Source: an uncultured Dehalococcoidia bacterium
GTDB taxonomy: Bacteria > Chloroflexota > Dehalococcoidia > Lucifugimonadales > GCA-2712585
Assembly: GCA_964439905.1 (NCBI GenBank)
Contig: CAYTPK010000025.1
Coordinates: forward strand, 1,987 to 65,986
DNA length: 64,000 bases
Direction of reading: 5' to 3'
Shown here: one piece after another, positions 1-64,000 of the stretch
Numbering within the stretch: position 1 is the stretch's first letter
Layout of the letters: every line of letters begins with the position of its first letter
Notes under the pieces: generated by a model
What the model saw: only the letters and a program-made list of their open reading frames with translations
Databases searched by the model: none
What the model was told of the DNA's origin: nothing
Position numbers and translations under genes: made by a program

Positions 1-704
1 GATTCTATATACTCTATGGTGGTACTGTCGAAACCGACGGCCCGCCAGGAGCTAAAGCAATAGGAAGTGCCCTTGAATCTCTAGGCCAAAAGGTTATCTA
101 CCTAACGGATCGTTACTGTAAACCGATTATGGATGCTCTAGCAAGCCCCACAGAACAAACCCTTGAATTCCCGGTAACTAATGCTGATAAAAGCAACCAA
201 TTTGCTCGCGAATTCCTTGAAGACATTCGACCTTCATTATTGATATCTATAGAAAGATGTAGTCCTTCATCGGACGGGATTTATAGGAATATGTTGTCCA
301 AGGACGTATCCGGATTCACCGCCAAAATTGACACGTTATTTGATATTTTCCCCCATTCTATAGGCATTGGAGACGGGGGGAACGAAATTGGCATGGGTAA
401 GTTGCAAGATGTAATACCAAATCACCCCAAATTACCGCAACAACCTGCTGCAACAGCGACAGATCAGTTACTTATTGCCAGCGTTTCAAATTGGGGAGGA
501 TGGGGATTAGTCGCAGGCCTCTCCAGCATTACAGGGAAAAAATTGCTGCCCTCTATAGAAGATGAGCAATACAGATTGAACCAATGTGTCGAATTAGGAT
601 TGGTAGATGGTTTCACAGGGGAGGTAAAACCATACGTCGATGGATTCAGCTCAGAAGAGTACACAATGCCACTCCGGGAATTGCACGAATTTTTAGAGAG
701 ATAA
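1..704 (+). CDS. DUF4392 / D-glutamate cyclase-like protein (5' end outside window)
   Basis: The frame is open from base 3 (FYILYGGTVETDGPPGAKAIG...) and runs into track ORF 129..704. Motifs ETDGPPGA and GIGDGGNEIGMG are present. Confidence 0.5.
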   Translation, partial: FYILYGGTVETDGPPGAKAIGSALESLGQKVIYLTDRYCKPIMDALASPTEQTLEFPVTNADKSNQFAREFLEDIRPSLLISIERCSPSSDGIYRNMLSKDVSGFTAKIDTLFDIFPHSIGIGDGGNEIGMGKLQDVIPNHPKLPQQPAATATDQLLIASVSNWGGWGLVAGLSSITGKKLLPSIEDEQYRLNQCVELGLVDGFTGEVKPYVDGFSSEEYTMPLRELHEFLER

Positions 705-727
705 GGTGCAGAAACAAGACTTTCCCC

Positions 728-2326
728 TTAAACTCCCTTAAGCTCTAAGCTTTTTACTTCACATGTCTCAAGGTTCATCATTCTTACAAGATGGTTGTTG
801 GTATCAGCGACAAAAAGGCTTCCTCGACTCAATGAAATATCACCTGGCTCGTATACCTGTGAATCAAGCCCCGTGCTATTCCTAAATCCAAATATCCCAC
901 TTCCTAATATGGTTCGCACTTGGCTGGTCGCTATGTCCAATATCTTGATCTTATGATTATAGGTATCAGCGATATATATGTTTCCATCATAATATTCCAC
1001 GCCCATTGGATGTTGCAAAAGTGCATTCGCGATGTCCCCATCTTCATCGCCAAAGACAAAAAGTCCCTTACCAATTAAGGTGCGAACATATCCTTGCCCA
1101 TCGGCAGGGAACCAACGAACTGAACTAGTCTCGCTGTCAACAAAGAAAATATTTTTGCCATCTGTGGTAATACCGCTAGTTTGAGCAAGTTGGGCCTCAG
1201 ACAACGTATCGTCCAAGATCCCCTCTCGACCAGTACCGACATAAGGAATGATTTTATTTTCCGTCTCTTCTAAGATCCATATTTGATGTGAACCCGCCAT
1301 TGCTATAAAAAGAGTGGTCCCGATAAGAACTAAATCCCATGGCGAATTTAAACTGGTTGTTTTAGTTTCTCCTCCAAGACTGCCCCATGATCCCTGTTCT
1401 CCAATACCCGCCATCGTGGTTACAGTCCTTCTAACAAGATCGACCTTTCTTATTGCATGGTTTTCAGTGTCCGCTATATACAGCCATTCTCCATTCAAGG
1501 CTAAACCTTGAGGGTGATCAAAAGTCGCTGACGTGTAATCGCCGTCTAAAAAACCTGGTGAAGATCCACCGATAATGCTATGAGTTTCCCCATCAAAATC
1601 TGTTATCAAAATACGATTGTGATTTGTATCAGAAATATACAGGCGCGAATTAACAGAATCTGCTAACAGCTTACCAGGGAATGCCAAAGCGTTGTCATGG
1701 GTATTTACCACTTTTTTGTGAAGAGGCTTCGTGTCTAATATTCCACTCTGCGTATACGCATGTATCATGTTTTTCAACAAATCATCAAAAACCTTATATG
1801 GCAATTCACCTTCGTGTTTACCAATAACTTTTCCTATTGGATCGATAAATATTAAAGTAGGCCAAGCCCTTATCGCATAATTTTTCCACACCAAAAACTG
1901 ATTATCATTCACAACAGGGTGACTCAATTCATTTCTTAAAACCGCTTGTTTAAGATTAGCGGTTTCCATTTCCCCGGTAAATTTAGCTGCGTGCACCCCG
2001 ATAACAACCAATTCTCGGTGATACTTCTCTTCTAGCTTCCGCAACTGCGGAAGAAGGTGAATGCAATTAATTCAACAGTAGGTCCAAAAATCTAAAATCA
2101 CGATCTTTCCACTAAGCTCTCTAAGCGTTAGTGGTTTATCTGTGTTGATCCATTCTAAGCCCTTTGGAAATTCCGGAGCCGTAATTTGACTCTTAAACCT
2201 TGCTTCAGACACACTGTCCCTCCCAGATGCAGAATAGCCCCTATTACCTAGTACCAAGGCTTCCCTAATTGTAGTCCAAATCTTCTCTGTTTGGTCCATA
2301 AACAAATTGAGAGGATAAACACTCAC
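728..2326 (-). CDS. Thioredoxin-fold + NHL-repeat protein (NHLRC2-like), predicted selenoprotein; TGA at 2072-2074 read as Sec; 532 aa
   Basis: Track ORFs 2072..2326 and 728..2044 share a frame and are separated by TGA plus 9 sense codons. The junction reads [19 protein letters not shown] (CCINC motif with U). A hairpin follows. The C-terminal part has repeated NHL blades (ADTxNHxIR). Confidence 0.7.
2036..2053 (-). promoter_or_regulatory. Candidate bacterial SECIS stem-loop
   Basis: The mRNA reads CUUCCGC-AGUU-GCGGAAG, a perfect 7-bp stem with a GU-containing tetraloop. It starts 18 nt 3' of the in-frame UGA. Confidence 0.5.
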
Positions 2327-2470
2327 ACATCTTTTTGGATTCCAGTCGATCGAAAATTAACCTTAATTATATTGATTACTATCGCAAAACTTTACAGAAT
2401 GCATATATGAAAATGGCATAGTTTGACTTTGTGAAGTAATATTTATCCATATTCTTAATGGAATGCATTT

Positions 2471-3193
2471 ATGCGCAACAAAATCCTGGCCAACTTTAAA
2501 TTAGGCGTTAAGTCTATCGAGGACGGATCAACGATTATGATCCCAGGCTTTGCTGGTCCCGGAACACCGAGAAATCTAATATCCGCCCTTATAAAACAAG
2601 GCGCCAAAAACCTAACTGGAATATCTAATCACCCTGGGGCTGGTCCTTATGACGATCAATTAGACCTCGGCGATCTAATCAAGAATGGACAAGTAAAAAA
2701 GATGATATGTTGCTTTACCGCTGCTCCACACCCTTCCCAAGCTACAGACTTCGAAATCATGAACGAGAACGGACAGATAGAAGGTGAAATCTTGCCTCAG
2801 GGCACTCTCGCAGAAAGAATTCGGGCTGCAGCTTCTGGTTTAGGTGCATTTTACACACAAGCCGGAGTTGGTACAGAGCTGGCAAAAGGCAGGGAACGTC
2901 GGATTATAGATGGGAAAGAATATCTTTTAGAATATCCTCTACACGCCGATTACGCATTTATACGTGCCCATAGGGCGGACACATTTGGAAATCTCCAATT
3001 CCGTCTTTCTCAGCGCAACTTCAATCCAATCATGGCGATGGCTGCCAAGACAACTATCGTAGAGGTTGAAACTGATATCGTATCAGTAGGTGAAATCGAT
3101 CCAGATCAAATTCACACGTCAGGCATATTCATAGATCACATCATTAGAATCCCGGACACTGGTATATGGGATCATCCCATATATAGAGCCTGA
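2471..3193 (+). CDS. Family I CoA-transferase, subunit A (3-oxoacid CoA-transferase-like)
   Basis: 240 aa with family resemblance, immediately followed by the B subunit. Confidence 0.8.
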   Translation: MRNKILANFKLGVKSIEDGSTIMIPGFAGPGTPRNLISALIKQGAKNLTGISNHPGAGPYDDQLDLGDLIKNGQVKKMICCFTAAPHPSQATDFEIMNENGQIEGEILPQGTLAERIRAAASGLGAFYTQAGVGTELAKGRERRIIDGKEYLLEYPLHADYAFIRAHRADTFGNLQFRLSQRNFNPIMAMAAKTTIVEVETDIVSVGEIDPDQIHTSGIFIDHIIRIPDTGIWDHPIYRA

Positions 3194-3218
3194 TTTTTCA
3201 CGTCGAGGTGTACACGCG

Positions 3219-3887
3219 ATGACCCAGAAAACTAAACTTAATCGTCAGCAAATTGCCAACAGGCTTGCGAAGGAATTTGAAGATGGTTGGTTAGTAAATC
3301 TAGGAATTGGCATTCCTACACTTTGCTCAAACTATGAACAACCTGGTAAAACTATCATTTACCATTCCGAAAACGGCGTGATTGGATATGGCCCTATACA
3401 AAAAAAGGGAGAGGAGGATATCCATCTTGTCAACGCAGGAGGACAATACATAACGCTGATACCCGGCGCCTCTATCGTAGACCACGCCGACTCATTTGCC
3501 ATTATCCGCAGTGGCCGCCTGGATTTGACAGTAATGGGGGCATACGAAGTAGCAGAAAACGGAGACTTCGCCAATTGGAAAACCCTTGGCAGAAAAGGCG
3601 GAGGGATAGGAGGAGCAATGGATTTAGCCATTGGAGCTAAAAGAGTGTTTTTAGGCCTACAACACACTACTCGAGATGGGACCCCCAGACTGCGCAGTAC
3701 GTGTTCACTGCCTCCTACTGCAAAAGGAGTGGCAAAATTGGTTTGTACAGACCTCGGGCTTTTCGAAATTACAACCAATGGATTCTTACTGAAAGAAATA
3801 GCTCCTGGTTATGCCCCTGCTGAGGTTCAAGCCATGACAGACGCACAGATCATCGTGTCTAATTCACTCAAAGAAATTTCGCTCTAG
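3219..3887 (+). CDS. Family I CoA-transferase, subunit B
   Basis: 222 aa. The catalytic-Glu signature SENG is present (IIYHSENGVIGYGP). Confidence 0.8.
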   Translation: MTQKTKLNRQQIANRLAKEFEDGWLVNLGIGIPTLCSNYEQPGKTIIYHSENGVIGYGPIQKKGEEDIHLVNAGGQYITLIPGASIVDHADSFAIIRSGRLDLTVMGAYEVAENGDFANWKTLGRKGGGIGGAMDLAIGAKRVFLGLQHTTRDGTPRLRSTCSLPPTAKGVAKLVCTDLGLFEITTNGFLLKEIAPGYAPAEVQAMTDAQIIVSNSLKEISL

Positions 3888-4034
3888 ATCAACACGATGG
3901 TTCCTATCTAGAGCCTGACTGCAAATCCTCATCCAAATAGCTTACTGACTTCTCCTTTCCCCTAATATTCATAGAAATGCACAAATACCATACCTGGATA
4001 AATAGCCTACAGAATTCTAGTCATATAACACCAC

Positions 4035-4063
4035 TTGACATGTATTGTATCAACTTTTAATAT
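4035..4063 (+). promoter_or_regulatory. Sigma70-type promoter of the hspR-grpE-dnaK operon, overlapped by an imperfect inverted repeat
   Basis: TTGACA (4035-4040), 17-nt spacer, TAATAT (4058-4063). The inverted repeat TTGAcA-N7-TaTCAA spans 4035-4053. Confidence 0.5.
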
Positions 4064-4110
4064 ATCTATGCACTGATCATACTATAGTCAGGATAGACAA
4101 ACGCCATATA

Positions 4111-4599
4111 ATGCAACAACATTACAATCAAACTTCCGTTGGCCCATCATTTTATAGGATATCATCCCGACTCAAGCCTCATGCTTTGGATAAGTCGTCA
4201 CATAACGAACCCCAAACCGCAGATTCAACCTCAGATTACACAACAGTTGAGGGTGTATATATTATCAGTGTAGCTGCCAGAATATTACAAATGCATCCTC
4301 AGACCCTTCGTAAATATGAGAAGTTAGGATTGATACAGCCTTCAAGAACCGTTGGGATGCTTCGTTTATATTCCGAAGAAGATCTGGCTAAGCTGAGATT
4401 GATCAGATACCTCGAAAATGACCTTGGAATGAACTTGGCAGGTGTTACATTTACACTAAATTTATTAGAACAATTAATCGAACTGGAAAATAGGTTATTA
4501 CGTCAAGCCCAAGTACAAGTTCGTAACAATCATATTGAGCATGAAATACAACAGCTTTTTCAAAGACTAAACTTGCCTTACGAAATAATAATGAGATGA
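4111..4599 (+). CDS. hspR: HspR-like MerR-family heat-shock repressor
   Basis: The HTH region YIISVAARILQMHPQTLRKYEKLGLIQPSRTVGMLRLYSEEDL matches HspR. The track ORF starts at 4045, inside the predicted promoter, so ATG 4111 is preferred. The start remains uncertain. Confidence 0.7.
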   Translation: MQQHYNQTSVGPSFYRISSRLKPHALDKSSHNEPQTADSTSDYTTVEGVYIISVAARILQMHPQTLRKYEKLGLIQPSRTVGMLRLYSEEDLAKLRLIRYLENDLGMNLAGVTFTLNLLEQLIELENRLLRQAQVQVRNNHIEHEIQQLFQRLNLPYEIIMR

Positions 4600-4605
4600 A
4601 AACCC

Positions 4606-5226
4606 ATGGGAAAAAGTAATCCAAAGGACTCTACCTCAGACCCTCGACCTGATCACTCTACGGAAGGGGAGATTGACCCTATTGTAGGTGAAGCTGCAGA
4701 AACAGATGCATCAATTTCTATAGAGGAATCGTCCCAAGAGATCGAACAACTCACAAACACCCTCCAACGTGTTCAGGCTGACTTTGTAAATTTTAAGCGT
4801 AGGTCTCAAGAAGATAAACAGGAATCGCTTAAATTTGCCAACGGACAATTAATTCTAAAAATCCTTCCCATAGTTGACGAATTCCATATGGCATTGAAAC
4901 AGTCCGACTCTGCTGATAGATCTGGGTCATGGAGAGAAGGATTTGATCTAGTCTTTAGAAAGCTACACCAAACTCTTGAATCTGCAGGCGTCACACGCAT
5001 TAAACCTTGTGGGATGCCTTTCAATCCGTTTGAACATGAAGCTCTATCTCAATTGGAGACCTCAGAGCACAAAGAAGGAATAATCATAGAAGTAATCAGG
5101 GATGGGTACAAACTTCACGATAGGGTACTGCGTCCCGCACAGGTAATAGTGGCGAAAGAAGCCTCAAATGAAAATACTAATTCAAGCAAATCTAATTTGC
5201 CGTATGAAGAAAAGGAGAACCTATAA
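4606..5226 (+). CDS. grpE: Nucleotide exchange factor GrpE
   Basis: [21 protein letters not shown] and the C-terminal GrpE fold motifs. It lies directly upstream of dnaK. Confidence 0.9.
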
Positions 5227-7124
5227 TGCCGAAGATTATCGGAATAGACCTCGGGACCACAAACTCTGTTGCAGCCGTAATAGAGGCAGGTGAACCTACG
5301 GTAGTAGAAAATGCGGAGGGTGGTCGTATTACCCCATCGGTAGTTGCAATCAATACCAAGACATCAGAACGATTTGTTGGCCAGCCAGCCAAACGTCAGG
5401 CAGTGACTAATCCAGAAAACACGATTTTCTCGGTGAAGCGTCTTATGGGACGAAAATACGACGATGGTGAAACACAAAATGCTAAAACTGTCCTGCCATA
5501 TAAAGTTGTTAAATCAACCAACGGAGATACTCATGTTGAAATGAGTGGGGAAAGTTTCGCACCTCCACAAATATCTGCAATGGTTCTGCAAAAGATTAAA
5601 CAGGATGCCGAAGCAAAATTCGGAGAAAAAATCCTTCAAGCTGTAATCACAGTGCCCGCATATTTCAACGACTCTCAACGTCAGGCCACCAAGGACGCTG
5701 GGCAAATAGCAGGGCTCGAAGTTTTACGTATCATCAATGAACCAACTGCCGCATCCTTGGCATACGGTATGGATAAGGGCACTGGGGACAGGACCCTCGC
5801 CGTTTTTGATCTCGGCGGAGGAACATTCGATATCACAATACTACAAATGGGAGGCGGTGTCTTCGAAGTGAAGTCAACCAACGGAGATACGTTTCTCGGA
5901 GGGGATGACTTTGATCAAAAGATAATGAATTGGCTGATAAAGGAATTCAAAAAAGACAGCGGAATAGATCTTAGTAAGGATCGAATGGCGCTTCAACGAC
6001 TTAGAGAGGCTTCAGAAAAAGCTAAAGTTGAATTATCAAGTGTTCTACAGACGGAGATAAATCTCCCATTTATAACCGCGGACACCAGTGGCCCTAAACA
6101 TTTGCTGATGACTCTCACAAGAGCTCAGCTCCAAGTATTAATAGAGGATCTCGTTAAGAGAACAACCGAACCATGTCTTCAGGCGATTACAGACGCTGGA
6201 TTGAAATCTACGGACATTGACGAAGTAATTTTAGTTGGAGGCATGACTAGAGCTCCAATAATCCAAGAAAAGGTTCAGGAATTGTTCGGAAGGGAACCCA
6301 ATCGTAACGTTAATCCTGATGAAGCAGTAGCTATGGGAGCTGCTATACAAGCCGGTGTATTACAAGGTGAAGTCCAGGACCTCCTCCTTCTAGATGTTAC
6401 TCCCCTCACTTTGGGGCTGGAAACTCTTGGAGGAGTAGCAACTTCCTTAATTGATAGAAACACCACCATCCCTACATCAAAAAGTGAGACGTTCACTACA
6501 GCAGCTGATAGTCAAACAAGTGTAGAAATCCATGTGGTACAAGGTGAACGCCCCATGGCAGTCGATAACAAGTCAACGGGCCGTTTTATTCTTGATGGGA
6601 TTCTCCCTGCCCCACGTGGAGTACCACAAGTGGAAGTTACATTTGACATCGATGCCAACGGCATTTTAAGTGTCTCTGCCAAAGACAAGGGAACTGGAAA
6701 GGAACAAAAAATTGTTATCCAGCCAAGCTCTGGGCTCTCCAAAGAAGAGGTGGACGAAATGGTTGGAAAGGCCACGGAGTACGCCGAAGAAGACAAACGA
6801 AAAAAACTAGAAGTGGAAACTCGCAATCAGGCTGATAATCTCGTTTATAGCGTAGAAAAAATGGTGAATGAGAACGGTGACAAACTTCCAGAAGATCTGA
6901 AATCACAAGTTGAATCCGATGTATCAACCCTGAAAGAATCTATAACTAACAATGACATCGCCGCTATGCAAAGCAATATAAACATTGTTAACGAATCACT
7001 GCAGAAGATTGGCCAAGCAATTTATTCGCAAGAAACAACACCTGACGACTCCTCGAATGCCGATCCAGAATCGCAACAAGAGGGAGATGACACAGTTGAG
7101 GGAGAATATCGGGAAGTGAACTAA
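5226..7124 (+). CDS. dnaK: Molecular chaperone DnaK (Hsp70)
   Basis: 632 aa with [18 protein letters not shown] and [11 protein letters not shown]. Confidence 0.97.
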
Positions 7125-7215
7125 CTGAATTTCGCATTCTACACTAACGAAATTTGCTCGGTTCTCTGTTATACTGGCTGCAGGTAGAATTTATAGGAGG
7201 TCGATATTCCCTAGA

Positions 7216-7518
7216 ATGGACATCATTCCAACAGGCAAAAACCTCCCGTTAGTACTCCCCAATGGAGATCGCCCTCTAGCCCCCTTTTCTAACTACAATC
7301 CACTGCAACGCCATTTGCTGGAACGATTTAAATACTACCTATCCCTACAGGAAAAGTGTCACCAAGATCCCGCAACTGAGTCATGGAAGGGAAAATTGGT
7401 AGATAGAGCCACATATTCGGCATACCTAGATTGCAAAGAGCAAGGGCTTATCAGTGCCGCCAATCTTTTAATGTACTCCGACGCCCCATCTGAACAGACT
7501 TCCCAAAGCCCCTCGTAA
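7216..7518 (+). CDS. Hypothetical protein (100 aa)
   Basis: ORF with AGGAGG 15 nt upstream. No family recognised. Confidence 0.4.
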   Translation: MDIIPTGKNLPLVLPNGDRPLAPFSNYNPLQRHLLERFKYYLSLQEKCHQDPATESWKGKLVDRATYSAYLDCKEQGLISAANLLMYSDAPSEQTSQSPS

Positions 7519-7524
7519 GTATAT

Positions 7525-7539
7525 GGGCCCCGCGGGCCC
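7525..7539. terminator. GC-only hairpin between convergent genes
   Basis: GGGCCC-cgc-GGGCCC, a 6-bp GC stem with a 3-nt loop. It lies between 7216..7518(+) and 7558..8673(-). Confidence 0.4.
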
Positions 7540-7557
7540 GGGCATGTGAGGCCATAC

Positions 7558-8673
7558 TCAAAGTCTGTGGTAGGGAAATATGGCAGATTTAACCTCACCA
7601 GATATTTTAAGGGCATGATTGACTACCTGTTCATGTAGGTCCAGTTCCAAGTGGGGCATATGGTCATCTCTCAATAGGCTGAACCCCTTTTGTCTTGCAT
7701 AATCCAGTGGTATGTCATTAGGCCAATCTCGATCTATCATGACACCATAAGCCAGTGTCCAACATCGAGCAACTGCATCAATATCATATCCTCCACCTCC
7801 CAATGCCAGCCACGGCCTTTCGAAAGCAGCTAATTTTTTAATTATCGAAGAGAATCCTTTGGATGTGAGTTGCAGATGAGTTATTGGGTCCTTGTAATGC
7901 GTATCTATACCCAACTGAGTAGTTATAACATCGGGATCAAAAGCCTCCACGATCGGGATAACAAGCTCATTAAATAGTCTGATATAAGTTACGTCATCTG
8001 TAAATGGAAATAGAGGAATGTTTACCGAATACCCCTTGCCAGGGCCAAGGCCAATTTCGTCGGTAAATCCAGTCCCCGGGAATAAGTATTTACCAGATTC
8101 ATGTATAGATATCGTAATTACCTGATCAGAGTCATAGTAGGCGTTCTGTACTCCATCTCCATGATGGCAGTCGATATCAATATAAGCTACTCTCATTCCT
8201 TTATCTAAAAAGTGGTTTATTGCTATCACTGGATCGTTAAACACACAAAACCCGGAAGCCCTATCGGGCGCCGCATGATGAAGACCACCACCTATGTTGA
8301 ATACCCTGTCAACGGAACCTTCACACAGTAGCTCTGCTCCCATAATCGAGCCTCCTGTACTTATTAACGCTGATTCATACATCCCTTGAAAATAGGGATT
8401 ATCTCCTGTAAGACTGAAATTATACTTGCCTGGATCAAATCTCTGGGAGCCTTTACTGAGGGATTCCACAGCGGAGATATATTCGAAACTATGAAAACTT
8501 TGTAATTCTTGCTCAGTTGCTACTCGTGGTCTCACCAGATAATGGTCAAGGTCAAAGGCTCCATAGGCATCTAACAGATCATAGGTATTCTTTATTCGAA
8601 TAGGTTTCATAGGATGATCCGAACGGAGCACATGTTCGGCCATCAACTCGTGATATATGAAAGCCGTTTTCAA
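7558..8673 (-). CDS. Histone deacetylase-family protein (AcuC / acetoin utilisation-like deacetylase)
   Basis: 371 aa with GGGLHHA, DIDCHHGDGVQ and the class I HDAC layout. Confidence 0.8.
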   Translation of the reverse strand: MKTAFIYHELMAEHVLRSDHPMKPIRIKNTYDLLDAYGAFDLDHYLVRPRVATEQELQSFHSFEYISAVESLSKGSQRFDPGKYNFSLTGDNPYFQGMYESALISTGGSIMGAELLCEGSVDRVFNIGGGLHHAAPDRASGFCVFNDPVIAINHFLDKGMRVAYIDIDCHHGDGVQNAYYDSDQVITISIHESGKYLFPGTGFTDEIGLGPGKGYSVNIPLFPFTDDVTYIRLFNELVIPIVEAFDPDVITTQLGIDTHYKDPITHLQLTSKGFSSIIKKLAAFERPWLALGGGGYDIDAVARCWTLAYGVMIDRDWPNDIPLDYARQKGFSLLRDDHMPHLELDLHEQVVNHALKISGEVKSAIFPYHRL

Positions 8674-8869
8674 TTTTACCTCTTAAAGTTCATAGGAGCT
8701 ATTTCAAATTTTGGCATAGCATCTATTCAATTTCCACCCACAATGTCACAGGAATATACATATAGATTACCTGTTCAATCAATAATTTAACCGTTGTCTA
8801 TCACGGTACGAAGACCTGAAAGATTTTTCATTTTGTAGGCTACCGAAGGAATTACACCACAACCTATTT

Positions 8870-9691
8870 TTACGTACCAATTCTAGGACCAACTCCGCAT
8901 ATTGATTTCAACGCCTCGATAGCAGAAAGTATTGCCAGATAACTTGTTCGTGGATTTGTAATATGCGGCTTGTTTTCCAATCGAAATCGAAAAACTCCAA
9001 AATCACCTCTAGCAAAAATTTCGTGTACATTGCCAGGTGCTTTAGGATCGGCCACTACCTTGACTTTGGTTTTCTCTGGACCTATTCCGGCCAAACTTAA
9101 CGTAACCCCAACGTTTACATTGGCAGGAAATGCTTGAATAGCCTGCAAGGCATTGCCTTCAAAAATGATCCGTGGTTCGACAAAATCTACAGCTTCCCAT
9201 TCTTGGAACCCGGGAGCTCCAATAAGTCCCCTCGGTGGCTTAGTGCTAGTCAAAACAACTTCTTTCAATAAGTGTCTGACAGCACGAATTGCATCTACTC
9301 CACCAAGTGCGCCAGATGGCACAATCAACTTGGATTCATTTTCTTCCGCAATTTTAGAAATCTTCTTAAAAAACTCTGAGTCTGCCAAAGCCCCTGAACT
9401 TAACATTAGCAAACTCAATCTCGCCCCAAGAATCTCGGGCCCTAACATCCTTACGGCTTTTGGTGCCGCGCATTCAATTACCAGATCCATCCCTTCGGTG
9501 GAAAGAAATTCCTGAAAATCTGAAAATTGTTGAACACGATCAGAGATTTTCCCTTGGATGTGAGTCAGCTTTTTTTCATCCTGATCATAAAGTGATACTA
9601 ACTCGGCGCCGTCAATCTCACCACGGTCAATAATCATAGCCATTTCTGTGCCAATAGCTCCACACCCTAATACACCTACACGGGTCATCAT
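8870..9691 (-). CDS. nadX: L-aspartate dehydrogenase (NadX-like)
   Basis: VGVLGCGAIG Rossmann motif plus a C-terminal Asp-dehydrogenase domain (PSGALGGVDA, TKPP, NPRTS). The start is ATG 9691 or 9688, after AAGGTGG. Confidence 0.75.
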   Translation of the reverse strand: MMTRVGVLGCGAIGTEMAMIIDRGEIDGAELVSLYDQDEKKLTHIQGKISDRVQQFSDFQEFLSTEGMDLVIECAAPKAVRMLGPEILGARLSLLMLSSGALADSEFFKKISKIAEENESKLIVPSGALGGVDAIRAVRHLLKEVVLTSTKPPRGLIGAPGFQEWEAVDFVEPRIIFEGNALQAIQAFPANVNVGVTLSLAGIGPEKTKVKVVADPKAPGNVHEIFARGDFGVFRFRLENKPHITNPRTSYLAILSAIEALKSICGVGPRIGT

Positions 9692-9855
9692 AAATCCACC
9701 TTTCTTCAATTTAATCCTATCAGCGAATTATCTGATAAATAGTCACGGAAGTCACAACCCTAAGAAAACAACGGTTTGCCAATCATAATTACTGATACCA
9801 TATTAAACATTCAATCGCAACAATTTAAAAAACTTGGCTCATTTATTCTATTGAT

Positions 9856-10176
9856 TCACATCCCTTTAATAATTTCTGTATCCCAGTCTAAAAGATCGGC
9901 ATCACCTCTGAATTTGTCTATGAATTTTATTACCCGGAGTATGACATCATTAGTAGGTTTAGCCTCACTACCCACACAAGCTATTCCCAATGTTAGACGT
10001 TGCCATAAATCTTGATGATCTACCTCGGACACTGAAACCGGGAATCCATCTCTAATTCTCCTGATAATGCTTTGAGAAAGCGCTCTCTTAGCCTTGAGAT
10101 TTTGAGCCATCGGAAGATGCAAATAAATTCGACACAAGGCAACGTTCAAGAAAACCCCCTTCATACCTTTTCTCAA
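9856..10176 (-). CDS. DUF503 (YlxP-like) protein
   Basis: LHLPMAQNLKAKRALSQSIIRRIRDGFPVSVSEVDHQDLWQRLTLGIACV matches the DUF503 pattern. Confidence 0.6.
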   Translation of the reverse strand: MRKGMKGVFLNVALCRIYLHLPMAQNLKAKRALSQSIIRRIRDGFPVSVSEVDHQDLWQRLTLGIACVGSEAKPTNDVILRVIKFIDKFRGDADLLDWDTEIIKGM

Positions 10177-10253
10177 AAATTTAATGGATTAGCCCGTTTA
10201 TATAAAGACTTACTTGCATTGGATTCTCCCTGTATGCTCAAATTGGTGACGTT

Positions 10254-11237
10254 GTGAACATAATTTTCGATCGTGGCATACATCTCCCAGATTTTGATTT
10301 ATGGTTAGATTCTCGTAGAAAGCGTTCCTATGGTTATATTTCTCATGCGCACCAAGACCATTTTGCCCCTCATTTGAACCCGCTGATGACTCCTGAAACA
10401 TTTAACCTAGTGCGCGACCGTCTCCATAACACTAAACCACACCTGCTGAATTTAGGAGAGCCATTTGATACCACAAGATACTCCTTGAAACTATATCCTG
10501 CAGGGCATTGCCTGGGGTCTGCACAAGTATTAATAAAATCTAAGATTACAAACCAAAGTATCTTGTATACAGGCGATATTAAGACCCGCTATAACCCAAC
10601 ATGCAAGCCAATTCAGCCGGTCCCTTGCGATATTTTAGTCATAGAATCAACCTTTGGTAGCCCTATGTTTCGGTTTCCTGATCAAAAAGATATCCTAAGG
10701 CAACTTTTACAGACCATAAAACACTGGCTAAATCGTCACATAACACCTGTAATACTCGCATATAAAACCGGCAAGGCTCAAGAAATACTACACCATTTAC
10801 TGAATAATGATTTAGATGTCGTGCTAGACCCTGCCATTTACGATGTCACACGACGATACGAAGAATCCGGGATTAAGTTCCCAAGACCCTATAATCAATT
10901 CAATGGGTCGATTAATTCTGGGGAAATCCTCATAATTCCTCCGGGCAGAAAATCCAAGGAAACCTTGAAGGTTATCCCCAACAAAAAAACCATAGCCATG
11001 TCAGGATGGGCAGCTGATTCTTCTACAAGAAGTCGGGTGGGAGCAAATTTGGCACTCCCATATAGTGACCACGCTGACTTTGAAGATCTATTGGGCTATG
11101 TTAAAGCTGTTAATCCTAAAAAGATATACACAGTTCATGGTTTCAGTAGCCTTGCTCAAGAATTAAGAACGTTGGGATATGATGCCCACCATCTGATGGA
11201 CTCAGCCAGTACTTTTCGTCAATTAAATCTCCTATAA
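10254..11237 (+). CDS. MBL-fold / beta-CASP nuclease (ligase-associated DNA-damage-response exonuclease-like)
   Basis: GTG start. ISHAHQDH metal motif, YSDHADF near the C terminus, 327 aa. Confidence 0.55.
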   Translation: MNIIFDRGIHLPDFDLWLDSRRKRSYGYISHAHQDHFAPHLNPLMTPETFNLVRDRLHNTKPHLLNLGEPFDTTRYSLKLYPAGHCLGSAQVLIKSKITNQSILYTGDIKTRYNPTCKPIQPVPCDILVIESTFGSPMFRFPDQKDILRQLLQTIKHWLNRHITPVILAYKTGKAQEILHHLLNNDLDVVLDPAIYDVTRRYEESGIKFPRPYNQFNGSINSGEILIIPPGRKSKETLKVIPNKKTIAMSGWAADSSTRSRVGANLALPYSDHADFEDLLGYVKAVNPKKIYTVHGFSSLAQELRTLGYDAHHLMDSASTFRQLNLL

Positions 11238-11307
11238 CGAGGTATAGGTTAGATCTATACTAATACTCGCCGTTAAACCAATAAAATTCGTATGCGGAGC
11301 CATTACT

Positions 11308-11628
11308 ATGATAAGACTTAGTGTTTTATATCCTAACGACGAAGGTGCATTTTTTGACTGGGATTATTACATAAACACTCACACACCATTGGCAAAACGA
11401 TGTTTCGGTAATACAGTCATAAGGTGGGAAATTGACCATGGGATCCGGGGGGAAGAAGCCGAAGACTCAGCGCCTTATATAGTGGCAGCATTCATCACTT
11501 TAACTTCACTATCTGACTTCGACAATGTTATTGCAACGCATGGGGAAAAATTAAAAGCGGACTTCAAGAATTACACCAACGTTTACCCAATTTTTTTGGT
11601 TACGGATGTATGGAAAGGATACTCTTAA
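11308..11628 (+). CDS. EthD-domain protein (TIGR02118-like)
   Basis: MIRLSVLYPNDEGAFFDWDYYINTHTPL N-terminal pattern, 106 aa. Confidence 0.6.
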   Translation: MIRLSVLYPNDEGAFFDWDYYINTHTPLAKRCFGNTVIRWEIDHGIRGEEAEDSAPYIVAAFITLTSLSDFDNVIATHGEKLKADFKNYTNVYPIFLVTDVWKGYS

Positions 11629-11680
11629 CAAAACACTAAACAATCGTTAAGTTTAAAATCCGAGGCTTCAGTAGACCTTA

Positions 11681-13171
11681 TTACGTTCGACGGGGATTTC
11701 CTATCACAGCGTTTGACGGTAGGAATAAAGCTACGATAGCTCCAATCAGCAGTATAACCATGACGAACATGGCGCCAGTACTCAAGGCATTGGCAAACGC
11801 CTCCATTTGATTTGGATCAGCTTGACTAGGCCCAAATGCTTGAACGTGAACATAATCTACATCAGGAGCCAATCTAAGAATGTTGTTTCTTAAAGAAGCT
11901 AGAAAGATCGCAGATACGGCTGCGACACCTAAAGCTGCGGATACATTCTGCAACATGTTCATTACCCCAGATGACACTCCTCCTCGTTCAACGCCGAGGG
12001 CATGAATGCATACAGTAGTAGTTGTAACAAATGCCGCAGCTCCTCCAATACTGCCCAGCACGAGGCTAGGCAAGAGATCCCAATAATCAGATCCACCATT
12101 GAGCCTCAACCAAAGAGCTGCTGAAATACATGTCAATGCCGTCCCTAACACCATAGGCATTTTGTTTCCCCATCGGTCACCCACATATCCCCAAAATGGA
12201 GTAGCCACAACCACGCAAATCCCCACTGGCAGAAATAACATTCCAGATTCTGCAGCATTTTTCCCGAGGAAATGTTGCATATAGAAATTACTCATCAATA
12301 TCACTGCCACAAACGCAAAGCTCACAGAGAACCTAACAAAGATTCCAACCAAAAAAATTCTGTTCGTAAAAAATTCCTTGTTGATCAAGGGATCCTTCCC
12401 ATTTAATTGAGTGATAACGAACAAGGGTATCGTGGCAACTGCAACTCCAAAAATCAATATGGTAATAGGGGATGTCCATCTAGTAGATTCTCCGACCATG
12501 AGGCCTAGAACTATCAGCAAAATACAACTGACGCTTAGGCCGATACCCCAAAAATCAATTTTCCAGCTTTTAGGTGGATACATTGTGCCAACAGGAAGAT
12601 CTTTAGAAAGCAAGCCTGCAATAATCGCTAACGGTAGGTTAATTGCAAAGACAAATCTCCAGCCGAAAAGAGCTACTACAGTCCCACTTATAATTGGGCC
12701 TAACACTAAACCCAGAGCTCCAATACTTCCCCAAAGACCTATAGCTAATCCTTGATTCTTGCCCTTAAATGTTTCTGCTAATATTGATAGGGATCCCGGA
12801 ACAATAAGGGCAGCCCCCAATCCTTGTATAATCCTACCTATCTGTAAGAATTGAACGTTAATGGCGATGGTGGCAACCAATGATCCGACAGCAAAAACAA
12901 AATACCCGACCATGAGTGCTTTCCTACGACCATATATATCGCCAACCTTGCCACCTATGATAACTATTGCAGCAAATGTAAATGGCCAGGCATTTATCAC
13001 CCAGCTGCTATCTTCCAGGCTTACCCCAAATTCACTTTGTATGGACGGCAATGCTAAAACCACAAAACTTATATCGAGAGATATAAGGAAAGCGGCTAGA
13101 CATGCAACTGGCAGGATGGTCCGTGCGTACTGTCCGTCGTTAGAATCGGTTAACAGCGCTTTTAGATTCAA
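11681..13171 (-). CDS. MFS transporter, DHA2 (14-TMS EmrB/QacA-like) drug:H+ antiporter
   Basis: 496 aa, highly hydrophobic, with GKVGDIYGRRK (MFS motif A). Confidence 0.8.
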   Translation of the reverse strand: MNLKALLTDSNDGQYARTILPVACLAAFLISLDISFVVLALPSIQSEFGVSLEDSSWVINAWPFTFAAIVIIGGKVGDIYGRRKALMVGYFVFAVGSLVATIAINVQFLQIGRIIQGLGAALIVPGSLSILAETFKGKNQGLAIGLWGSIGALGLVLGPIISGTVVALFGWRFVFAINLPLAIIAGLLSKDLPVGTMYPPKSWKIDFWGIGLSVSCILLIVLGLMVGESTRWTSPITILIFGVAVATIPLFVITQLNGKDPLINKEFFTNRIFLVGIFVRFSVSFAFVAVILMSNFYMQHFLGKNAAESGMLFLPVGICVVVATPFWGYVGDRWGNKMPMVLGTALTCISAALWLRLNGGSDYWDLLPSLVLGSIGGAAAFVTTTTVCIHALGVERGGVSSGVMNMLQNVSAALGVAAVSAIFLASLRNNILRLAPDVDYVHVQAFGPSQADPNQMEAFANALSTGAMFVMVILLIGAIVALFLPSNAVIGNPRRT

Positions 13172-13383
13172 TACTTATTTGCCTAATACGTTCTTGGTCG
13201 CCAAGAATCAAAATCACTCAATAAAATACCTTAAGGCAAGCTGTCCATACAATACATTTTCCATAAGTTTACGACTAAACTTTCAAAAAACTTCTCTATC
13301 GCAATATAACCATAACTTCTCATGTTAATATATGCCATCGATAACAACGCCAGTTTTCAGAAACATATGGCAGGTACATAAAC

Positions 13384-14070
13384 TTGAAATCAACCCGCAT
13401 AGATGGTCCGACATTAAAACATTTGGTCATTTATCCAGATAACTATGACGCTACAAAACCCTATCCGGTAGTAATTTTACTTCATGGCTTTGGTTCTAAT
13501 ATGCACGATTTAGCGGCAATAGCACCCCATATCGATGACCAAAAATACATTTATGCTTGCCCCAATGCTCCTGTATCCGTAGATCTGGGGCTGGGTAGGC
13601 GAGGGTTTGCCTGGGCTTCGTTAGGTACCCCCCTATCCAAGGACGAATACTTACATTCCCAAGATATTCTTTTGTCCTTTATCTTGGAATTAACCTCTGC
13701 CCTTGACACTCCCAAAAATCAAATTGTACTAGGTGGTTTCTCACAGGGAGCTATGATGACTTATGGTATTGGAATCCCCCGTCCTGGATACTTCGCGGGT
13801 TTGATAGCATTAGGAGGTTTATTAGATGATGAAACGGTCCCAGCCAATGCGACTCCTGTTCAAACCGATCAACCCATTTTTATAGCACACGGGACTTTAG
13901 ACACTGTTATACCAATAGAATCTGCTCGGTCTGCCAAAGTACGCCTGGAAAATGTCGGGTTTTGTCCTACTTACAAGGAATATCCTATAGCCCATGAAAT
14001 CAACCATGATATACTAACCGACCTCAGTCGTTGGTTGGAAAACCTATTTCCAGGCATATCGTCCGAGTAA
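13384..14070 (+). CDS. Alpha/beta hydrolase (phospholipase/carboxylesterase family)
   Basis: TTG start. LLHGFGSN and the nucleophile elbow GFSQGA, 228 aa. Confidence 0.7.
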   Translation: MKSTRIDGPTLKHLVIYPDNYDATKPYPVVILLHGFGSNMHDLAAIAPHIDDQKYIYACPNAPVSVDLGLGRRGFAWASLGTPLSKDEYLHSQDILLSFILELTSALDTPKNQIVLGGFSQGAMMTYGIGIPRPGYFAGLIALGGLLDDETVPANATPVQTDQPIFIAHGTLDTVIPIESARSAKVRLENVGFCPTYKEYPIAHEINHDILTDLSRWLENLFPGISSE

Positions 14071-14121
14071 TATCGCTAAAATCTTTCTACATTTCGCCTT
14101 TAGGAGACTGCTGGTTCCAAA

Positions 14122-15564
14122 ATGATGATATCAGATAAAAATTGCCCGTATTGCGGAGCAACCGATCAAAGAACGGGTTTTAAGTGCCAGAGTTGCTCTC
14201 GTCTAATACCAAAGGCGATTCCTAAGTGGGCCCAAGAACGCGGCAAACGAACGGAAATGAAATTATTCGGAAGAAGCGGGTTGATTTTCATGACCCAAAA
14301 TAAATGGCTTGCAATTACTCTTATTATCGTACTCTCTTGCGCTTACTTCCTTCACAACTACAAGGTGATTCCCAATCCAATTACCCTAATTCTTAGTTCG
14401 CCCACCACACAACTATCCGCTGACCCAGAAAATCAACCAGGGGCTGTAGTCGGATCCAATTTAAAGCGGACCAATGCTATTACAAATATCACATCACAGC
14501 CTATAGGACAAACAATGTGGTCATTAGGATCTGGGTCATTAGACGGAGTCTCTAGACCTACTATCGTTGATAATATCCTGTACATAGGCCATAGGGACTG
14601 GAGGATTCTTGCCATCAATGCGACCTCTGGAGATACCATATGGGAGCACAAAACAAACGGATTTGTTAACAGTTCGCCTTCTGTGGCTGGAGATTTGGTA
14701 TTCGTAGGGTCAACCGATGCTTTCATGCGGGCCCTTGATCGTAAATCAGGTCACCTAGAATGGAAATTTAAAGCTAATGGCCCCATTACAAGCTCCCCAA
14801 TCATAGTGAACGGATTCGTTTTCTTCGGCACACATGCAAACTTAATGTACGCGTTAGATGCTACAACCGGAGAAGAATTATGGTCGTATGACGTCGGAGA
14901 TGCAGGAGGAATATACGCTTCTCCGTCATTTCACGAAGGAGTCCTATATTTTACTAGTCAAGATGGATCAATTCATTCCGTTAATCATCGTACCGGACAA
15001 ACAAAAATGAAGTATCGTAGCCGCTCACTTTCTGCTAGTCATTTCCCGGTTATAGAGAACAGCCTAGTCTATAGCCTATCTGGAAATCGCCTCTTGGCAA
15101 TCGACGCAGAAATGCGGGAAATACCCGCCAGATGGCAATTCGTGAGAACCTGGTACATATTGTATGCGCACAGATGGCCGGTACCCCCTCCTCCAAGCCA
15201 GCAAGGATTCAAGTGGTGGTATAGCGCAGATGAGAATTCCTTCTTTAGTTCGCCTCCAGCTGTAACACACGATGGTCTGTACATTGGAGATTCCATGGGG
15301 AGATTATTAGCCAGAGACCCCATAGACCCATCCAAGAATATCTGGACTTTTCAAGCCACTGGCCAAATTACTACCACACCGCTGGTCCTCGAAAATATGG
15401 TTTATTTCGGAACGAAAGATGGGATTATTTATGCACTAGATCGTGATTCGGGCAATGAGATATGGAATCTAGACTTAGGATCACCAATAATCCTACCTAT
15501 AACCTACGGGTCTGAAAAACTTCTTGTTAGGACAGAAGATGGAAATCTTATAGCCATACAATAA
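14122..15564 (+). CDS. Zinc-ribbon / single-TM / PQQ-like beta-propeller repeat protein (BamB-fold)
   Basis: N-terminal CPYCG...CQSC, a TM segment (WLAITLIIVLSCAYFL), then repeated G.LY.G..DG.L.A.D..TG...W blades. Confidence 0.7.
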   Translation: MMISDKNCPYCGATDQRTGFKCQSCSRLIPKAIPKWAQERGKRTEMKLFGRSGLIFMTQNKWLAITLIIVLSCAYFLHNYKVIPNPITLILSSPTTQLSADPENQPGAVVGSNLKRTNAITNITSQPIGQTMWSLGSGSLDGVSRPTIVDNILYIGHRDWRILAINATSGDTIWEHKTNGFVNSSPSVAGDLVFVGSTDAFMRALDRKSGHLEWKFKANGPITSSPIIVNGFVFFGTHANLMYALDATTGEELWSYDVGDAGGIYASPSFHEGVLYFTSQDGSIHSVNHRTGQTKMKYRSRSLSASHFPVIENSLVYSLSGNRLLAIDAEMREIPARWQFVRTWYILYAHRWPVPPPPSQQGFKWWYSADENSFFSSPPAVTHDGLYIGDSMGRLLARDPIDPSKNIWTFQATGQITTTPLVLENMVYFGTKDGIIYALDRDSGNEIWNLDLGSPIILPITYGSEKLLVRTEDGNLIAIQ

Positions 15565-15588
15565 TAATTACATGAACGTCTGAGAAAA

Positions 15589-15607
15589 AGGGATCACTTC
15601 CCTCTTT
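15589..15607. terminator. Weak hairpin between convergent genes
   Basis: AGGGA-tcact-TCCCT with flanking A and T runs. Confidence 0.3.
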
Positions 15608-15616
15608 ATATTGAAC

Positions 15617-16003
15617 TTACCAATGCCAGATCCGATCATGTTGATCAAAAAGATTCCCTAATTCACTCCTACTAACTAACGCGACTCCGTCTATTATCTC
15701 ACCCATACCAATCCCATGATCTTCAAGATCCTCGTAAACAGCATATACACTAATACCTGCACCTATCATTCTTTGCACATCCGCGTCTAATTTAGGGGGA
15801 TGACTCAATGGAATTCCTCCTATTACCAAACCACTAGCATCCTGACCACGGACTAAATAGTTAACTGCGTTAGCTCTCAGTAATACCGAAATGCATGCTC
15901 CCGAATTCTTGAGCATATGAGACAGCCAGAGTATGGTGTCATCCTGCTCTTCAAGAGTGCCATGGTAGGCTCGTTCCACAACAGACAATATCTTGGTAGG
16001 CAT
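15617..16003 (-). CDS. DsrE/DsrF/DsrH-superfamily protein (third gene of the cluster)
   Basis: 128 aa with the family pattern VLLRANAVNYL...VYAVYEDLEDHGI. Confidence 0.55.
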   Translation of the reverse strand: MPTKILSVVERAYHGTLEEQDDTILWLSHMLKNSGACISVLLRANAVNYLVRGQDASGLVIGGIPLSHPPKLDADVQRMIGAGISVYAVYEDLEDHGIGMGEIIDGVALVSRSELGNLFDQHDRIWHW

Positions 16004-16014
16004 CTTTTCTATTC

Positions 16015-16404
16015 CTATTTTAATCCTATAATCAAAGTATTATCACTCTCTTCAAACCATTTGAATAAGTCTGCTGGAGATCCTCTCCTCACACCATCAA
16101 TCCAATTTATCGCGCCACGCTCATCTGCACACATTCCACAGTTAATCCAATCTATGGCTCCGGTTGCTAATAGACCTGTAATGAATCTTGCAGTACTGGG
16201 ATGCTCCTCTTCTAATGCATCGGTCCCTTTAACCGGATTTGCATGGGGGGACTGATCTCTGATAGTCATATTTACAGCCCCTTCGTAAGCAAAAATGTTG
16301 ATTTTGTGCCCTTTCCTAATTGCTGCATCGGCAATTCTTAAAACCGTGGTGGTGGTTTCGGATTCGTAGGGTGCATTCATCAAAGCGATTGTAAGAACTG
16401 CCAT
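16015..16404 (-). CDS. DsrE/TusD-like sulfur-relay protein (Cys-bearing subunit)
   Basis: 129 aa. INCGMCADERG aligns with the DsrE active-site Cys region. Confidence 0.6.
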   Translation of the reverse strand: MAVLTIALMNAPYESETTTTVLRIADAAIRKGHKINIFAYEGAVNMTIRDQSPHANPVKGTDALEEEHPSTARFITGLLATGAIDWINCGMCADERGAINWIDGVRRGSPADLFKWFEESDNTLIIGLK

Positions 16405-16413
16405 ATAGGACTC

Positions 16414-16749
16414 CTAGTGCCACAAGACCTTAAATTTGGAATCTACCAACATGTCGACAAGAAAATCCATGCCTGATATTTGCACTCCATCTACAAGGTG
16501 TTGCATTTCAATCCCTCTTTCTCTAAGAGAAAATTCATCAGCCATGATTCTGATCTTACCTTGTCTAGATAGTAAAATATCCATGGGATTATTCTTGCTA
16601 GTCCGCCTCGCCACAAATACTCCATTTTGAATCAGGAACAAGGTCACTTCATTCCCTTTGTCAATCAGCTGTTCAGCTACCTGATACATGTAATCTATAT
16701 CAGCATACTCGAACGGATCTCTGGATTCGATTAAAAGATACCTAACCAT
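16414..16749 (-). CDS. DsrE/DsrF-superfamily protein (Cys-free; first gene of the cluster)
   Basis: 111 aa with VTLFLIQNGV...IMADEFSLRERGI. The stop TAG overlaps the AGGAG RBS of the next gene. Confidence 0.55.
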   Translation of the reverse strand: MVRYLLIESRDPFEYADIDYMYQVAEQLIDKGNEVTLFLIQNGVFVARRTSKNNPMDILLSRQGKIRIMADEFSLRERGIEMQHLVDGVQISGMDFLVDMLVDSKFKVLWH

Positions 16750-16755
16750 AAAGCT

Positions 16756-17472
16756 CTAGGCTAGTTCGGCAAGGCTAATTCGTAGCCTCTTATTTATTTT
16801 GCCTTTACTCTCATGACCAACTATCTTGAGTGGCCCAACCTCGTTGGTATTGGATACATGCGTACCTCCATCGGCCTGGACATCCAATCCCTCGATTTCT
16901 ACGATTCTTACTTCACTGATCCCTTCGGGCAGCAGATTTATTTTGGTTCGCACTAGTTCGGGTTTTTTGAAAGCTTCTTCTCGTGTTACAAACCTCGCAT
17001 TTATAGGCCTAGAGGCTTTGATCTCGGTGTTTATAAGGCTTTCTAAATTTTGGACTACATCAGATGAGATCGACTCCAGCTCAAAATCTATTCTTCCTTC
17101 CATTGGTTTCATATTACTGCCTGTTACATGCGCCTGAAATTCTCTCCAAATTACACCACAGAGTATATGAAGGGCTGTGTGGGTCCGCATCAATTGATAT
17201 CTCCTTTCCCAATCTATAGACCCAGTAACATATTCGCCTACAGGTGAACTAAATCCGATAATCTCGTGAACGATTTTCCCATTTTTTGCCGACACATTAC
17301 TTACCGGAAACCGTATTCCATTTGATTCTATATATCCTCTATCAGAAGGCTGTCCCCCTCCCCCAGGATAGAAACTAGTCCGGTTAATAATTACTCCATT
17401 TTCGCAGATTTCTTCAATTCTGCCATCAAATTCTCTGAGGTAACTATCCTTGTAATACAATCGTTCCGTCAC
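16756..17472 (-). CDS. alaX: Alanyl-tRNA editing protein AlaX-type (free-standing AlaRS editing domain)
   Basis: 238 aa with MRTHTALH and DGGTH zinc and editing motifs. Confidence 0.8.
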   Translation of the reverse strand: MTERLYYKDSYLREFDGRIEEICENGVIINRTSFYPGGGGQPSDRGYIESNGIRFPVSNVSAKNGKIVHEIIGFSSPVGEYVTGSIDWERRYQLMRTHTALHILCGVIWREFQAHVTGSNMKPMEGRIDFELESISSDVVQNLESLINTEIKASRPINARFVTREEAFKKPELVRTKINLLPEGISEVRIVEIEGLDVQADGGTHVSNTNEVGPLKIVGHESKGKINKRLRISLAELA

Positions 17473-17827
17473 AATAGCATCCCCTTTTCAATAGTTTTAA
17501 TATACGTCGCTAATTCTTAGTAAGCTGGGATTTATCTATTCCATTTGCGATCTTCTCATTCCTTTGAAGGGTGATATATTCCTTTGTTATTGTCAATGTG
17601 ACGTAATAGATTTAACAAATCTCATCCCCAAAAAAACTCGATTTACTTGAAATTGTCGGTTCCCTCGTTGATTTTTCATTAACAACAAATGAATTTGACC
17701 TAAAGCGATGGTTGATACAATTGAATTCGCTTCCTCCCCATCTTATTATTTCGGTAATCGTATATTAGAATGCCTTTAAAATCCCGGTTTTCTATAGGCG
17801 ACAATATAAGAATAAGGAGGATACTCC

Positions 17828-19036
17828 ATGAATAATGGCGACATATCATGGGTGCTGACATCGTCTGCATTCGTGTTCATTATGCTCCCAGGGCTTGCGT
17901 TTTTTTATGGCGGTCTTGTCCGCAACAAAAACGTCCTAGCTACCATTATGCACAGCTTTATAGCTCTAGCAATTATTGGAATCGTTTGGGTTCTATGGGG
18001 TTATAGCTTAGCCTTTGGACCAAGTTGGGAAGGTATTATCGGTAGTCTTGAATGGTTCGGGCTTCAAGGCGTATCCGCTACTGAAACCGGTCCCTATGCC
18101 GACACAATTCCCCATCAGGCTTTTATGATATTTCAAGCCAAATTCGCAATCATAACACCTGCCCTCATAGCTGGAGCATTCGCGGAAAGAATCAAGTTTA
18201 AAGCTTTCGTATTATTCATAATACTTTGGTCTACCCTTGTTTACGCACCCGCAGCTCACTGGATGTGGGGCGTCGGCGGCTGGCTAGCAGATTGGGGTGC
18301 CAAAGATTTCGCCGGTGGAGCTGTTGTCCATCTGACTTCTGGCGTAGCAGCAATCTCGGCCGCATTGGTATTCGGGAAACGTATGGGTCTTGGCAAAGAA
18401 TCTATGGAGCCTCATAACATTTCTTACATAGTACTCGGAGCCGGACTTCTTTGGTTCGGATGGTTTGGATTTAATGGTGGAAGTGCACTATCAGCAAGCG
18501 GAACAGCGGTTTCAGCATTCGTTGTAACACACATATCCGCCGCTGTAGCAACGTTTACATGGGTCTTGATTGACTGGTTCTTAAAAGGGAAGCCATCGGT
18601 AGTAGGAGCAGCCACTGGAGCTATAGCAGGGCTTGCTACAATCACACCAGCTGCAGGCTTTGTTGGACCCATGCCAGCCATACTTATAGGATTGGCTGCT
18701 GGAGCCCTCTGCTATTCTGCGGTTTACATTAAAAACAAAATTCAACTAGATGATTCTCTAGACGTTTTCGCAGTCCATGGAATGGGCGGGATAATCGGCT
18801 TAATTGCTGTCGCCCTGCTCGGCGGAGTAGGATTCATGAGTCTTGCAGAGATCACGGATCTGAGCCGAGGCGAGTTCCTTGTACGCCAATTGGGCGCGAT
18901 AGGAGCAGTAGGAGCGTGGTCATTTGGTATAACCACCATCATCCTTCTCGCTTTGAAGACAACTGTGGGTCTTCGTGTAACCAGTGAAGAGGAAGAGATC
19001 GGCTTAGACCTTTCCGAACATGGGGAAACAGCCTAA
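17828..19036 (+). CDS. amt: Ammonium transporter (Amt family)
   Basis: 402 aa with DFAGGAVVHLTSG and FGWFGFNGGS. RBS AAGGAGG. Confidence 0.92.
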   Translation: MNNGDISWVLTSSAFVFIMLPGLAFFYGGLVRNKNVLATIMHSFIALAIIGIVWVLWGYSLAFGPSWEGIIGSLEWFGLQGVSATETGPYADTIPHQAFMIFQAKFAIITPALIAGAFAERIKFKAFVLFIILWSTLVYAPAAHWMWGVGGWLADWGAKDFAGGAVVHLTSGVAAISAALVFGKRMGLGKESMEPHNISYIVLGAGLLWFGWFGFNGGSALSASGTAVSAFVVTHISAAVATFTWVLIDWFLKGKPSVVGAATGAIAGLATITPAAGFVGPMPAILIGLAAGALCYSAVYIKNKIQLDDSLDVFAVHGMGGIIGLIAVALLGGVGFMSLAEITDLSRGEFLVRQLGAIGAVGAWSFGITTIILLALKTTVGLRVTSEEEEIGLDLSEHGETA

Positions 19037-19060
19037 CTCAAAAACTACCTATTAAAAATC

Positions 19061-19100
19061 AAAGAGGGGGCACCAATAATATATTGTTGCCCCCTCTTTT
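19061..19100 (+). terminator. Rho-independent terminator after amt
   Basis: AAAGAGGGGGCA / TGCCCCCTCTTT forms a 12-bp stem with a 15-nt loop and ends in a T run. Confidence 0.7.
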
Positions 19101-19139
19101 ACCGAGTGATAACCTAACGCTAATTGAGTGGAGGGTATC

Positions 19140-20609
19140 ATGGCTGATTCTCAAATAAAAAGATTCCAGAATTTCATAGGCGGACGTTGGCTTGACTCCG
19201 AATATGGCAATTCCTATACCGTAAAAAATCCTGCATTTAAAAACGTAATTCTCGGAACAGCGCAAAGCTCCGAAACCATCGACGCAATAAATGCTATAGA
19301 ATCTGCACATGAAGCTCTCCCTGGATGGGCAGAAACTCCAGCACCTCAACGAGGAACAATCATTTATCGGGCTTTTGAACTCCTTCGTAACAGGCAGGCC
19401 GAATTCGCGAAAACTATTACTCAAGAGGAAGGGAAAAGCCTAACCGACGCATTAGGCGAAGTAAAAAGATCCATGAATATCATCGAATATGCCGCCGGTG
19501 AGGGACGTCGAATGTTTGGTCAGACTACGCCATCAGAATTACCTAACACTCTAGCGTACACTACCCGCCGACCCATCGGTGTAGTCTCTATTATCACTCC
19601 TTGGAATTTCCCTTTGGCTATACCTTCCTGGAAAATCGCACCAGCTCTAATCTGTGGAAATACCATAGTTTTTAAACCAGCAACCTCTACGCCGTTAAGT
19701 GGTATAAACCTCGTAAATCTATTTGAGGAAGCTGGATTACCTCCTGGTGTTTTGAATATTATTACAGGATCTGGATCGGCAATTGGGGACACTCTTGTTA
19801 CCCATCCAATGGTGAACGGGATTTCATTCACCGGCTCCACGGATACTGGATCGAGACTGTATTCAATCGGCGCGAGCAAACTTAAGAAAGTTCAATGCGA
19901 AATGGGCGGGAAGAATGCGGTCATAGTGCTCTCCGATGCCGATATAAAAAAGGCCGTTACAGCCGTCGTTTCCGGAGCATTCGGATCGACCGGACAACGG
20001 TGTACAGCGACTAGCAGGTTAATACTAGAAGAGGAAATCTACGACGACTTTATATATGCCGTGATAGAAAAAACCAGGGAGCTAAGGATCGGATATGGCC
20101 TATTGCCAGACATTGATATTGGTCCTGCATCCAGCCAAGAACAGTTAGACCAAATTCTCCGGTATATCGAACTAGGAAAAAACGAGGGCGCCACATTGGC
20201 ATACGGTGGTAATAGGATTAACGGACCTGAGTTTGACCAAGGATATTACGTTGAACCAACAATATTCACTGGTGTGACAGAAAACATGTCCATAGCACAA
20301 GAAGAGATATTCGGTCCGGTTCTTACTTGTTTTAAAGTCAAGGATTTTACCGAAGCTATAGCAATTTGCAATAACTCTCAATTCGGTCTTTCATCCTCGA
20401 TTTATACTAAAGACCTTGCCAAAGCCTTTAGTTATGTTAATCAAATACAGACTGGAATGTTGCATATCAACGGCCCTACCCTTGGCGGCGAAGTCCATCT
20501 CCCGTTCGGTGGAACCAAATCATCTGGTGTTGGAACACGAGAACAAGGAACAGAGGCTATCAACTTCTTCAGTGAAATCACTACCGTCTATGTAGATTAC
20601 ACGGGCTAG
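19140..20609 (+). CDS. NAD(P)+-dependent aldehyde dehydrogenase
   Basis: Catalytic CEMGGKN and GQRCTATSR motifs. ATG 19140 after GGAGGG is preferred over track start 19128. Confidence 0.85.
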   Translation: MADSQIKRFQNFIGGRWLDSEYGNSYTVKNPAFKNVILGTAQSSETIDAINAIESAHEALPGWAETPAPQRGTIIYRAFELLRNRQAEFAKTITQEEGKSLTDALGEVKRSMNIIEYAAGEGRRMFGQTTPSELPNTLAYTTRRPIGVVSIITPWNFPLAIPSWKIAPALICGNTIVFKPATSTPLSGINLVNLFEEAGLPPGVLNIITGSGSAIGDTLVTHPMVNGISFTGSTDTGSRLYSIGASKLKKVQCEMGGKNAVIVLSDADIKKAVTAVVSGAFGSTGQRCTATSRLILEEEIYDDFIYAVIEKTRELRIGYGLLPDIDIGPASSQEQLDQILRYIELGKNEGATLAYGGNRINGPEFDQGYYVEPTIFTGVTENMSIAQEEIFGPVLTCFKVKDFTEAIAICNNSQFGLSSSIYTKDLAKAFSYVNQIQTGMLHINGPTLGGEVHLPFGGTKSSGVGTREQGTEAINFFSEITTVYVDYTG

Positions 20610-20625
20610 GGCAATCCGGGGAATC

Positions 20626-20925
20626 ATGTGGATTGTAACAATCAATATAGACGAAACCGAAGTGTTTCGGGCTAGTCAAATCCTGTCAGATCTCCGGAAC
20701 ACGGCAGAAACTCTTTTCAACCCCATGGTGACGGTTGGCTTTTGGGATAAACAAGATGGGGATAAACACCTCTGCCCTGTTCCAATGAACCCAGAAACTT
20801 GTTCGTATAGCTTATCATGCAGACGAGAAGGACTATCGCAATATCGCCAAGTTATGATAACGGAATACAATGCCAGCCTTGAGGTAATTTTCACACACTG
20901 TACACTTCATCTATTTATGCGATGA
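20626..20925 (+). CDS. Hypothetical protein (99 aa)
   Basis: ORF only. A competing antisense ORF exists and no family is recognised. Confidence 0.25.
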   Translation: MWIVTINIDETEVFRASQILSDLRNTAETLFNPMVTVGFWDKQDGDKHLCPVPMNPETCSYSLSCRREGLSQYRQVMITEYNASLEVIFTHCTLHLFMR

Positions 20926-20964
20926 CCATGTATACCATTGGCAATCCCACGAACTCAGGTCTGA

Positions 20965-21147
20965 TTAAGACTGGTATTTCCCAATTACATCTCTGACTCT
21001 CTGATCTAAGAGGTCTATCGATTTACCGCTCTCTAGCTTAGCTATACCTAAGTAGGCCTGTCGGTTTAACTCTTCCCAATCGGGATGTTTATACCACTGC
21101 TCGCGTAGATCTGAAAACAAACTTTGTATTTCTTTACGACTAAACAT
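20965..21147 (-). CDS. Hypothetical small protein (60 aa)
   Basis: ORF only. Confidence 0.3.
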   Translation of the reverse strand: MFSRKEIQSLFSDLREQWYKHPDWEELNRQAYLGIAKLESGKSIDLLDQRVRDVIGKYQS

Positions 21148-21414
21148 TTCAGATATCTCATTCCCTCATATCACAAAGTAAGATTCTCTTTAAATCTTGT
21201 CAAGTTTACGGCAGATAAACATCTGGCTCTTCGTATTTGTTCAAATGGCTTTCGTGCAATGAAACAATAAACGAATAAATCAATCTTGCGACATCGTCAA
21301 AGTACTCATTTGGACTAGATTACGTAAAAACAGATCACAAAAATTGACCTAATGTATTTTCAAAAGTTATATTGAGTGTGTTGTAGAGAAGCCATTCCAA
21401 TGTAGGAGAATCCT

Positions 21415-22527
21415 ATGTCACAGGAAAACAGACCCTCAACCTTATCCAAAAGCAAACTAGCTGAATTAAGTTCATTGTTTCAAGAACAGATCGATTCAGG
21501 CTTACACCCTGGAGCATCAATGGCTGTTTATCATAGAGGAAAGTTAGTGCTGGATATTTCTGGAGGCATTTCGAATATCTCAACAAAGACTCCTGTTAAT
21601 TCCGATACAATGTTTGTGACATTCTCATGTACCAAAGCTATCTCTGCGTTCGCGTGGCATATATTGTGGGAGCGTGGACAACTAGAACTAGGACACTTCG
21701 TCCGAGAATACTGGCCTGAATTTGGCGAAAATGGCAAGGAAATGATAAATTTTCGGCATATTCTTACGCATACCGCTGGATTCCCCCAAACACCCGATAG
21801 TCTGAACCACACAAGCGTTCTCAATTGGGACAATGTAACTAAGGCAATGGAGCAAGCCAAACTACTCTATAAACCTGGCGAAACCATCGCCTACCATTCT
21901 TGGAACATGGGATTTGTAGTCGGGGAGATAGTAAAACGAATAGATGGGCGTACCATTGGTCAATTTCTGCAAGATGAGGTCTTTAACCCCATTGAAATTC
22001 ACGATTTTCACATCGGCCTACCCCCAGGGAAAGAGGGTAGGGTCGCTACGGTTTATGGAATGGAAGGCTTTTCAGATCCTCACAAACTGGATTTTTTCAA
22101 TACTTCCGAAGCGCACCAAGCTGTCATCCCAGCGTCTAACGGAATTTCTACAGCCCGTGATCTAGCTAGATTTTATGGGATGTTATCAATGGGAGGTTCT
22201 TTAGATGGGGTCGACATCATGAGGCCTGGAGTCATCAAAGGTGCTGCCGTTCAACAAGTAGAAGGCTTGGATAAGGCAGCTAATTACCCAAGGTGGGTGA
22301 AATTAGGCCTAGGTTGGGCCATAGACGATCCCACTATGGGAGCACCTTTGGGAGAAGGCAGATTTGATCACTCAGTTGGACATGGCGGTTTAGGTAGTTG
22401 CGTAGGATGGATGGACATTAATCACAAGCTAGGCGTTGCCATTCTAACCAATGGAGTCAGAGACCCAGAATCGAATGCTAAACGGCTTGGGTCACTCTCC
22501 GATGCTGTAAAAGCATGTTTAGGCTAA
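21415..22527 (+). CDS. Serine hydrolase (beta-lactamase/esterase class C-like family)
   Basis: SxxK motif FSCTKAI, 370 aa, RBS AGGAG. Confidence 0.75.
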   Translation: MSQENRPSTLSKSKLAELSSLFQEQIDSGLHPGASMAVYHRGKLVLDISGGISNISTKTPVNSDTMFVTFSCTKAISAFAWHILWERGQLELGHFVREYWPEFGENGKEMINFRHILTHTAGFPQTPDSLNHTSVLNWDNVTKAMEQAKLLYKPGETIAYHSWNMGFVVGEIVKRIDGRTIGQFLQDEVFNPIEIHDFHIGLPPGKEGRVATVYGMEGFSDPHKLDFFNTSEAHQAVIPASNGISTARDLARFYGMLSMGGSLDGVDIMRPGVIKGAAVQQVEGLDKAANYPRWVKLGLGWAIDDPTMGAPLGEGRFDHSVGHGGLGSCVGWMDINHKLGVAILTNGVRDPESNAKRLGSLSDAVKACLG

Positions 22528-23294
22528 ATCGGTCTTCCTCTTGCCGATGATCCGCCATCGGCAAGAATCGTTTCCCCGCTGATAAAGGAGGCCTCCTCAG
22601 ACGCCAGAAACAGAATCACATTTGCCATCTCATCTGCTCTACCAATACGTTTCATTGGATGATGTTGGACCACAATATCCAAGGCATCCTCACTTTGACT
22701 ACTACCACGAGCCTGGGGTGTATCGATGGAACCTGGTGCAACAGCGTTCACCCTGATGCCCTTAGGCGTATACTGACTGGCAAGAACAAATGTCAGATGA
22801 ATAACAGCGGCCTTACTAATAGAGTAAGGCACAGAACGCGAATATCCCTGAATTCCTGTGATTGAAGCTATATTTACTATAGAGCCACTACCATTTCTAG
22901 ACATTTCAGACAACGCATATTTACAACAGAAAAAAAGCCCCTTTAAATTAGTATTCATGATGAGGTCCCATTCTCTTTCTTCAACGTGTTCTGCCTCATC
23001 AGTTAATACCAATACCCCAGCTCCATTTACGAGAACATCTAACCTGCCAAATCTATCTACGATTGAACAGATCATGTTTTTTACCTGATCTAACTTAGAT
23101 ATATCCGCTTCAATCGCTTCAACTTGAGTGCTAATATTTCTAGCAACGTCTAAAGTTTCCTTAATCGCTCCTCTATTCCTATCGACTACCACGACTGTCG
23201 CGCCTTCTTCCAAGAATCTAAAGGTCGTGGCTCGCCCAATACCTGATGCACCGCCGGTGATCAAACAGATTTTATTTTTTAATCTACCAGGCAT
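22524..23294 (-). CDS. Short-chain dehydrogenase/reductase (FabG-like), paralogue B
   Basis: TGGASGIG and YSISKAA motifs, 256 aa. Confidence 0.85.
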   Translation of the reverse strand: MPGRLKNKICLITGGASGIGRATTFRFLEEGATVVVVDRNRGAIKETLDVARNISTQVEAIEADISKLDQVKNMICSIVDRFGRLDVLVNGAGVLVLTDEAEHVEEREWDLIMNTNLKGLFFCCKYALSEMSRNGSGSIVNIASITGIQGYSRSVPYSISKAAVIHLTFVLASQYTPKGIRVNAVAPGSIDTPQARGSSQSEDALDIVVQHHPMKRIGRADEMANVILFLASEEASFISGETILADGGSSARGRPI

Positions 23295-23298
23295 TTGA

Positions 23299-23538
23299 TT
23301 ATGTGTTTAAAGCTCCATCAATTATTTCTCTAAAACGATCTTTTTCACTACTATAATCCTCGGGCTCTACTGGAATCGGCAAACTGTCTAATGCCGATTT
23401 TATAGGTCCGGTCAGTACACCTGCTTCCTCTGTTGTAAGATCCCACATTGCAACAATATCTCCCGGACTCCATTGAGCTATCTGCCTGAATCCATAGTCC
23501 TCTATGGCACGGTTAACAATATCTATCAGTTTATCCAT
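23299..23538 (-). CDS. Hypothetical acidic small protein (79 aa) between the two SDR paralogues
   Basis: The ORF is tightly packed between two genes on the same strand. It has a weak, unverified resemblance to LigA-subunit or NHLP-type small domains. Confidence 0.4.
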   Translation of the reverse strand: MDKLIDIVNRAIEDYGFRQIAQWSPGDIVAMWDLTTEEAGVLTGPIKSALDSLPIPVEPEDYSSEKDRFREIIDGALNT

Positions 23539-23551
23539 ATATCATCCCTCA

Positions 23552-24325
23552 CTAATAGTTTCTTCGACCAGCGTTCTGAGCTCCCCCATCCGCTATATAT
23601 GTGGATCCAGAGATATAAGAGGCTTCATCAGATGCTAGGAACAACATGACGTTAGCTAATTCCTCTGGTTTCCCTATTCTACCCATAGGATGGCGCGACA
23701 TAGAAGCTTCTATGCTTTCAGAGCTTTGGGTGCTTCCCCTAGCCTGCGGTGTATCAACTGACCCGGGAATAACGCAGTTAATTCTGATTCCCTGGCCTGT
23801 ATATTGGCCTGCAGCCACATTGGTCAAATGTTTTAATCCAGCTTTACTCACGTTATATGGTAACGATCGAGTGAATGCATCGATCGCCGCAGAAGAAGCG
23901 ACATTGATTATCGATCCTCCTCCAGTTTTGATCATATGTGGAATCGTTGCCTTCATAGTAAAAAAACTGCCTTTTAAGTTAATATCCATAATCATATTCC
24001 ATTGACGTTCTTCGACTTCTACAAGAGGGCCTGTCAACATAAGTACCGCGGCTAGATTTACTAAGATATCTACTCGTCCATATTTCTTAAGGGTCTCATC
24101 GACCATGTTTTCCACTTGGTTCCATTTAGAGACATCAACTTCTACCTGATTCACATCGGAACCATACACACGAGAAAGTTCCAGTGTTTTTGCCATTTCA
24201 GGCACATTACGGTCTGCGATCATTACCATCGCCCCTTCCTGAACGAATCGTACAGCCGTGGCTCTACCCATTCCAGTAGCTCCACCCACAATAATAGCAA
24301 CCTTGCCTTTTAGTCTGTCTCCCAT
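23552..24325 (-). CDS. Short-chain dehydrogenase/reductase (FabG-like), paralogue A
   Basis: VGGATGMG and YNVSKAG motifs, 257 aa. Confidence 0.85.
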   Translation of the reverse strand: MGDRLKGKVAIIVGGATGMGRATAVRFVQEGAMVMIADRNVPEMAKTLELSRVYGSDVNQVEVDVSKWNQVENMVDETLKKYGRVDILVNLAAVLMLTGPLVEVEERQWNMIMDINLKGSFFTMKATIPHMIKTGGGSIINVASSAAIDAFTRSLPYNVSKAGLKHLTNVAAGQYTGQGIRINCVIPGSVDTPQARGSTQSSESIEASMSRHPMGRIGKPEELANVMLFLASDEASYISGSTYIADGGAQNAGRRNY

Positions 24326-24408
24326 AGCACTCCTAGTTTCTTAATGATGGCGGTAACTGCATTATATGGTGCGACATTATGGGTCGCAAGGAGATATATT
24401 AAGATATA

Positions 24409-24900
24409 ATGCATGCTATGCTCGAAGAGCGATGTAGCACTATACGGAATTCTCTTCTTAGCCTGAACCTTAGTCTAGCAATTGCAGAAGCAACCAATTG
24501 CGGATTAATTAGTTACTTGCTCACGCGAGAACCTGGAAGCTCCCGATTTTTCTACGGTAGCATTTCCGCGTATTCCCAAAAAGCTAAAATAAGCACCCTC
24601 GGAATTCCTGAATCTTTACTTAATACCTATGGATCAGTTAGTAGCGAAATAGCCTTAGAAATGGCCTTCAGAGTCAGAGCTCTTTTTGATTCTGATCTGG
24701 GCTTAGCAGAGACAGGAATAGCAGGGCCGACTGGAGGGAATAAATCCAAACCAGTCGGCCTCTTTTATATCGCTCTATCACACAAAAATGGCGAAGACTA
24801 CTGCACGAAACACTTATTCACAGGAAACAGAGTCCAGAATAGGACTCAGTCCGCTGTTCTTTCACTCGAAATGCTCGATCTCTACCTAAGTGAGCTCTAG
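24409..24900 (+). CDS. CinA C-terminal domain / nicotinamide-nucleotide amidohydrolase PncC-like
   Basis: 163 aa with LAIAEATNCGLISYLLT and ETGIAGPTGG. Confidence 0.75.
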   Translation: MHAMLEERCSTIRNSLLSLNLSLAIAEATNCGLISYLLTREPGSSRFFYGSISAYSQKAKISTLGIPESLLNTYGSVSSEIALEMAFRVRALFDSDLGLAETGIAGPTGGNKSKPVGLFYIALSHKNGEDYCTKHLFTGNRVQNRTQSAVLSLEMLDLYLSEL

Positions 24901-24969
24901 GTTTACCCCACTTATAATTAGAAAAAATCACTGCCGCCAGCACGAAAGGGAATGGGTATCCATTTCAGA

Positions 24970-26100
24970 TCATATTGTGTGCATTGCTAATGCAGTTAGA
25001 ATTTCATCTTTTACATCTTGATCTTGTTCAATCTCAACAGCAATCTCTAATGATTGCCAGGCAATGGATCCGCCTATCTGCCCTAAAGCCCATGCAGCAT
25101 GGCTTCTTACTATCGCTTCGTTATCGCTAAGTGCTCGATTGAGAACTGGGACCGAATTCGTATCTCCAATATTGCCCAATACCACACAAAGATTCCGTTT
25201 TATCCCAGTGAGTTTGGCTCTTCTAACTGAACTGCCAGCAAACAGTGTCCTGAATTCCTCTTCATCTATATCTAAAAGTTTCTCCAAATCAAAGCCTTCA
25301 AGCACATTGGCTTGGAAACTCTCTTCGTTTGTTGTCATAACTTTCAGGTTAACAGGGCAAACTTCCTGACATATATCACACCCAAAGGCCCATTCTCCAA
25401 CGAGTGTCCTCATTGTTAACGGAATACTACCCCTATTCTCTATAGTCAAATGTGAAATACAACGTTGATTATCGAGAACATACGGGGCAACTATGGCATC
25501 AGTGGGACAGGCTTCAATACACAATGTACAAGTTCCGCAATCCTTTTTTAGGGAACTGTCGGTTTCTAGGTCTAGATCTGTTATCAATTGGCCTAAAAAA
25601 ACCCATGATCCGTGCGAGGAAGTAAGAATGTTTGTATTTTTACCAAACCATCCTACACCAGATCTTTGTGCAACTGCCCGATCTAACATGGGACCATCAT
25701 CTACATACCAACGAGCATTTACAGTACGTTCTAAGCGCTCTTCAACATTTCTTGCCAAGCTCTTTAGTTTATTTTTGATGACCTTATGATAATCTTTGCC
25801 CCAGGCATAACGAGCAATTTTGCTCCCATTATCGGGCTGCCTAAACGACTCTGAAAGATAACTGATTCCTACCGATATGATGCTCTTGGCTCCAGGCAAC
25901 AGCACATTCGGATTTGCACCTCGGCGTACTCTATTTTGCGTATACCAAGGCAATCCATCCATTAATCCTTGTTCAATTCTTTTCTCAGCCACATCCCTTG
26001 CCGCTAAAAACGGACTCGCCGAGGTTACCCGAACAATATCAAATCCAAGATCGTATGCGCATGATTTAACTAGATCAGTCAGGTTTTCATTTCTAATCAT
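24970..26100 (-). CDS. queG: tRNA epoxyqueuosine(34) reductase QueG
   Basis: Two 4Fe-4S motifs (CGTCTLCIEACP, CDICQEVCP) and C-terminal HEAT-like repeats, 376 aa. Confidence 0.85.
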   Translation of the reverse strand: MIRNENLTDLVKSCAYDLGFDIVRVTSASPFLAARDVAEKRIEQGLMDGLPWYTQNRVRRGANPNVLLPGAKSIISVGISYLSESFRQPDNGSKIARYAWGKDYHKVIKNKLKSLARNVEERLERTVNARWYVDDGPMLDRAVAQRSGVGWFGKNTNILTSSHGSWVFLGQLITDLDLETDSSLKKDCGTCTLCIEACPTDAIVAPYVLDNQRCISHLTIENRGSIPLTMRTLVGEWAFGCDICQEVCPVNLKVMTTNEESFQANVLEGFDLEKLLDIDEEEFRTLFAGSSVRRAKLTGIKRNLCVVLGNIGDTNSVPVLNRALSDNEAIVRSHAAWALGQIGGSIAWQSLEIAVEIEQDQDVKDEILTALAMHTI

Positions 26101-26508
26101 TTAGAGTGGCCTGCGTGAGCCAAATCCTTGATCTGTCTTGTGCCAAAATTGGATGGAATGTTCTCCTCTTTTCCAACAGAGAAAGACTTCTTCCCCATCT
26201 AGTACAGATGGGAAATCCACAAGCCCCAATTTTATATCTCTGATGATAATATTTTCATCATTAATAGACTTAATCGTCTCTTCAAGATCCGATCGTAACC
26301 TTTTTTCATCTTCTTCCGCTTTTTTCATCTTTGTGTCGATTGCCGAGTATCCGTTAGTCCTACCTTTACTTTTGATTTCCTCGATAGTTAACAGTACATT
26401 TTCGAGGGAATTAGTCGTACGGTCGATAATCGAGAAGCATTCTTCAAGCCATGCCAGATAACCAGAAGCTTCATCTATCGTAAATTGTCTGCGTATCATG
26501 GTTAACAC
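26101..26508 (-). CDS. DUF2203-like protein
   Basis: 135 aa with FTIDEASGYL and LVDFP...LCWKRGEHSIQFWH. Its stop abuts the queG ATG. Confidence 0.5.
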   Translation of the reverse strand: MLTMIRRQFTIDEASGYLAWLEECFSIIDRTTNSLENVLLTIEEIKSKGRTNGYSAIDTKMKKAEEDEKRLRSDLEETIKSINDENIIIRDIKLGLVDFPSVLDGEEVFLCWKRGEHSIQFWHKTDQGFGSRRPL

Positions 26509-26540
26509 TTTAGACGAATCCAGAACATTAAACTAGCACC

Positions 26541-26569
26541 TTGACAGGTTAATATTAACTCCATACCAT
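26541..26569 (+). promoter_or_regulatory. Candidate promoter of the gcv operon
   Basis: TTGACA (26541-26546), 17-nt spacer, TACCAT (26564-26569). Confidence 0.4.
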
Positions 26570-26598
26570 TCTTCCCATTCTCATCCAGGAACAAAATA

Positions 26599-27696
26599 TT
26601 GACATCATCACTTAATAGAACAGCGCTATACGACACTCACATTAAGCTTGGAGCCCGAATGGTGCCTTTTGCTGGCTTTGAAATGCCAGTTCAGTACACC
26701 AGCATACTTGAGGAGTCCAATGCAGTACGAACTACAGGTGGGCTTTTTGACGTCTCTCACATGGGAAGGATTTACCTTAGTGGACCAGATGCAACTCCTT
26801 TTTGTGACTGGATCCAAACCAATAAAATTGGGAACCTCAAAATAGGTAGGGCCCGGTATTCTCTCGTTTGCAACGAAAATGGCGGTATTATAGATGACAC
26901 AGTTACCTATCGCTTGGATACAGATCGATATCTACTTGTCGCTAACGCAGGAAACCGTCAAGCTATCAGAGATTGGCTAGATAGGTGGCAAAACGAGAAA
27001 TTTCCAAATCTGACGATAGACGATGTCACGACAAAAACCGTGATGATAGCTGTGCAAGGTCCCCAAGCAGCATCTGTGATGGACGAACTCTGTCCAGAAA
27101 CGCCCTCGAATTTGAAATTCTTTGGTAGTGGCGAAGGCAATATAAGTGATTACAAAGTTTTTTTTGGACGAACCGGATATACGGGCGAGGACGGATTTGA
27201 AGTTATATTAGAGGCAGAAAAGGGACCAGCTCTCTGGGACCAACTCACAGCCAAAGGAATGAGTTCGTGCGGTCTCGGGGCTCGAGACGTACTTCGCCTA
27301 GAAGCAGCACTGCCATTACATGGATCTGACATAGATCTTACCACCAACCCCCTCGAAGCGGGATTAGGAAGGTTTGTTAAACTGGATAAGGACTTCGTGG
27401 GCGTAGAATTACTACGAAAACAACATGAAACGGGAACTGAGCGGAAATTAGTTGGACTCCTACCAGTTGGTAGAAGTATTCCACGCCACGATCATCTTAT
27501 AAAAAATAACGAGACCCCTGTCGGGAAAATAACGAGTGGCGGCTATTCTCCCACTCTTGACAGGAACATAGCCTTAGGCTATGATTCACAAGATTTTGCT
27601 TCTGTTGATCAACACTTAAACATCGATATCAGAGGGCGACTTACCGATGCCGTAGTTACGACTTTACCTTTTTATACGAGGAAGAAGAAAGAATGA
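26599..27696 (+). CDS. gcvT: Glycine cleavage system aminomethyltransferase (T protein)
   Basis: TTG start, 365 aa, with RTALYDTHIKLGARMVPFAGFEMPVQY. Confidence 0.9.
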   Translation: MTSSLNRTALYDTHIKLGARMVPFAGFEMPVQYTSILEESNAVRTTGGLFDVSHMGRIYLSGPDATPFCDWIQTNKIGNLKIGRARYSLVCNENGGIIDDTVTYRLDTDRYLLVANAGNRQAIRDWLDRWQNEKFPNLTIDDVTTKTVMIAVQGPQAASVMDELCPETPSNLKFFGSGEGNISDYKVFFGRTGYTGEDGFEVILEAEKGPALWDQLTAKGMSSCGLGARDVLRLEAALPLHGSDIDLTTNPLEAGLGRFVKLDKDFVGVELLRKQHETGTERKLVGLLPVGRSIPRHDHLIKNNETPVGKITSGGYSPTLDRNIALGYDSQDFASVDQHLNIDIRGRLTDAVVTTLPFYTRKKKE

Positions 27697-28082
27697 ATCC
27701 TAGCGACAGAAGATACTCGAAAGACCATGAATGGGCTCTAATCGTCGGTAACGAAGTAATAGTAGGAATTACCGATTTCGCGCAAGAACAACTTGGTGAT
27801 ATCGTCTATGTGGATTTACCCGAAGTCGGATCTAATCTTGATCAGTCTTCGAAGTTGGGTGAGGTAGAATCAGTAAAAGCAGTATCCGATATCTTCTCTC
27901 CTATTGGGGGAGAGGTAATCGAAGTTAACCAAGCTGTAATTGATAGCCCGGAATTAGTTAACCAAGATCCTTCAGGATCTGGGTGGTTGGTGAAATTGGC
28001 TCCTACAGACGCTTCTTCAGAATTCAATTCTCTCCTGACATCAGAAGAATACGATGAACTGATTGAAAACGAGGGCCATTAA
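27693..28082 (+). CDS. gcvH: Glycine cleavage system H protein
   Basis: Lipoyl site motif ESVKAVSD. Its start overlaps the gcvT stop (ATGA). Confidence 0.9.
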   Translation: MNPSDRRYSKDHEWALIVGNEVIVGITDFAQEQLGDIVYVDLPEVGSNLDQSSKLGEVESVKAVSDIFSPIGGEVIEVNQAVIDSPELVNQDPSGSGWLVKLAPTDASSEFNSLLTSEEYDELIENEGH

Positions 28083-28083
28083 A

Positions 28084-29418
28084 GTGCCAATTCCTGACAC
28101 TCCCTTTTTCCAATCACACTACATGCCAAACACTCCTTCCCAACAACAGGAAATGTTGGACGCAATCGGCATTAGCTCAGTAGACGATTTGTTTTCAGAT
28201 ATTCCTAAAAAACATAGGCATCCTACCTTAGATATTCCTCACCCCATGTCTGAAATAGACCTAAAGCATGAACTTATGACCTTAGGCACCCAAAACAGCA
28301 ACCTCGAACAAAATGCCTGTTTTCTGGGAGCCGGTGCCTATAACCATTTTTCTCCCAGCATTGTCAAACCAATCCTGACACGGGGAGAATTCCTGACATC
28401 TTATACTCCATATCAAGCTGAAGCTAGTCAGGGAACGTTGCAGGTAGCATACGAATTCCAGTCCTTGGTATCCAATTTAATGGGCATGGATGTTGCAAAC
28501 GACGGTATGTATGACGGTGCTACCAGCTTCGCCGAAGCAGCATTAATGGCATGTAGAGTCACCAAACGCGATGAGATTTACGTGCTTGATACCATTAGTC
28601 CCGTGTACCGCGAAGTGATCGAAACCTATGCATTACCGCAAAACCTCAAAGTTCACAGCTTGCCCTCTAGCAATCCTTCACTACCTGTATCGGCAGCCTG
28701 CTTGCTAGTTCAATATCCAAATTTTTTTGGCAATATAGACGATCTGTCTCTGTACAAGAGACAAACTGAAGCTGTAGGGGCTCTTCTAACAGTATCGGCC
28801 GACCCGGTTGCTATGGGAATGTTAAAGCCTCCAGGGGAATTTGGCGCAGACATAGTGACTGGAGAAGGCCAAGGACTAGGTGTACCTATAAGCTATGGTG
28901 GACCCTATGTCGGATTGTTTTGCACCAGAAAAAAATTTATTCGCCAAATGCCTGGGAGAATTGTTGGCCGTACCAACGATAGTGATGGCAAAACAGGCTA
29001 TGTTCTAACCCTCCAAACGCGAGAGCAACACATCCGGAGGGAAAGGGCCACAAGCAACATATGCACCAGCCAAGCCTTACTAGCCCTGGCAGCAACCATC
29101 ACTATGGCCGCTCTAGGAAAAACCGGATTCCGTCAATTATCCGAGTTGAGTTACCACAAGGCCCACTATGCTGCATCTCTTATTGAAACGATTCCTGGGT
29201 TTTCACTCCCAGTTCACGGAGATTTTTTCAACGAATTCGTGGTGAAATGCCCAATAAGCCCATCCGAAATTAACAGGCACCTTCTCACTAAGGGAATAAT
29301 TGGAGGTTTGGACATCAGCTCCTCAATACCTAACTGCATGCTTATCGCCGTGACCGAGATGAATACCGCGCCCCAAATCACCGCATTAGTGGAAACGCTT
29401 TCGGAGTTTGGTTCATGA
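28084..29418 (+). CDS. gcvPA: Glycine dehydrogenase (decarboxylating) subunit 1
   Basis: YMPNTPSQQQEMLDAIGISSVDDLFSDIP. GTG 28084 follows GAGGG and the gcvH stop. ATG 28123 is an alternative. Track start 28063 overlaps gcvH. Confidence 0.88.
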   Translation: MPIPDTPFFQSHYMPNTPSQQQEMLDAIGISSVDDLFSDIPKKHRHPTLDIPHPMSEIDLKHELMTLGTQNSNLEQNACFLGAGAYNHFSPSIVKPILTRGEFLTSYTPYQAEASQGTLQVAYEFQSLVSNLMGMDVANDGMYDGATSFAEAALMACRVTKRDEIYVLDTISPVYREVIETYALPQNLKVHSLPSSNPSLPVSAACLLVQYPNFFGNIDDLSLYKRQTEAVGALLTVSADPVAMGMLKPPGEFGADIVTGEGQGLGVPISYGGPYVGLFCTRKKFIRQMPGRIVGRTNDSDGKTGYVLTLQTREQHIRRERATSNICTSQALLALAATITMAALGKTGFRQLSELSYHKAHYAASLIETIPGFSLPVHGDFFNEFVVKCPISPSEINRHLLTKGIIGGLDISSSIPNCMLIAVTEMNTAPQITALVETLSEFGS

Positions 29419-30890
29419 ACAACATAAACGAATTCCAAAGGAAATTGCTCATGGATCGCAGTGTACCCGGTAGGATAGGTTCGATCCTACCTGACCTGGA
29501 TGTACCCAAACAAAAACTGCCTGGGCCAGAGTTGCTCCGCGACAATTTAGAATTTCCGGAATTATCTGAACCCGAAATTGTGCGCTATTTTACGAACTTA
29601 AGTCGGCTAAATTTTTCTATAGACACAAACTTTTACCCACTAGGAAGTTGTACTATGAAGTACAACCCTAAAATTAATGACGAAATTGCCTTCGCTCCGA
29701 GTTATGGTGGAATCCATCCAAATCAACCAATTGAAGAAGTACAGGGTGCATTAACAATCCTTTACAGGCTTCAAGGATATTTAAGAGAAATCACAGGGAT
29801 GTCTGGTGTAAGCTTGGCTCCCCTAGCGGGCGCTCAGGGAGAACTTGCTGGTGTCCTCATGATGAGACGATATTTGATAGACAATGGACAACCTCAGCGA
29901 CTGAAGATGCTGATCCCAGATAGTGCCCATGGAACTAACCCTGCATCCGCAAAAATGGCCGGATTTAACGTAGTATCAGTTCCAACCGACGATTCTGGCA
30001 ACACCGATCTCGAAGCGCTGAGGAAAGAAGCAACAAACGACCTTGCAGGAATTATGATTACCCTCCCAAGTACTCTAGGCTTATTCGATCAGAACATTGT
30101 GGAGATTTGTAACATCATTCACCATGCTGGAGGCCTTGTTTATGCGGACGGAGCTAATATGAATGCACTTCTAGGCCAGGTGAAAATAGGTGAGTTGGGA
30201 TTTGATGTTATGCACCTAAATCTCCACAAGACTTTCAGTACGCCTCACGGAGGTGGCGGACCAGGAGCAGGACCAGTGGCAGTCAAATCTATGTTAGAGC
30301 CATACTTACCTACTCCTGTTATAGATGTCCAGCAATCATCTGATGAAAACAGCTACTATCTAAAAAGCCCGGACAAATCTATTGGGAAGCTGGCGGCCTT
30401 CCATGGAAACTTCGGTGTTCTGGTAAGGGCATATGTCTATATAAGATCCCTTGGAGACTACGGCCTAAAACAAATCAGCCAAAATGCCGTTTTAAATGCA
30501 AACTATATTAAGGAACATCTAAAAGATTATTATAACCTTCCGTTCGACAGGAATTGCATGCACGAAGCCGTGTTTTCTGCAACCAAGCATAAGGACAAAG
30601 GCGTGAATGGGCTTTCCATATCAAAACGATTATTGGACTACGGTTTCCATGCACCTACGATGTATTTTCCTCTAACTGTTGACGAAGCTCTACTAGTAGA
30701 ACCCACAGAAACTGAAAGTAAAGAGACCCTGGATTTATTCATTGAAACAATGAAAACAATTGACCATGAAGCCCAATCCCAACCAGATCTAGTACATGAC
30801 GCCCCTCACAATACGCCTATTAGAAGATTGGACGAAGCCAGAGCTGCCCGGCAACCAGATCTTCGTTGGTCACGTTCAGAGGAGTCTTGA
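29415..30890 (+). CDS. gcvPB: Glycine dehydrogenase (decarboxylating) subunit 2
   Basis: PLP-Lys region HLNLHKTFSTPHGGGGPG, 491 aa. Confidence 0.9.
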   Translation: MNNINEFQRKLLMDRSVPGRIGSILPDLDVPKQKLPGPELLRDNLEFPELSEPEIVRYFTNLSRLNFSIDTNFYPLGSCTMKYNPKINDEIAFAPSYGGIHPNQPIEEVQGALTILYRLQGYLREITGMSGVSLAPLAGAQGELAGVLMMRRYLIDNGQPQRLKMLIPDSAHGTNPASAKMAGFNVVSVPTDDSGNTDLEALRKEATNDLAGIMITLPSTLGLFDQNIVEICNIIHHAGGLVYADGANMNALLGQVKIGELGFDVMHLNLHKTFSTPHGGGGPGAGPVAVKSMLEPYLPTPVIDVQQSSDENSYYLKSPDKSIGKLAAFHGNFGVLVRAYVYIRSLGDYGLKQISQNAVLNANYIKEHLKDYYNLPFDRNCMHEAVFSATKHKDKGVNGLSISKRLLDYGFHAPTMYFPLTVDEALLVEPTETESKETLDLFIETMKTIDHEAQSQPDLVHDAPHNTPIRRLDEARAARQPDLRWSRSEES

Positions 30891-31281
30891 TCTGACGATA
30901 GTTGATCATAAATTCGCCCCGGAATTGCCTTGGAGACCCCGCTACAGGGTATGGTCCGTGACCGGATTCGAAAATGCCAATAATCCTGTAGACTGCACTT
31001 TGCATTACAGTAAGATTGAACCCAACGCAGGTGCACCATTGCATACCCATGGAGTCGATGAATTAATAACAGTCATAGAAGGCTGTTTAGAAGGAACAAT
31101 TGAGGAAAAGACACAAATTGTAGCGGCCAATCAGACTATGGTTATACCTAAAGGAAAGCCTCATGGATTCAAGGGAATTGGACCAGGCACCACAACCACC
31201 TTAGTCTTTTTCCCGTGCAAAGACGGATCACAAGACACTAATTACTTAGAAGGCCTCCCCCCCGAGATATACAAGAAATGA
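30796..31281 (+). CDS. Cupin-domain protein (start uncertain)
   Basis: Cupin core GAPLHTHGVDELITVIEG...PKGKPHGF. The track ORF overlaps gcvPB by 95 nt. The real start is probably a non-ATG codon after 30890 (CTG 30892 follows AGAGGAG). Confidence 0.55.
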   Translation: MTPLTIRLLEDWTKPELPGNQIFVGHVQRSLDLTIVDHKFAPELPWRPRYRVWSVTGFENANNPVDCTLHYSKIEPNAGAPLHTHGVDELITVIEGCLEGTIEEKTQIVAANQTMVIPKGKPHGFKGIGPGTTTTLVFFPCKDGSQDTNYLEGLPPEIYKK

Positions 31282-31405
31282 CCGGTCTCCTCATTTGATT
31301 GCCACTCTAACGATGAATTATCCCAAAAATGCACCATTCTTCCGCTGCATAGGTTGTTCGGTGTAGGATTAGAAAACATTATACATAACTTAAGGAGCTT
31401 GACTG

Positions 31406-31867
31406 ATGATTATAGAAACGGGCAGCTTAGCCCCAGATTTTAATCTGACGGATCAAAATGGCCGCAATATAACTCTAAGCCAATACAGAGGACAAAAAAA
31501 CGTAATACTTTCTTGGCACGTCTTTGATTTTACAGGCGGGTGAACTAACCAAGTCTCTTCATTTAACCGAATTATTGGTGATTTTGAAAAGATTTCTTCC
31601 CAGGTTCTGGGAATCAGTACTGACAGTCAACACTCGCACCGTGCATGGTCGAACGCATTGGGAGGTATCAAATATCCATTACTGGCAGATTTTTACCCAC
31701 AAGGAGAAATGACAGAATCATACGGTATATTAAATATCGCTACCGGAGCTCCTTTGAGGGCAGTCGTCATAGTAGACAAAAATGGTATGGTGAGATTCGC
31801 CAAAGAATACCCTCCAGGCTCTATTCCAGATCCAAGTTGTATACTGGAATTCCTGGCAACTCTTTAA
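31406..31867 (+). CDS. AhpE-like (AhpC/TSA family) peroxiredoxin, predicted selenoprotein; TGA at 31541-31543 read as Sec; 153 aa
   Basis: AAGGAG RBS 8 nt before ATG 31406. 45 sense codons are followed by TGA, then the frame continues into track ORF 31658..31867. The motif APDFNL...VFDFTGG-TGA-TNQ places TGA at the peroxidatic Cys. Confidence 0.7.
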
Positions 31868-31892
31868 CCAATCGCTTACCTGACTAACCCGT

Positions 31893-32711
31893 ATGCCAAA
31901 ACAAAGCATAAAAAACAGTTCACAACACGATGTATTCAAAGAGGGTGATCTATTGATGATGATAGATCGCAAAGGTCGCCGTTACATGACGACTCTCAAG
32001 ATTGGAGCTGAGTTTCACTGTCATTTAGGCTATGTAGAACACAACAACATTTTGGGGCGTGGACAAGGGGAATGGTGCCAAACTACCAAGGGAAATATCC
32101 TTCTCATGTTAAAACCTACCCTAAGCGACTACGTCCTGAATATGAAGCGAGAAACACAAGTAATTTATCCAAAAGATATTGGGTTGATTATCATGCTTGC
32201 CGACATTTTCCCCGGGGCTAAGGTAGTGGAAGCTGGCTTCGGATCAGGAGCCTTGACCTTGGGTCTGTTGAGATCTGCCGGCACCTACGGATGCGTCACG
32301 TCTTATGAATTGAGAAAGGGCCAAGCCACTAAGGCTCTGACTAATATAGCTCCATTCCTTCAACAAACGGATAATCTAACAATAAAATATGGCGATATTT
32401 ACGAGGCCTTAGACGAAACTAATATTGATAGATTAGTTCTCGACGTACCAGAGCCATGGAACGTTGTATCTAACGCCGCGCAGTCACTTATACCTGGTGG
32501 TATTTTCCTTAGTTTTCTACCTACCGTATTACAGGTACACAAGTTGGTCAGAGAACTTAATGATCAAACATGCTTTCAGCTAATAGAAACTATAGAAACT
32601 CTCGTGCGACCTTGGCATGTCACTCAGAAAAGCATGCGGCCCACACACAGGATGGTGGCACACACTGGTTTTATTACTACGGCTCGCCTATGTTCTACGC
32701 GACCCAGATAG
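31893..32711 (+). CDS. trmI: tRNA (adenine58-N1)-methyltransferase TrmI (GCD14 family)
   Basis: VVEAGFGSGALTLGLLR SAM motif and LDVPEPW, 272 aa. Confidence 0.8.
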   Translation: MPKQSIKNSSQHDVFKEGDLLMMIDRKGRRYMTTLKIGAEFHCHLGYVEHNNILGRGQGEWCQTTKGNILLMLKPTLSDYVLNMKRETQVIYPKDIGLIIMLADIFPGAKVVEAGFGSGALTLGLLRSAGTYGCVTSYELRKGQATKALTNIAPFLQQTDNLTIKYGDIYEALDETNIDRLVLDVPEPWNVVSNAAQSLIPGGIFLSFLPTVLQVHKLVRELNDQTCFQLIETIETLVRPWHVTQKSMRPTHRMVAHTGFITTARLCSTRPR

Positions 32712-32776
32712 TCTAGCCATAACAATATATTACCATATGAATACTCGATGTTCCGTGTAATATAACGCCCACAGTT

Positions 32777-34006
32777 TCACATCCATCTATCCGAGATTTC
32801 CCATTTCAGATGCGGATATCTACCATAGAGTAAAGGCATATGTGATTCTGTCATCATCGGCATTGGAAGCTCTCCGAGGATTGCCATCTCTTCACACCCC
32901 ATTTTATGACACCATAGTTCTTCATTCGAAACATTCTTACCTTGAATTAATACCTTGAATTCCCCGAATCCCTCTGAACTCACCAAGTCCAACATGGATA
33001 ATCTGTTTGACAACTTTATATGCCCATTAGTATCCATTAACTGCAATCGTTTTAGAAAATGCGGAAATCCTAAATTCGTCAAAAACTCCCGTTGCGAAAG
33101 ATATTCTTTATTAACAAATCCTTCTGCTAACCCACACTGGGTCAGAGTTGTATAGTTTACCTGAGATGTGATGTCTTGGTTGCCGATATGCAGGTAGGGA
33201 TTATTAGTTTGGGCATGACGATAAAAACATGTCAATGTCCCTTGGTTTTTACTTTTTGAGTAGAGATCTCCCGTTACTCCACCGTAATCAACAGTAACTA
33301 TAAATCCTCGTTTCAGTATTCGTGATACATCCTTGCTCCATCTGCAAATGTTAAGGTTTACTTCCGAAACATGACCTTCGGGTAATTCAACACCAAGTAG
33401 ATCAAAGTAAGCTCTTAATTCTTGAGTTGAAAGAGGCCCCGCCTTTTCCACAAACATCCCATTCTTAAGTGTAACGTATATTTCCTGGAGAATTCCTTCC
33501 TTCATCCGCACCCTATGGACCGGGAACGAATCAATCAATTCGTTTGACAGAACACATCCTTCTATTTCTCGTCCTTCGAATTCTACTATATCGGAATATG
33601 AACTTCTTTTTCGATCGGTGTTTATTCTTGTCTTACTCTGTTCACTTCTATCAATGGAAACATACTCCAAATTATTGTAGAACGCCTTGGAAAGGTGCTG
33701 TAGATATTTGGTGACGTCTCGCTTTAACAAACCATTCCCGGACCCAACTTCGACTATAGTAAATGGTTTAGGTTCGCCCATAATCTGCCACATCTGGAAA
33801 AGCTGTACAGAAATTAACGCCCCAAAAATCGGATGAGTACTGGGAGATGTGTAATAATCACCTGATGAGCCTACCGGGCTTCGTTTGGTATAATAACCTA
33901 TCCCTGGAGAATAAAGAGCCTTCTCCATGAACTCAGCAAAAGTAATTTGGCCTTGTTCCTGGATACTTTCGCGTATAACATCCTCAACCGAGCCGTACAG
34001 ACTCAA
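32777..34006 (-). CDS. SAM-dependent methyltransferase, MidA/NDUFAF7 (DUF185) family
   Basis: ITFAEFMEKALYSPGIGYY and VEVGSGNG, 409 aa. Confidence 0.7.
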   Translation of the reverse strand: MSLYGSVEDVIRESIQEQGQITFAEFMEKALYSPGIGYYTKRSPVGSSGDYYTSPSTHPIFGALISVQLFQMWQIMGEPKPFTIVEVGSGNGLLKRDVTKYLQHLSKAFYNNLEYVSIDRSEQSKTRINTDRKRSSYSDIVEFEGREIEGCVLSNELIDSFPVHRVRMKEGILQEIYVTLKNGMFVEKAGPLSTQELRAYFDLLGVELPEGHVSEVNLNICRWSKDVSRILKRGFIVTVDYGGVTGDLYSKSKNQGTLTCFYRHAQTNNPYLHIGNQDITSQVNYTTLTQCGLAEGFVNKEYLSQREFLTNLGFPHFLKRLQLMDTNGHIKLSNRLSMLDLVSSEGFGEFKVLIQGKNVSNEELWCHKMGCEEMAILGELPMPMMTESHMPLLYGRYPHLKWEISDRWM

Positions 34007-34068
34007 ACCACACTACCCAACATCACACAACACCATAGGACACACCTGTTTAAAGTTGCCCAAGCACA

Positions 34069-35208
34069 CTATGTTCTCTTCTCAATTGGTATGTATTCTA
34101 AATCCATCTCGCCGGTATACTGTGTTAAAGGTCGTATTAATACGTTGTTTTCATACTGTTCCATACATTGCAGCGTCCATCCAGGAATCCGCCCCAGAGC
34201 AAATATGGGTATAAACAAATCTTCAGGAATTCCTAACAGGTGATACACAGCCCCGGCAAAGAAGTCCACGTTGACATATATTCCCTTATTTTGGTAGGGC
34301 TTCATGACTTCCTGCAATGACGTTAGAATTTGGAACCAATGCGGCTCACCCTTTTGTTCTCCTAATACCCTTGCCCTCTCTCTTAAATGTCTCGCTCTTG
34401 GGTCCTCAGCACGATAGACTCTGTGTCCGAATCCCATGATTCGTTGCCCATTTTCTATAGTCGTCTTAGCATAATTCGCTGCATTACTGGGGTCACCAAT
34501 ATCTTGAGACATTTTCATAACGGATTCAGCTGCTCCACCATGGAGAGGCCCTTTAAGAGTACCTATCCCAGTAACTACAGCAGAATGAAGGTCGGACATT
34601 GTAGAAGCCGTAACCCTAGCCGCAAAGGCCGAGGCGTTAGACCCATGTTCAGCATGAATGATAAAATCTACGTCCATGAGATTTGTTTCTTGATCCATCG
34701 GTTTTTGGCCTGTAAGCATGTATAAGAAATTACCCGCATGGTTTAGAGCAGGATTAGGCGTTACAGGCTCAAGATCTTGCCGAATTCTGTGATGAGCCGT
34801 CACAATAGACACGGCTTGGGAGGTTAATCTGATACCCTTCTCTCGAGTGGCCTCTATAGACTTGTCTTCCACGTCAGGATCAAAGGCAGACAATGCAGAA
34901 ATTCCTGTTCTCAAGACGTCCATAGGATGACAATCCTTGATCAGACGTATTATGTCTACGATTTCCTTAGGGAGCCCTCTATTAGCCCGTAGCCTAGAAT
35001 CAAGATCGGATAATTCTACTGCTGTAGGTAGTTTCCCGTATAGAAGAAGATACGTCACTTCCTCAAAGGTAGACAGTTCTGCCAAGTCATGTATGTTATA
35101 ACCACGGTATAACAACTTTCCGACAGAGCCATCGATAAAACTGGCATCGCTGGTGTCAAAATAGACTCCCTTTAGACCTCTGTGGATCTCTCCAGCCTCA
35201 GTTCCCAT
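34069..35208 (-). CDS. gltA: Citrate synthase (small, ~380 aa type)
   Basis: GPLHGGA, GFGHRVY and the catalytic His/Asp context. Confidence 0.9.
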   Translation of the reverse strand: MGTEAGEIHRGLKGVYFDTSDASFIDGSVGKLLYRGYNIHDLAELSTFEEVTYLLLYGKLPTAVELSDLDSRLRANRGLPKEIVDIIRLIKDCHPMDVLRTGISALSAFDPDVEDKSIEATREKGIRLTSQAVSIVTAHHRIRQDLEPVTPNPALNHAGNFLYMLTGQKPMDQETNLMDVDFIIHAEHGSNASAFAARVTASTMSDLHSAVVTGIGTLKGPLHGGAAESVMKMSQDIGDPSNAANYAKTTIENGQRIMGFGHRVYRAEDPRARHLRERARVLGEQKGEPHWFQILTSLQEVMKPYQNKGIYVNVDFFAGAVYHLLGIPEDLFIPIFALGRIPGWTLQCMEQYENNVLIRPLTQYTGEMDLEYIPIEKRT

Positions 35209-35406
35209 GCAAAGACTCCTTAAAGGAAATGTACGAAATAGCGCAAAACAACAGGGTAGAAAATCAAGCGGGGACTAACCATCGCAGGACAAAATTTTAA
35301 CATCGGGCCCTGTAGCTGTCAAACCAAAATTCCGTAGGTTCTATATGCCCTTTGATTGCCGATTGGAGTCACTTTTAAGTATGATATAAACTGAAATAGA
35401 AGGTTC

Positions 35407-35498
35407 GGAGGGATGCCGGAGTGGACGAACGGGGCGGTCTTGAAAACCGCTGTCTCGAGCAATCGGGACCGTGGGTTCGAATCCCACTCCCTCCGCCA
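35407..35498 (+). tRNA. tRNA-Ser (anticodon UGA), CCA encoded
   Basis: Acceptor GGAGGGA/TCCCTCC, anticodon loop CTTGAAA, long variable arm, T-loop GGTTCGAATCC. Confidence 0.9.
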
Positions 35499-35584
35499 GA
35501 CAAGAAAACTGCATTTCTTTAACTCAAACATGGACGTGGAAATGTGATTTGTCTGGTTAAGACTGGAGTGCAGGAGACACTTCT

Positions 35585-35839
35585 GTGAAATTGACTGTAC
35601 AATATTACGCACTCTACAGAGAGCGAACGGGTCTCCGTTACGAGGTCTTTGATTTGGAAGATGACTCATCGGTATCCGACATCCTAATGGCGGTAAGGTC
35701 ACGACATCCAAATCTGGCTCCCGTTGAGATAGAAATTTTAGTAGCCGTTAATGAAGAATATGCATCAAAAGACCAACGGTTGTCTTCCGGAGATTGTGTA
35801 GCTCTAATCCCTCCAGTTAGTGGGGGGACGACCTTATGA
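35585..35839 (+). CDS. moaD: MoaD/ThiS-family sulfur carrier with 3-residue extension beyond GG
   Basis: GTG start. It ends ...ALIPPVSGG-TTL and its stop overlaps the moaE ATG. Confidence 0.7.
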   Translation: MKLTVQYYALYRERTGLRYEVFDLEDDSSVSDILMAVRSRHPNLAPVEIEILVAVNEEYASKDQRLSSGDCVALIPPVSGGTTL

Positions 35840-36249
35840 TACTGCTTACACAGGAACCACTTAAGCCTGGGTCTCTTACCTCAGAAGTTACCCGCGATCG
35901 CAACGGAGCAGTAATCACATTCCTTGGTAACACACGTCGATTGAACGGCGACAAAGAGGTTCTGTTTTTGGAATACGAGGCTTATGAACCCATGGCTCTA
36001 AAGGAACTGGAAAAAATAAAACGCGCAGCCATTGATAAATGGGGCGATGTCGATATTGCAATTGCTCATCGATTTGGGAAATTGGAAATAGAGGAGACTA
36101 GCTTAGTAGTCGTTGTCGGTTCTAAACATCGACGAGAAAGTTTTGAAGCCTGCAAATTTATCGTAGATCAAATTAAAGAAACCGTTCCTATATGGAAAAA
36201 AGAGGTTTTCGCTGACGGATCAATTTGGGTTGGGTGTCAATCCCACTAG
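35836..36249 (+). CDS. moaE: Molybdopterin synthase catalytic subunit MoaE
   Basis: 137 aa with GAVITFLGNTR and PIWKKE. Confidence 0.85.
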   Translation: MILLTQEPLKPGSLTSEVTRDRNGAVITFLGNTRRLNGDKEVLFLEYEAYEPMALKELEKIKRAAIDKWGDVDIAIAHRFGKLEIEETSLVVVVGSKHRRESFEACKFIVDQIKETVPIWKKEVFADGSIWVGCQSH

Positions 36250-36346
36250 CACTCACTAAACACCATGCACCAGACGGATTGATACTTAGAAACCTCTTAT
36301 CCAGTCCCACTTCATCGATACTAGGAAAATTCGTGGTCCTCCCCTA

Positions 36347-36375
36347 TTGCACAGAATCCATTACTGCTTCATAAT
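36347..36375 (+). promoter_or_regulatory. Promoter of the stand-alone 5S rRNA gene
   Basis: TTGCAC (36347-36352), 17-nt spacer, CATAAT (36370-36375). It lies about 15 nt upstream of the 5S 5' end. Confidence 0.5.
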
Positions 36376-36390
36376 TTCCACCGAAACAAT

Positions 36391-36510
36391 TCCCTGGTGG
36401 TTAGAGCGGGGTGGTCCCACCCGTTACCATTCCGAACACGGAAGTGAAACGCCCCAGCGCTGACGATACTGCCTTGGCAACGGGGTGGGAAAATAAGCCA
36501 CTGCCAGGGT
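36391..36510 (+). rRNA. rrf: 5S ribosomal RNA (no 16S or 23S within the window)
   Basis: CCCUGGUGG...GGUCCCACC...CCAUUCCGAACACGGAAGUGAAACGCCCCAGCGC...CACUGCCAGGG, followed by a T6 run (36510-36515). Confidence 0.9.
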
Positions 36511-36629
36511 TTTTTCATTGATGCACTTTTAACAATCTTGTTAACTGGTCCCATAACTTACTTAGAGTCCCAGCGCTCACAATACATGGAGACATTAACA
36601 AGGTTCCCAATGATGTCACCAAAATTACT

Positions 36630-36658
36630 TTACACCTCAGACAGGTCAATAATATAAT
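36630..36658 (+). promoter_or_regulatory. Candidate clpC promoter
   Basis: TTACAC (36630-36635), 17-nt spacer, TATAAT (36653-36658). This implies a 5' UTR of about 115 nt. Confidence 0.45.
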
Positions 36659-36780
36659 GGTTCACTAATCCCCGCAGACAGAAACCGGCGGGAAGTAATG
36701 GAAGGCCGTAACCGCATCGTGCGGATAGGGCCTCGACAGTCAGGGGCATCTGGAGCCTAAAAATCCTGAGGGGCACGGCT

Positions 36781-39252
36781 ATGTCTAGTAGCAGATTTGA
36801 AAAATTTTCGGAGCGGGCACGAAGGGTCTTAACTCTTGCCCAAGAGGAAGCTCAACGCTTCAATCACAACTATATAGGCACAGAACATATCCTTCTCGGC
36901 CTTGTTAGGGAGACTGAAGGGGTGGTTGCCCGTGTGCTAATTAACCTCGGAATTGACCTCAATAAAGTCCGGGCCGCTGTGGAATTTATTATCGGACGCG
37001 GAGAAAATCCCGTTGAAGGCGAAATTGGTCTCACTCCTCGGGCAAAGAAAGTAATCGAACTTGCAGTAGATGAAGCTCGCAGAATGAACCATTCTTATAT
37101 CGGAACTGAACATTTACTAGTCGGTCTTCTGAGAGAAGGCGAAGGTGTCGCCTCGGGTGTTCTCGAAAGCCTCGGGGTAACTTTGGAAAGCGTACGATCA
37201 GAAACACACAGAGTGTTAACCCAAACCTCTCCAACAAGTAATCAGGGGTCCAAATCAACTAATCGAACTCCCACGCTCGACCAACTAGGCATAGATCTTA
37301 CTGCTGCAGCAAGATCAAATAAGCTTGATCCAGTTATAGGAAGAGACAAAGAGATCGAAAGGGTAATCCAGATCATTAGTAGGCGTACCAAGAACAACCC
37401 TGTCCTAATAGGGGAGCCCGGTGTAGGCAAGACCGCAATTGTAGAGGCCTTAGCACACAAGATTGTTTCTGGAGAAGTTCCAGAAACCCTCCAGGGAAAA
37501 CGTCTCCTTACGTTAGATATGGGCGCCCTAGTTGCAGGAACGAAATACCGAGGGGAATTTGAGGAACGGTTAAAAAAAGTTATAGAAGAAATTCGTGGTT
37601 CCAACAACTGCATATTGTTCATCGATGAAATGCACACGATAGTAGGGGCGGGAGCGGCCGAAGGTGCAGTAGATGCAGCCAACATACTAAAGCCGTCTCT
37701 ATCTAGAGGAGAACTCCAAACCATAGGCGCTACCACTATGGACGACTATCGAAAATATGTGGAGCGGGATCCCGCCTTAGAGCGTAGATTTCAGCCTGTA
37801 ATGGTAGGAGAACCTGATGTTCAAGAGACGATTCGCATTTTAGAAGGCATACGAGCTCGGTACGAAGAACACCACCGAGTAAGGATCAGCGATGAGGCCC
37901 TTCATACGGCAGCAAGTATGGCAGCCCGATTCATTCCAGACAGATTCCTTCCTGATAAGGCTATAGATGTTATGGATGAGGCATCATCTAGGGTCCGTCT
38001 GCGCAATAGTAGTACCCCCTTATCCCTTTACGAAACTATGCGTGTACTCGAAAGCGTGAGAAAAGAGAAAGATGATGCCATTCGCGAGCGCCAATATGAA
38101 TACGCCGCTGAACTTCGCGACCGGGAAACTCGCCTCGAGGAAAAACTACAGGGACAGCGAGATAAATGGGAGGATGAAAAATCTAGAGAGCAACCAATTG
38201 TCTCTGACGAAGACGTTTCCGAGGTTATTAGCCTTTGGACTGGAATCCCCGTAACCAAGCTTGCTGTCGAAGAAACCCAACGCCTTCTGCAAATGGAAGA
38301 GGAGCTACACAAGAGAATTATAGGACAAGACGAAGCCATTACAAACATTTCAAAAGCAGTGAGAAGGGCTCGGGCGGGATTAAAAGATCCGAGGAGACCT
38401 GTCGGCGTATTTTTATTCCTGGGCCCAACGGGTGTCGGTAAAACTGAACTCGTCAGAGCCCTTTCTGAGTTTATGTTCGGCAGCGAAGATTCTATGGTCA
38501 GGCTCGATATGTCGGAATTTATGGAACGCCACACAGTAGCCAGATTAATCGGGGCTCCTCCTGGATACGTAGGATATGAAGAGGGAGGACAACTTACAGA
38601 AGCCGTCAGGCGCAAATCTTACTCATGTATTCTGCTGGACGAGATAGAAAAAGCGAATCCGGAAGTTTTTAACATTCTATTGCAGATATTTGATGACGGA
38701 CACCTAGCAGATTCGAGAGGCAGAAAGATCGATTTCCGAAATACCGTCATCATCATGACAAGTAACTTAGGATCAGATTTAATTAAGCGCGAAACTGCGC
38801 TTGGATTTACTCTGAAATCTGAAGATGCCAAAACAGACGAGCAGGCCTACCAAAGAATGCGGGATAAGGTGCTAGACGAAGTCAAGCGTTTCTTCCGTCC
38901 CGAATTCCTCAATCGGATAGATTCCAATGTGGTATTCCATCAGCTGAACAGAGGTCAAATACTATCCATAGTAGATCTCCTGCTAGAACAAGTCGCTACA
39001 CAACTCAAGGAAAAACATATTGAGCTCGAAGTAACTAAAGAAGCCAAGGAATATTTAGGTGAAAAAGGCTTCGATCCCAATTTTGGCGCTCGCCCCTTAC
39101 GAAGACTGATCCAAAATGTTATTGAGGACAAACTATCCGAAGAACTTCTTGGCGGACGGTTAAATTCTGGGGATACCGCTGTAATTAAAATCGAAGATGG
39201 CGAGATCGTTGCCACGACCAAGAATCCCGTGGAAGTGGCACCAACGGGTTAA
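36781..39252 (+). CDS. clpC: ATP-dependent Clp protease ATP-binding subunit ClpC
   Basis: 823 aa with two Clp_N repeats, two Walker A sites ([16 protein letters not shown]) and a UVR-like middle region. Confidence 0.95.
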
Positions 39253-39297
39253 TGAATACCCTTTCCTTATTCCTAAAACGATAATTCCAATCCATAG

Positions 39298-40593
39298 ATG
39301 GACCGATACAACATTCCTTCTTTTAACATACCCTTTTTTTACGGATGGATTATAGTTGGCACTCTATTTGCCGTTAACTTTTCCACAATGGCTACCGGAA
39401 CATTTAATTTCGGATTATTTGTTATCCCGATGGGGATAACCCTGGGGGCATCACGTAGTTTGTTTGGTTGGGCCCAAACAATACGCCTCGTGACCGGCGG
39501 GATTTCCAGTATTGCCATCGGAAAATTACTCGACAACTATGGTCCCAGATTGTTAATTCCAATTGCTACAATAATAGTCTTTTTAGCAATGTTGGCGTTG
39601 GCCTATATTAGCAAGCCTTGGCACCTACTTGCTCTTTTTGGTTTAATTGGCCTCACCGGATTGACAGCTCCAGGTGCTATGATGAGCTCAGTTCCAACCG
39701 CTAAATGGTTCATAATAAATCGCGGGAAAGCATTAGCCTGGGTCACAGCCGGACTTGGAATAGGAGGCATAGTCTTTCTGCCTCTAAGTCAACTCCTAAT
39801 CGACAATCTGGGGTGGAGATCTGCCTGGATCATACTAGCATTTTGCAGTATAACTATTTCATTCCCCCTATCATTAATTTTTCTGCGCCGTCAACCTGAA
39901 GACATAGGTTTACAACCTGACGGCATATCATCCAGCTTAGTAAAATCTAAAAAATTACCTTCTCAAACACTAGAATTCCCATGGACCGTCTCCGCCGCTA
40001 TACAAACCAAAACGTTCTGGCAACTAATTGGGTTCTTTTTCCTTTTGGGCCTAGCATCTGGATTGAGTGAAGTTCATAGAGTCCCATACTGGATAGAGCA
40101 GGGATTCAAGCCTCAAATAGTATCCTACGCCATGGCAGCTGATGCGGCCTTGGCAGCTCTTTCGATTTTCACTGCAGGATTCTTACTGGACAGGTTTCCA
40201 TCGAGAAACATTGCGATTAGCTCTTGCATAGGATTCTTTTTTGCAACCAATTTAATGATTGTGGCAGGCAATAATTTCTTCCTGTTTTCCTCAACTATTC
40301 TATGGGGCTTATCCGTCGGAATCCACATGATGGTGATGTCATTCATTTGGGTCGATTATTTTGGCCGGACTTTCGCCGGGTCTATTCGGGGTGTAGTTTT
40401 ACCCGCCTCACTTATCTCCGCTGGAGTAGGGGCTCCGCTAACTGGATATGTTTATCAAGCAACCAATAGTTATACACCCGTTTGGTGGAGTCTTTTCGTT
40501 ATTTATATCCTTGCAGCTTGCCTAATTGCTTTTGTGACTCCTCCTAGTAAACCCAAAAACAAACAATCAGTGGAAATGAAGGATCTGATATAA
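39298..40593 (+). CDS. MFS transporter (12-TMS, oxalate/formate-antiporter-like)
   Basis: 431 aa, hydrophobic, 12 predicted helices. Confidence 0.7.
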   Translation: MDRYNIPSFNIPFFYGWIIVGTLFAVNFSTMATGTFNFGLFVIPMGITLGASRSLFGWAQTIRLVTGGISSIAIGKLLDNYGPRLLIPIATIIVFLAMLALAYISKPWHLLALFGLIGLTGLTAPGAMMSSVPTAKWFIINRGKALAWVTAGLGIGGIVFLPLSQLLIDNLGWRSAWIILAFCSITISFPLSLIFLRRQPEDIGLQPDGISSSLVKSKKLPSQTLEFPWTVSAAIQTKTFWQLIGFFFLLGLASGLSEVHRVPYWIEQGFKPQIVSYAMAADAALAALSIFTAGFLLDRFPSRNIAISSCIGFFFATNLMIVAGNNFFLFSSTILWGLSVGIHMMVMSFIWVDYFGRTFAGSIRGVVLPASLISAGVGAPLTGYVYQATNSYTPVWWSLFVIYILAACLIAFVTPPSKPKNKQSVEMKDLI

Positions 40594-40619
40594 TCTAGGC
40601 AGTCTCAAGGAGCTCAAGA

Positions 40620-41987
40620 TTGACTAGAAAACCCTTCGGACCCAACGGTTTCTTCTGTTCTGATTGTGGCTATGAGAGCCCCAAATGGATGGGTTTTTGT
40701 AGTTCGTGTCAATCTAATCAACCTCTAGTAGAAGCCCCTTCGAGACCTTCTTCTAATAGAAAAGGATGGGTTAACAAAGAATCGTCCGGCCTCAAAGAAC
40801 TCGTTTCAATTTCCTTCGATAGCGGAGAAAGAATGAGTTCGGGGTTCGCAGAACTGGATCGAGTCCTCGGCGGCGGACTTGTCCCGGGTTCTTTGGTTTT
40901 GATAGCAGGAGAGCCTGGCATAGGCAAGTCAACTCTTCTCCTTCAGATCGCGCATCAAGTTTCACTTACCAAAAGGACGGTAACATACATTTCAGGAGAA
41001 GAATCCAATCATCAAATAAAACTGCGATCAAATCGTTTGGAGATATCCGGTGAAAATGTCTTCCTTTTATCAGAAACTAATGTGGAAGAAATAATCGATC
41101 ATTTGGAAGCCACTCTTCCTTCATTAGTTATAATCGATTCTGTACAGACCCTTTCCTCATCTGATGTGGGTCTTGCGCCCGGCTCCATACCTCAAGTTCG
41201 ATCGTCTGTCCTAACATTACTTGAATGGGCTAAATACAGAAACGCACCTCTAGTCCTATCCGGACATGTTACCAAAGACGGAACCATAGCCGGGCCTCGC
41301 GTTCTTGAACATATGGTCGATGCGGTTCTTTACCTCGAAGGCGAATCATTGAGTTCCAACAGGATTGTACACAGTCAGAAAAATCGTTTTGGGTCGACTA
41401 ACGAAGTAGCAATTTTTTCTATGGAACCGGATGGGCTAAAAGAAATCGCTGACCCGTCTCATACTCTGTTAGCCAATAGAAACCACGACGCAGTGGGTTC
41501 CTCGGTAGTCCCAACAATAGGTGGAAGTCGTCCCCTCATGGTAGAAATTCAAGCACTTACATCCCCTGCCTACGGACCTTCGCCCCGCCGAACAGCCAAT
41601 GGAATAGATCTCAGTCGCTTGGTAATGATTTCTACCGTTTTGACCCAACGATCACACCTGAATTTAGGCAATAGAGATGTAACAGTTAATGTAGCGGGAG
41701 GGTTAAAAATCTCCGACCCTGGATGTGATTTGGCCCTGGCTTTGGCAATCGCGTCATGTTTAAAAGACATGCCCATAAAACGAGACCTCGTGCCTCTTGG
41801 AGAAGTGGGCTTAAGTGGAGAACTAAGACCAGTGTCCCAGCTAAATCGCCGCCTACAAGAAGCATCTCGCCTCGGATTTACATCGTGCATTTTACCCATG
41901 GGAGCTCAGCACAATAAAATCCAGGGGCTGAAACCCATATTCGCTCCGAATATATCCGCAGCTATTAGAATAGGGCTATTTAATTAG
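40620..41987 (+). CDS. radA: DNA repair protein RadA/Sms
   Basis: TTG start. Zn finger CSDCGYESPKWMGFCSSC, Walker A GEPGIGKST, KNRFG, and a Lon-like C-terminal domain. Confidence 0.92.
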   Translation: MTRKPFGPNGFFCSDCGYESPKWMGFCSSCQSNQPLVEAPSRPSSNRKGWVNKESSGLKELVSISFDSGERMSSGFAELDRVLGGGLVPGSLVLIAGEPGIGKSTLLLQIAHQVSLTKRTVTYISGEESNHQIKLRSNRLEISGENVFLLSETNVEEIIDHLEATLPSLVIIDSVQTLSSSDVGLAPGSIPQVRSSVLTLLEWAKYRNAPLVLSGHVTKDGTIAGPRVLEHMVDAVLYLEGESLSSNRIVHSQKNRFGSTNEVAIFSMEPDGLKEIADPSHTLLANRNHDAVGSSVVPTIGGSRPLMVEIQALTSPAYGPSPRRTANGIDLSRLVMISTVLTQRSHLNLGNRDVTVNVAGGLKISDPGCDLALALAIASCLKDMPIKRDLVPLGEVGLSGELRPVSQLNRRLQEASRLGFTSCILPMGAQHNKIQGLKPIFAPNISAAIRIGLFN

Positions 41988-42073
41988 AATTGAAACTCTA
42001 GACATAAACAATTTCCTTGACCTATAAAGATCATAATTTACTAGAAAACATAGCTTAACTATATAATGTTTTT

Positions 42074-42102
42074 CTTGACTTAGCTTAACCGCTTCCCTAC
42101 AA
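42074..42102 (+). promoter_or_regulatory. Promoter of the tRNA-tuf transcription unit
   Basis: TTGACT (42074-42079), 17-nt spacer, TACAAT (42097-42102). Confidence 0.5.
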
Positions 42103-42158
42103 TAACATGTCAGGGTGGCGGCTATAGCCGTCGCTTTTATCTTTCTGGGCCAATGCGA

Positions 42159-42231
42159 GCCCCAGTGGCGCAATGGTAGCGCAGCCGACTTGTAATCGGC
42201 AGGTTAGCGGGTTCGAATCCCCTCTGGGGCT
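42159..42231 (+). tRNA. tRNA-Thr (anticodon UGU), CCA not encoded
   Basis: Acceptor GCCCCAG/CTGGGGC, anticodon loop CTTGTAA, T-loop TTCGAAT. The T-stem has one C:C mismatch and one G:U pair. Confidence 0.8.
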
Positions 42232-42316
42232 TTCCCGCCGACACGCTGGGACAAGCTAGAAAGCCCTTACATGTCTTGGCTGGTATATAGCCCTATGCTA
42301 AGCTTAAGCCCAACCA

Positions 42317-42404
42317 GGAGGGGTGGGTGAGTGGTTTAAACCACCAGACTGTAAATCTGGCGCTCGAAAGGGCTTCGCAGGTTCGAATCCTGCCCCCTCC
42401 ACCA
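42317..42404 (+). tRNA. tRNA-Tyr (anticodon GUA), long variable arm, CCA encoded
   Basis: Acceptor GGAGGGG/CCCCTCC, anticodon loop CTGTAAA, T-arm GCAGGTTCGAATCCTGC. Confidence 0.9.
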
Positions 42405-42438
42405 GTAGGAAAGATAGAAGGCGTAAGCTAATACCTAC

Positions 42439-42514
42439 GCCCACATAGCTCAGGAGGTAGAGCACACCCTTGGTAAGGGTGAGGTCGACGGTTCAAATCC
42501 GTCTGTGGGCTCCA
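42439..42514 (+). tRNA. tRNA-Thr (anticodon GGU), CCA encoded
   Basis: Acceptor GCCCACA/TGTGGGC, anticodon loop TTGGTAA, T-arm GACGGTTCAAATCCGTC. Confidence 0.9.
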
Positions 42515-42549
42515 TCACCACAAAGTATTGTTTAGGAGGAAGGCCTTAA

Positions 42550-43755
42550 ATGGCAAAGCAACGCTACGAGAGAGGAAAACCTCATCTTAATGTCGGAACT
42601 ATAGGTCATGTAGACCACGGAAAAACTACACTTACATCCGCTATATCAATGGTCTTGTCAAACCAGGGCACTGGCACAACAGGGACCTCATTCGAGAACA
42701 TTGACAACGCGCCCGAAGAGCGTGCTCGAGGTGTAACAATTAATATCTCACACATCGAGTACGAGACAGAAGCTCGACATTACGCCCACGTCGACTGTCC
42801 AGGGCACGCTGACTATATAAAAAATATGATCACTGGGGCTGCTCAAATGGATGGAGCCATTTTGGTTGTTAGCGCACCAGACGGCCCGATGCCTCAAACT
42901 AGAGAGCACATTCTTTTAGCTAGCCAAGTGGAAGTCCCTAGGATCGTCGTAGCCTTGAACAAAGTAGATGCAATGGACGATGAAGAATTACTGGAACTCG
43001 TAGAGCTAGAAGTACGAGAATTGTTGACCCAATATGGTTTTCCTGGAGACGATACTCCAATTGTAAGGGTAAGTGCACTCAAAGCATTGGAGGAAGTTGA
43101 AGCTGGAAACTCAGATGGGGAATACTCCAAAGGAATCTTCGATCTGGTCAAGGCAATGGAAGATTATGTCCCTCAGCCTGAGCGTGCGGTAGATCAACCG
43201 TTTCTAATGCCTGTTGAAGACGTATTCGGTATTAAAGGCAGAGGCACAGTTGTCACTGGGAGGGTGGAAAGAGGTACTATCAAAGTCGGCGACGAAGTTG
43301 AAATTGTAGGAGCAGGTAGTGTTCGAAAATCTGTCGCTACAGGGCTTGAAATGTTCCATAAACTGCTGGATGAATCAGAAGCTGGAGACGCAGTAGGAGT
43401 GCTCCTACGTGGTGTCAACCGAGAAGATATCGCCCGCGGTGAAATCTTAGCCAAGCCTGGCACAATAAAACCTCACGATAAGATTAAAGCAGAAGTCTAC
43501 GTACTGAGTAAAGATGAAGGCGGAAGACACACTCCATTTTTCACTGGCTATAGACCTCAATTCTACATTCGCACAAGTGATATAACCGGCGAAATAAAGC
43601 TGGAAGAAGGCGTTGAAATGGTCATGCCGGGAGATAACACGACAATGGACATCAACCTGATGTTCCCCATTGCTCTCGAAGAAGGAATCCACTTCGCCAT
43701 TCGGGAAGGTGGTAGAACGGTCGGCGCTGGTGTCGTAACGAAAATTGTGGAATAG
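42550..43755 (+). CDS. tuf: Elongation factor Tu
   Basis: 401 aa with [14 protein letters not shown] and NKVD. Confidence 0.97.
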
Positions 43756-43758
43756 TTT

Positions 43759-43929
43759 ATGGCCAAGAAAAAAGGTGACGTCAGGATGGTAATTACTCTA
43801 CAGTGCACAGACTGTAGAGAGAGGAACTACACATCCTCGAAAAACCGGCGAAATGATCCCGACCGATTGGAGCTTCGAAAATTCTGCTCACGATGTCGTG
43901 GATCCAAGATCCATAGAGAGGTTCGATAG
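43759..43929 (+). CDS. rpmG: 50S ribosomal protein L33 (56 aa; absent from ORF track)
   Basis: Own translation: [56 protein letters not shown]. CxxC...CxxC pattern, in the canonical position between tuf and secE. Confidence 0.85.
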
Positions 43930-44175
43930 TTGGCAGAACGATCTTCCTCAACCGTAATTCGCCGACCTGGACAGGACCAGATGCGTGGGTTCAAACCAGG
44001 CAAGTTTATCAACGAAGTAATATCAGAACTTCGAAAATCTGTCTGGCCAACACGGGATGAGGTTATTAGGTTGACTTGGGTAGTTCTAGTAATAGCATCC
44101 ATTGTGGGGGGAATCTTGGGGTTTCTGGATTTTTCGTATTCCCGAACTTTCACTAAATATATAGTCTTGCCCTAA
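43930..44175 (+). CDS. secE: Preprotein translocase subunit SecE
   Basis: FINEVISELRKSVWPTRDEV followed by a single TM helix. The start is TTG 43930 or the internal ATG (MRGFKPG...). Confidence 0.75.
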   Translation: MAERSSSTVIRRPGQDQMRGFKPGKFINEVISELRKSVWPTRDEVIRLTWVVLVIASIVGGILGFLDFSYSRTFTKYIVLP

Positions 44176-44219
44176 AGATAATCCTAGCAAAGCATACTTA
44201 AAGTTAAGAGTAATAAGTT

Positions 44220-44789
44220 ATGGTAGACATCGTCACAGAACAAAATCAGGACCTCCGTTGGTACATAGTTCATACCTATTCTGGACAAGAAGAGCGTGTA
44301 AAAAAGAACTTGGAGTTAAGAATTCAGAGCCTTGACATGCAAGATAGGATCTACCAGGTGATTATTCCCACAGAAGAAGAGATCGCCTTCAAAGATGGGA
44401 AACGAAAATCTGAGCGTAAAAAGGTTTTTCCTGGCTATATACTAGTACAGATGAAAATGGACGATGAAAGTTGGTACGCCGTCCGAAACACACCTGGGGT
44501 TACTGGATTCGTCTCAACTGAGGACGAGCAAGACAAACGACCGCAACCGATAGCTTTGGAACCCAAAGAGGTCGAAGCGATTTTATCCCAGATAGAATCA
44601 GGAGCCCCAAAGATGGCTGTCGGACTAAAAACAGGAGATATGGTCAGAATAAAAGAAGGACCATTCACAGATTTCATGGGATCAGTTAGTGAAGTTGACT
44701 TAGACAAAGCAAGGATTAGGGTTCTGGTCACATTTTTCGGTAGAGAGACGCCAGTTGAACTCGACTTCCTTCAAGTTGAGAAGGTATAG
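44220..44789 (+). CDS. nusG: Transcription termination/antitermination factor NusG
   Basis: [11 protein letters not shown], a KOW domain, 189 aa. Confidence 0.92.
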
Positions 44790-44799
44790 GAGTTATCTA

Positions 44800-45225
44800 A
44801 TGGCCAAAAAAATAAGGGCTATAATCAAGCTTCAATTACAAGCTGGAAGTGCCTCCCCAGCACCTCCAGTGGGCCCAGCATTGGGACAACACGGAGTGAA
44901 TATTATGGGATTTGTCAAAGAATATAACGCTCGCACGGCCAAGCAAGCAGGAACAGTAGTTCCCGTTCATCTCACGGTCTACGAAGATCGATCATTCGCA
45001 TTCGTTACGAAAACTCCCCCCGCCTCGGATCTTCTTCGAAAAGCTGCCGGCGTGGAAAAGGGATCATCTTCAGCTTCACAAGGAAAGGTAGGTACCATCA
45101 AACGATCGGATTTGGAAACTATAGCGAAAAGCAAAATGGACGACCTAAACGCCAGAGATGTTTCGGGTGCAATAAAGATAATTGAAGGCACAGCCAGAAG
45201 CATGGGCATACAAGTAGAGGAGTAA
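44800..45225 (+). CDS. rplK: 50S ribosomal protein L11
   Basis: ATG 44800 after AGGAG. The sequence [34 protein letters not shown] supports the call. The track start at 44755 is too early. Confidence 0.93.
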
Positions 45226-45228
45226 CCA

Positions 45229-45942
45229 GTGAAGAAGCGCGGAAAACAATATCAAGACGCTCAAAAAACTATATCGTACGAGAAAACTTACGAACTTAAG
45301 GAGGCTGTCGACACACTTAAAGGTGTTTCCACGGCCAAGTTTGACGAGACCGTAGAACTACATCTAAGGACTAATGTAGATACTCGACACGCAGATCAAA
45401 TGGTTCGTGGAGTAGCTCAGCTACCTCATGGCCTCGGAAAACAAATCCGTGTCTTAGTTTTTGCCGACGGAGAAGCCGCCACCATAGCCCGTGACGCCGG
45501 TGCTGACTATATTGCCGACTCAGACGTTATGAAACAAATCGAAGACGGATGGACAGACTTTGAAGTTGGACTAGCCGTCCCAGATATGATGAGCAAGATA
45601 GGCAAATTGGGTCGTGTGCTGGGACGCAAGGGCTTGATGCCAAACCCACGAACCGGAACAATGGTCCAACAACAAGACCTACCTAAGGCAATCAACGATG
45701 CTAAAAAAGGTAGAGTCGAATATAAAACCGATCGAACGTCACTAATACACTGCCCTGTAGGAAAGAAAAGTTTTAGCTCAGAGCATTTGACAGACAATGT
45801 AGCTTCTCTTATGAACGCTGTGGTAAAATCAAAACCCACCGGGGTTAAGGGCATGTTCATTAGAGCAGCGTACCTGACCAGCACGATGGGACCAAGTATA
45901 CCCCTGGACGTGAACGAACTAACATCAATAAAGATAGACTAA
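45229..45942 (+). CDS. rplA: 50S ribosomal protein L1
   Basis: GTG start, 237 aa, with FDETVELHLRTNVDTRHADQMVRG. Confidence 0.93.
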   Translation: MKKRGKQYQDAQKTISYEKTYELKEAVDTLKGVSTAKFDETVELHLRTNVDTRHADQMVRGVAQLPHGLGKQIRVLVFADGEAATIARDAGADYIADSDVMKQIEDGWTDFEVGLAVPDMMSKIGKLGRVLGRKGLMPNPRTGTMVQQQDLPKAINDAKKGRVEYKTDRTSLIHCPVGKKSFSSEHLTDNVASLMNAVVKSKPTGVKGMFIRAAYLTSTMGPSIPLDVNELTSIKID

Positions 45943-46079
45943 CCTCTCTACCGCTTAAGACAACGGGGCTCCCGTGGAGTTAAATATCCCGTCGAGGCTG
46001 TAACGGTTCGACTGTTGGTATCAACTTGAAGTCGTTCCCCACACCTCTAGTGCGGGGAATTTCTGCTTAAGGAGAAAAT
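45943..46079 (+). ncRNA. Candidate ribosomal-protein L10 leader with terminator-like hairpin
   Basis: 137-nt spacer containing CTTAAGACAACGGGG...CCCGTCGAGG, then the hairpin TTCCCCACAC/GTGCGGGGAA (46035-46059) followed by TTTCTGCTT, just before the rplJ RBS. Confidence 0.5.
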
Positions 46080-46616
46080 ATGCCAACAGAACGAAAGATA
46101 AAACAAGTCCAGGAACTGAATGACAAGCTGAGCAATTGTAGCATAGCTATAGCTACTGATCCGACTGGTATAGACGGAAATACTATGACACAACTCCGTA
46201 GCATTATGGCGAAACACCACGTTGAATACCGAATGGTGAAAAATACACTAGCCTACATATCGAGTGATACTGTAGAGAAGCCTCAGATGCGAGACATAAT
46301 TCAAGGGCCTACTGTCCTTGCCATTGGATATGACGATCCCGTCATCGTGGCAAAGGCCGTAGCTGAATGCATAAAGAATAGCCAATCTGTGCTAGCAATC
46401 AAAGGTGCCCTGATGGGACAGGATATCCTAGACTCAGCACAGGTCAATATGATGGCAAATTTGCCACCGAAAGACCAGTTGATAGCGAAACTCCTTGGAC
46501 AGCTTCAATCTCCTATCATAAAGGTGGTTACCGTCTTAAATGGACCTCTAAATGGTCTGGCAAATGTACTATCGCAAAGATTAAACCAACTTGACTCCCA
46601 ACCCACTCAATCTTAA
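46080..46616 (+). CDS. rplJ: 50S ribosomal protein L10
   Basis: 178 aa, position and family resemblance, RBS AAGGAG. Confidence 0.9.
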   Translation: MPTERKIKQVQELNDKLSNCSIAIATDPTGIDGNTMTQLRSIMAKHHVEYRMVKNTLAYISSDTVEKPQMRDIIQGPTVLAIGYDDPVIVAKAVAECIKNSQSVLAIKGALMGQDILDSAQVNMMANLPPKDQLIAKLLGQLQSPIIKVVTVLNGPLNGLANVLSQRLNQLDSQPTQS

Positions 46617-46650
46617 CTAAAAAGTCTGCAATTATTTATTCGGAGGAATA

Positions 46651-47031
46651 ATGACAAAAGAAGAAATTTTAGAAGCAGTAAAAAGCATGTCGGTAATAGA
46701 ATTGTCGGAGCTCGTCAAATCTCTCGAAGATGAATTTGGCGTTTCGGCCGCCCCAGTCGCGGTTGCGGCAGCACCTTCTGCAACATCAGGAGAAGGATCC
46801 GGGGAGGCAACAGAAGAACAAACTGACTTCACCGTTAATTTAGACGAAGTTGGGCCAAATAAAATTGCTGTTATCAAAGCCGTCCGTGAATTCACAAGCC
46901 TGGGATTGAGAGAAGCAAAAGAACTGGTGGAGAGCGCCCCCAAGGAAATCAAGGAGGGCGTAGCAAAAGAAGAAGGCGAGGAAATAAAGAAGAAGCTAGA
47001 GGAAGCAGGCGCTAAGGTTTCCCTGAAATAG
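46651..47031 (+). CDS. rplL: 50S ribosomal protein L7/L12
   Basis: 126 aa with an Ala-rich hinge and [24 protein letters not shown]. Confidence 0.93.
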
Positions 47032-47060
47032 GTCGATTATCACCTAATGGATCAACCTAG

Positions 47061-47279
47061 TTGAGCAAGCGAAAAGATCGAGAACGGTTCCTATTAAAAA
47101 AGGAAGCCAATACAGAATATGTTGGTTTCAGGGGTGCGGGCCACAGTCCGTCACGCAAACAGGATACTCCGTTAGAGCCTGTCATTTGTATTAAGTGTGG
47201 TCGAAAACGCAATGTTCCAGCAAGCATTGCAATCGATCACACTCACGATTACATATGTACAGCCTGCGAGGATTTCTAA
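47061..47279 (+). CDS. Hypothetical small zinc-ribbon protein (72 aa)
   Basis: TTG start only and no clear RBS. CIKCG...CTAC pattern. Confidence 0.3.
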   Translation: MSKRKDRERFLLKKEANTEYVGFRGAGHSPSRKQDTPLEPVICIKCGRKRNVPASIAIDHTHDYICTACEDF

Positions 47280-47408
47280 ATCCCAGCCTACTACTAAACC
47301 CTTTCCTATTTGACGAACCTATACTTGTACGCATCCTATAATAGGACAAGTCATTCGCCCAAGAGACATTCCTTCTATGGGTTATATTGATAATTATCTC
47401 GACAATAT

Positions 47409-48134
47409 TTAGAAAATAAATATTCGTCTAAAAGGCTCTGCATATTTAACTCCTGTCTTTATACCAATCCTGCCATATCCTTCCCTAAGCTGTTCTTCAA
47501 ATTGCCTCAACCTGACAATGTCTGTCCCCATTTGGCTCTCATGCATCTTCAGTGCAGCTAATTTCAATTCGAAGGTTGCTGAAATATCAACCGCAAAATC
47601 TTCGTCATCACAATATGCCTCTACTAAAACCTCTTGGACATTATGTGGTCCAAATCCCTCCCTAATTAGGTCAGGAAAGGAATGATAATCACGAGCAGAA
47701 GGAAAAACAGCTTCTAATGCCGCAGCAGCTGATGCTCTATGATCGGGATGATTCAGGCCCCAAGGAGTGAAATAATAGACTGGATTACCGCAAACCACGA
47801 CCTCAGGTTTTAATCTCCTTATCTGCCGTACAATATCCTTCCTAAGGGATATTGTATTCTCAAGCGTATTATCACGATACCTCAAGAATATCACTTCCTT
47901 AACCCCGACAACATCCGCCGCCGCCCGTTGTTCCCGTTCTCTAATTGATGCCAATTTTTCTGGGTTCATATCGGGATCTCCAGTGCCAGTATCTCCACTT
48001 GTACAGAGCACATAATTGATCTCACGTCCTTCCGAACTCCATTTGGCAGCGGAGCCTGCCATCAAAAAATCCACATCATCTGGATGGGCGACGATCGCCA
48101 TGATACGTTGGTAGTTAAAACTAGGTTCCGTCAT
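47409..48134 (-). CDS. PIG-L / LmbE-family deacetylase
   Basis: AHPDDVDF motif and HPDH, 241 aa. Confidence 0.75.
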   Translation of the reverse strand: MTEPSFNYQRIMAIVAHPDDVDFLMAGSAAKWSSEGREINYVLCTSGDTGTGDPDMNPEKLASIREREQRAAADVVGVKEVIFLRYRDNTLENTISLRKDIVRQIRRLKPEVVVCGNPVYYFTPWGLNHPDHRASAAAALEAVFPSARDYHSFPDLIREGFGPHNVQEVLVEAYCDDEDFAVDISATFELKLAALKMHESQMGTDIVRLRQFEEQLREGYGRIGIKTGVKYAEPFRRIFIF

Positions 48135-48158
48135 ATAAATTCTCCTAAAACTTACTCC

Positions 48159-48485
48159 TCAGTATTTATAATCCTCTCGCACAGGCGTGAATATATCCAA
48201 AACTTGTGCTCTGGTGGAATAAGATTTTGCGTAATGCTCGACGCCTGCAGGAATAATATAGACATCGCCTTCGCTCAACATCTTTACTTCTTTTCCGATA
48301 CCCATTTCCAATTCACCGTTAAGTATAATTCCAGATTGTTCGTTCGGATGAGTATGCAGACCAACCTCTACACCAGGCTCGATATCCACCAAGGAAAGCA
48401 AGGTTTGTTCTCCCCAAAAAGTCCTGATCTGAGCACCAGTTACTATCTCTTTAGCTTCTCTAGTGTTTACATTGAAAAAAGCCAT
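48159..48485 (-). CDS. Cupin-domain protein
   Basis: 108 aa with GLHTHPNEQSG...IPAGVEH. Confidence 0.6.
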   Translation of the reverse strand: MAFFNVNTREAKEIVTGAQIRTFWGEQTLLSLVDIEPGVEVGLHTHPNEQSGIILNGELEMGIGKEVKMLSEGDVYIIPAGVEHYAKSYSTRAQVLDIFTPVREDYKY

Positions 48486-48699
48486 TTCTCCTCCGTGTTC
48501 TCTTAAATTAAATTTAACGCATGCGTTAGTATTGTTAAAGTTGCAATGGCATGGCTATATACCCGACCTGTCTATAAATCTCTGTATTTAATCCAATCAA
48601 ACTAATTATGTGTGACAGTACCAAATATGCAAGTCAAATCCTAGTTGTTCAGCTTTGGCGACGATAATATATCTCTGCAGCAGATCAAAACCAATCGTC

Positions 48700-49851
48700 T
48701 TATTCTGAAGTAGTATCATTGAAACGCCTTACCGAAGTTTCAACTGATTTCATTTCATCTAGTTCCGCCCCCCTTTTACCCAAATATTGTTGTATAGCTC
48801 GTGCAGAGGGGAATACTCGGCTTTCGAGAGACCCGATGCTACTATTATATGATTTGACTACCTTATCCAAGTTTGAACCCATCGTCTCATAATGTTTTAC
48901 CCAAGTTATCATTCTTGTGAACAGTTCCTCCGACTTCGTGGCAATTTCACGAGCATTTTGTGCAAGCTGTTGTTCGTTCCAGCCACGTGAGATTGCATGC
49001 AAAAGAGCAATTAGAGTTGACGGGGTTGCTATTACCACTCCAGCCTGAAATGCCTTTTCCAACAAATCAGGGCTTTTTCTAAGCGCGGCACCAAGAAAAG
49101 GCTCTCCGGGCAGAAAAAGAACGACAAATTCTGGGGTAGTCTCAAATAGATCTCTATATCCTTTCCCGGCCAGCTCCAAGACTCGAGCCTTCACTTGAGC
49201 AGCATGGTCATTAAGGGCCTTATCTCTTTCTTGATCAGATAAGGCTTCTATCGAGTCTAGATAGGCATTTAACGGAGTTTTGGCGTCTACAACTACGTTG
49301 CGACCATTCGGTAAATGCACAACCATGTCCGGTCGCTTTAAATTTTTGTCATTCGTCTCTACTGACATTTGTTCATAAAAATCGCACCTATCGACCATAC
49401 CAGCTAATTCAGCTACCCTTCGAAGCGTAATTTCCCCCCACTTTCCGCTGATATGTGGTACTCGAAGGGCATTAGTCAGATTCCTAGTTTCCTTTTCTAA
49501 TGTCACCTGCCCTTCTTGTACAGTCTTAATCAATTGTTCTAGGCTGCCATAATCCGCACTTCGGGTTTTTTCCAAAACATGCAGATGATCTCCAAGTGGC
49601 TTCAAGATTGATTCTATCGCTTGCTTTCTAGATTCGAGGTCTACCTTGGCCTCAGCCCGATCCTTACCCAATGCCTCTTTAGCTAATTGAAGAAAGCTCT
49701 CATTATTCTTACGTAATGCATCAGCCGCCAAGGAATCGAACATTCTGGAAATGACCTGCTCTGTTCTTCCTTGAACACCCACCCTAGAAATAATCAAAAT
49801 TGACAAACCACACCCGGCAACAGCACCGATCAATATCCATATGATTTCCAT
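48700..49851 (-). CDS. rmuC: DNA recombination protein RmuC
   Basis: N-terminal TM helix, coiled-coil region, and the RmuC nuclease-like C-terminal domain (PDMVVHLPNGRNVVVDAKTP). Confidence 0.85.
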   Translation of the reverse strand: MEIIWILIGAVAGCGLSILIISRVGVQGRTEQVISRMFDSLAADALRKNNESFLQLAKEALGKDRAEAKVDLESRKQAIESILKPLGDHLHVLEKTRSADYGSLEQLIKTVQEGQVTLEKETRNLTNALRVPHISGKWGEITLRRVAELAGMVDRCDFYEQMSVETNDKNLKRPDMVVHLPNGRNVVVDAKTPLNAYLDSIEALSDQERDKALNDHAAQVKARVLELAGKGYRDLFETTPEFVVLFLPGEPFLGAALRKSPDLLEKAFQAGVVIATPSTLIALLHAISRGWNEQQLAQNAREIATKSEELFTRMITWVKHYETMGSNLDKVVKSYNSSIGSLESRVFPSARAIQQYLGKRGAELDEMKSVETSVRRFNDTTSE

Positions 49852-50197
49852 TTTAATGCCGCCTCCTGCCTATACCCGGATCTGCAAAACTAGCTTATCA
49901 CATCTCCACTACAAATAAGGTTGCCGGTAAATCCTTCCTTAATAACCATATTTTGGTCCGTCAACTCAGAGTTTTTTGGAACCTACATTTCATCCCCATA
50001 AACCAACCAGCCACTAACTCCCAAAATGCTAACCAATTTATAGTGCCCATTGATACCAATTCGTTAAACACGGCCCCCAGGAAACTAATTGATAAGTCAA
50101 TATCAGTTCAAAGATTGCGGAATGCTTATCATCTGATTGAACCTTTGCCCAACCCTAGGTATCATATCTCTAAACTAAAAATATATGGGAAAAAACC

Positions 50198-50959
50198 ATG
50201 GATTCTATTACTGTTCTTATAGACAAATTCGAAGGCGTGGGCATCCTAACCCTAAATAGGCCTAGTGTCTTAAACGCTATGAACTTGCAATTGGTTGGCG
50301 AACTCGGCAAGGCAATTGAGGATATGGAATCTGATGATGAGATACGTGTGATAATACTTACTGGCTCTGGTAACAAGGCTTTTTGTGCCGGAGCAGACAT
50401 ACACGAAATGCGAACAATGAGCAGCCATGATCATGAAATGAGCCAAAAACTACGCTATTCAACCCAATGGAAACTCGCCACTTGTTCAAAACCCGTAATA
50501 GGGGCACTAAACGGTCTGTGCTACGGAGGAGGAAGTGTTATGGCTACCTCCTTAGATTTTTTGGTGGGTTGCGAACTAACAAAGTTCAGATTCCTAGCGG
50601 CAGCTTATGGTCAACTAAATGCCACATGGACATTACCTAATTTAATTGGATGGCCAAGAGCCAAGGAACTCCTCTACACCGGCCGTGTGGTAACTGCCGA
50701 AGAGGCTTACAGAATCGGGCTGTTAAATCACCTAGTTGGTACTGACAAAGTTCTAGAAAAAAGCCTGGAACTCGCCAGCCTAATCGCTGCTAACTATCCG
50801 ACATCAGTCCAGGGCACCAAATCCCTGATTCTGGAAGGGTTAGGCCATACCTGGAAAGAGCAATGGGACGCCGAACATACAGCTAGAGAACATCGCTTCA
50901 GAGGATTGCCAATAGAAGAGGGATTTAAAGATTTTATTTCGAAAAAGGGGCGTAATTAG
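50198..50959 (+). CDS. Enoyl-CoA hydratase/isomerase (crotonase) family
   Basis: 253 aa with LNRPSVLNAMN and FCAGADI. Confidence 0.85.
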   Translation: MDSITVLIDKFEGVGILTLNRPSVLNAMNLQLVGELGKAIEDMESDDEIRVIILTGSGNKAFCAGADIHEMRTMSSHDHEMSQKLRYSTQWKLATCSKPVIGALNGLCYGGGSVMATSLDFLVGCELTKFRFLAAAYGQLNATWTLPNLIGWPRAKELLYTGRVVTAEEAYRIGLLNHLVGTDKVLEKSLELASLIAANYPTSVQGTKSLILEGLGHTWKEQWDAEHTAREHRFRGLPIEEGFKDFISKKGRN

Positions 50960-50964
50960 ATACC

Positions 50965-52008
50965 GTGATGAAAAATGTAGAAATAGCTATTGTAGGTGTG
51001 GGAGCCATTGGCGGTACTATAGGCGGCCCACTCACTAAAGCAGGATACGACGTCACTCTTATCGATCAATGGCCAGAGAATGTCAAAGCCATGAAAGAAT
51101 CCGGCCTTACAATCAGCGGCACACACGGAGAGCATCTAGTGACGGTCAATGCTATACATATCCATGAGCTTTGTACGGCGCCCAAAACATTCGATTGGAT
51201 ATTTATTTGTGTAAAGTCGTATGACACTGCTTGGGTTACAACACTGATGCTCCCATATCTCAAACCGCAAGGCGTCTTCGTTTCAGCACAAAACAGCATC
51301 AACGATAACACGATAGCCGAATTAGCAGGTTTTAACAAAATACTTGCCTGTGTACTAACTCTTGGAGGAGGGATGTACGAACCAGGAAAGGTTATCCGTA
51401 CCAATGATCCCGCAACTCTAGCAATTACCGTAGGAGAACTTCACGGACAGTCTTCCCCGCGACTACTAGAACTGGAAACTCTCATGTCTCACGTAGGGGT
51501 AAGCAAAATAACCAATAATACATGGGGAGAAAGATGGGCCAAACTCGTGGTAAATTGCATGGTAAATCCCATGGCAGGAATTACGGGATTAAGCTCTGCA
51601 GAGGTTAGGAGGAATCCTGCGACTAGACGCATCCTCATTCGAATAGCAGCCGAGGCAATCAGAGTCGGCATGAATCATGGATTCGAAGTTGAAAATATCA
51701 ACGGGATTCCTGCAAAATCTTATATTGCAGCCGATGAAGGTGTGGGAACTGATATGGAGAAGGTGGAAACTGAAATGGCGCTCCGTTCAAGTGAAAGAGG
51801 GGAAGGATTACCATCAATGCTTCAAGATTTAATGAAGGGTCGTAAGACTGAAATAGATTACTTAAACGGATATGTTGTCGACAAAGGCACCCAACTTGGC
51901 ATGCCTACCCCTGTAAATGAAACAATTGTTGATCTTTTGACTTCCGTCGAGAAAGGTCTAATAAAACCCTCTATGGACAATTTAGTAAGCCTGAAAAAGT
52001 TCAATTAA
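50965..52008 (+). CDS. 2-dehydropantoate 2-reductase (ApbA/PanE) family oxidoreductase
   Basis: GTG start. IVGVGAIGG Rossmann motif and the C-terminal ApbA_C pattern (MLQDLMKGRKTEIDYLNG). Confidence 0.75.
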   Translation: MMKNVEIAIVGVGAIGGTIGGPLTKAGYDVTLIDQWPENVKAMKESGLTISGTHGEHLVTVNAIHIHELCTAPKTFDWIFICVKSYDTAWVTTLMLPYLKPQGVFVSAQNSINDNTIAELAGFNKILACVLTLGGGMYEPGKVIRTNDPATLAITVGELHGQSSPRLLELETLMSHVGVSKITNNTWGERWAKLVVNCMVNPMAGITGLSSAEVRRNPATRRILIRIAAEAIRVGMNHGFEVENINGIPAKSYIAADEGVGTDMEKVETEMALRSSERGEGLPSMLQDLMKGRKTEIDYLNGYVVDKGTQLGMPTPVNETIVDLLTSVEKGLIKPSMDNLVSLKKFN

Positions 52009-52196
52009 CTGGTCTTATCTCGCTAAATAGAAGAACATATAGCAAAATTGGATGTTTCCGGGCGTTAAAAAGATTGCCAATGTTCTTCAGATACTTATAT
52101 AATACGCCAGAAGTTTCACTAGCCATATTCTGTTTATCGGCCTGGAGCCACCGGAAATGATCCGGTTTCCTCGCCGGTTGCCGAATAGGAGGTTTA

Positions 52197-53339
52197 ATGT
52201 ATTTGTCCAAAGTAATCAAAGTGGGCCTTTCACTCTCACTACTGGCCCTGCTAATGCCTGTTAGTCTAGCTAATGCAGAGGTTAGGGGTGAAGCGGTTAT
52301 CAGAGATTCTGCTCCCGGGCTTTCCGACGAGTTGTCAATTTCTCTGACAATGCCTATTCTCGGATCCGGCCATTCCTATGAAGGTTGGCTGGTAACCGAT
52401 GATGGGGATGACAGCCTGAGTGTTGGCGAGTTAGATCAAGCAGCTGACGGAAGTGTGACTCACACTTACATCAGCCCAGACGGAACAAACCTTGCAAGCG
52501 TGTACAGCGAGTTCCAAATCAAAGATGATTCGGGCGCCGTCTTGTATTCCGACTCGATCTCTGAAGGTGGGCTTTCCCATATCAGAAATCTTCTCTTCTC
52601 TCAATCAGGAAACCCTTCCTACGACTCTGGAGCACATGAAGGAGTCGCAAAGGGTACTTCAGTAGGATTGCGAGATCAGGCGGATGCAGCGTTATTGAGC
52701 GCTACAAACGGTGTAGGTTCGACAACCCTTGCAGACGTTCAATCGCATGCAGGACATGTGATTAACATCATTGAGGGAGACGACGGAGCTAACTTCGTAG
52801 CTGATGTAGGAAGCTCAGGTGACGGTCACGGCTTGCTGAATTACGCGGCAGCAGCTTCTGTGGAAGCGAAAGCCGCAGCTGCCGGTGATAGTGCTGACAA
52901 CACAATTGCTCAGTATGAGTCAACGGTTGCTTCTTCAGCGGATAACGTGGCGACATGGGCAGCGTCAGCAAGAGACGCCGCTATGAGTGCTCGCACGGCC
53001 GCATCGCTTGACGTAGGAATAGCCTTCATTACCAATGCCCAAACTCTCCTTTCGAGAACGGTTAACGGTTTCGATACCGATCGAAACGGATCGATTGGAG
53101 CTGATGAAGGTGGAGCAAGTCAAGCTCATACAGGAGCTCAGAATATGGCCTCTTTTGAGCCGACAGTAGTACCAACAGTACTAGAGACAACGGTAGAGGT
53201 AGAGGTAGAGGTAGAGGTAGAAGCCCCAGCAACAGGGGATATAAACTACGGCCTCTTCGCAATTATGGCATTGCTTTCTGGAGCCATATTAGTGACTGGT
53301 GGAGCATCACTGCTGAAAAGACATCGCTCTGCAGCATAG
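52197..53339 (+). CDS. Secreted Ala/Gly-rich surface protein with (VE)5 spacer and sortase-type C-terminal signal
   Basis: Signal peptide ...PVSLANA-EV. A YEGWLVTDDG region resembles the RskA C-terminal domain. The C terminus is APATGD, then a hydrophobic helix, then KRHRSAA. Confidence 0.6.
   Translation: MYLSKVIKVGLSLSLLALLMPVSLANAEVRGEAVIRDSAPGLSDELSISLTMPILGSGHSYEGWLVTDDGDDSLSVGELDQAADGSVTHTYISPDGTNLASVYSEFQIKDDSGAVLYSDSISEGGLSHIRNLLFSQSGNPSYDSGAHEGVAKGTSVGLRDQADAALLSATNGVGSTTLADVQSHAGHVINIIEGDDGANFVADVGSSGDGHGLLNYAAAASVEAKAAAAGDSADNTIAQYESTVASSADNVATWAASARDAAMSARTAASLDVGIAFITNAQTLLSRTVNGFDTDRNGSIGADEGGASQAHTGAQNMASFEPTVVPTVLETTVEVEVEVEVEAPATGDINYGLFAIMALLSGAILVTGGASLLKRHRSAA
53193..53222 (+). 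repeat. Hexanucleotide tandem repeat (GTAGAG)x4 + GTAGAA
   Basis: Read directly from the sequence. It encodes VEVEVEVEVE inside 52197..53339. Confidence 0.9.
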
Positions 53340-53359
53340 TTTCAAACTGAATTACGAAA

Positions 53360-53395
53360 ATAAGTTGAGGCCCCTATCATGGGGCCTCAACTTAT
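53360..53395. terminator. Strong terminator hairpin after the surface-protein gene
   Basis: ATAAGTTGAGGCCCC-tatcat-GGGGCCTCAACTTAT, a perfect 15-bp stem with A and T tracts on both sides. Confidence 0.75.
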
Positions 53396-53424
53396 TTATC
53401 AAATCATGATCACTATCAATCACC

Positions 53425-53811
53425 ATGAAAAAAGTACGTAAAAATTATCCAGACATAGCTCCTACAATTGGCAACTATGTGCGTACCATACGCACAGGCA
53501 ATTTCTTATTCATATCAGGATGCACAGCTGTAGGTACCGATAATGAGAATGGAGATGTTATAGCTCAGGCAGAATGTACCATCCAGAGAATATCAAACAT
53601 TGTAAGGGATCAGGGCGGGTTGAACTCCGATATTGTGAAGGTAGTAATTTACGTCACCGATATGGAAGAATTTCGGCCTCGACTTGAGGAATTCAATAAC
53701 ATTATAGAAAAATATTTTAGTGGTGAATATCCAACCAGCACCCTAGTTATGACGCCTGGCCTAGCAAAACCCACACTTAAAATCGAAATAGACGCCACCG
53801 TAATTTTTTAA
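53425..53811 (+). CDS. ridA: RidA/YjgF/UK114-family reactive-intermediate deaminase
   Basis: 128 aa with family resemblance (FISGCTA...VKVVIYVTDM...IEIDATV). Confidence 0.8.
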   Translation: MKKVRKNYPDIAPTIGNYVRTIRTGNFLFISGCTAVGTDNENGDVIAQAECTIQRISNIVRDQGGLNSDIVKVVIYVTDMEEFRPRLEEFNNIIEKYFSGEYPTSTLVMTPGLAKPTLKIEIDATVIF

Positions 53812-53813
53812 CA

Positions 53814-53842
53814 TTGACCCTAAAAACTAACCCGTTTACAAT
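53814..53842 (+). promoter_or_regulatory. Promoter of the desulforedoxin-like mini-gene pair
   Basis: TTGACC (53814-53819), 17-nt spacer, TACAAT (53837-53842). Confidence 0.5.
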
Positions 53843-53882
53843 ATATTCCTGTTAACGAACATGCCTAAACCAACGATCTATA

Positions 53883-54002
53883 ATGCCTAATCAGACTGGC
53901 AAAAGATATATTTGTAATCATTGCGGGTCAGAATTTCTGGTGACCCGGGGTGGTGAAGGTGAGATGACTTGCTGTAACTCGCCCGCATTAACAAAACCTT
54001 GA
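53883..54002 (+). CDS. Desulforedoxin-like Cys4 mini-protein 1 (39 aa; absent from ORF track)
   Basis: Own translation: MPNQTGKRYICNHCGSEFLVTRGGEGEMTCCNSPALTKP. This is the CxxCG...G.G...CC pattern of the desulforedoxin / desulfoferrodoxin N-terminal domain. Confidence 0.55.
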   Translation: MPNQTGKRYICNHCGSEFLVTRGGEGEMTCCNSPALTKP

Positions 54003-54016
54003 AGAGACTTTAAATA

Positions 54017-54160
54017 TTGGCAAATCAACTAGGTAAACGATACGGATGTGGGGCTTGCGGAACGCTAATTTTGTGCGTAAAAACTGGTCCCGGCACTGTG
54101 CTATGTTGTGGCAATGAAATGGAAATTCAAACACCACGCAATCTTCCCTCATCAGACTAG
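54017..54160 (+). CDS. Desulforedoxin-like Cys4 mini-protein 2 (47 aa; absent from ORF track)
   Basis: TTG start. Own translation: (M)ANQLGKRYGCGACGTLILCVKTGPGTVLCCGNEMEIQTPRNLPSSD, including the CCGxxM motif. Confidence 0.5.
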   Translation: MANQLGKRYGCGACGTLILCVKTGPGTVLCCGNEMEIQTPRNLPSSD

Positions 54161-54166
54161 CTAGTT

Positions 54167-55024
54167 TCAGGTTCCAATCGTAATTTCTAAAACGCGATCA
54201 AGCCCTCTCAAATCGCGAATAACATCAAACTTTGCTTCTGGATGTTGCTCTTTAAAAATAAATGCTACGCCTTCTATTTGATGTGGATCCATTTCTAAAA
54301 GGAACGTCACTCGAGAATTATTACGTTTTAAACTGGATTGCACAGCGATCTTTCTAAAGCAACTCAATCCGTCATGCCCCCCATCTAATGCAATTCTTGG
54401 TTCCCATTTAACTTCCTCCTGTAGCCACTCTATATTTCTAGATGGAATATAAGGCAAGTTTCCTATTACCAAATCCGGTAGGGCAAAAATGGGTTCTAAA
54501 AGATCACCATAGAGTACAGTGATTTTTTCATAAAGATCGAACCTCTTAAAATTTTGCCGTGCGATCGTCAAGGCCTTTCTAGAATTATCTGTAGCAGACA
54601 ATCGTATTGTGGGTGCGTTGAGCATTAGGTTTATCGCTATAGAGCCACATCCCGTGCCTATATCTACTACAACTGGAGATTTCCCGAACACTCCGCTATT
54701 ACATATTTCAATTCCTCGCTCAATTAATATCTCGGTTTCTGGTCTTGGTATCAAGACATCTGGTGAAACAATCATATCAATGGCATACGATTTCCATATC
54801 CCAAGAACATAAGCTAACGGCTTTCCAGTTATTCTCTCGAATACAATTTGTTGCACTTTGTCGGCTGTTGAGCTAGTCACTTCGGAGAGTCCATCCAAAT
54901 AGAGTTCGTATCGGGTCACGTTCAAAACGTGCATCCAAATCAACTCTGCCTCAATTTTAGCTTCAGCTATATTTACTGAGGCTAGATGCTCTTCTGTAAA
55001 ACGCAACGAATCCCTGATAGACAC
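54167..55024 (-). CDS. prmC: Release-factor glutamine N5-methyltransferase PrmC
   Basis: VDIGTGCGSIA SAM motif and the NLPY variant of NPPY. It lies directly downstream of prfA. Confidence 0.85.
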   Translation of the reverse strand: MSIRDSLRFTEEHLASVNIAEAKIEAELIWMHVLNVTRYELYLDGLSEVTSSTADKVQQIVFERITGKPLAYVLGIWKSYAIDMIVSPDVLIPRPETEILIERGIEICNSGVFGKSPVVVDIGTGCGSIAINLMLNAPTIRLSATDNSRKALTIARQNFKRFDLYEKITVLYGDLLEPIFALPDLVIGNLPYIPSRNIEWLQEEVKWEPRIALDGGHDGLSCFRKIAVQSSLKRNNSRVTFLLEMDPHQIEGVAFIFKEQHPEAKFDVIRDLRGLDRVLEITIGT

Positions 55025-55055
55025 TATATATCTCTAATCCATATAGGCAGAAGGA

Positions 55056-56144
55056 TTAAGCTATTAATGCTTCCCCAAGGTTTTGTTCCTGCGCGTTGAC
55101 AATAAGTGATTCGACTAACTCGTCGATATGACCATCAAGAATTTTTGGCATACCGAAAAAACTTTTTCCTATTCGATGATCCGTCACTCTATCCTGAGGT
55201 ATGTTATAGGTCCTTATCTTTTCCGCCCTTTCAGCTGAACCCACTTGCGCCTTCCTGGATTCTGAAATTTCGCGTTGATGTTTAGATTGTTCTTCCTGAT
55301 AGAGCCGGGCCCTCAAAATTTCCATAGCTTTACTCTTATTTTTATGTTGAGACCGTTCGTCTTGACATGTGACTATTATTCCAGAGGGATTGTGGACAAT
55401 GCGTATTGCTGTAGCGACTTTATTAACATTCTGGCCTCCCGCTCCACCAGAATGGAAAACATCGATTCTCAAGTCATCGGGGTTTATCCTTACGTCTACC
55501 TCTTCTGCTTCAGGAAGAACCGCTACCGTTGACGTTGATGTATGGATCCTGCCCGAAGCTTCCGTTGTAGGAACTCTCTGCACTCTATGCACACCTCTTT
55601 CAAATTTTAGACGACTGAAGACGCCTTTGCCTTTTACAGAGAAAACAATTTCACTAAACCCTTCTATACTAGATTCATGTGAATCTAGGACCTCGACACG
55701 CCAATCCTTTAATTGTGCGTACCGACTATACATCCGAAACAGATCACCCGCAAAAATTGCTGCCTCATCCCCACCAGTGCCTTTACGAATTTCTACGATG
55801 ACATTCCTGTCATCATTCGGGTCTTTAGGTAATAAGGCAATTTTAAGTAGCTGCTCCAGGTTTTCTATCTGCGCCGTCAAGACTTTAGCTTCTTCTTTCG
55901 CAAGAGCAATAATCTCCGCATCATCTTCTGACACAATCAAAGAAGAATTCCCTTCTTGTTCAGTTTTAGCGTCCTTGAGTTGCCTATACAATGTTACGGT
56001 ATCAGATAAAGTCGACACCTCTCGAGCCAAGCGCTGGAAGGCATCATAATCTGACGCTATCTCAGGTTCCGCCATAAGTAAAACCAACTCGTCGTGACGG
56101 TCCTCAATTTGTTGCAACTTTTCGTAAAATGATTCCATATTCAA
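55056..56144 (-). CDS. prfA: Peptide chain release factor 1
   Basis: GGQ (SGGAGGQNVNKV) and the RF1-type PxT tripeptide (RVPTTE). Confidence 0.95.
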   Translation of the reverse strand: MNMESFYEKLQQIEDRHDELVLLMAEPEIASDYDAFQRLAREVSTLSDTVTLYRQLKDAKTEQEGNSSLIVSEDDAEIIALAKEEAKVLTAQIENLEQLLKIALLPKDPNDDRNVIVEIRKGTGGDEAAIFAGDLFRMYSRYAQLKDWRVEVLDSHESSIEGFSEIVFSVKGKGVFSRLKFERGVHRVQRVPTTEASGRIHTSTSTVAVLPEAEEVDVRINPDDLRIDVFHSGGAGGQNVNKVATAIRIVHNPSGIIVTCQDERSQHKNKSKAMEILRARLYQEEQSKHQREISESRKAQVGSAERAEKIRTYNIPQDRVTDHRIGKSFFGMPKILDGHIDELVESLIVNAQEQNLGEALIA

Positions 56145-56232
56145 TTACATGCGAAGACAATTCTGCCATTATTCTATCATGATAGGATGTTTACAAGATC
56201 CAGTTATCTCATCTGGAATTCCTATAAAAACT

Positions 56233-57648
56233 TCAAGAAAGACTAGGCCTTCTTTTGTGCCAATCTGTCACCTGTTGATATGCATATCCAGCGTTAAGAA
56301 TTCTCGCCTCTTCAAATGGCCGTCCCGCTAATTGCATTCCTAAAGGCATGCCTTGGGAAAATCCACAGGGTATGGTCAATGCAGGAAATCCAGTCAAATT
56401 AAAAGCTCTGGTATATTGGGTCAACGCTGGTATTACTCCCATTATCTCTCTTTTGACGATGATCCGCTCTTCTCTAATCATAGGAGCAATAACCGGTATT
56501 GTTGGACCAATTATTACATCTACCTCATCAAAAAGAGCAAGGCTTTGCATTGTATATTTTGTTCGTGCCCTCGATGCTTTGAGATAGTCTGACGCAGATA
56601 TAAATAATCCTGTTTCCACTCGCCACCTAATGCTTGGATCATACTCATGGGAATATTGTTGAAGAAGATCTCTGTGGTATTCGGCCGCTTCAGCATAAAT
56701 CATGGGCGTAGAAATATTCGCCGAATGATGATAAATCGGCCAGCTCACTTCCTTAACTTGGGCTCCCAATCCCTTAAACACACTAATTCCATCTTTAATT
56801 GCCTTTTCTATGGCAGGGTCTAGAGGAAGCTCAAAATATTCCTTGGGCACGCCAAGGCGAACCCCTTTCAAATCTCCAGTTAAAGAATCGACATGACGAT
56901 CAACCGGCCTAAACGATGACGATGCATCATTCTCATCCCTTCCTGCTATTACATCCATCATTATTGCCGAATCCCATACATCTTGGGTCATAGGGCCCAC
57001 ATGATCAAAAGACCAAGCCAATGGGACGACCCCATGTCGACTAATACGTCCATAAGTAGGCTTCAATCCAGTAATGCCACATAGCGCAGCGGGAATCCTT
57101 ACCGATCCTCCAGTATCTGTCCCTAAGGCTAATGGCAGTTGCCCAGAAGCCACAGCAGATCCAGATCCCCCACTGGACCCGCCAGCAAGCCGTTCAACAT
57201 CCCAGGGATTATGCATATCGCCATAGTGTTCATTTAACCCAGTAGGTCCAAACGCAAACTGGTGAAGGTTTAATTTGCCCATTAACACTGCCCCTGCTGA
57301 TCTCAGTAAAGCAGCCACAGTGCTGTCGTATGAAGGAACAAATTTATCAAATATTTTCGAACCTGCCGTATTTCTAATTCCTTTGACATAAAACAAATCC
57401 TTGAGTCCTACGGGTATTCCATGAAGTGGTCCTCTGTAGTGACCCTGAACAATTTCTGTTTCTGCCAATTCCGCTTCCTTTAAGGCTTCTTCTCCGGGAT
57501 AGGATATAAAGGAATTTAGTGCAGTGTCTGTCGTGGTTATACGATCTAGATACGCGTGGAACAATTCTACGGGGGAAACTTTCTTGGCTCGAATGAGCTC
57601 AGATAAACTGTGAACAGTTTTATAACAAAGATTCTGATTATTCGTCAT
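56233..57648 (-). CDS. Amidase-signature enzyme (GatA/AtzE-like)
   Basis: GGSSGGSGSAVA signature with a Ser-cisSer-Lys layout. ATG 57648 is preferred and overlaps the upstream small gene by 11 nt. Track start is 57690. Confidence 0.85.
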   Translation of the reverse strand: MTNNQNLCYKTVHSLSELIRAKKVSPVELFHAYLDRITTTDTALNSFISYPGEEALKEAELAETEIVQGHYRGPLHGIPVGLKDLFYVKGIRNTAGSKIFDKFVPSYDSTVAALLRSAGAVLMGKLNLHQFAFGPTGLNEHYGDMHNPWDVERLAGGSSGGSGSAVASGQLPLALGTDTGGSVRIPAALCGITGLKPTYGRISRHGVVPLAWSFDHVGPMTQDVWDSAIMMDVIAGRDENDASSSFRPVDRHVDSLTGDLKGVRLGVPKEYFELPLDPAIEKAIKDGISVFKGLGAQVKEVSWPIYHHSANISTPMIYAEAAEYHRDLLQQYSHEYDPSIRWRVETGLFISASDYLKASRARTKYTMQSLALFDEVDVIIGPTIPVIAPMIREERIIVKREIMGVIPALTQYTRAFNLTGFPALTIPCGFSQGMPLGMQLAGRPFEEARILNAGYAYQQVTDWHKRRPSLS

Positions 57649-57844
57649 GACTCTGGAATGCGGAAAAGGTGTTGGACGGCTCACAATCATCCAGGTCCAT
57701 ATTTCGCAATTTGCTTACCACCGTCATAATGTCGTTCACTTGCTGATATACAATTTCCATATGCTCAGCATCCGAGACATCTATACCCAATTGTTTTGCC
57801 ATTGCCATAAAGGTGTCTTTGGACATGTTGGCGTTTTGCGACAT
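57638..57844 (-). CDS. Small GatC/AtzG-like (DUF4089-like) putative amidase partner subunit (68 aa)
   Basis: 68-aa acidic protein translationally coupled to the amidase. The pattern ...AKQLGIDVSDAE...L..MDLDDCEPSNTF resembles small GatC-derived amidase partners. Confidence 0.45.
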   Translation of the reverse strand: MSQNANMSKDTFMAMAKQLGIDVSDAEHMEIVYQQVNDIMTVVSKLRNMDLDDCEPSNTFSAFQSHDE

Positions 57845-57899
57845 ATATTACCCTCCATTTACACATCTAAATACTTTATTTTTGGGCCGTCATATTGGC

Positions 57900-58658
57900 T
57901 CAAACTTCTTTCTCAACAGGGTTCCTTAGAACACCAATTCCTTCTATCTCCACCTCCACAATGTCACCATCTTTCAACTCTGCAGGTTTCCCTGGTGTGC
58001 CAGTATAGATTAAATCACCTGGCTCCAGTGTCATAACCTGACTTACATGGGCTATCACCGTTGGTAAATCAAACAAAAACATTTTTGTTGACTCTGATTG
58101 AACTTCTATACCATTAACCCTTGCCTTCATTACAATGTCTCCCGGGTCCAGATCCGTTTCTATAAACGGACCCGCCACACTAAAGGTATCGGAGGATTTA
58201 GCCCGCCACCATTGACCATCCTCCCTTTGCCAATCACGTGCACTTACATCATTTCCGCACGTATATCCCAAAACATGCTTCAGTGCTTCTTCTTTGGAAA
58301 TATTTTTGCATCGATCCTTAATCACAGCTACCACTTCTCCTTCTTCATCAACCCGACCACTAAAATTTCTGGGTAAAACAATAGATTCCTCTGGCCCAAT
58401 TAATGAAGTCGGTGTTTTCAAAAAAATAAGCGGTTCTTTTAATGGTGGTCGTTCTCCTAAATGGCTGCGGTAATTAAGCCCAACCGCCAATATTTTACCT
58501 GGTAGGGAAGGAGCAAGTATTTTCACATCAGACAATGGATGGATATGATCAGTAATTACGAAACTATCAAAAGGATTATTCGTAATCTCCCTAACAATAT
58601 TGCCATCCACCACTCCATAGCTAATATCTCCGTGTGCTAAATAACGAACAAATTTCAT
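57900..58658 (-). CDS. Fumarylacetoacetate hydrolase (FAH) family protein
   Basis: 252 aa with the EGEVVAVI...GYTCGNDVSARD...GTPGKP metal and substrate motifs. Confidence 0.85.
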   Translation of the reverse strand: MKFVRYLAHGDISYGVVDGNIVREITNNPFDSFVITDHIHPLSDVKILAPSLPGKILAVGLNYRSHLGERPPLKEPLIFLKTPTSLIGPEESIVLPRNFSGRVDEEGEVVAVIKDRCKNISKEEALKHVLGYTCGNDVSARDWQREDGQWWRAKSSDTFSVAGPFIETDLDPGDIVMKARVNGIEVQSESTKMFLFDLPTVIAHVSQVMTLEPGDLIYTGTPGKPAELKDGDIVEVEIEGIGVLRNPVEKEV

Positions 58659-58754
58659 GCTTTTCCTCTCCTTCTTCTTAGCTAATTAACCTCTTGGCAC
58701 TCTACGCTACCTAATTCTAAAGTCCCACGCGGGTTTAATCTAGACCTCCACTAT

Positions 58755-58776
58755 AGGCACGTTTTAGGCACGTTTT
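58755..58776 (+). repeat. Perfect tandem 11-bp direct repeat (AGGCACGTTTT x2) abutting the -35 element
   Basis: Read directly from the sequence: 58755-58765 and 58766-58776. One nucleotide separates it from TTGACA. Confidence 0.85.
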
Positions 58777-58777
58777 C

Positions 58778-58806
58778 TTGACACACAACATCGTCCTTCC
58801 TATAAT
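58778..58806 (+). promoter_or_regulatory. Perfect consensus sigma70 promoter of the DUF1800-DUF1501 unit
   Basis: TTGACA (58778-58783), exactly 17 nt, TATAAT (58801-58806). Confidence 0.65.
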
Positions 58807-58894
58807 ACGATATTGGCGGCATGTGACCAAATCAAGGCGTGCATGGGTCAATGGAAAATCCGCTAAAAATAATCAATATATAAGGAGATCATAG

Positions 58895-60310
58895 ATGCCA
58901 GCAAAGGACATAGCTCTCATGGCACATCTAATGCGTAGGGCCGGTTTCGGGGCCAACTATGATGAGCTAGAAAAGAGAGCCAATAACGGGTACGAACAAA
59001 CTGTTGAAGAACTTCTCGATCCAGACGCACATGGTGTGCCTATATATGATGAGTATACTTTAGCTCGTTACTATCCAGATATGGAAGTACCCTCAGCCCC
59101 AGCGCTTGGAACATCTAACTTCATGTACCATCTCTATACCACGCCTAGACCTCTAGTGGAGAAGATGACCCTGTTCTGGCACATGATCTTCGCGACGGGC
59201 AATTCTAAAGTTGATAACCCACCTGAAATGTTACAGCAAATCCAGCTGTTTAGAGATCACGGGATGGGAAATTATAGGGATCTTCTAGTACGAATATCGA
59301 AAGACCCAGCGATGATCTTCTGGCTAGATAACAACCAAAACCACAAAAAAGCCCCCAACGAAAACTGGGGGAGAGAACTCCTGGAGCTGTTCTCCATGGG
59401 ACAGGGCCATTACTCAGAAGATGACGTAAAAATGGCTGCAAGGGCATTCACTGGCTGGACTATTGGTCCTAAAATCCCGAGAACCCCTTACCAAAGACAT
59501 CATTGGAGTTTTATATATAAAGACGAGGATCACGACCACTCTACAAAAAGCTTTCTCGGCCGCGAAGGAGACTTCAACGGAGAGGATATAATCCAATTTA
59601 TTCTCGAGGACGAAGCTACTCCCCAATTCATTGCACGACATCTTTATAATTTCTTTGTAGAAGACGATGTTCAAGTCCCAAGTTGGCTTGATGTTCCAGC
59701 AAAGAATCCTGATGCAGTAAACGCAATAGCAAAAACTTTCAAGGAATCCGATTTTGATATCCGAACCACCTTGCGTTTTATCCTTAACTCATCTTTCTTC
59801 AAAGATGAGTCTGCCTGGTTCGCAAAAGTTAAAAACCCAGCTGAAGTAGTCGCGGGTACGATTCGACTTGTGGGGGATTTCGCCGAACCCAAGCCCGGCG
59901 TAATGGACATGGGATTGGAAGGTGCCTATCAAGGACAAGAACTGATCAATCCTCCCAGCGTAGAAGGGTGGCACACCGGCAGGGAATGGATCGACACCGG
60001 ATCTCTAGTCCGACGGGTAAATTTCGTCGCAGACATGTTAGGTAACACGGATTTCCCAGGAGTACAATCAATCATCAACCGGATAGGGAAAAAGGGAACC
60101 CTCTCCCCTGAAGAACTAGTGGATTCATGCCTAGAACTTCTCGGAGCTATCCAAATAGACAAGGGAACTAGAGACGAACTCATAACCCATGCCAAAAGCG
60201 GAGGAGAACTCAAACGTGGGTCATCAGAAGATGACGTAGCGGCATTTGGAACCCGTGTAGCGGAAATGTTACAACTAATCGCAGCCACTAGGGAGTACCA
60301 ATTCGGTTAA
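58895..60310 (+). CDS. DUF1800-domain protein (no signal peptide)
   Basis: MAHLMRRAGFGANYDELE hallmark, 471 aa. An in-frame TAG immediately precedes the ATG. Confidence 0.75.
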   Translation: MPAKDIALMAHLMRRAGFGANYDELEKRANNGYEQTVEELLDPDAHGVPIYDEYTLARYYPDMEVPSAPALGTSNFMYHLYTTPRPLVEKMTLFWHMIFATGNSKVDNPPEMLQQIQLFRDHGMGNYRDLLVRISKDPAMIFWLDNNQNHKKAPNENWGRELLELFSMGQGHYSEDDVKMAARAFTGWTIGPKIPRTPYQRHHWSFIYKDEDHDHSTKSFLGREGDFNGEDIIQFILEDEATPQFIARHLYNFFVEDDVQVPSWLDVPAKNPDAVNAIAKTFKESDFDIRTTLRFILNSSFFKDESAWFAKVKNPAEVVAGTIRLVGDFAEPKPGVMDMGLEGAYQGQELINPPSVEGWHTGREWIDTGSLVRRVNFVADMLGNTDFPGVQSIINRIGKKGTLSPEELVDSCLELLGAIQIDKGTRDELITHAKSGGELKRGSSEDDVAAFGTRVAEMLQLIAATREYQFG

Positions 60311-60379
60311 GGGATAATCCCAAAACCTGTAACCCTTTTACTGCTAAAATAAATTAAGACTCATTATAAGGAGTACATT

Positions 60380-61504
60380 ATGGCTAAAGATCCTATACTG
60401 GTAGTCTTCCAACTAACCGGAGGAAATGACTACTTAAATACTATAGTCCCTCGACAGGAAGGCCTTTACAGAGACTACAGGAAAAATATCGTAATACCCG
60501 AGGGAGAAGAAATCCCCATAGACGACAAATACGGATTTCATCCGGAGATGGGAGCACTTAAGCCTTTCTGGGATGAGGGCAAGATGGCCCTCATACACGG
60601 CATAGGCTATGAGAACTCCCCCCGTTCTCACTTTCGATCTATGGACATATGGCACACTTGCGAACCCAATAAAGTTGGTACCGAGGGTTGGGTAGGAAGA
60701 GCCACAAAGGTAATAGATCCAGGCAAGGAAAATGTCCTTACAGCTGTTAATTTCGGGCAGGGCCTCCCCAGAGCGATGGCCATGCCAGGTGTTCCAGTTG
60801 CTTCAGTTTCAGACATAGAAAATTACGGTGTGTTGACGGGAATAAACGGAGAACAACAGCGCCAAAGAGCGCTAGAACGTTTTTCCCGCGTGTACTCACC
60901 CGCCATAGGAACAGGTCCAGTAATGGACTATCTAGGCCAGACTGGATTAGATGCTTTGAAGGGCGCTGATATCCTAAAGGTAGCCCCTGAGATGTATTCG
61001 TCATCTGTGGAATACGCAGCCACCCCACTCGCGCAAAAGTTCCGCGGAATCTCTATGGTCTTACAGGCTAATTTGGGCACGAGGTTTTTCTACACACAGA
61101 GCGCCTCCTGGGACACCCATGCTTCTCAGATGCCCGGACACAAAGGCCTGTGGCAAGATGCAGCAAGATCAGTCTCCGATTTCTTCGCAGACCTAAGGGA
61201 GCATGATATGGCAGACAACGTAGTCCTCATAATGTTCTCTGAATTCGGCAGGCGAGTCGTAGACAACGGATCAGGCACTGATCACGGTGCTGCTGGCGTT
61301 GCCTTCGCAATTGGGGATGCAGTTCAAGGCGGACACTACTCAGAATATCCATCTATGAAGACCGAAGATCTCCAAGAAGGCGATTTGGCACCAAACTACG
61401 ACTTCCGTGGTTTTTACTCCACCCTTCTTGAAGATTTTATGCATCTCGACCCGACGGAAATCGTAGGTGGTTCCTTCGAGAAGCTAAGCTTCATAAATAA
61501 GTAA
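60380..61504 (+). CDS. DUF1501-domain protein (sulfatase/alkaline-phosphatase superfamily; no Tat signal)
   Basis: LVVFQLTGGNDYLNTIVP, FSEFGRR and GTDHGAAG hallmarks, 374 aa. An in-frame TAA lies 10 codons upstream. Confidence 0.8.
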   Translation: MAKDPILVVFQLTGGNDYLNTIVPRQEGLYRDYRKNIVIPEGEEIPIDDKYGFHPEMGALKPFWDEGKMALIHGIGYENSPRSHFRSMDIWHTCEPNKVGTEGWVGRATKVIDPGKENVLTAVNFGQGLPRAMAMPGVPVASVSDIENYGVLTGINGEQQRQRALERFSRVYSPAIGTGPVMDYLGQTGLDALKGADILKVAPEMYSSSVEYAATPLAQKFRGISMVLQANLGTRFFYTQSASWDTHASQMPGHKGLWQDAARSVSDFFADLREHDMADNVVLIMFSEFGRRVVDNGSGTDHGAAGVAFAIGDAVQGGHYSEYPSMKTEDLQEGDLAPNYDFRGFYSTLLEDFMHLDPTEIVGGSFEKLSFINK

Positions 61505-61531
61505 ACGCCTAAATTACAACTTAGAATAAAT

Positions 61532-61580
61532 GGTGAGGTGAACTGCTGACATGACTGGCGGTTCACCTCACTGGCGTTTT
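61532..61580 (+). terminator. Hairpin plus T-run between DUF1501 and the first NHL gene (terminator or attenuator)
   Basis: GTGAGGTGAAC / GTTCACCTCAC forms an 11-bp stem with a 17-nt loop, then TGGCGTTTTT. Confidence 0.45.
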
Positions 61581-61611
61581 TAATCCGGGAAAATCGCACT
61601 GGAGGTGACAC

Positions 61612-62619
61612 ATGCCCTCAACTCATATAGCGTCAGGAAGAGCTTTTACGTATGCAACTAACATCGGCAAAATATCCAGGTCCGAAATAGGATTTCGCCA
61701 CCCAGTTGGTTTAACTAGAGGCAAGGACGATACCCTATATATAGCCAATTGGGGAGATGAAGCATCTCCTAACGCCCGGATCACCAAATGTTCAATTTCC
61801 TCGCAGGATTGGATCGCTGACATAGGAGCACCAGGTAATGGCCTTGGTCAGTTTTTATGGCCAGGAGGATTGGCTTCTGATGCTACTGATCGTCTATACG
61901 TAACTGACCAGGCGGACCATAAGGTAGTGATCTTCGAGAGTGACGGACAATTCGTTGGAAAATGGGGGTTATTTGGGAACGGCGACGGTGAGTTTAACAG
62001 CCCCGCGGGGATTGCACTTGATTCTAATGAAAACGTCCTAATAGTAGATTCAAAAAACCACCGAATACAAAGGTACACTAAAGATGGGAAATATCTTCAA
62101 GGGTTTGGGCAATTCGGTTCTAAAATAGGATCCCTAAACACTCCTTGGGGAATTGGGCTAGATACAAAAGATAACATCTACGTGGCCGACTGGAGAAATA
62201 ATCGAGTGCAAAAATTTAGCCCACAGGGGGACCTCTTACTCTCGATTGCCCATGCAGACACATCTGCTGATCCTTTAAATCATCCTGCCGACGTTACAAT
62301 AGACCCGGAAGGAGATATATACATCGCCGATTGGGGGAATCATAGGGTGGCAGTCTATGAACCAGACGGAACTTTTCTTTTAACATTACAAGGGGACGCT
62401 TCCGATCTATCCGCTTGGGCCAAGGCTGCCGTAGCAGCTAATCCAGATTTAGCCAAAGCTAGAGATCGTGTAAATCTCGAGCCTGAATGGCGTTTTTGGC
62501 ATCCTGTATCGATAAACATAGGTCCCGACTATAAAATCTTAATAGCGGAAGCTCAACACATGCGAATCCAGGTCTATCAAAAAGACCTTGAATACACGGA
62601 AGCCCAATTCACATTGTAG
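61612..62619 (+). CDS. NHL-repeat six-bladed beta-propeller protein, paralogue 1 (335 aa)
   Basis: Repeated blades (F..P.GIA.D....V.D..N.R.Q.F). RBS GGAGGTG. An in-frame TGA lies just upstream of the ATG. Confidence 0.8.
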   Translation: MPSTHIASGRAFTYATNIGKISRSEIGFRHPVGLTRGKDDTLYIANWGDEASPNARITKCSISSQDWIADIGAPGNGLGQFLWPGGLASDATDRLYVTDQADHKVVIFESDGQFVGKWGLFGNGDGEFNSPAGIALDSNENVLIVDSKNHRIQRYTKDGKYLQGFGQFGSKIGSLNTPWGIGLDTKDNIYVADWRNNRVQKFSPQGDLLLSIAHADTSADPLNHPADVTIDPEGDIYIADWGNHRVAVYEPDGTFLLTLQGDASDLSAWAKAAVAANPDLAKARDRVNLEPEWRFWHPVSINIGPDYKILIAEAQHMRIQVYQKDLEYTEAQFTL

Positions 62620-62741
62620 CAGTATCGATTCCTTTTAATTCATCCTACTGAGGATGAGGCCATGAAGGTGTCCACATTACTTTGCGAATTCATTCAGAAC
62701 ACGATATATTAAGACCACACGAGACCATCAAGGAGTTTGAA

Positions 62742-63749
62742 ATGCCTGTCACGCAAATAGCAGGAACCAAAGCCTTCGCTTACGTGGGTAACATTGGCCA
62801 AATCGGCGCATCTGGGCCCACGCTGCGCCACCCTATCGGACTAGCCCGCGGGAAGAATGACGTACTATATGTAGCTAATTGGGGCGTTGAAAGCAATCCA
62901 TCCACACGTATAACAAAGTGCACTATAGACACTCAAGAATGGATTCAGGACATAGGGCATCCCGAAAATGGCGACCCTACCTTTAAGTGGCCAGGAGGAC
63001 TTGCTATCAATGATCAAGAAATCCTTTTTGTTACAGATCAGGCTGATAGTTGCGTTCACAAATATTCCCCCGATGGGAAATATCTAGGCCGATGGGGAAA
63101 CTTCGGGGCTCTTGATGGAGAACTAAAAAGACCAAGCGGAATTGCAGTGGATAAAGACAATAACGTATGGATAGTAGATTCTGGCAACGACCGAATACAA
63201 CAATTCGACGCCAACGGCTCCTTCCTAAGCAAATTTGGTTCGAGTGGATCAAACGATGGAGAATTTAACTCTCCGTGGGGAATCAGCATTGACAATAACG
63301 GCACACTGCTGATAGCAGACTGGGGAAACAATCGTGTTCAGCGGATGGATACAAACGGCCAAACCTTACAAACCATTGGAAGGCCAGGCAACCAAAATGG
63401 CGAACTAAATCATCCCAGCTTCGCTATAGAAGATAAAGACGGCGACATTTATGTTGCAGATTGGGGTAATCATAGAGTACAAATCTTTGAGGCCGACGGT
63501 ATTTACATGGCCACTCTGATAGGAGATGCCAATAACTTATCAGAATGGGCAAAAGGAAAAGTAGCTTCCAATCCCGACCTGATTAAAGCGCTAGAAAGAG
63601 TTGATTTGGAGCCTATGTCTCGGCTTTGGAGTCCAACGTGTGTCCACATCGGCGATGATTACAAAATACTCATCGCAGAAGGACAGCATATGCGTGTTCA
63701 AATATACCAAAAGGATCCTTCTTACCAAGAGGCTCAATTTACACTGTAA
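62742..63749 (+). CDS. NHL-repeat six-bladed beta-propeller protein, paralogue 2 (335 aa)
   Basis: ATG 62742 after AAGGAG gives the same length as paralogue 1 and a parallel N terminus (MPVTQIAG vs MPSTHIAS). Both end EAQFTL. A candidate own promoter is TTGCGA-N17-TATATT (62682-62710). Confidence 0.8.
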   Translation: MPVTQIAGTKAFAYVGNIGQIGASGPTLRHPIGLARGKNDVLYVANWGVESNPSTRITKCTIDTQEWIQDIGHPENGDPTFKWPGGLAINDQEILFVTDQADSCVHKYSPDGKYLGRWGNFGALDGELKRPSGIAVDKDNNVWIVDSGNDRIQQFDANGSFLSKFGSSGSNDGEFNSPWGISIDNNGTLLIADWGNNRVQRMDTNGQTLQTIGRPGNQNGELNHPSFAIEDKDGDIYVADWGNHRVQIFEADGIYMATLIGDANNLSEWAKGKVASNPDLIKALERVDLEPMSRLWSPTCVHIGDDYKILIAEGQHMRVQIYQKDPSYQEAQFTL

Positions 63750-63808
63750 AACCCATTCATTGAGATTGCCTTTCCCCAGCATATTCTACAGGCTTTTCAT
63801 TATCTCCC

Positions 63809-63837
63809 TTGCGCGTGATTTGGGGCCAACTTATAAT
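63809..63837 (+). promoter_or_regulatory. Candidate promoter of the aminotransferase gene
   Basis: TTGCGC (63809-63814), 17-nt spacer, TATAAT (63832-63837). Confidence 0.45.
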
Positions 63838-63868
63838 GCGCCTAGTCTTGACACATGAGGTATAAGTA

Positions 63869-64000
63869 ATGGCTACCCAATTTATGGCATATTTCAATGG
63901 CGAGTGGCTACCGGCAGACGAATGCAAGGTTTCAATTGCTGACCGCGGGTTTACTTTAGGAGACGGTGTCTTTGAGGTAGACAGGACCTTCAACGGGAAG
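63869..64000 (+). CDS. Class IV aminotransferase (branched-chain/D-amino-acid aminotransferase family), 3' end outside window
   Basis: Own translation: MATQFMAYFNGEWLPADECKVSIADRGFTLGDGVFEVDRTFNGK. The competing track ORF 63757..63993(-) is rejected. Confidence 0.75.
   Translation, partial: MATQFMAYFNGEWLPADECKVSIADRGFTLGDGVFEVDRTFNGK

What the first reader, a model, noticed from the sequence alone, without database searches (positions are those of the whole stretch)
728..2326. In-frame UGA at the nucleophilic Cys of a CCINC thioredoxin motif: predicted NHLRC2-like selenoprotein split in two by the ORF track
Track ORFs 2072..2326(-) and 728..2044(-) are in the same frame. Only TGA (2072-2074) and 9 sense codons separate them. 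Read through, the junction is ...[12 protein letters not shown]-[TGA][17 protein letters not shown].... This is the CCINC redox motif of NHLRC2-type thioredoxin-like/NHL proteins, with the first Cys of the C-I-N-C pair replaced by UGA (C-U-I-N-C).

Eighteen nt after the UGA the mRNA forms a perfect 7-bp stem, CUUCCGC/GCGGAAG, with an AGUU tetraloop (2036-2053). The apical GU lies about 28-31 nt from the UGA. This is the geometry expected of a bacterial SECIS.

TGA is an ordinary stop elsewhere in the window (hspR, CoA-transferase A, gcvT, gcvPA, gcvPB). The event is therefore site-specific recoding rather than a variant genetic code. The full-length product would be 532 aa. I cannot tell from here whether a Sec form of this family has already been catalogued.
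Basis: partly seen in the sequence, partly recalled or inferred. Interest (0 to 1): 0.8.

Follow-up and report, generated by a model that had tools for sequence, protein, structure and literature searches.

The report
Selenocysteine form of SOQ1/NHLRC2-like thioredoxin–NHL protein
The apparent stop codon that splits this gene almost certainly encodes selenocysteine at the redox-active site of a bacterial relative of human NHLRC2 and plant SOQ1; the same recoded gene occurs in at least 90 other bacterial species, so it is a real but mechanistically ordinary selenoprotein that gene callers and the published family lists I could read have missed.

Summary
Window 728-2326(-) is one reading frame broken only by TGA at 2072-2074, in the motif FWTYC-TGA-INC. 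The TGA aligns with the first Cys of the invariant C-I-N-C active site of Cys-containing homologues.

- **Conservation:** In 92 segments (88 of the scan's loci, three metagenome relatives, the window) 380-526 sense codons follow in frame.
- **Hairpin:** The hairpin 25 nt after the TGA (window 2036-2053, loop AGUU) fits the published bacterial SECIS model. It is conserved across phyla with compensatory changes and is absent from 97 Cys-form genes.
- **Selection:** dN/dS is about 0.1 on both sides of the TGA.
- **Genetic code:** TGA ends 10 of 43 long ORFs in the window, so the code is standard.
- **Sec trait:** The same population carries a canonical Sec formate dehydrogenase about 10 kb away. 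selA, selB, selC and selD were not seen.

All Sec forms lack the C-terminal domain of SOQ1/NHLRC2. No paper or NCBIfam model I could search names this architecture as a selenoprotein. Verdict: new member of a known kind.

The parts
728..2212 (-). Full read-through coding sequence: 46 codons, the Sec codon, 447 codons, then stop TAA at 728-730. The predicted product is a 494-aa cytoplasmic Trx-like + NHL selenoprotein.
   Evidence: Searches give the frame. Searches give the start by comparison with L001. One search shows full-length homology to SOQ1 and NHLRC2. One search shows purifying selection on both sides of the TGA.
2210..2212 (-). Probable GTG start codon (product begins [16 protein letters not shown]...).
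   Evidence: in L001 an in-frame stop lies upstream; the gene caller's N-terminal piece in L001 and L003 is 46 aa. Cys homologues start at the same place (MSEDYVGKVTAPEFP). This is an inference, not an experimental result.
2218..2223 (-). Shine-Dalgarno-like GGAGGG, 5 nt upstream of the GTG.
   Evidence: Read directly from the sequence. L001 has AGGAGG in the same place.
2072..2074 (-). In-frame TGA, the predicted selenocysteine codon (Sec47) and the first residue of the U-I-N-C redox motif.
   Evidence: It aligns with the invariant first Cys of C-I-N-C in Cys homologues. It is conserved in orthologues and in 120 species genomes.
2063..2065 (-). TGC codon of Cys50, the predicted resolving Cys of the U-x-x-C motif.
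   Evidence: Invariant column C79. Alignment columns 10-12.
2036..2053 (-). bSECIS hairpin CUUCCGC-AGUU-GCGGAAG. It has a 7-bp stem, an apical loop with G at position 2 followed by U, and the loop starts 25 nt after the UGA. It overlaps the codons for L-P-Q-L-R-K.
   Evidence: Searches give dG -10.4. One search gives the published model criteria. One search shows covariation: 5 of 7 pairs have compensatory changes and 0 of 500 shuffles reach the observed score. One search shows the Cys-form genes lack it.
1763..2188 (-). Thioredoxin-like (Thioredoxin_8 / TlpA-DipZ-like) domain, about residues 9-150, including the conserved WPT cis-proline motif.
   Evidence: PF13905 E=2.9e-14 and PF00578. DipZ Trx domain E=5e-24; invariant W146 P147 T148.
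731..1690 (-). Six-bladed NHL beta-propeller domain, about residues 175-494. The protein ends here, with no C-terminal domain.
   Evidence: NHL E=6.5e-21; the SOQ1 NHL-CTD construct 7djm and the NHLRC2 propeller 6g7w both match residues 172-494; the CTD is absent.

Best explanation

**Recoding.** The UGA at 2072-2074 is read as selenocysteine. As the ribosome reaches it, the hairpin 25 nt downstream (2036-2053, apical loop AGUU) is bound by SelB-GTP carrying Sec-tRNA(Sec), which outcompetes release factor 2. This step is inferred from the standard bacterial mechanism.

**Chemistry.** Sec47 replaces the N-terminal nucleophilic Cys of the C-x-x-C motif (U-I-N-C). It sits at the start of helix alpha-1, in the cleft facing the propeller. 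It would attack an oxidised substrate held by the propeller and form a selenenylsulfide with Cys50, which is then re-reduced. The substrate and the reductant are unknown.

**What is shown.** These points are shown: the conserved in-frame TGA, the Cys at the aligned site in homologues, purifying selection on both halves, a covarying SECIS-type hairpin specific to the TGA forms, and a second canonical Sec gene in the same population.

For: 1. **Conserved TGA with intact frame.** The TGA is in frame with a Trx+NHL coding sequence across it. It is conserved in syntenic orthologues at 78-80% aa identity. One scan found it in 120 species-level genomes; 92 segments in all (88 of those loci, the three metagenome relatives L001-L003, and the window) have 380-526 further in-frame sense codons.
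2. **Aligned Cys.** The TGA aligns with the invariant first Cys of CINC in 12 aligned Cys homologues; 114 of 115 motif-bearing hits read CC-INC and one reads GC-INC.
3. **Selection.** dN/dS is 0.08-0.16 upstream and 0.14 downstream, at dS 0.6-1.0.
4. **Hairpin fits the model.** The hairpin satisfies the published bSECIS model: loop 3-9 nt, stem 4-16 bp, G in the first two loop positions, 16-37 nt spacing, dG <= -7.5.
5. **Covariation.** On 88 aligned Sec-form genes, 91.1% of cells are paired against 81.7% in shuffles (0/500). There are 61 double-change cells against 18.6 expected (0/500). The covariation score is 0.325, against 0.09-0.14 for slid controls. Compensatory changes include CCG/CGG to CCC/GGG, which forces Arg to Gly in the protein.
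6. **Negative control.** 97 Cys-form genes at equal GC have 2.95 of 7 pairs and dG -2.4. 91 Sec forms have 6.4 of 7 pairs and dG -11.0. The encoded peptide is PQLR in 68 of 91 Sec forms but in 1 of 115 Cys forms.
7. **Standard code.** TGA ends 10 of 43 long ORFs in the window.
8. **Second Sec gene.** L126 is 99.96% identical to the window. Its tail overlaps L130 and L132 at about 99%, and these carry FdhA with NCSRT-TGA-HAPSVAGL. All 120 best FdhA N-terminal homologues stop at the same site.
Against: - selA, selB, selD and tRNA-Sec were not found in the 64-kb window or in about 25 kb of flanking contigs.
- There is no experimental evidence of Se incorporation.
- The single-sequence hairpin is not statistically unusual: 3.75% of random TGAs do as well, and the z-score is -0.45.
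- The link from the window to FdhA runs through a 488-544-bp overlap at 99% identity between metagenome contigs from different samples, not through one contig.
- About 10 of the 92 long Sec-form loci lack the canonical hairpin.
- The aligned sequences are related by descent, so the shuffle control overstates significance. The slid and Cys-form controls are the more reliable ones.
Confidence: 0.9

Rival explanations
1. The UGA is recoded through the same hairpin, but Cys (or a Sec/Cys mixture that depends on selenium supply) is inserted. This could happen through SelB delivering a mis-charged or dedicated tRNA.
For: From my own knowledge, not verified here: SelB-dependent Cys insertion at Sec codons has been reported for some bacteria. 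Cys is the residue at this site in most family members, so a Cys product would work. No selD or selA was seen.
Against: The paper I checked for this (PMC5424206) does not describe it. The same population keeps a Sec-type FdhA. If only Cys were wanted, keeping a TGA and a costly hairpin across phyla, at the price of Arg-to-Gly changes in the protein, would be hard to explain, because a one-base change to TGY would suffice.
Confidence: 0.05
2. Translation ends at the TGA. The locus then makes a 46-aa peptide and, by re-initiation at TTG 2044, a separate 438-aa NHL protein, as the ORF track suggests.
For: Gene callers annotate it this way in every assembly. A TTG lies 9 codons after the TGA.
Against: The split would cut a thioredoxin fold through its active site. 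The 9 codons between the TGA and the TTG (I-N-C-I-H-L-L-P-Q) are conserved as protein, including the invariant I, N and C. dN/dS in that stretch is 0.06-0.08. The TTG sits inside the hairpin and is not conserved as a start; L001 and L003 are called from an ATG elsewhere. Full-length Cys homologues are single proteins.
Confidence: 0.03
3. The gene is a pseudogene, or the TGA is a sequencing or assembly error.
For: An in-frame stop in a conserved active-site codon is what a nonsense mutation (TGY to TGA) would look like.
Against: The same TGA is in four independent assemblies of this population, in orthologues with dS 0.6-1.0, and in 120 species genomes. The downstream frame is intact for 447 codons, with dN/dS 0.14.
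Confidence: 0.01
4. The organism uses a variant genetic code in which UGA is a sense codon (Trp or Gly).
For: None beyond the in-frame TGA itself.
Against: TGA ends 10 of 43 long ORFs. Other same-frame TGA junctions are simply neighbouring genes: hspR|grpE and Cupin|PIG-L. Homologues have Cys at the site, not Trp or Gly.
Confidence: 0.005

Closest known systems
Arabidopsis SOQ1 lumenal region (PDB 7DJJ) and human NHLRC2 (PDB 6GC1)
   Same: [quoted passage not shown] The FWTYC-x-INC active-site motif sits at the N-terminus of helix alpha-1, facing the interdomain cleft (PMC6107167). The WPT cis-proline is conserved.
   Different: The second Cys of CC (the first Cys of C-I-N-C) is Sec. The protein has no C-terminal beta-stranded domain, which in SOQ1 carries a second redox Cys pair and receives electrons from the Trx-like domain (bioRxiv 10.1101/2024.11.01.621559). 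It has no membrane anchor, HAD domain or signal peptide, so it is presumably cytoplasmic.
[quoted passage not shown] All are in Table 1 of PMC13188914.
   Same: It has the UxxC motif in a TlpA/redoxin-type thioredoxin fold, a bSECIS directly downstream of the UGA, and widespread Cys homologues. The mechanism of recoding and the expected chemistry are the same.
   Different: Table 1 gives each of these families a single thioredoxin-fold domain identifier and names no NHL propeller. This protein is a two-domain fusion with a 320-residue NHL propeller. The table of 119 families names no NHL architecture, and no NCBIfam selenoprotein model reaches its cutoff. I could not retrieve the representative accessions (HEU0032618.1, MGB1650493.1) to rule out that one of them is this protein.
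Short DipZ-like U-I-N-C redoxins found in the same scan (EFWTYG-U-INC, 106-121 codons after the UGA, many with signal peptides)
   Same: They have the same FWTYxUINC motif and a hairpin at the same distance, often the identical CCCGC-AGUU-GCGGG.
   Different: They have a single domain and appear to be exported. Some use a GGU triloop hairpin instead.
E. coli fdhF/fdnG-type Sec insertion (SelB plus bSECIS)
   Same: A stem-loop lies immediately 3' of the UGA within the coding region, with G/U in the apical loop at a fixed distance.
   Different: The stem is a short, perfect 7-bp helix with a 4-nt AGUU loop. There is no bulged U, and the sequence is unrelated.

Membership tests
Bacterial selenoprotein gene (Sec-UGA plus bSECIS) | In-frame UGA with conserved coding sequence on both sides | tested here: met
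   dN/dS is 0.08-0.16 upstream and 0.14 downstream. In 92 segments, 380 or more sense codons follow the TGA.
Bacterial selenoprotein gene (Sec-UGA plus bSECIS) | Cys-containing homologues with Cys aligned to the UGA | tested here: met
   the first Cys of CINC is invariant in 115 of the 115 motif-bearing homologues.
Bacterial selenoprotein gene (Sec-UGA plus bSECIS) | Hairpin meeting the bSECIS model: loop 3-9 nt, stem 4-16 bp, G in the first two loop positions, 16-37 nt from the UGA, dG <= -7.5 | tested here: met
   loop AGUU, 7 bp, 25 nt spacing, dG -10.4 kcal/mol.
Bacterial selenoprotein gene (Sec-UGA plus bSECIS) | The structure is conserved by selection (covariation) and is specific to the UGA forms | tested here: met
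   5 of 7 pairs are compensatory and 0 of 500 shuffles reach the score. Cys forms have 2.95 of 7 pairs and Sec forms 6.4 of 7.
Bacterial selenoprotein gene (Sec-UGA plus bSECIS) | The genome has the Sec-decoding trait (selA, selB, selC, selD) | tested here: inconclusive
   None of these genes is in the window or the held flanks. Indirect support: a canonical Sec-FdhA in the same population, linked by contigs overlapping at 99%. BSepDB reports Sec-rich Dehalococcoidia.
Bacterial selenoprotein gene (Sec-UGA plus bSECIS) | Selenium is actually incorporated at the site | not testable with these tools
   This needs 75Se labelling or mass spectrometry.
SOQ1/NHLRC2 family | [quoted passage not shown] | tested here: met
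   (PF13905, PF01436); full-length alignment to 7DJJ and 6GC1.
SOQ1/NHLRC2 family | CCINC motif at the CxxC position | tested here: met
   the motif is C-U-I-N-C, the same motif with Sec at the second position.
SOQ1/NHLRC2 family | C-terminal beta-stranded domain (CTD) with a conserved Cys pair | tested here: not met
   the protein ends at the last NHL blade; 0 of 87 long Sec forms have a CTD, against 36 of 75 long Cys forms. Short CTD-less Cys forms also exist (P0007, P0096), so this is a two-domain subfamily of the family.
Catalogued UxxC TlpA/redoxin-type selenoprotein families | UxxC in a TlpA/redoxin thioredoxin fold | tested here: met
   AhpC-TSA, Redoxin and ResA-like matches. The motif is U-I-N-C.
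Catalogued UxxC TlpA/redoxin-type selenoprotein families | Identity with a listed family, by domain architecture or representative accession | not testable with these tools
   Table 1 of PMC13188914 names no NHL architecture. The accessions could not be retrieved. No NCBIfam selenoprotein model reaches its cutoff.

The most novel reading that the evidence does not exclude
This is a widespread selenoprotein family that has not been catalogued as such: the two-domain, CTD-less Sec form of SOQ1/NHLRC2. It is split by gene callers in every assembly I examined. Its natural Sec/Cys pair marks the first Cys of C-I-N-C (human NHLRC2 Cys90) as a catalytic redox nucleophile. That bears directly on the open question of whether the CCINC motif of the FINCA-disease protein NHLRC2 and of plant SOQ1 is catalytically active.
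Probability: 0.45. Interest if true: 0.55.

Novelty: new member of a known kind. Interest (0 to 1): 0.4.

Why it matters
- **Annotation.** This gene and its counterparts in at least 90 species (Chloroflexota, Gemmatimonadota, Methylomirabilota, Armatimonadota, Actinomycetota and others) are split into a small fragment and a truncated NHL protein in every gene call and assembly I examined. Neither the long nor the short Sec forms I tested (four long, three short) reach any NCBIfam model's cutoff. A dedicated model would repair many annotations at once.
- **Biochemistry.** Replacement of a Cys by Sec is a recognised marker of a catalytic redox residue (my own knowledge of Sec/Cys-pair analyses). 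The biochemical role of the CCINC motif in human NHLRC2 is unsettled: no insulin-reductase activity was found, and the authors doubted a thiol-disulfide role (PMC6107167). Recurrent Sec at this site argues that the motif is a working redox centre.
- **Architecture.** Sec forms never carry the C-terminal domain that accepts electrons in SOQ1. This suggests the two-domain form acts directly on a substrate held by the propeller.
- **SECIS and protein sequence.** The locus is a clean example of a SECIS shaping protein sequence: PQLR in Sec forms against PDLK in Cys forms.

The recoding mechanism itself is standard.

Tried and rejected
- **Single-sequence folding.** The 81-nt region gives z = -0.45, which is not informative on its own. 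The chance rate of equally good hairpins is 3.75%.
- **Rfam.** A scan of the window at gathering threshold found only 5S rRNA and tRNAs, and no SECIS family.
- **Sec machinery.** There is no tRNA-Sec in the window, in the flanks of the same population, or in the 120 genome loci. NCBIfam and Pfam scans of 30 window ORFs and 5 flank ORFs found no selA, selB or selD.
- **Other TGA-split genes.** Ten same-frame pairs were found in the window. Apart from the target, I followed up two, and both are adjacent genes: hspR|grpE and Cupin|PIG-L.
- **UGA-to-Cys recoding.** The Mukai et al. 2017 paper does not address it.
- **Literature.** Searches for NHL, NHLRC2 or SOQ1 together with selenocysteine or selenoprotein returned nothing relevant. 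BSepDB has no held supplements.
- **Structure prediction.** I did not run it, because full-length sequence homology to solved structures at E about 1e-122 already fixes the fold.
Full report
**1. The observation.** Reading window 728-2326 on the minus strand gives one open frame with a single internal stop, TGA at 2072-2074, in the context [32 protein letters not shown]. The mechanical ORF list splits it into 2072..2326(-) and 728..2044(-). With Cys in place of the stop, Pfam finds a Thioredoxin_8/AhpC-TSA domain followed by NHL repeats. Eighteen nucleotides after the TGA lies a perfect 7-bp hairpin, CUUCCGC-AGUU-GCGGAAG (2036-2053), with dG -10.4 kcal/mol.

**2. More than chance?** Not on this sequence alone. 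The 81-nt fold has z = -0.45. Of 400 random TGA triplets in the window, 42 are followed by a hairpin that satisfies the published bacterial SECIS model, and 15 have one at least as stable. The case has to be made by comparison.

**3. Comparative evidence for a conserved, translated TGA.**
- The three closest database homologues (99%, 79% and 78% identity) are all truncated at 438-442 aa. More distant full-length homologues carry Cys.
- Their contigs are syntenic with the window: CoA-transferase A/B, hspR, grpE and dnaK on one side and a GLUCM-like gene on the other. They carry the same FWTYC-TGA-INC.
- In an alignment with 12 Cys homologues the TGA falls on the first Cys of the invariant C-I-N-C. 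P0050 reads YGCINC, which shows that the redox pair is C-I-N-C and not the CC doublet.
These are mostly Dehalococcoidia and other Chloroflexota, with Gemmatimonadota, Methylomirabilota/NC10, Rokubacteria, Binatia, Thermoleophilia, Armatimonadota (including cultured Fervidibacter sacchari PD1) and others.
- The pattern did not constrain anything beyond the motif. Yet in 92 segments (88 of the scan's loci, the three metagenome relatives L001-L003, and the window) the frame stays open for 380-526 more codons, which is the Trx+NHL architecture. In 25 loci it stays open for 106-121 codons, which is a single-domain redoxin.
- Between the window and its orthologues at about 79% identity, dN/dS is 0.08-0.16 for the 46 codons upstream and 0.14 for the 447 downstream, with dS 0.6-1.0.
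- Together these results exclude a pseudogene or a read error. They also make two independent polypeptides very unlikely.

**4. The hairpin is a conserved structure tied to the TGA.**
- In most long forms the best hairpin is yyyCCGC-AGUU-GCGGrrr, with the loop starting exactly 25 nt after the UGA.
- The published consensus requires a 3-9-nt loop, a 4-16-bp stem, G in the first two loop positions (usually followed by G or U), 16-37 nt spacing and dG <= -7.5 (PMC13188914). All of these are met.
- On an ungapped alignment of 88 Sec-form segments, the 7-bp helix is paired in 91.1% of cells, against 81.7% in shuffles (0/500). It has 61 double-change cells against 18.6 expected (0/500). Five of the seven pairs show compensatory changes. 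The covariation score is 0.325, against 0.09-0.14 when the partner is slid by 1-3 columns.
- Some compensations cost amino-acid changes. CCG...CGG becomes CCC...GGG, which turns Arg into Gly (L056, L084, L119). CCU...AGG appears in L072.
- Three NC10 genomes use a different hairpin, CCAGAGC-UGGAY-GCUCUGG, at 28 nt.
- As a negative control I fetched 120 metagenome loci with TGY at the same codon. At similar GC (0.50 against 0.52), 97 Cys-form genes form 2.95 of the 7 pairs with local dG -2.4 kcal/mol. The 91 Sec forms form 6.4 of 7 pairs with dG -11.0.
- The peptide encoded by the top of the hairpin is PQLR in 68 of 91 Sec forms. It is PDLK or PELK in the Cys forms, with PQLR in 1 of 115. The SECIS shapes the protein sequence.

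**5. Genetic code and Sec trait.**
- TGA terminates 10 of 43 ORFs of at least 200 aa in the window. Apart from the target, the two other same-frame TGA junctions I followed up are just neighbouring genes. This is site-specific recoding.
- The window has no tRNA-Sec and no selA, selB or selD among the ORFs I scanned.
- Contig L126 is 99.96% identical to window 1-6710 and extends 9.3 kb past the window's left end, through futalosine-pathway genes and MTHFR to a NuoF-like gene.
- Its tail overlaps L130 and L132 at about 99% identity. These continue into a formate dehydrogenase alpha subunit of 356 aa + TGA + 550 aa, with NNVDNCSRT-U-HAPSVAGL, the canonical FDH Sec site. L001 shows the same arrangement.
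- All 120 best homologues of the FdhA N-terminal piece end at that site.
- So the population the window comes from keeps at least one canonical selenoprotein gene about 10 kb from this one. This is indirect but good evidence for the Sec trait.
- DnaK places the organism among Chloroflexota (Dehalococcoidia/SAR202-like) with no close named relative, at 72-76% identity. BSepDB lists Dehalococcoidia MAGs with 46-49 selenoproteins.

**6. What the protein is.**
- The best solved-structure matches are Arabidopsis SOQ1 lumenal domains (7DJJ, E=7e-122) and human NHLRC2 (6GC1, E=3e-105), aligned over residues 9-494. The Trx domain alone matches DipZ.
- In NHLRC2 the CCINC motif sits at the N-terminus of helix alpha-1, in the cleft facing the propeller (PMC6107167).
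- The likely start is GTG 2212, preceded by GGAGGG. The frame upstream is closed in L001, and homologues begin at the same point. The product is therefore 494 aa with Sec47 and Cys50, and has no signal peptide.
- The protein stops at the last NHL blade. It lacks the C-terminal domain that, in SOQ1, holds a second Cys pair and receives electrons from the Trx-like domain.
- This holds generally: 0 of 87 long Sec forms have that domain, against 36 of 75 long Cys forms.

**7. Mechanism.**
- Inferred from the standard bacterial pathway: SelB-GTP carrying Sec-tRNA(Sec) binds the AGUU hairpin as the ribosome reaches the UGA and inserts Sec.
- Inferred from thioredoxin-fold chemistry: Sec47 attacks an oxidised substrate presented by the propeller and forms a selenenylsulfide with Cys50, which is then re-reduced.
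- The substrate is unknown. Protein methionine sulfoxide or disulfides are candidates, by analogy with SOQ1.

**8. Comparison with what is known.**
- Mechanistically this is an ordinary bacterial UxxC thioredoxin-fold selenoprotein. Several generic families of that type are catalogued: Prx-like thiol:disulfide oxidoreductase, thiol:disulfide interchange protein, thiol-disulfide isomerase-like protein and redoxin family protein.
- None of the 119 entries names a Trx+NHL architecture.
- No NCBIfam model reaches its cutoff for the long or the short Sec forms.
- None of the database homologues carries an annotated U.
- Full-text searches linking NHL, NHLRC2 or SOQ1 with selenocysteine found nothing.
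- I could not retrieve the representative accessions of the generic families. The protein may therefore already be counted under one of them.

**9. Verdict.** It is a new member of a known kind, possibly an uncatalogued family. I rate it of moderate interest, for three reasons. It would repair annotation in many genomes. The Sec/Cys pair marks the catalytic residue of the SOQ1/NHLRC2 family, whose biochemistry is unsettled. And it shows clearly how a SECIS constrains protein sequence.

Noticed in passing
Beyond the window's left end: L130 1123-3894, L132 1067-3838, L001 19503-21329: A formate dehydrogenase alpha subunit is split by TGA at the canonical Sec site (NCSRT-U-HAPSVAGL). A GUCGCC-GGUUU-GGCGAU hairpin has its loop 18 nt after the UGA. 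The gene follows MTHFR and a NuoF-like gene, about 10.5 kb from the Trx-NHL gene in the same population.
   Followed up: partly
L010, L014, L019, L022, L024, L028, L039, L041, L042, L053, L057, L059, L066, L074, L076, L080, L086, L091, L098, L102, L105, L117 and others: A second class of TGA genes shares the same FWTYxUINC motif. These are single-domain DipZ/TlpA-like redoxins with 106-121 codons after the UGA, many with signal peptides. They have a hairpin at the same position, with an AGUU or GGU loop. The three I tested reach no NCBIfam selenoprotein model's cutoff.
   Followed up: partly
L005-L124 compared with L134-L253: The Sec forms of the Trx-NHL family never carry the C-terminal domain of SOQ1/NHLRC2 (0 of 87), while about half of the Cys forms do (36 of 75). 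The reason is unknown.
   Followed up: partly
L011 2179-2241, L049 3474-3536(-), L110: The NC10/Methylomirabilota Sec forms replace the usual AGUU hairpin with a different 7-bp hairpin, CCAGAGC-UGGAY-GCUCUGG, 28 nt after the UGA. The encoded peptide is PELDALE instead of PQLRKLE.
   Followed up: no
L061, L073, L096, L037, L054, L088, L111, L113, L079, L121: About ten long Sec-form loci lack the canonical hairpin and show only weaker or differently placed structures. They could use alternative SECIS types or be decaying genes.
   Followed up: no
window 36393-36509: A 5S rRNA gene stands alone, with no 23S or 16S rRNA anywhere in the 64-kb window. The rRNA genes appear to be unlinked in this genome.
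   Followed up: no
window 58895-63749: A DUF1800/DUF1501 gene pair is followed by two tandem NHL/ScyF-like beta-propeller proteins (61612-62619 and 62682-63749). These are NHL proteins unrelated to the finding and have no Trx domain.
   Followed up: no
window 2213-2326: The ORF track's 84-aa N-terminal piece is probably over-extended. The conserved start is GTG 2212 with a GGAGGG Shine-Dalgarno sequence. The stretch upstream of it is not conserved in L001 or L003, where an in-frame stop intervenes.
   Followed up: yes
window 15596-16728 (L125 13548-14680): Three small adjacent genes, two of them DsrE-family, lie next to an alanyl-tRNA-synthetase-like gene. DsrE-like proteins include known selenoprotein forms, but I did not check these for in-frame TGA.
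   Followed up: no

What the first reader, a model, noticed from the sequence alone, without database searches (positions are those of the whole stretch)
31406..31867. Second predicted selenoprotein: AhpE-like peroxiredoxin with UGA at the peroxidatic Cys position
An ATG at 31406, 8 nt after AAGGAG, opens a frame of 45 codons: MIIETGSLAPDFNLTDQNGRNITLSQYRGQKNVILSWHVFDFTGG. It meets TGA at 31541-31543. It then continues in frame as TNQVSSFNRIIGDFEKISSQVLGISTDSQHSHRAWSNALGGIKYPLLADFYPQGE... to the stop at 31867, giving 153 aa.

The track reports only the C-terminal 69 aa. In AhpC/TSA (AhpE/BCP-type) peroxiredoxins the motif is F-T-x-x-C-[TP]. Here it reads F-T-G-G-U-T, so the UGA sits exactly on the catalytic Cys.

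SECIS evidence is weaker than for the first case. There is an imperfect stem-loop, ACCAA...TTGGT, with an inner TTC/GAA helix (31548-31579). There is also a clean 7-bp hairpin, TTCCCAG-GTT-CTGGGAA (31597-31613), but it starts about 56 nt from the UGA. That is farther than usual.
Basis: partly seen in the sequence, partly recalled or inferred. Interest (0 to 1): 0.75.

Follow-up and report, generated by a model that had tools for sequence, protein, structure and literature searches.

The report
Selenocysteine peroxiredoxin gene, missed by annotation
The "stop" codon inside this small antioxidant-enzyme gene almost certainly encodes selenocysteine at the catalytic site, which makes it a genuine but ordinary member of a selenoprotein family already catalogued in marine bacteria.

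Summary
ATG 31406 to TAA 31867 is one 153-codon frame interrupted only by TGA at 31541-31543. Read through, it is a complete AhpC/TSA peroxiredoxin. Its closest solved relative is the 1-Cys peroxiredoxin AhpE of M. tuberculosis (predicted fold TM 0.95-0.96). The TGA sits exactly on the peroxidatic Cys.

The TGA is invariant in all 87 distinct orthologous genes recovered: 80 species-level genomes (mostly Dehalococcoidia, three Entotheonella) and short metagenome contigs. Four independent assemblies carry a gene identical to the window's. Codon-position variation shows both halves are translated in one frame. The nearest Cys form is 47% identical.

Two hairpins follow the UGA and are conserved. 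Hairpin 1 (31551-31595) is specific to the Sec family and has SECIS-like spacing. Hairpin 2 (31597-31613) is kept beyond what coding explains.

No sel genes or tRNA-Sec lie in the window, so the machinery is untested. The family was already listed as "Prx, TxxU" in the 2008 GOS selenoproteome, so this is a new member of a known kind. Minor oddities are Val in place of the active-site Pro, and uncertainty over which hairpin binds SelB.

The parts
31392..31397 (+). Shine-Dalgarno-like AAGGAG, 8 nt upstream of the start codon
   Evidence: Read directly from the sequence.
31406..31867 (+). Complete selenoprotein coding sequence: 153 codons including the Sec codon, plus the TAA stop. It encodes an AhpE-like 1-Sec peroxiredoxin.
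   Evidence: Translation. Pfam AhpC-TSA E 6.2e-32 over the full domain. PDB AhpE E 5e-31. AlphaFold pLDDT 95.7 and TM 0.95-0.96 to AhpE. Third-codon-position variation dominates on both sides of the TGA in one frame.
31541..31543 (+). In-frame TGA, predicted selenocysteine codon (U46), at the peroxidatic Cys position in the first turn of helix alpha2
   Evidence: Aligns with Cys45 of MtAhpE and with the Cys of all Cys homologues. Invariant in 87 of 87 distinct orthologous genes. Identical in four independent assemblies.
31520..31534 (+). Active-site lead-in V39-F-D-F-T43. Thr43 (31532-31534) of the TxxU motif is present. Val39 (31520-31522) replaces the Pro of the canonical PxxxTxxC motif.
   Evidence: Alignments to AhpE and homologues. 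H-V/I is found at this place in all Sec orthologues.
31757..31759 (+). Codon of Arg118, the conserved active-site arginine (Arg116 of MtAhpE)
   Evidence: Invariant column R118 in alignments A1 and A4.
31551..31595 (+). Hairpin 1, the best SECIS candidate. Lower stem 31551-31556/31590-31595, middle stem 31558-31561/31585-31588, upper stem ACCGA 31566-31570 / UUGGU 31575-31579, loop AUUA 31571-31574 (27 nt after the UGA).
   Evidence: strand folding gives -10.6 kcal/mol, z -2.87. All 79 distinct orthologous stretches fold to one hairpin here, MFE -10 to -23, with the loop 23-30 nt after the UGA. It is the most structured 42-nt window of the gene in 30 orthologues. Mean z is -2.69, against -0.15 in 15 Cys controls. 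72.5% of cells are paired, against 27-50% when slid, and 9 pairs change on both sides.
31597..31613 (+). Hairpin 2: UUCCCAG-GUU-CUGGGAA, overlapping the S-Q-V-L-G-I codons, with its loop 60 nt after the UGA. It is conserved, and its role is open: an accessory element or the SelB-binding element.
   Evidence: -9.0 kcal/mol, z -2.86. 99.4% of cells are paired in 79 sequences, with compensatory changes at three pairs. T at alignment column 57 occurs in 63 of 67 sequences, against 21 expected from codon usage. The 6-bp core also arises in Cys paralogues from coding alone.

Best explanation
Window 31406-31867 is a single functional gene for a 153-residue AhpE-type (1-Cys class) peroxiredoxin in which the peroxidatic residue is selenocysteine (U46), encoded by UGA 31541-31543.

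Inferred mechanism of decoding: during translation an mRNA structure just downstream recruits SelB carrying Sec-tRNA(Sec), so the UGA is read as Sec instead of stop. That structure is hairpin 1 at 31551-31595, possibly together with the adjacent hairpin 2 at 31597-31613.

Inferred catalysis: the selenolate sits at the N-terminus of helix alpha2 and is activated by Thr43 and Arg118. It attacks a peroxide and becomes a selenenic acid. An external thiol reductant then regenerates it, since no conserved resolving Cys exists.

Shown here: a continuous reading frame, full domain and fold, UGA on the catalytic Cys column, invariance of the UGA across 87 orthologues, and a conserved Sec-specific downstream RNA structure.

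Inferred only: actual Sec insertion, the presence of selABCD in this genome, which hairpin binds SelB, and the identity of the reductant.
For: 1. Frame and domain. One frame is interrupted only by TGA. Pfam AhpC-TSA covers residues 6-131 and profile positions 2-123 of 124, E 6e-32.
2. Family. The best solved relatives are M. tuberculosis AhpE (E 5e-31 to 1e-29), with UGA on Cys45. The AlphaFold model has pLDDT 95.7, and the top 12 PDB matches are all AhpE, at TM 0.95-0.96 and rmsd 1.1-1.4 A. Residue 46 opens helix 46-55.
3. Sec/Cys pair and conservation. All 80 genome loci and the metagenome contigs have TGA at this codon. The closest Cys form (P0012) is 47% identical. The TGA columns have zero diversity in 87 distinct genes, while codon position 3 varies 2-4 times more than positions 1 and 2 on both sides of it.
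4. Not an error. Four independent ENA assemblies carry an identical 465-nt gene.
5. Orthology. The synteny gcvPA-gcvPB-cupin-Prx-trmI is kept in L008, L009, L012-14 and L019.
6. RNA. See the evidence listed for hairpin 1 and hairpin 2 under parts.
7. Standard genetic code. TGA ends 9 of 36 long open frames in the window.
8. Sec use in this genome and lineage. A second gene in the window has UGA at a Cys-Cys redox motif followed by a textbook SECIS-like hairpin. Dehalococcoidia MAGs are reported with 46-49 selenoproteins (PMC13326102).
9. Prior listing. The same subfamily (HIFDFTGGUTNQV, 52% identical) is listed as a selenoprotein in the GOS data set.
Against: No selA, selB, selD or tRNA-Sec lies in the 64-kb window or in the flanks of 87 related loci, so the machinery is unverified for this genome.

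In the minimum-energy fold, the window's hairpin 1 has an AUUA loop with no G in its first two positions. It therefore fails one criterion of the published bSECIS model (PMC13188914). Only 36 of 79 orthologues meet that criterion. My own implementation of the model did not discriminate the true UGA from pseudo-sites (59% against 51%).

No Rfam family matches the region. The canonical active-site Pro is replaced by Val. There is no direct protein or selenium evidence.
Confidence: 0.9

Rival explanations
1. The gene is a pseudogene, or a nonsense allele of a Cys-peroxiredoxin. Translation stops at codon 46 and no functional enzyme is made.
For: Under table 11 the frame stops after 45 codons. Standard gene calling yields only fragments.
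Against: The TGA is invariant in 87 distinct orthologous genes from 80 species-level genomes, down to about 50% protein identity. Purifying selection (position 3 much more variable than positions 1 and 2) acts in one frame on both sides of it. Synteny is conserved. A conserved RNA structure, specific to the TGA-containing family, follows the codon.
Confidence: 0.02
2. The TGA is a sequencing or assembly error for TGC/TGT (Cys) or TGG (Trp).
For: A single-base change would restore a sense codon. Public protein sets show 'W' at this site.
Against: Four independent metagenome assemblies have an identical 465-nt gene with TGA. All other orthologues also have TGA in the DNA. The 'W' comes from gene calls made with a TGA=Trp table, since the tool reports that the DNA does not translate to the query under table 11.
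Confidence: 0.005
3. The UGA is decoded, but not as selenocysteine. The genome might use a reassigned code (UGA = Trp or Gly), or the codon might be read through by a near-cognate tRNA (Trp or Cys).
For: The Sec machinery was not found in the window. Gene callers preferred a TGA=Trp table on short contigs.
Against: TGA terminates 9 of 36 long open frames in the window. A scan found only two in-frame TGAs with coding sequence on both sides, and both fall on redox Cys positions. Trp or Gly at the peroxidatic position would abolish peroxidase chemistry (established knowledge of peroxiredoxins). A downstream hairpin specific to the UGA family is the hallmark of SelB-dependent recoding. The lineage is reported to be rich in selenoproteins (PMC13326102).
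Confidence: 0.04
4. The gene is a selenoprotein, but the SelB-binding element is hairpin 2 (31597-31613). Hairpin 2 has a 7-9 bp stem and an invariant G-U-N loop. Hairpin 1 would then be a folded spacer that brings hairpin 2 close to the ribosome, making a bipartite SECIS.
For: Hairpin 2 meets the loop, stem and energy criteria of the bSECIS model in all 79 sequences: a 3-nt loop starting G-U and 99.4% of cells paired. It is kept beyond coding needs. It resembles the SECIS-like hairpin of the other selenoprotein gene in the window (CUUCCGC-AGUU-GCGGAAG). The loops of hairpin 1 are not conserved in sequence and lack the G in 43 of 79 orthologues.
Against: Its loop lies 60 nt after the UGA, outside the 16-37 nt range of the model (PMC13188914). 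The G-U of the loop and the 6-bp core are forced by the invariant Q-V-L-G codons and also appear in Cys paralogues. Hairpin 1 is the element that distinguishes the Sec family from the Cys family.
Confidence: 0.2

Closest known systems
Prokaryotic selenoprotein family 'Peroxiredoxin (Prx), PF00578, TxxU motif' (Zhang & Gladyshev 2008, GOS selenoproteome, PMC2398784; listed in the review PMC13188914)
   Same: The domain is PF00578, Sec replaces the peroxidatic Cys in a T-x-x-U motif, and the source is marine bacteria. The GOS supplementary data set contains reads JCVI_READ_1170303 and 1709184 with the motif HIFDFTGGUTNQV. The first is 52% identical to the window protein over 126 residues.
   Different: That family is a broad bin of 253 reads covering several Prx subtypes. 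The AhpE-like subtype, its hosts (Dehalococcoidia and Entotheonella), its Val-for-Pro motif and its two-hairpin downstream structure were not singled out in what I could read.
AhpE of Mycobacterium tuberculosis (Rv2238c; PDB 1XXU, 1XVW, 4X0X), a 1-Cys peroxiredoxin
   Same: It has the same length of about 153 aa and the same fold (TM 0.95-0.96, rmsd about 1.1 A). Thr and Arg sit at the same active-site positions, the catalytic residue is in the same column, and there is no conserved resolving Cys.
   Different: Identity is 35-36%. AhpE has Cys where this protein has Sec, and Pro38 where this protein has Val39. AhpE is reduced via mycothiol and mycoredoxin (my own knowledge; the titles of the solved AhpE entries mention only mycothiol), and the reductant here is unknown.
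PrxU, the selenocysteine peroxiredoxin of Eubacterium acidaminophilum (Sohling et al. 2001; NCBIfam NF040737 peroxi_PrxU)
   Same: It is an experimentally established bacterial peroxiredoxin with Sec at the peroxidatic position.
   Different: It belongs to a different Prx subfamily and is larger (profile length 233). The window protein scores 61 bits against a cut-off of 270, so it is not a PrxU equivalog.
Bacterial SECIS consensus model (bSECISearch; summarised in PMC13188914, Fig. 2)
   Same: Hairpin 1 lies in the coding region immediately after the UGA. Its loop starts 27 nt after the UGA (range 16-37), its MFE is -10.6 kcal/mol (threshold -7.5 or lower), its upper stem has 5 bp and its loop has 4 nt.
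   Different: There is no G in the first two loop positions of the window's minimum-energy fold. A second conserved hairpin with a G-U-N loop follows at 60 nt, which the model does not foresee.

Membership tests
Peroxiredoxin (AhpC/TSA, PF00578) | Full-length match to the AhpC/TSA domain above the curated threshold | tested here: met
   110.6 bits against a cut-off of 26, E 6.2e-32, covering residues 6-131 and profile positions 2-123 of 124.
Peroxiredoxin (AhpC/TSA, PF00578) | Peroxidatic Cys/Sec in the first turn of helix alpha2, with Thr/Ser three residues before it (TxxC/U) | tested here: met
   The motif is F-T43-G-G-U46. The UGA column equals the Cys column of all homologues and Cys45 of AhpE. 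The predicted helix spans 46-55.
Peroxiredoxin (AhpC/TSA, PF00578) | Conserved active-site Arg | tested here: met
   R118 is invariant in alignments A1 and A4 and aligns with Arg116 of MtAhpE.
Peroxiredoxin (AhpC/TSA, PF00578) | Pro of the PxxxTxxC motif, seven residues before the catalytic residue | tested here: not met
   The window has Val39, preceded by His38. All Sec orthologues and the nearest Cys homologue P0012 have H-V/I here. This is a departure in one motif residue, not in fold or domain.
AhpE subfamily (1-Cys peroxiredoxin) | Closest sequence and structure relatives are AhpE, and no conserved resolving Cys is present | tested here: met
   The top 7 PDB sequence hits and the top 12 fold hits are MtAhpE. 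The only Cys of the window protein (C144) is not conserved among orthologues: it is S, E or D elsewhere.
Bacterial selenoprotein (SelB/SECIS-dependent UGA decoding) | In-frame UGA aligned with a functional Cys in homologues (a Sec/Cys pair), and conserved in orthologues | tested here: met
   87 of 87 distinct orthologous genes have TGA. Cys forms start at 47% identity.
Bacterial selenoprotein (SelB/SECIS-dependent UGA decoding) | Stem-loop just downstream of the UGA with loop spacing 16-37 nt, an upper stem of at least 4 bp, a loop of 3-9 nt, and MFE of -7.5 kcal/mol or lower | tested here: met
   Hairpin 1 has spacing 27 nt, a 5-bp upper stem, a 4-nt loop and -10.6 kcal/mol. It is conserved and specific to the Sec family.
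Bacterial selenoprotein (SelB/SECIS-dependent UGA decoding) | [quoted passage not shown] | tested here: not met
   The window's loop is AUUA in the minimum-energy fold. 36 of 79 orthologues have the G. Hairpin 2 has G-U-N, but at 60 nt. The review notes that a subset of real bSECIS elements fail the model (PMC13188914).
Bacterial selenoprotein (SelB/SECIS-dependent UGA decoding) | selA, selB, selC (tRNA-Sec) and selD in the same genome | not testable with these tools
   None is in the 64-kb window or in the flanks of related loci. The rest of the genome is not available. Indirect support: a second UGA/Cys-pair gene with a SECIS-like hairpin in the window, and a lineage reported as selenoprotein-rich (PMC13326102).
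Bacterial selenoprotein (SelB/SECIS-dependent UGA decoding) | Selenium actually incorporated at the UGA | not testable with these tools
   This needs 75Se labelling or mass spectrometry.
PrxU equivalog (NCBIfam NF040737) | Score above the curated cut-off of the model | tested here: not met
   61.3 bits against a cut-off of 270. No NCBIfam model reaches its cut-off for this protein.
GOS selenoprotein family 'Prx (TxxU)' | PF00578 domain with a TxxU motif, and homology to listed members | tested here: met
   The motif is T-G-G-U. The window protein is 52% identical over 126 aa to JCVI_READ_1170303 from the paper's supplementary data set.

The most novel reading that the evidence does not exclude
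Sec insertion in this family may use a bipartite SECIS. A variable hairpin 1 would act as a folded spacer. An invariant G-U-N hairpin 2, lying 60 nt after the UGA and overlapping the universally conserved Q-V-L-G codons, would be the element that SelB binds. That would be a spacing class outside the current 16-37 nt bacterial model. In addition, a peroxiredoxin clade would work without the 'invariant' active-site Pro.
Probability: 0.15. Interest if true: 0.55.

Novelty: new member of a known kind. Interest (0 to 1): 0.3.

Why it matters
Practically, this gene is mis-annotated. Standard pipelines report a 69-aa fragment. Public protein sets carry the family with Trp at the catalytic site, because short contigs were called with a TGA=Trp table. 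No NCBIfam model recognises it. Correcting this restores a complete antioxidant enzyme and marks the organism, a marine Dehalococcoidia relative, as a selenocysteine user.

Scientifically it adds little. Sec-peroxiredoxins have been known since 2001 and are abundant in ocean metagenomes. Two modest points deserve a specialist's attention:
- A whole AhpE-like clade has Val in place of the active-site Pro.
- Two conserved hairpins follow the UGA, and it is unclear which of them is the SelB target.

Tried and rejected
- bSECIS model scan. My own Python implementation was satisfied at 59% of true UGAs and at 51% of pseudo-UGA positions in the same genes. The window itself failed the strict version. 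The test does not discriminate, and I did not use it as evidence.
- RNAalifold. On the gapless 79-sequence alignment it returned only hairpin 2, because the helices of hairpin 1 shift register between sub-lineages. I therefore used per-sequence folding, a sliding-window profile and a fixed-register pair count.
- Rfam. Gathering and permissive searches found no SECIS-like family.
- Sec machinery. ARAGORN on the window and all loci, and tblastn with E. coli SelA, SelB and SelD, found only EF-Tu through the SelB GTPase domain.
- Other selenoprotein genes in the 1.5 Mb of flanking DNA, sought to define the lineage's SECIS. Only off-frame artefacts of GC-rich DNA clustered.
- Metagenome scan with the window's other candidate selenoprotein (thioredoxin-like/NHL). 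It returned only Cys-Cys forms, so it gave no comparative SECIS.
- Neighbourhood clustering for a conserved redox partner. None was found. Only synteny with gcvP, a cupin gene and trmI appeared in the closest lineages, and a Cys-Prx paralogue lies upstream in 13 loci.
- Promoter and terminator scan. Nothing was found on the + strand. The only 'terminator' is hairpin 2 read on the minus strand, which I dismissed because the T-tail is not conserved in the GC-rich orthologues.

Full report
**Observation**

- AAGGAG lies at 31392-31397 and ATG at 31406.
- The frame runs 45 codons to TGA 31541-31543, then 107 more codons in the same frame to TAA 31865-31867.
- The ORF listing shows the pieces a normal gene caller would see: a 45-aa N-terminal ORF and a 69-aa TTG-initiated C-terminal ORF at 31658-31867.

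**What the protein is**

With Cys substituted at the TGA, the 153-aa product matches Pfam AhpC-TSA over essentially the whole profile: residues 6-131, profile positions 2-123 of 124, 110.6 bits, E 6e-32.
- The best solved relatives by sequence are seven entries of M. tuberculosis AhpE (Rv2238c), a 1-Cys peroxiredoxin, at E 5e-31 to 6e-29. The residue-by-residue alignment puts the TGA on the catalytic Cys, Thr43 on the active-site Thr and Arg118 on the active-site Arg.
- I built an AlphaFold model from a 68-sequence alignment, using the 99%-identical database protein P0001 as target. It has pLDDT 95.7 and pTM 0.92, and residue 46 opens helix 46-55.
- Its twelve best PDB matches are all MtAhpE, at TM 0.95-0.96 and rmsd 1.1-1.4 A.
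- [quoted passage not shown] is therefore accurate.
- One departure: the Pro of the canonical PxxxTxxC motif is Val39, preceded by His38. This holds in every Sec orthologue and in the nearest Cys homologue.
- The only Cys of the protein (C144) is not conserved, so a 1-Sec mechanism with an external reductant is the likely chemistry. This is an inference.

**Is the TGA real and decoded?**

A protein search returned eleven full-length clusters (50-99% identity) with "W" at the site. Their DNA has TGA. The W is an artefact of gene calls made with a TGA=Trp table on short contigs.
- Four independent ENA assemblies carry a 465-nt gene identical to the window's, TGA included. This excludes a sequencing error.
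- A scan of one genome per species returned 80 loci. They are mostly Dehalococcoidia or Chloroflexota MAGs (one labelled SAR202), with three Candidatus Entotheonella and one unclassified MAG. Every one has TGA at this codon.
- Across 87 distinct genes the three TGA columns show no variation.
- Codon position 3 is 2-4 times more variable than positions 1 and 2 both upstream and downstream of the TGA, in the same frame. Both halves are therefore translated as one protein.
- The closest Cys-containing form is 47% identical (P0012, FTRFCTEQ), so a classical Sec/Cys pair exists.
- The gene is syntenic (gcvPA-gcvPB-cupin-Prx-trmI) with the nearest genomes. The closest is a Tara Oceans Dehalococcoidia MAG contig, with Prx 82% and GcvPB 92% identical.
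- TGA is an ordinary stop in the window, ending 9 of 36 long open frames. Only two in-frame TGAs have coding sequence on both sides and sit in a redox motif, and both fall on Cys positions. This argues against a reassigned genetic code.

**RNA structure after the UGA**

The window folds into two adjacent hairpins.
- Hairpin 1 spans 31551-31595 at -10.6 kcal/mol, z -2.87. Its upper stem is ACCGA/UUGGU, its loop is AUUA, and the loop starts 27 nt after the UGA.
- Hairpin 2 spans 31597-31613 at -9.0 kcal/mol, z -2.86. Its loop GUU starts 60 nt after the UGA.

Evidence for hairpin 1:
- In 79 distinct orthologous stretches (gapless alignment A3), the hairpin 1 region always folds into a single hairpin. 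MFE ranges from -10 to -23 kcal/mol (mean -16.8), and the loop starts 23-30 nt after the UGA.
- In a sliding 42-nt profile over 30 genes, the window starting 12 nt after the UGA is the most structured of the whole gene (mean z -2.5). The hairpin 2 region ranks second.
- I used 15 Cys controls at the equivalent position: four nearest Cys homologues and eleven Cys paralogues from the same genomes. They have mean z -0.15, against -2.69 for the Sec family.
- In one fixed register, hairpin 1 has 72.5% of cells paired, against 27-50% for slid partners, and nine pairs change on both sides. The pair-count measure alone is only moderately beyond shuffles, at 44 of 500. Its helices shift register between sub-lineages, which is why RNAalifold missed it.

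Evidence for hairpin 2:
- It is 99.4% paired, with compensatory changes at three pairs.
- Part of it is forced by the invariant Q-V-L-G codons, and its 6-bp core also appears in Cys paralogues.
- Even so, the T that extends the stem occurs in 63 of 67 genes, against 21 expected from local codon usage.

**SECIS criteria**

I tested the published bacterial model against hairpin 1 (PMC13188914, Fig. 2, read). The model asks for a loop of 3-9 nt, an upper stem of 4-16 bp, a G in the first two loop positions, spacing of 16-37 nt, and MFE of -7.5 kcal/mol or lower.
- Hairpin 1 of the window meets spacing, stem, loop size and energy, but not the loop G.
- Only 36 of 79 orthologues have that G.
- Hairpin 2 meets every criterion except spacing.
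- My own scan with these rules did not discriminate true from pseudo sites, so I give it no weight.
- Rfam has no matching family.
- The other candidate selenoprotein in the window has its UGA at 2074-2072 on the minus strand, in the motif DFWTYC-U-INC. It has a textbook hairpin, CUUCCGC-AGUU-GCGGAAG, with the loop 25 nt after the UGA.
- That hairpin resembles hairpin 2 more than hairpin 1. This keeps open a bipartite reading, in which hairpin 1 is a folded spacer and hairpin 2 binds SelB. I rate hairpin 1 as the SECIS as more likely, because of its position and because it is the Sec-specific element.

**What could not be shown**

No selA, selB, selD or tRNA-Sec is in the window or in the flanks of related loci. 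The rest of the genome is not available. The support for Sec use is indirect: the second UGA/Cys-pair gene in the window, and a report that Dehalococcoidia MAGs carry 46-49 selenoproteins (PMC13326102). No conserved redox partner gene was found.

**Comparison with what is known**

- Sec-peroxiredoxins are established. PrxU of Eubacterium acidaminophilum was described in 2001, as cited in PMC13188914.
- "Prx, pfam00578, TxxU" was among the most abundant selenoprotein families in the GOS metagenomes, with 253 sequences (PMC2398784).
- The GOS supplementary data set contains reads with HIFDFTGGUTNQV that are 52% identical to the window protein. The same subfamily was therefore already catalogued.
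- The protein is not a PrxU equivalog (61 bits against a cut-off of 270), and no NCBIfam model reaches its cut-off.
- I found no paper that links AhpE-type enzymes with selenocysteine forms.

**Verdict**

It is a new member of a known kind, not a new kind. Interest is low to moderate (0.3). Its value is mainly in correcting annotation. Two small open points remain: the Val-for-Pro active site, and the role of the second conserved hairpin.

Noticed in passing
window 728-2297 (- strand); TGA at 2074-2072; hairpin 2053-2036 (-): This is a second candidate selenoprotein, a thioredoxin-like domain fused to NHL repeats. Its in-frame UGA lies in DFWTYC-U-INC, where 77 of 80 metagenome homologues have Cys-Cys. 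It is followed by a textbook SECIS-like hairpin, CUUCCGC-AGUU-GCGGAAG, whose loop starts 25 nt after the UGA.
   Followed up: partly
window 31597-31613 and alignment A3 columns 56-74: Hairpin 2 overlaps the invariant Q-V-L-G codons and is maintained beyond coding needs. The stem-extending T occurs in 63 of 67 genes against 21 expected. Three pairs show compensatory changes, some through paired amino-acid changes (Asn/Ile to Asp/Val, and Ala/Gly-GGC to Ser/Gly-GGA). Its function is unexplained.
   Followed up: partly
window 31517-31522 (His38-Val39): The Pro of the PxxxTxxC peroxiredoxin motif is replaced by Val (or Ile), preceded by His. This holds in all 87 Sec orthologues and in the nearest Cys homologue P0012. 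The top PDB sequence hit happens to be the F37H mutant of MtAhpE.
   Followed up: partly
database proteins P0001-P0011 (loci L001-L007, L176-L179): Public protein collections hold this family translated with Trp at the Sec codon, because short contigs were gene-called with a TGA=Trp table. Two of these products also run past their natural TGA stop (P0005 and P0006, at 177 and 170 aa).
   Followed up: yes
loci L015, L016, L018, L022-L026, L031, L035, L041, about 500 nt upstream of the Sec-Prx gene: A Cys-containing peroxiredoxin paralogue (FTGVCT[DT]EMC ... NAQVLGIS) lies directly upstream of the Sec-peroxiredoxin in 13 Dehalococcoidia genomes. It is not present at this position in the window.
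   Followed up: partly
loci L043, L058, L066: The same Sec-peroxiredoxin, with both hairpins, occurs in Candidatus Entotheonella. That is a different phylum, which suggests horizontal transfer.
   Followed up: no
window 36393-36509 (+): A 5S rRNA gene stands alone. No 23S or 16S rRNA was detected anywhere in the 64-kb window.
   Followed up: no
window 30796-30890: The mechanically listed start of the cupin ORF (30796) overlaps the end of gcvPB (30890) by 95 nt. tblastn matches to some orthologues begin only around residue 14-34, so the real start is probably further downstream.
   Followed up: no
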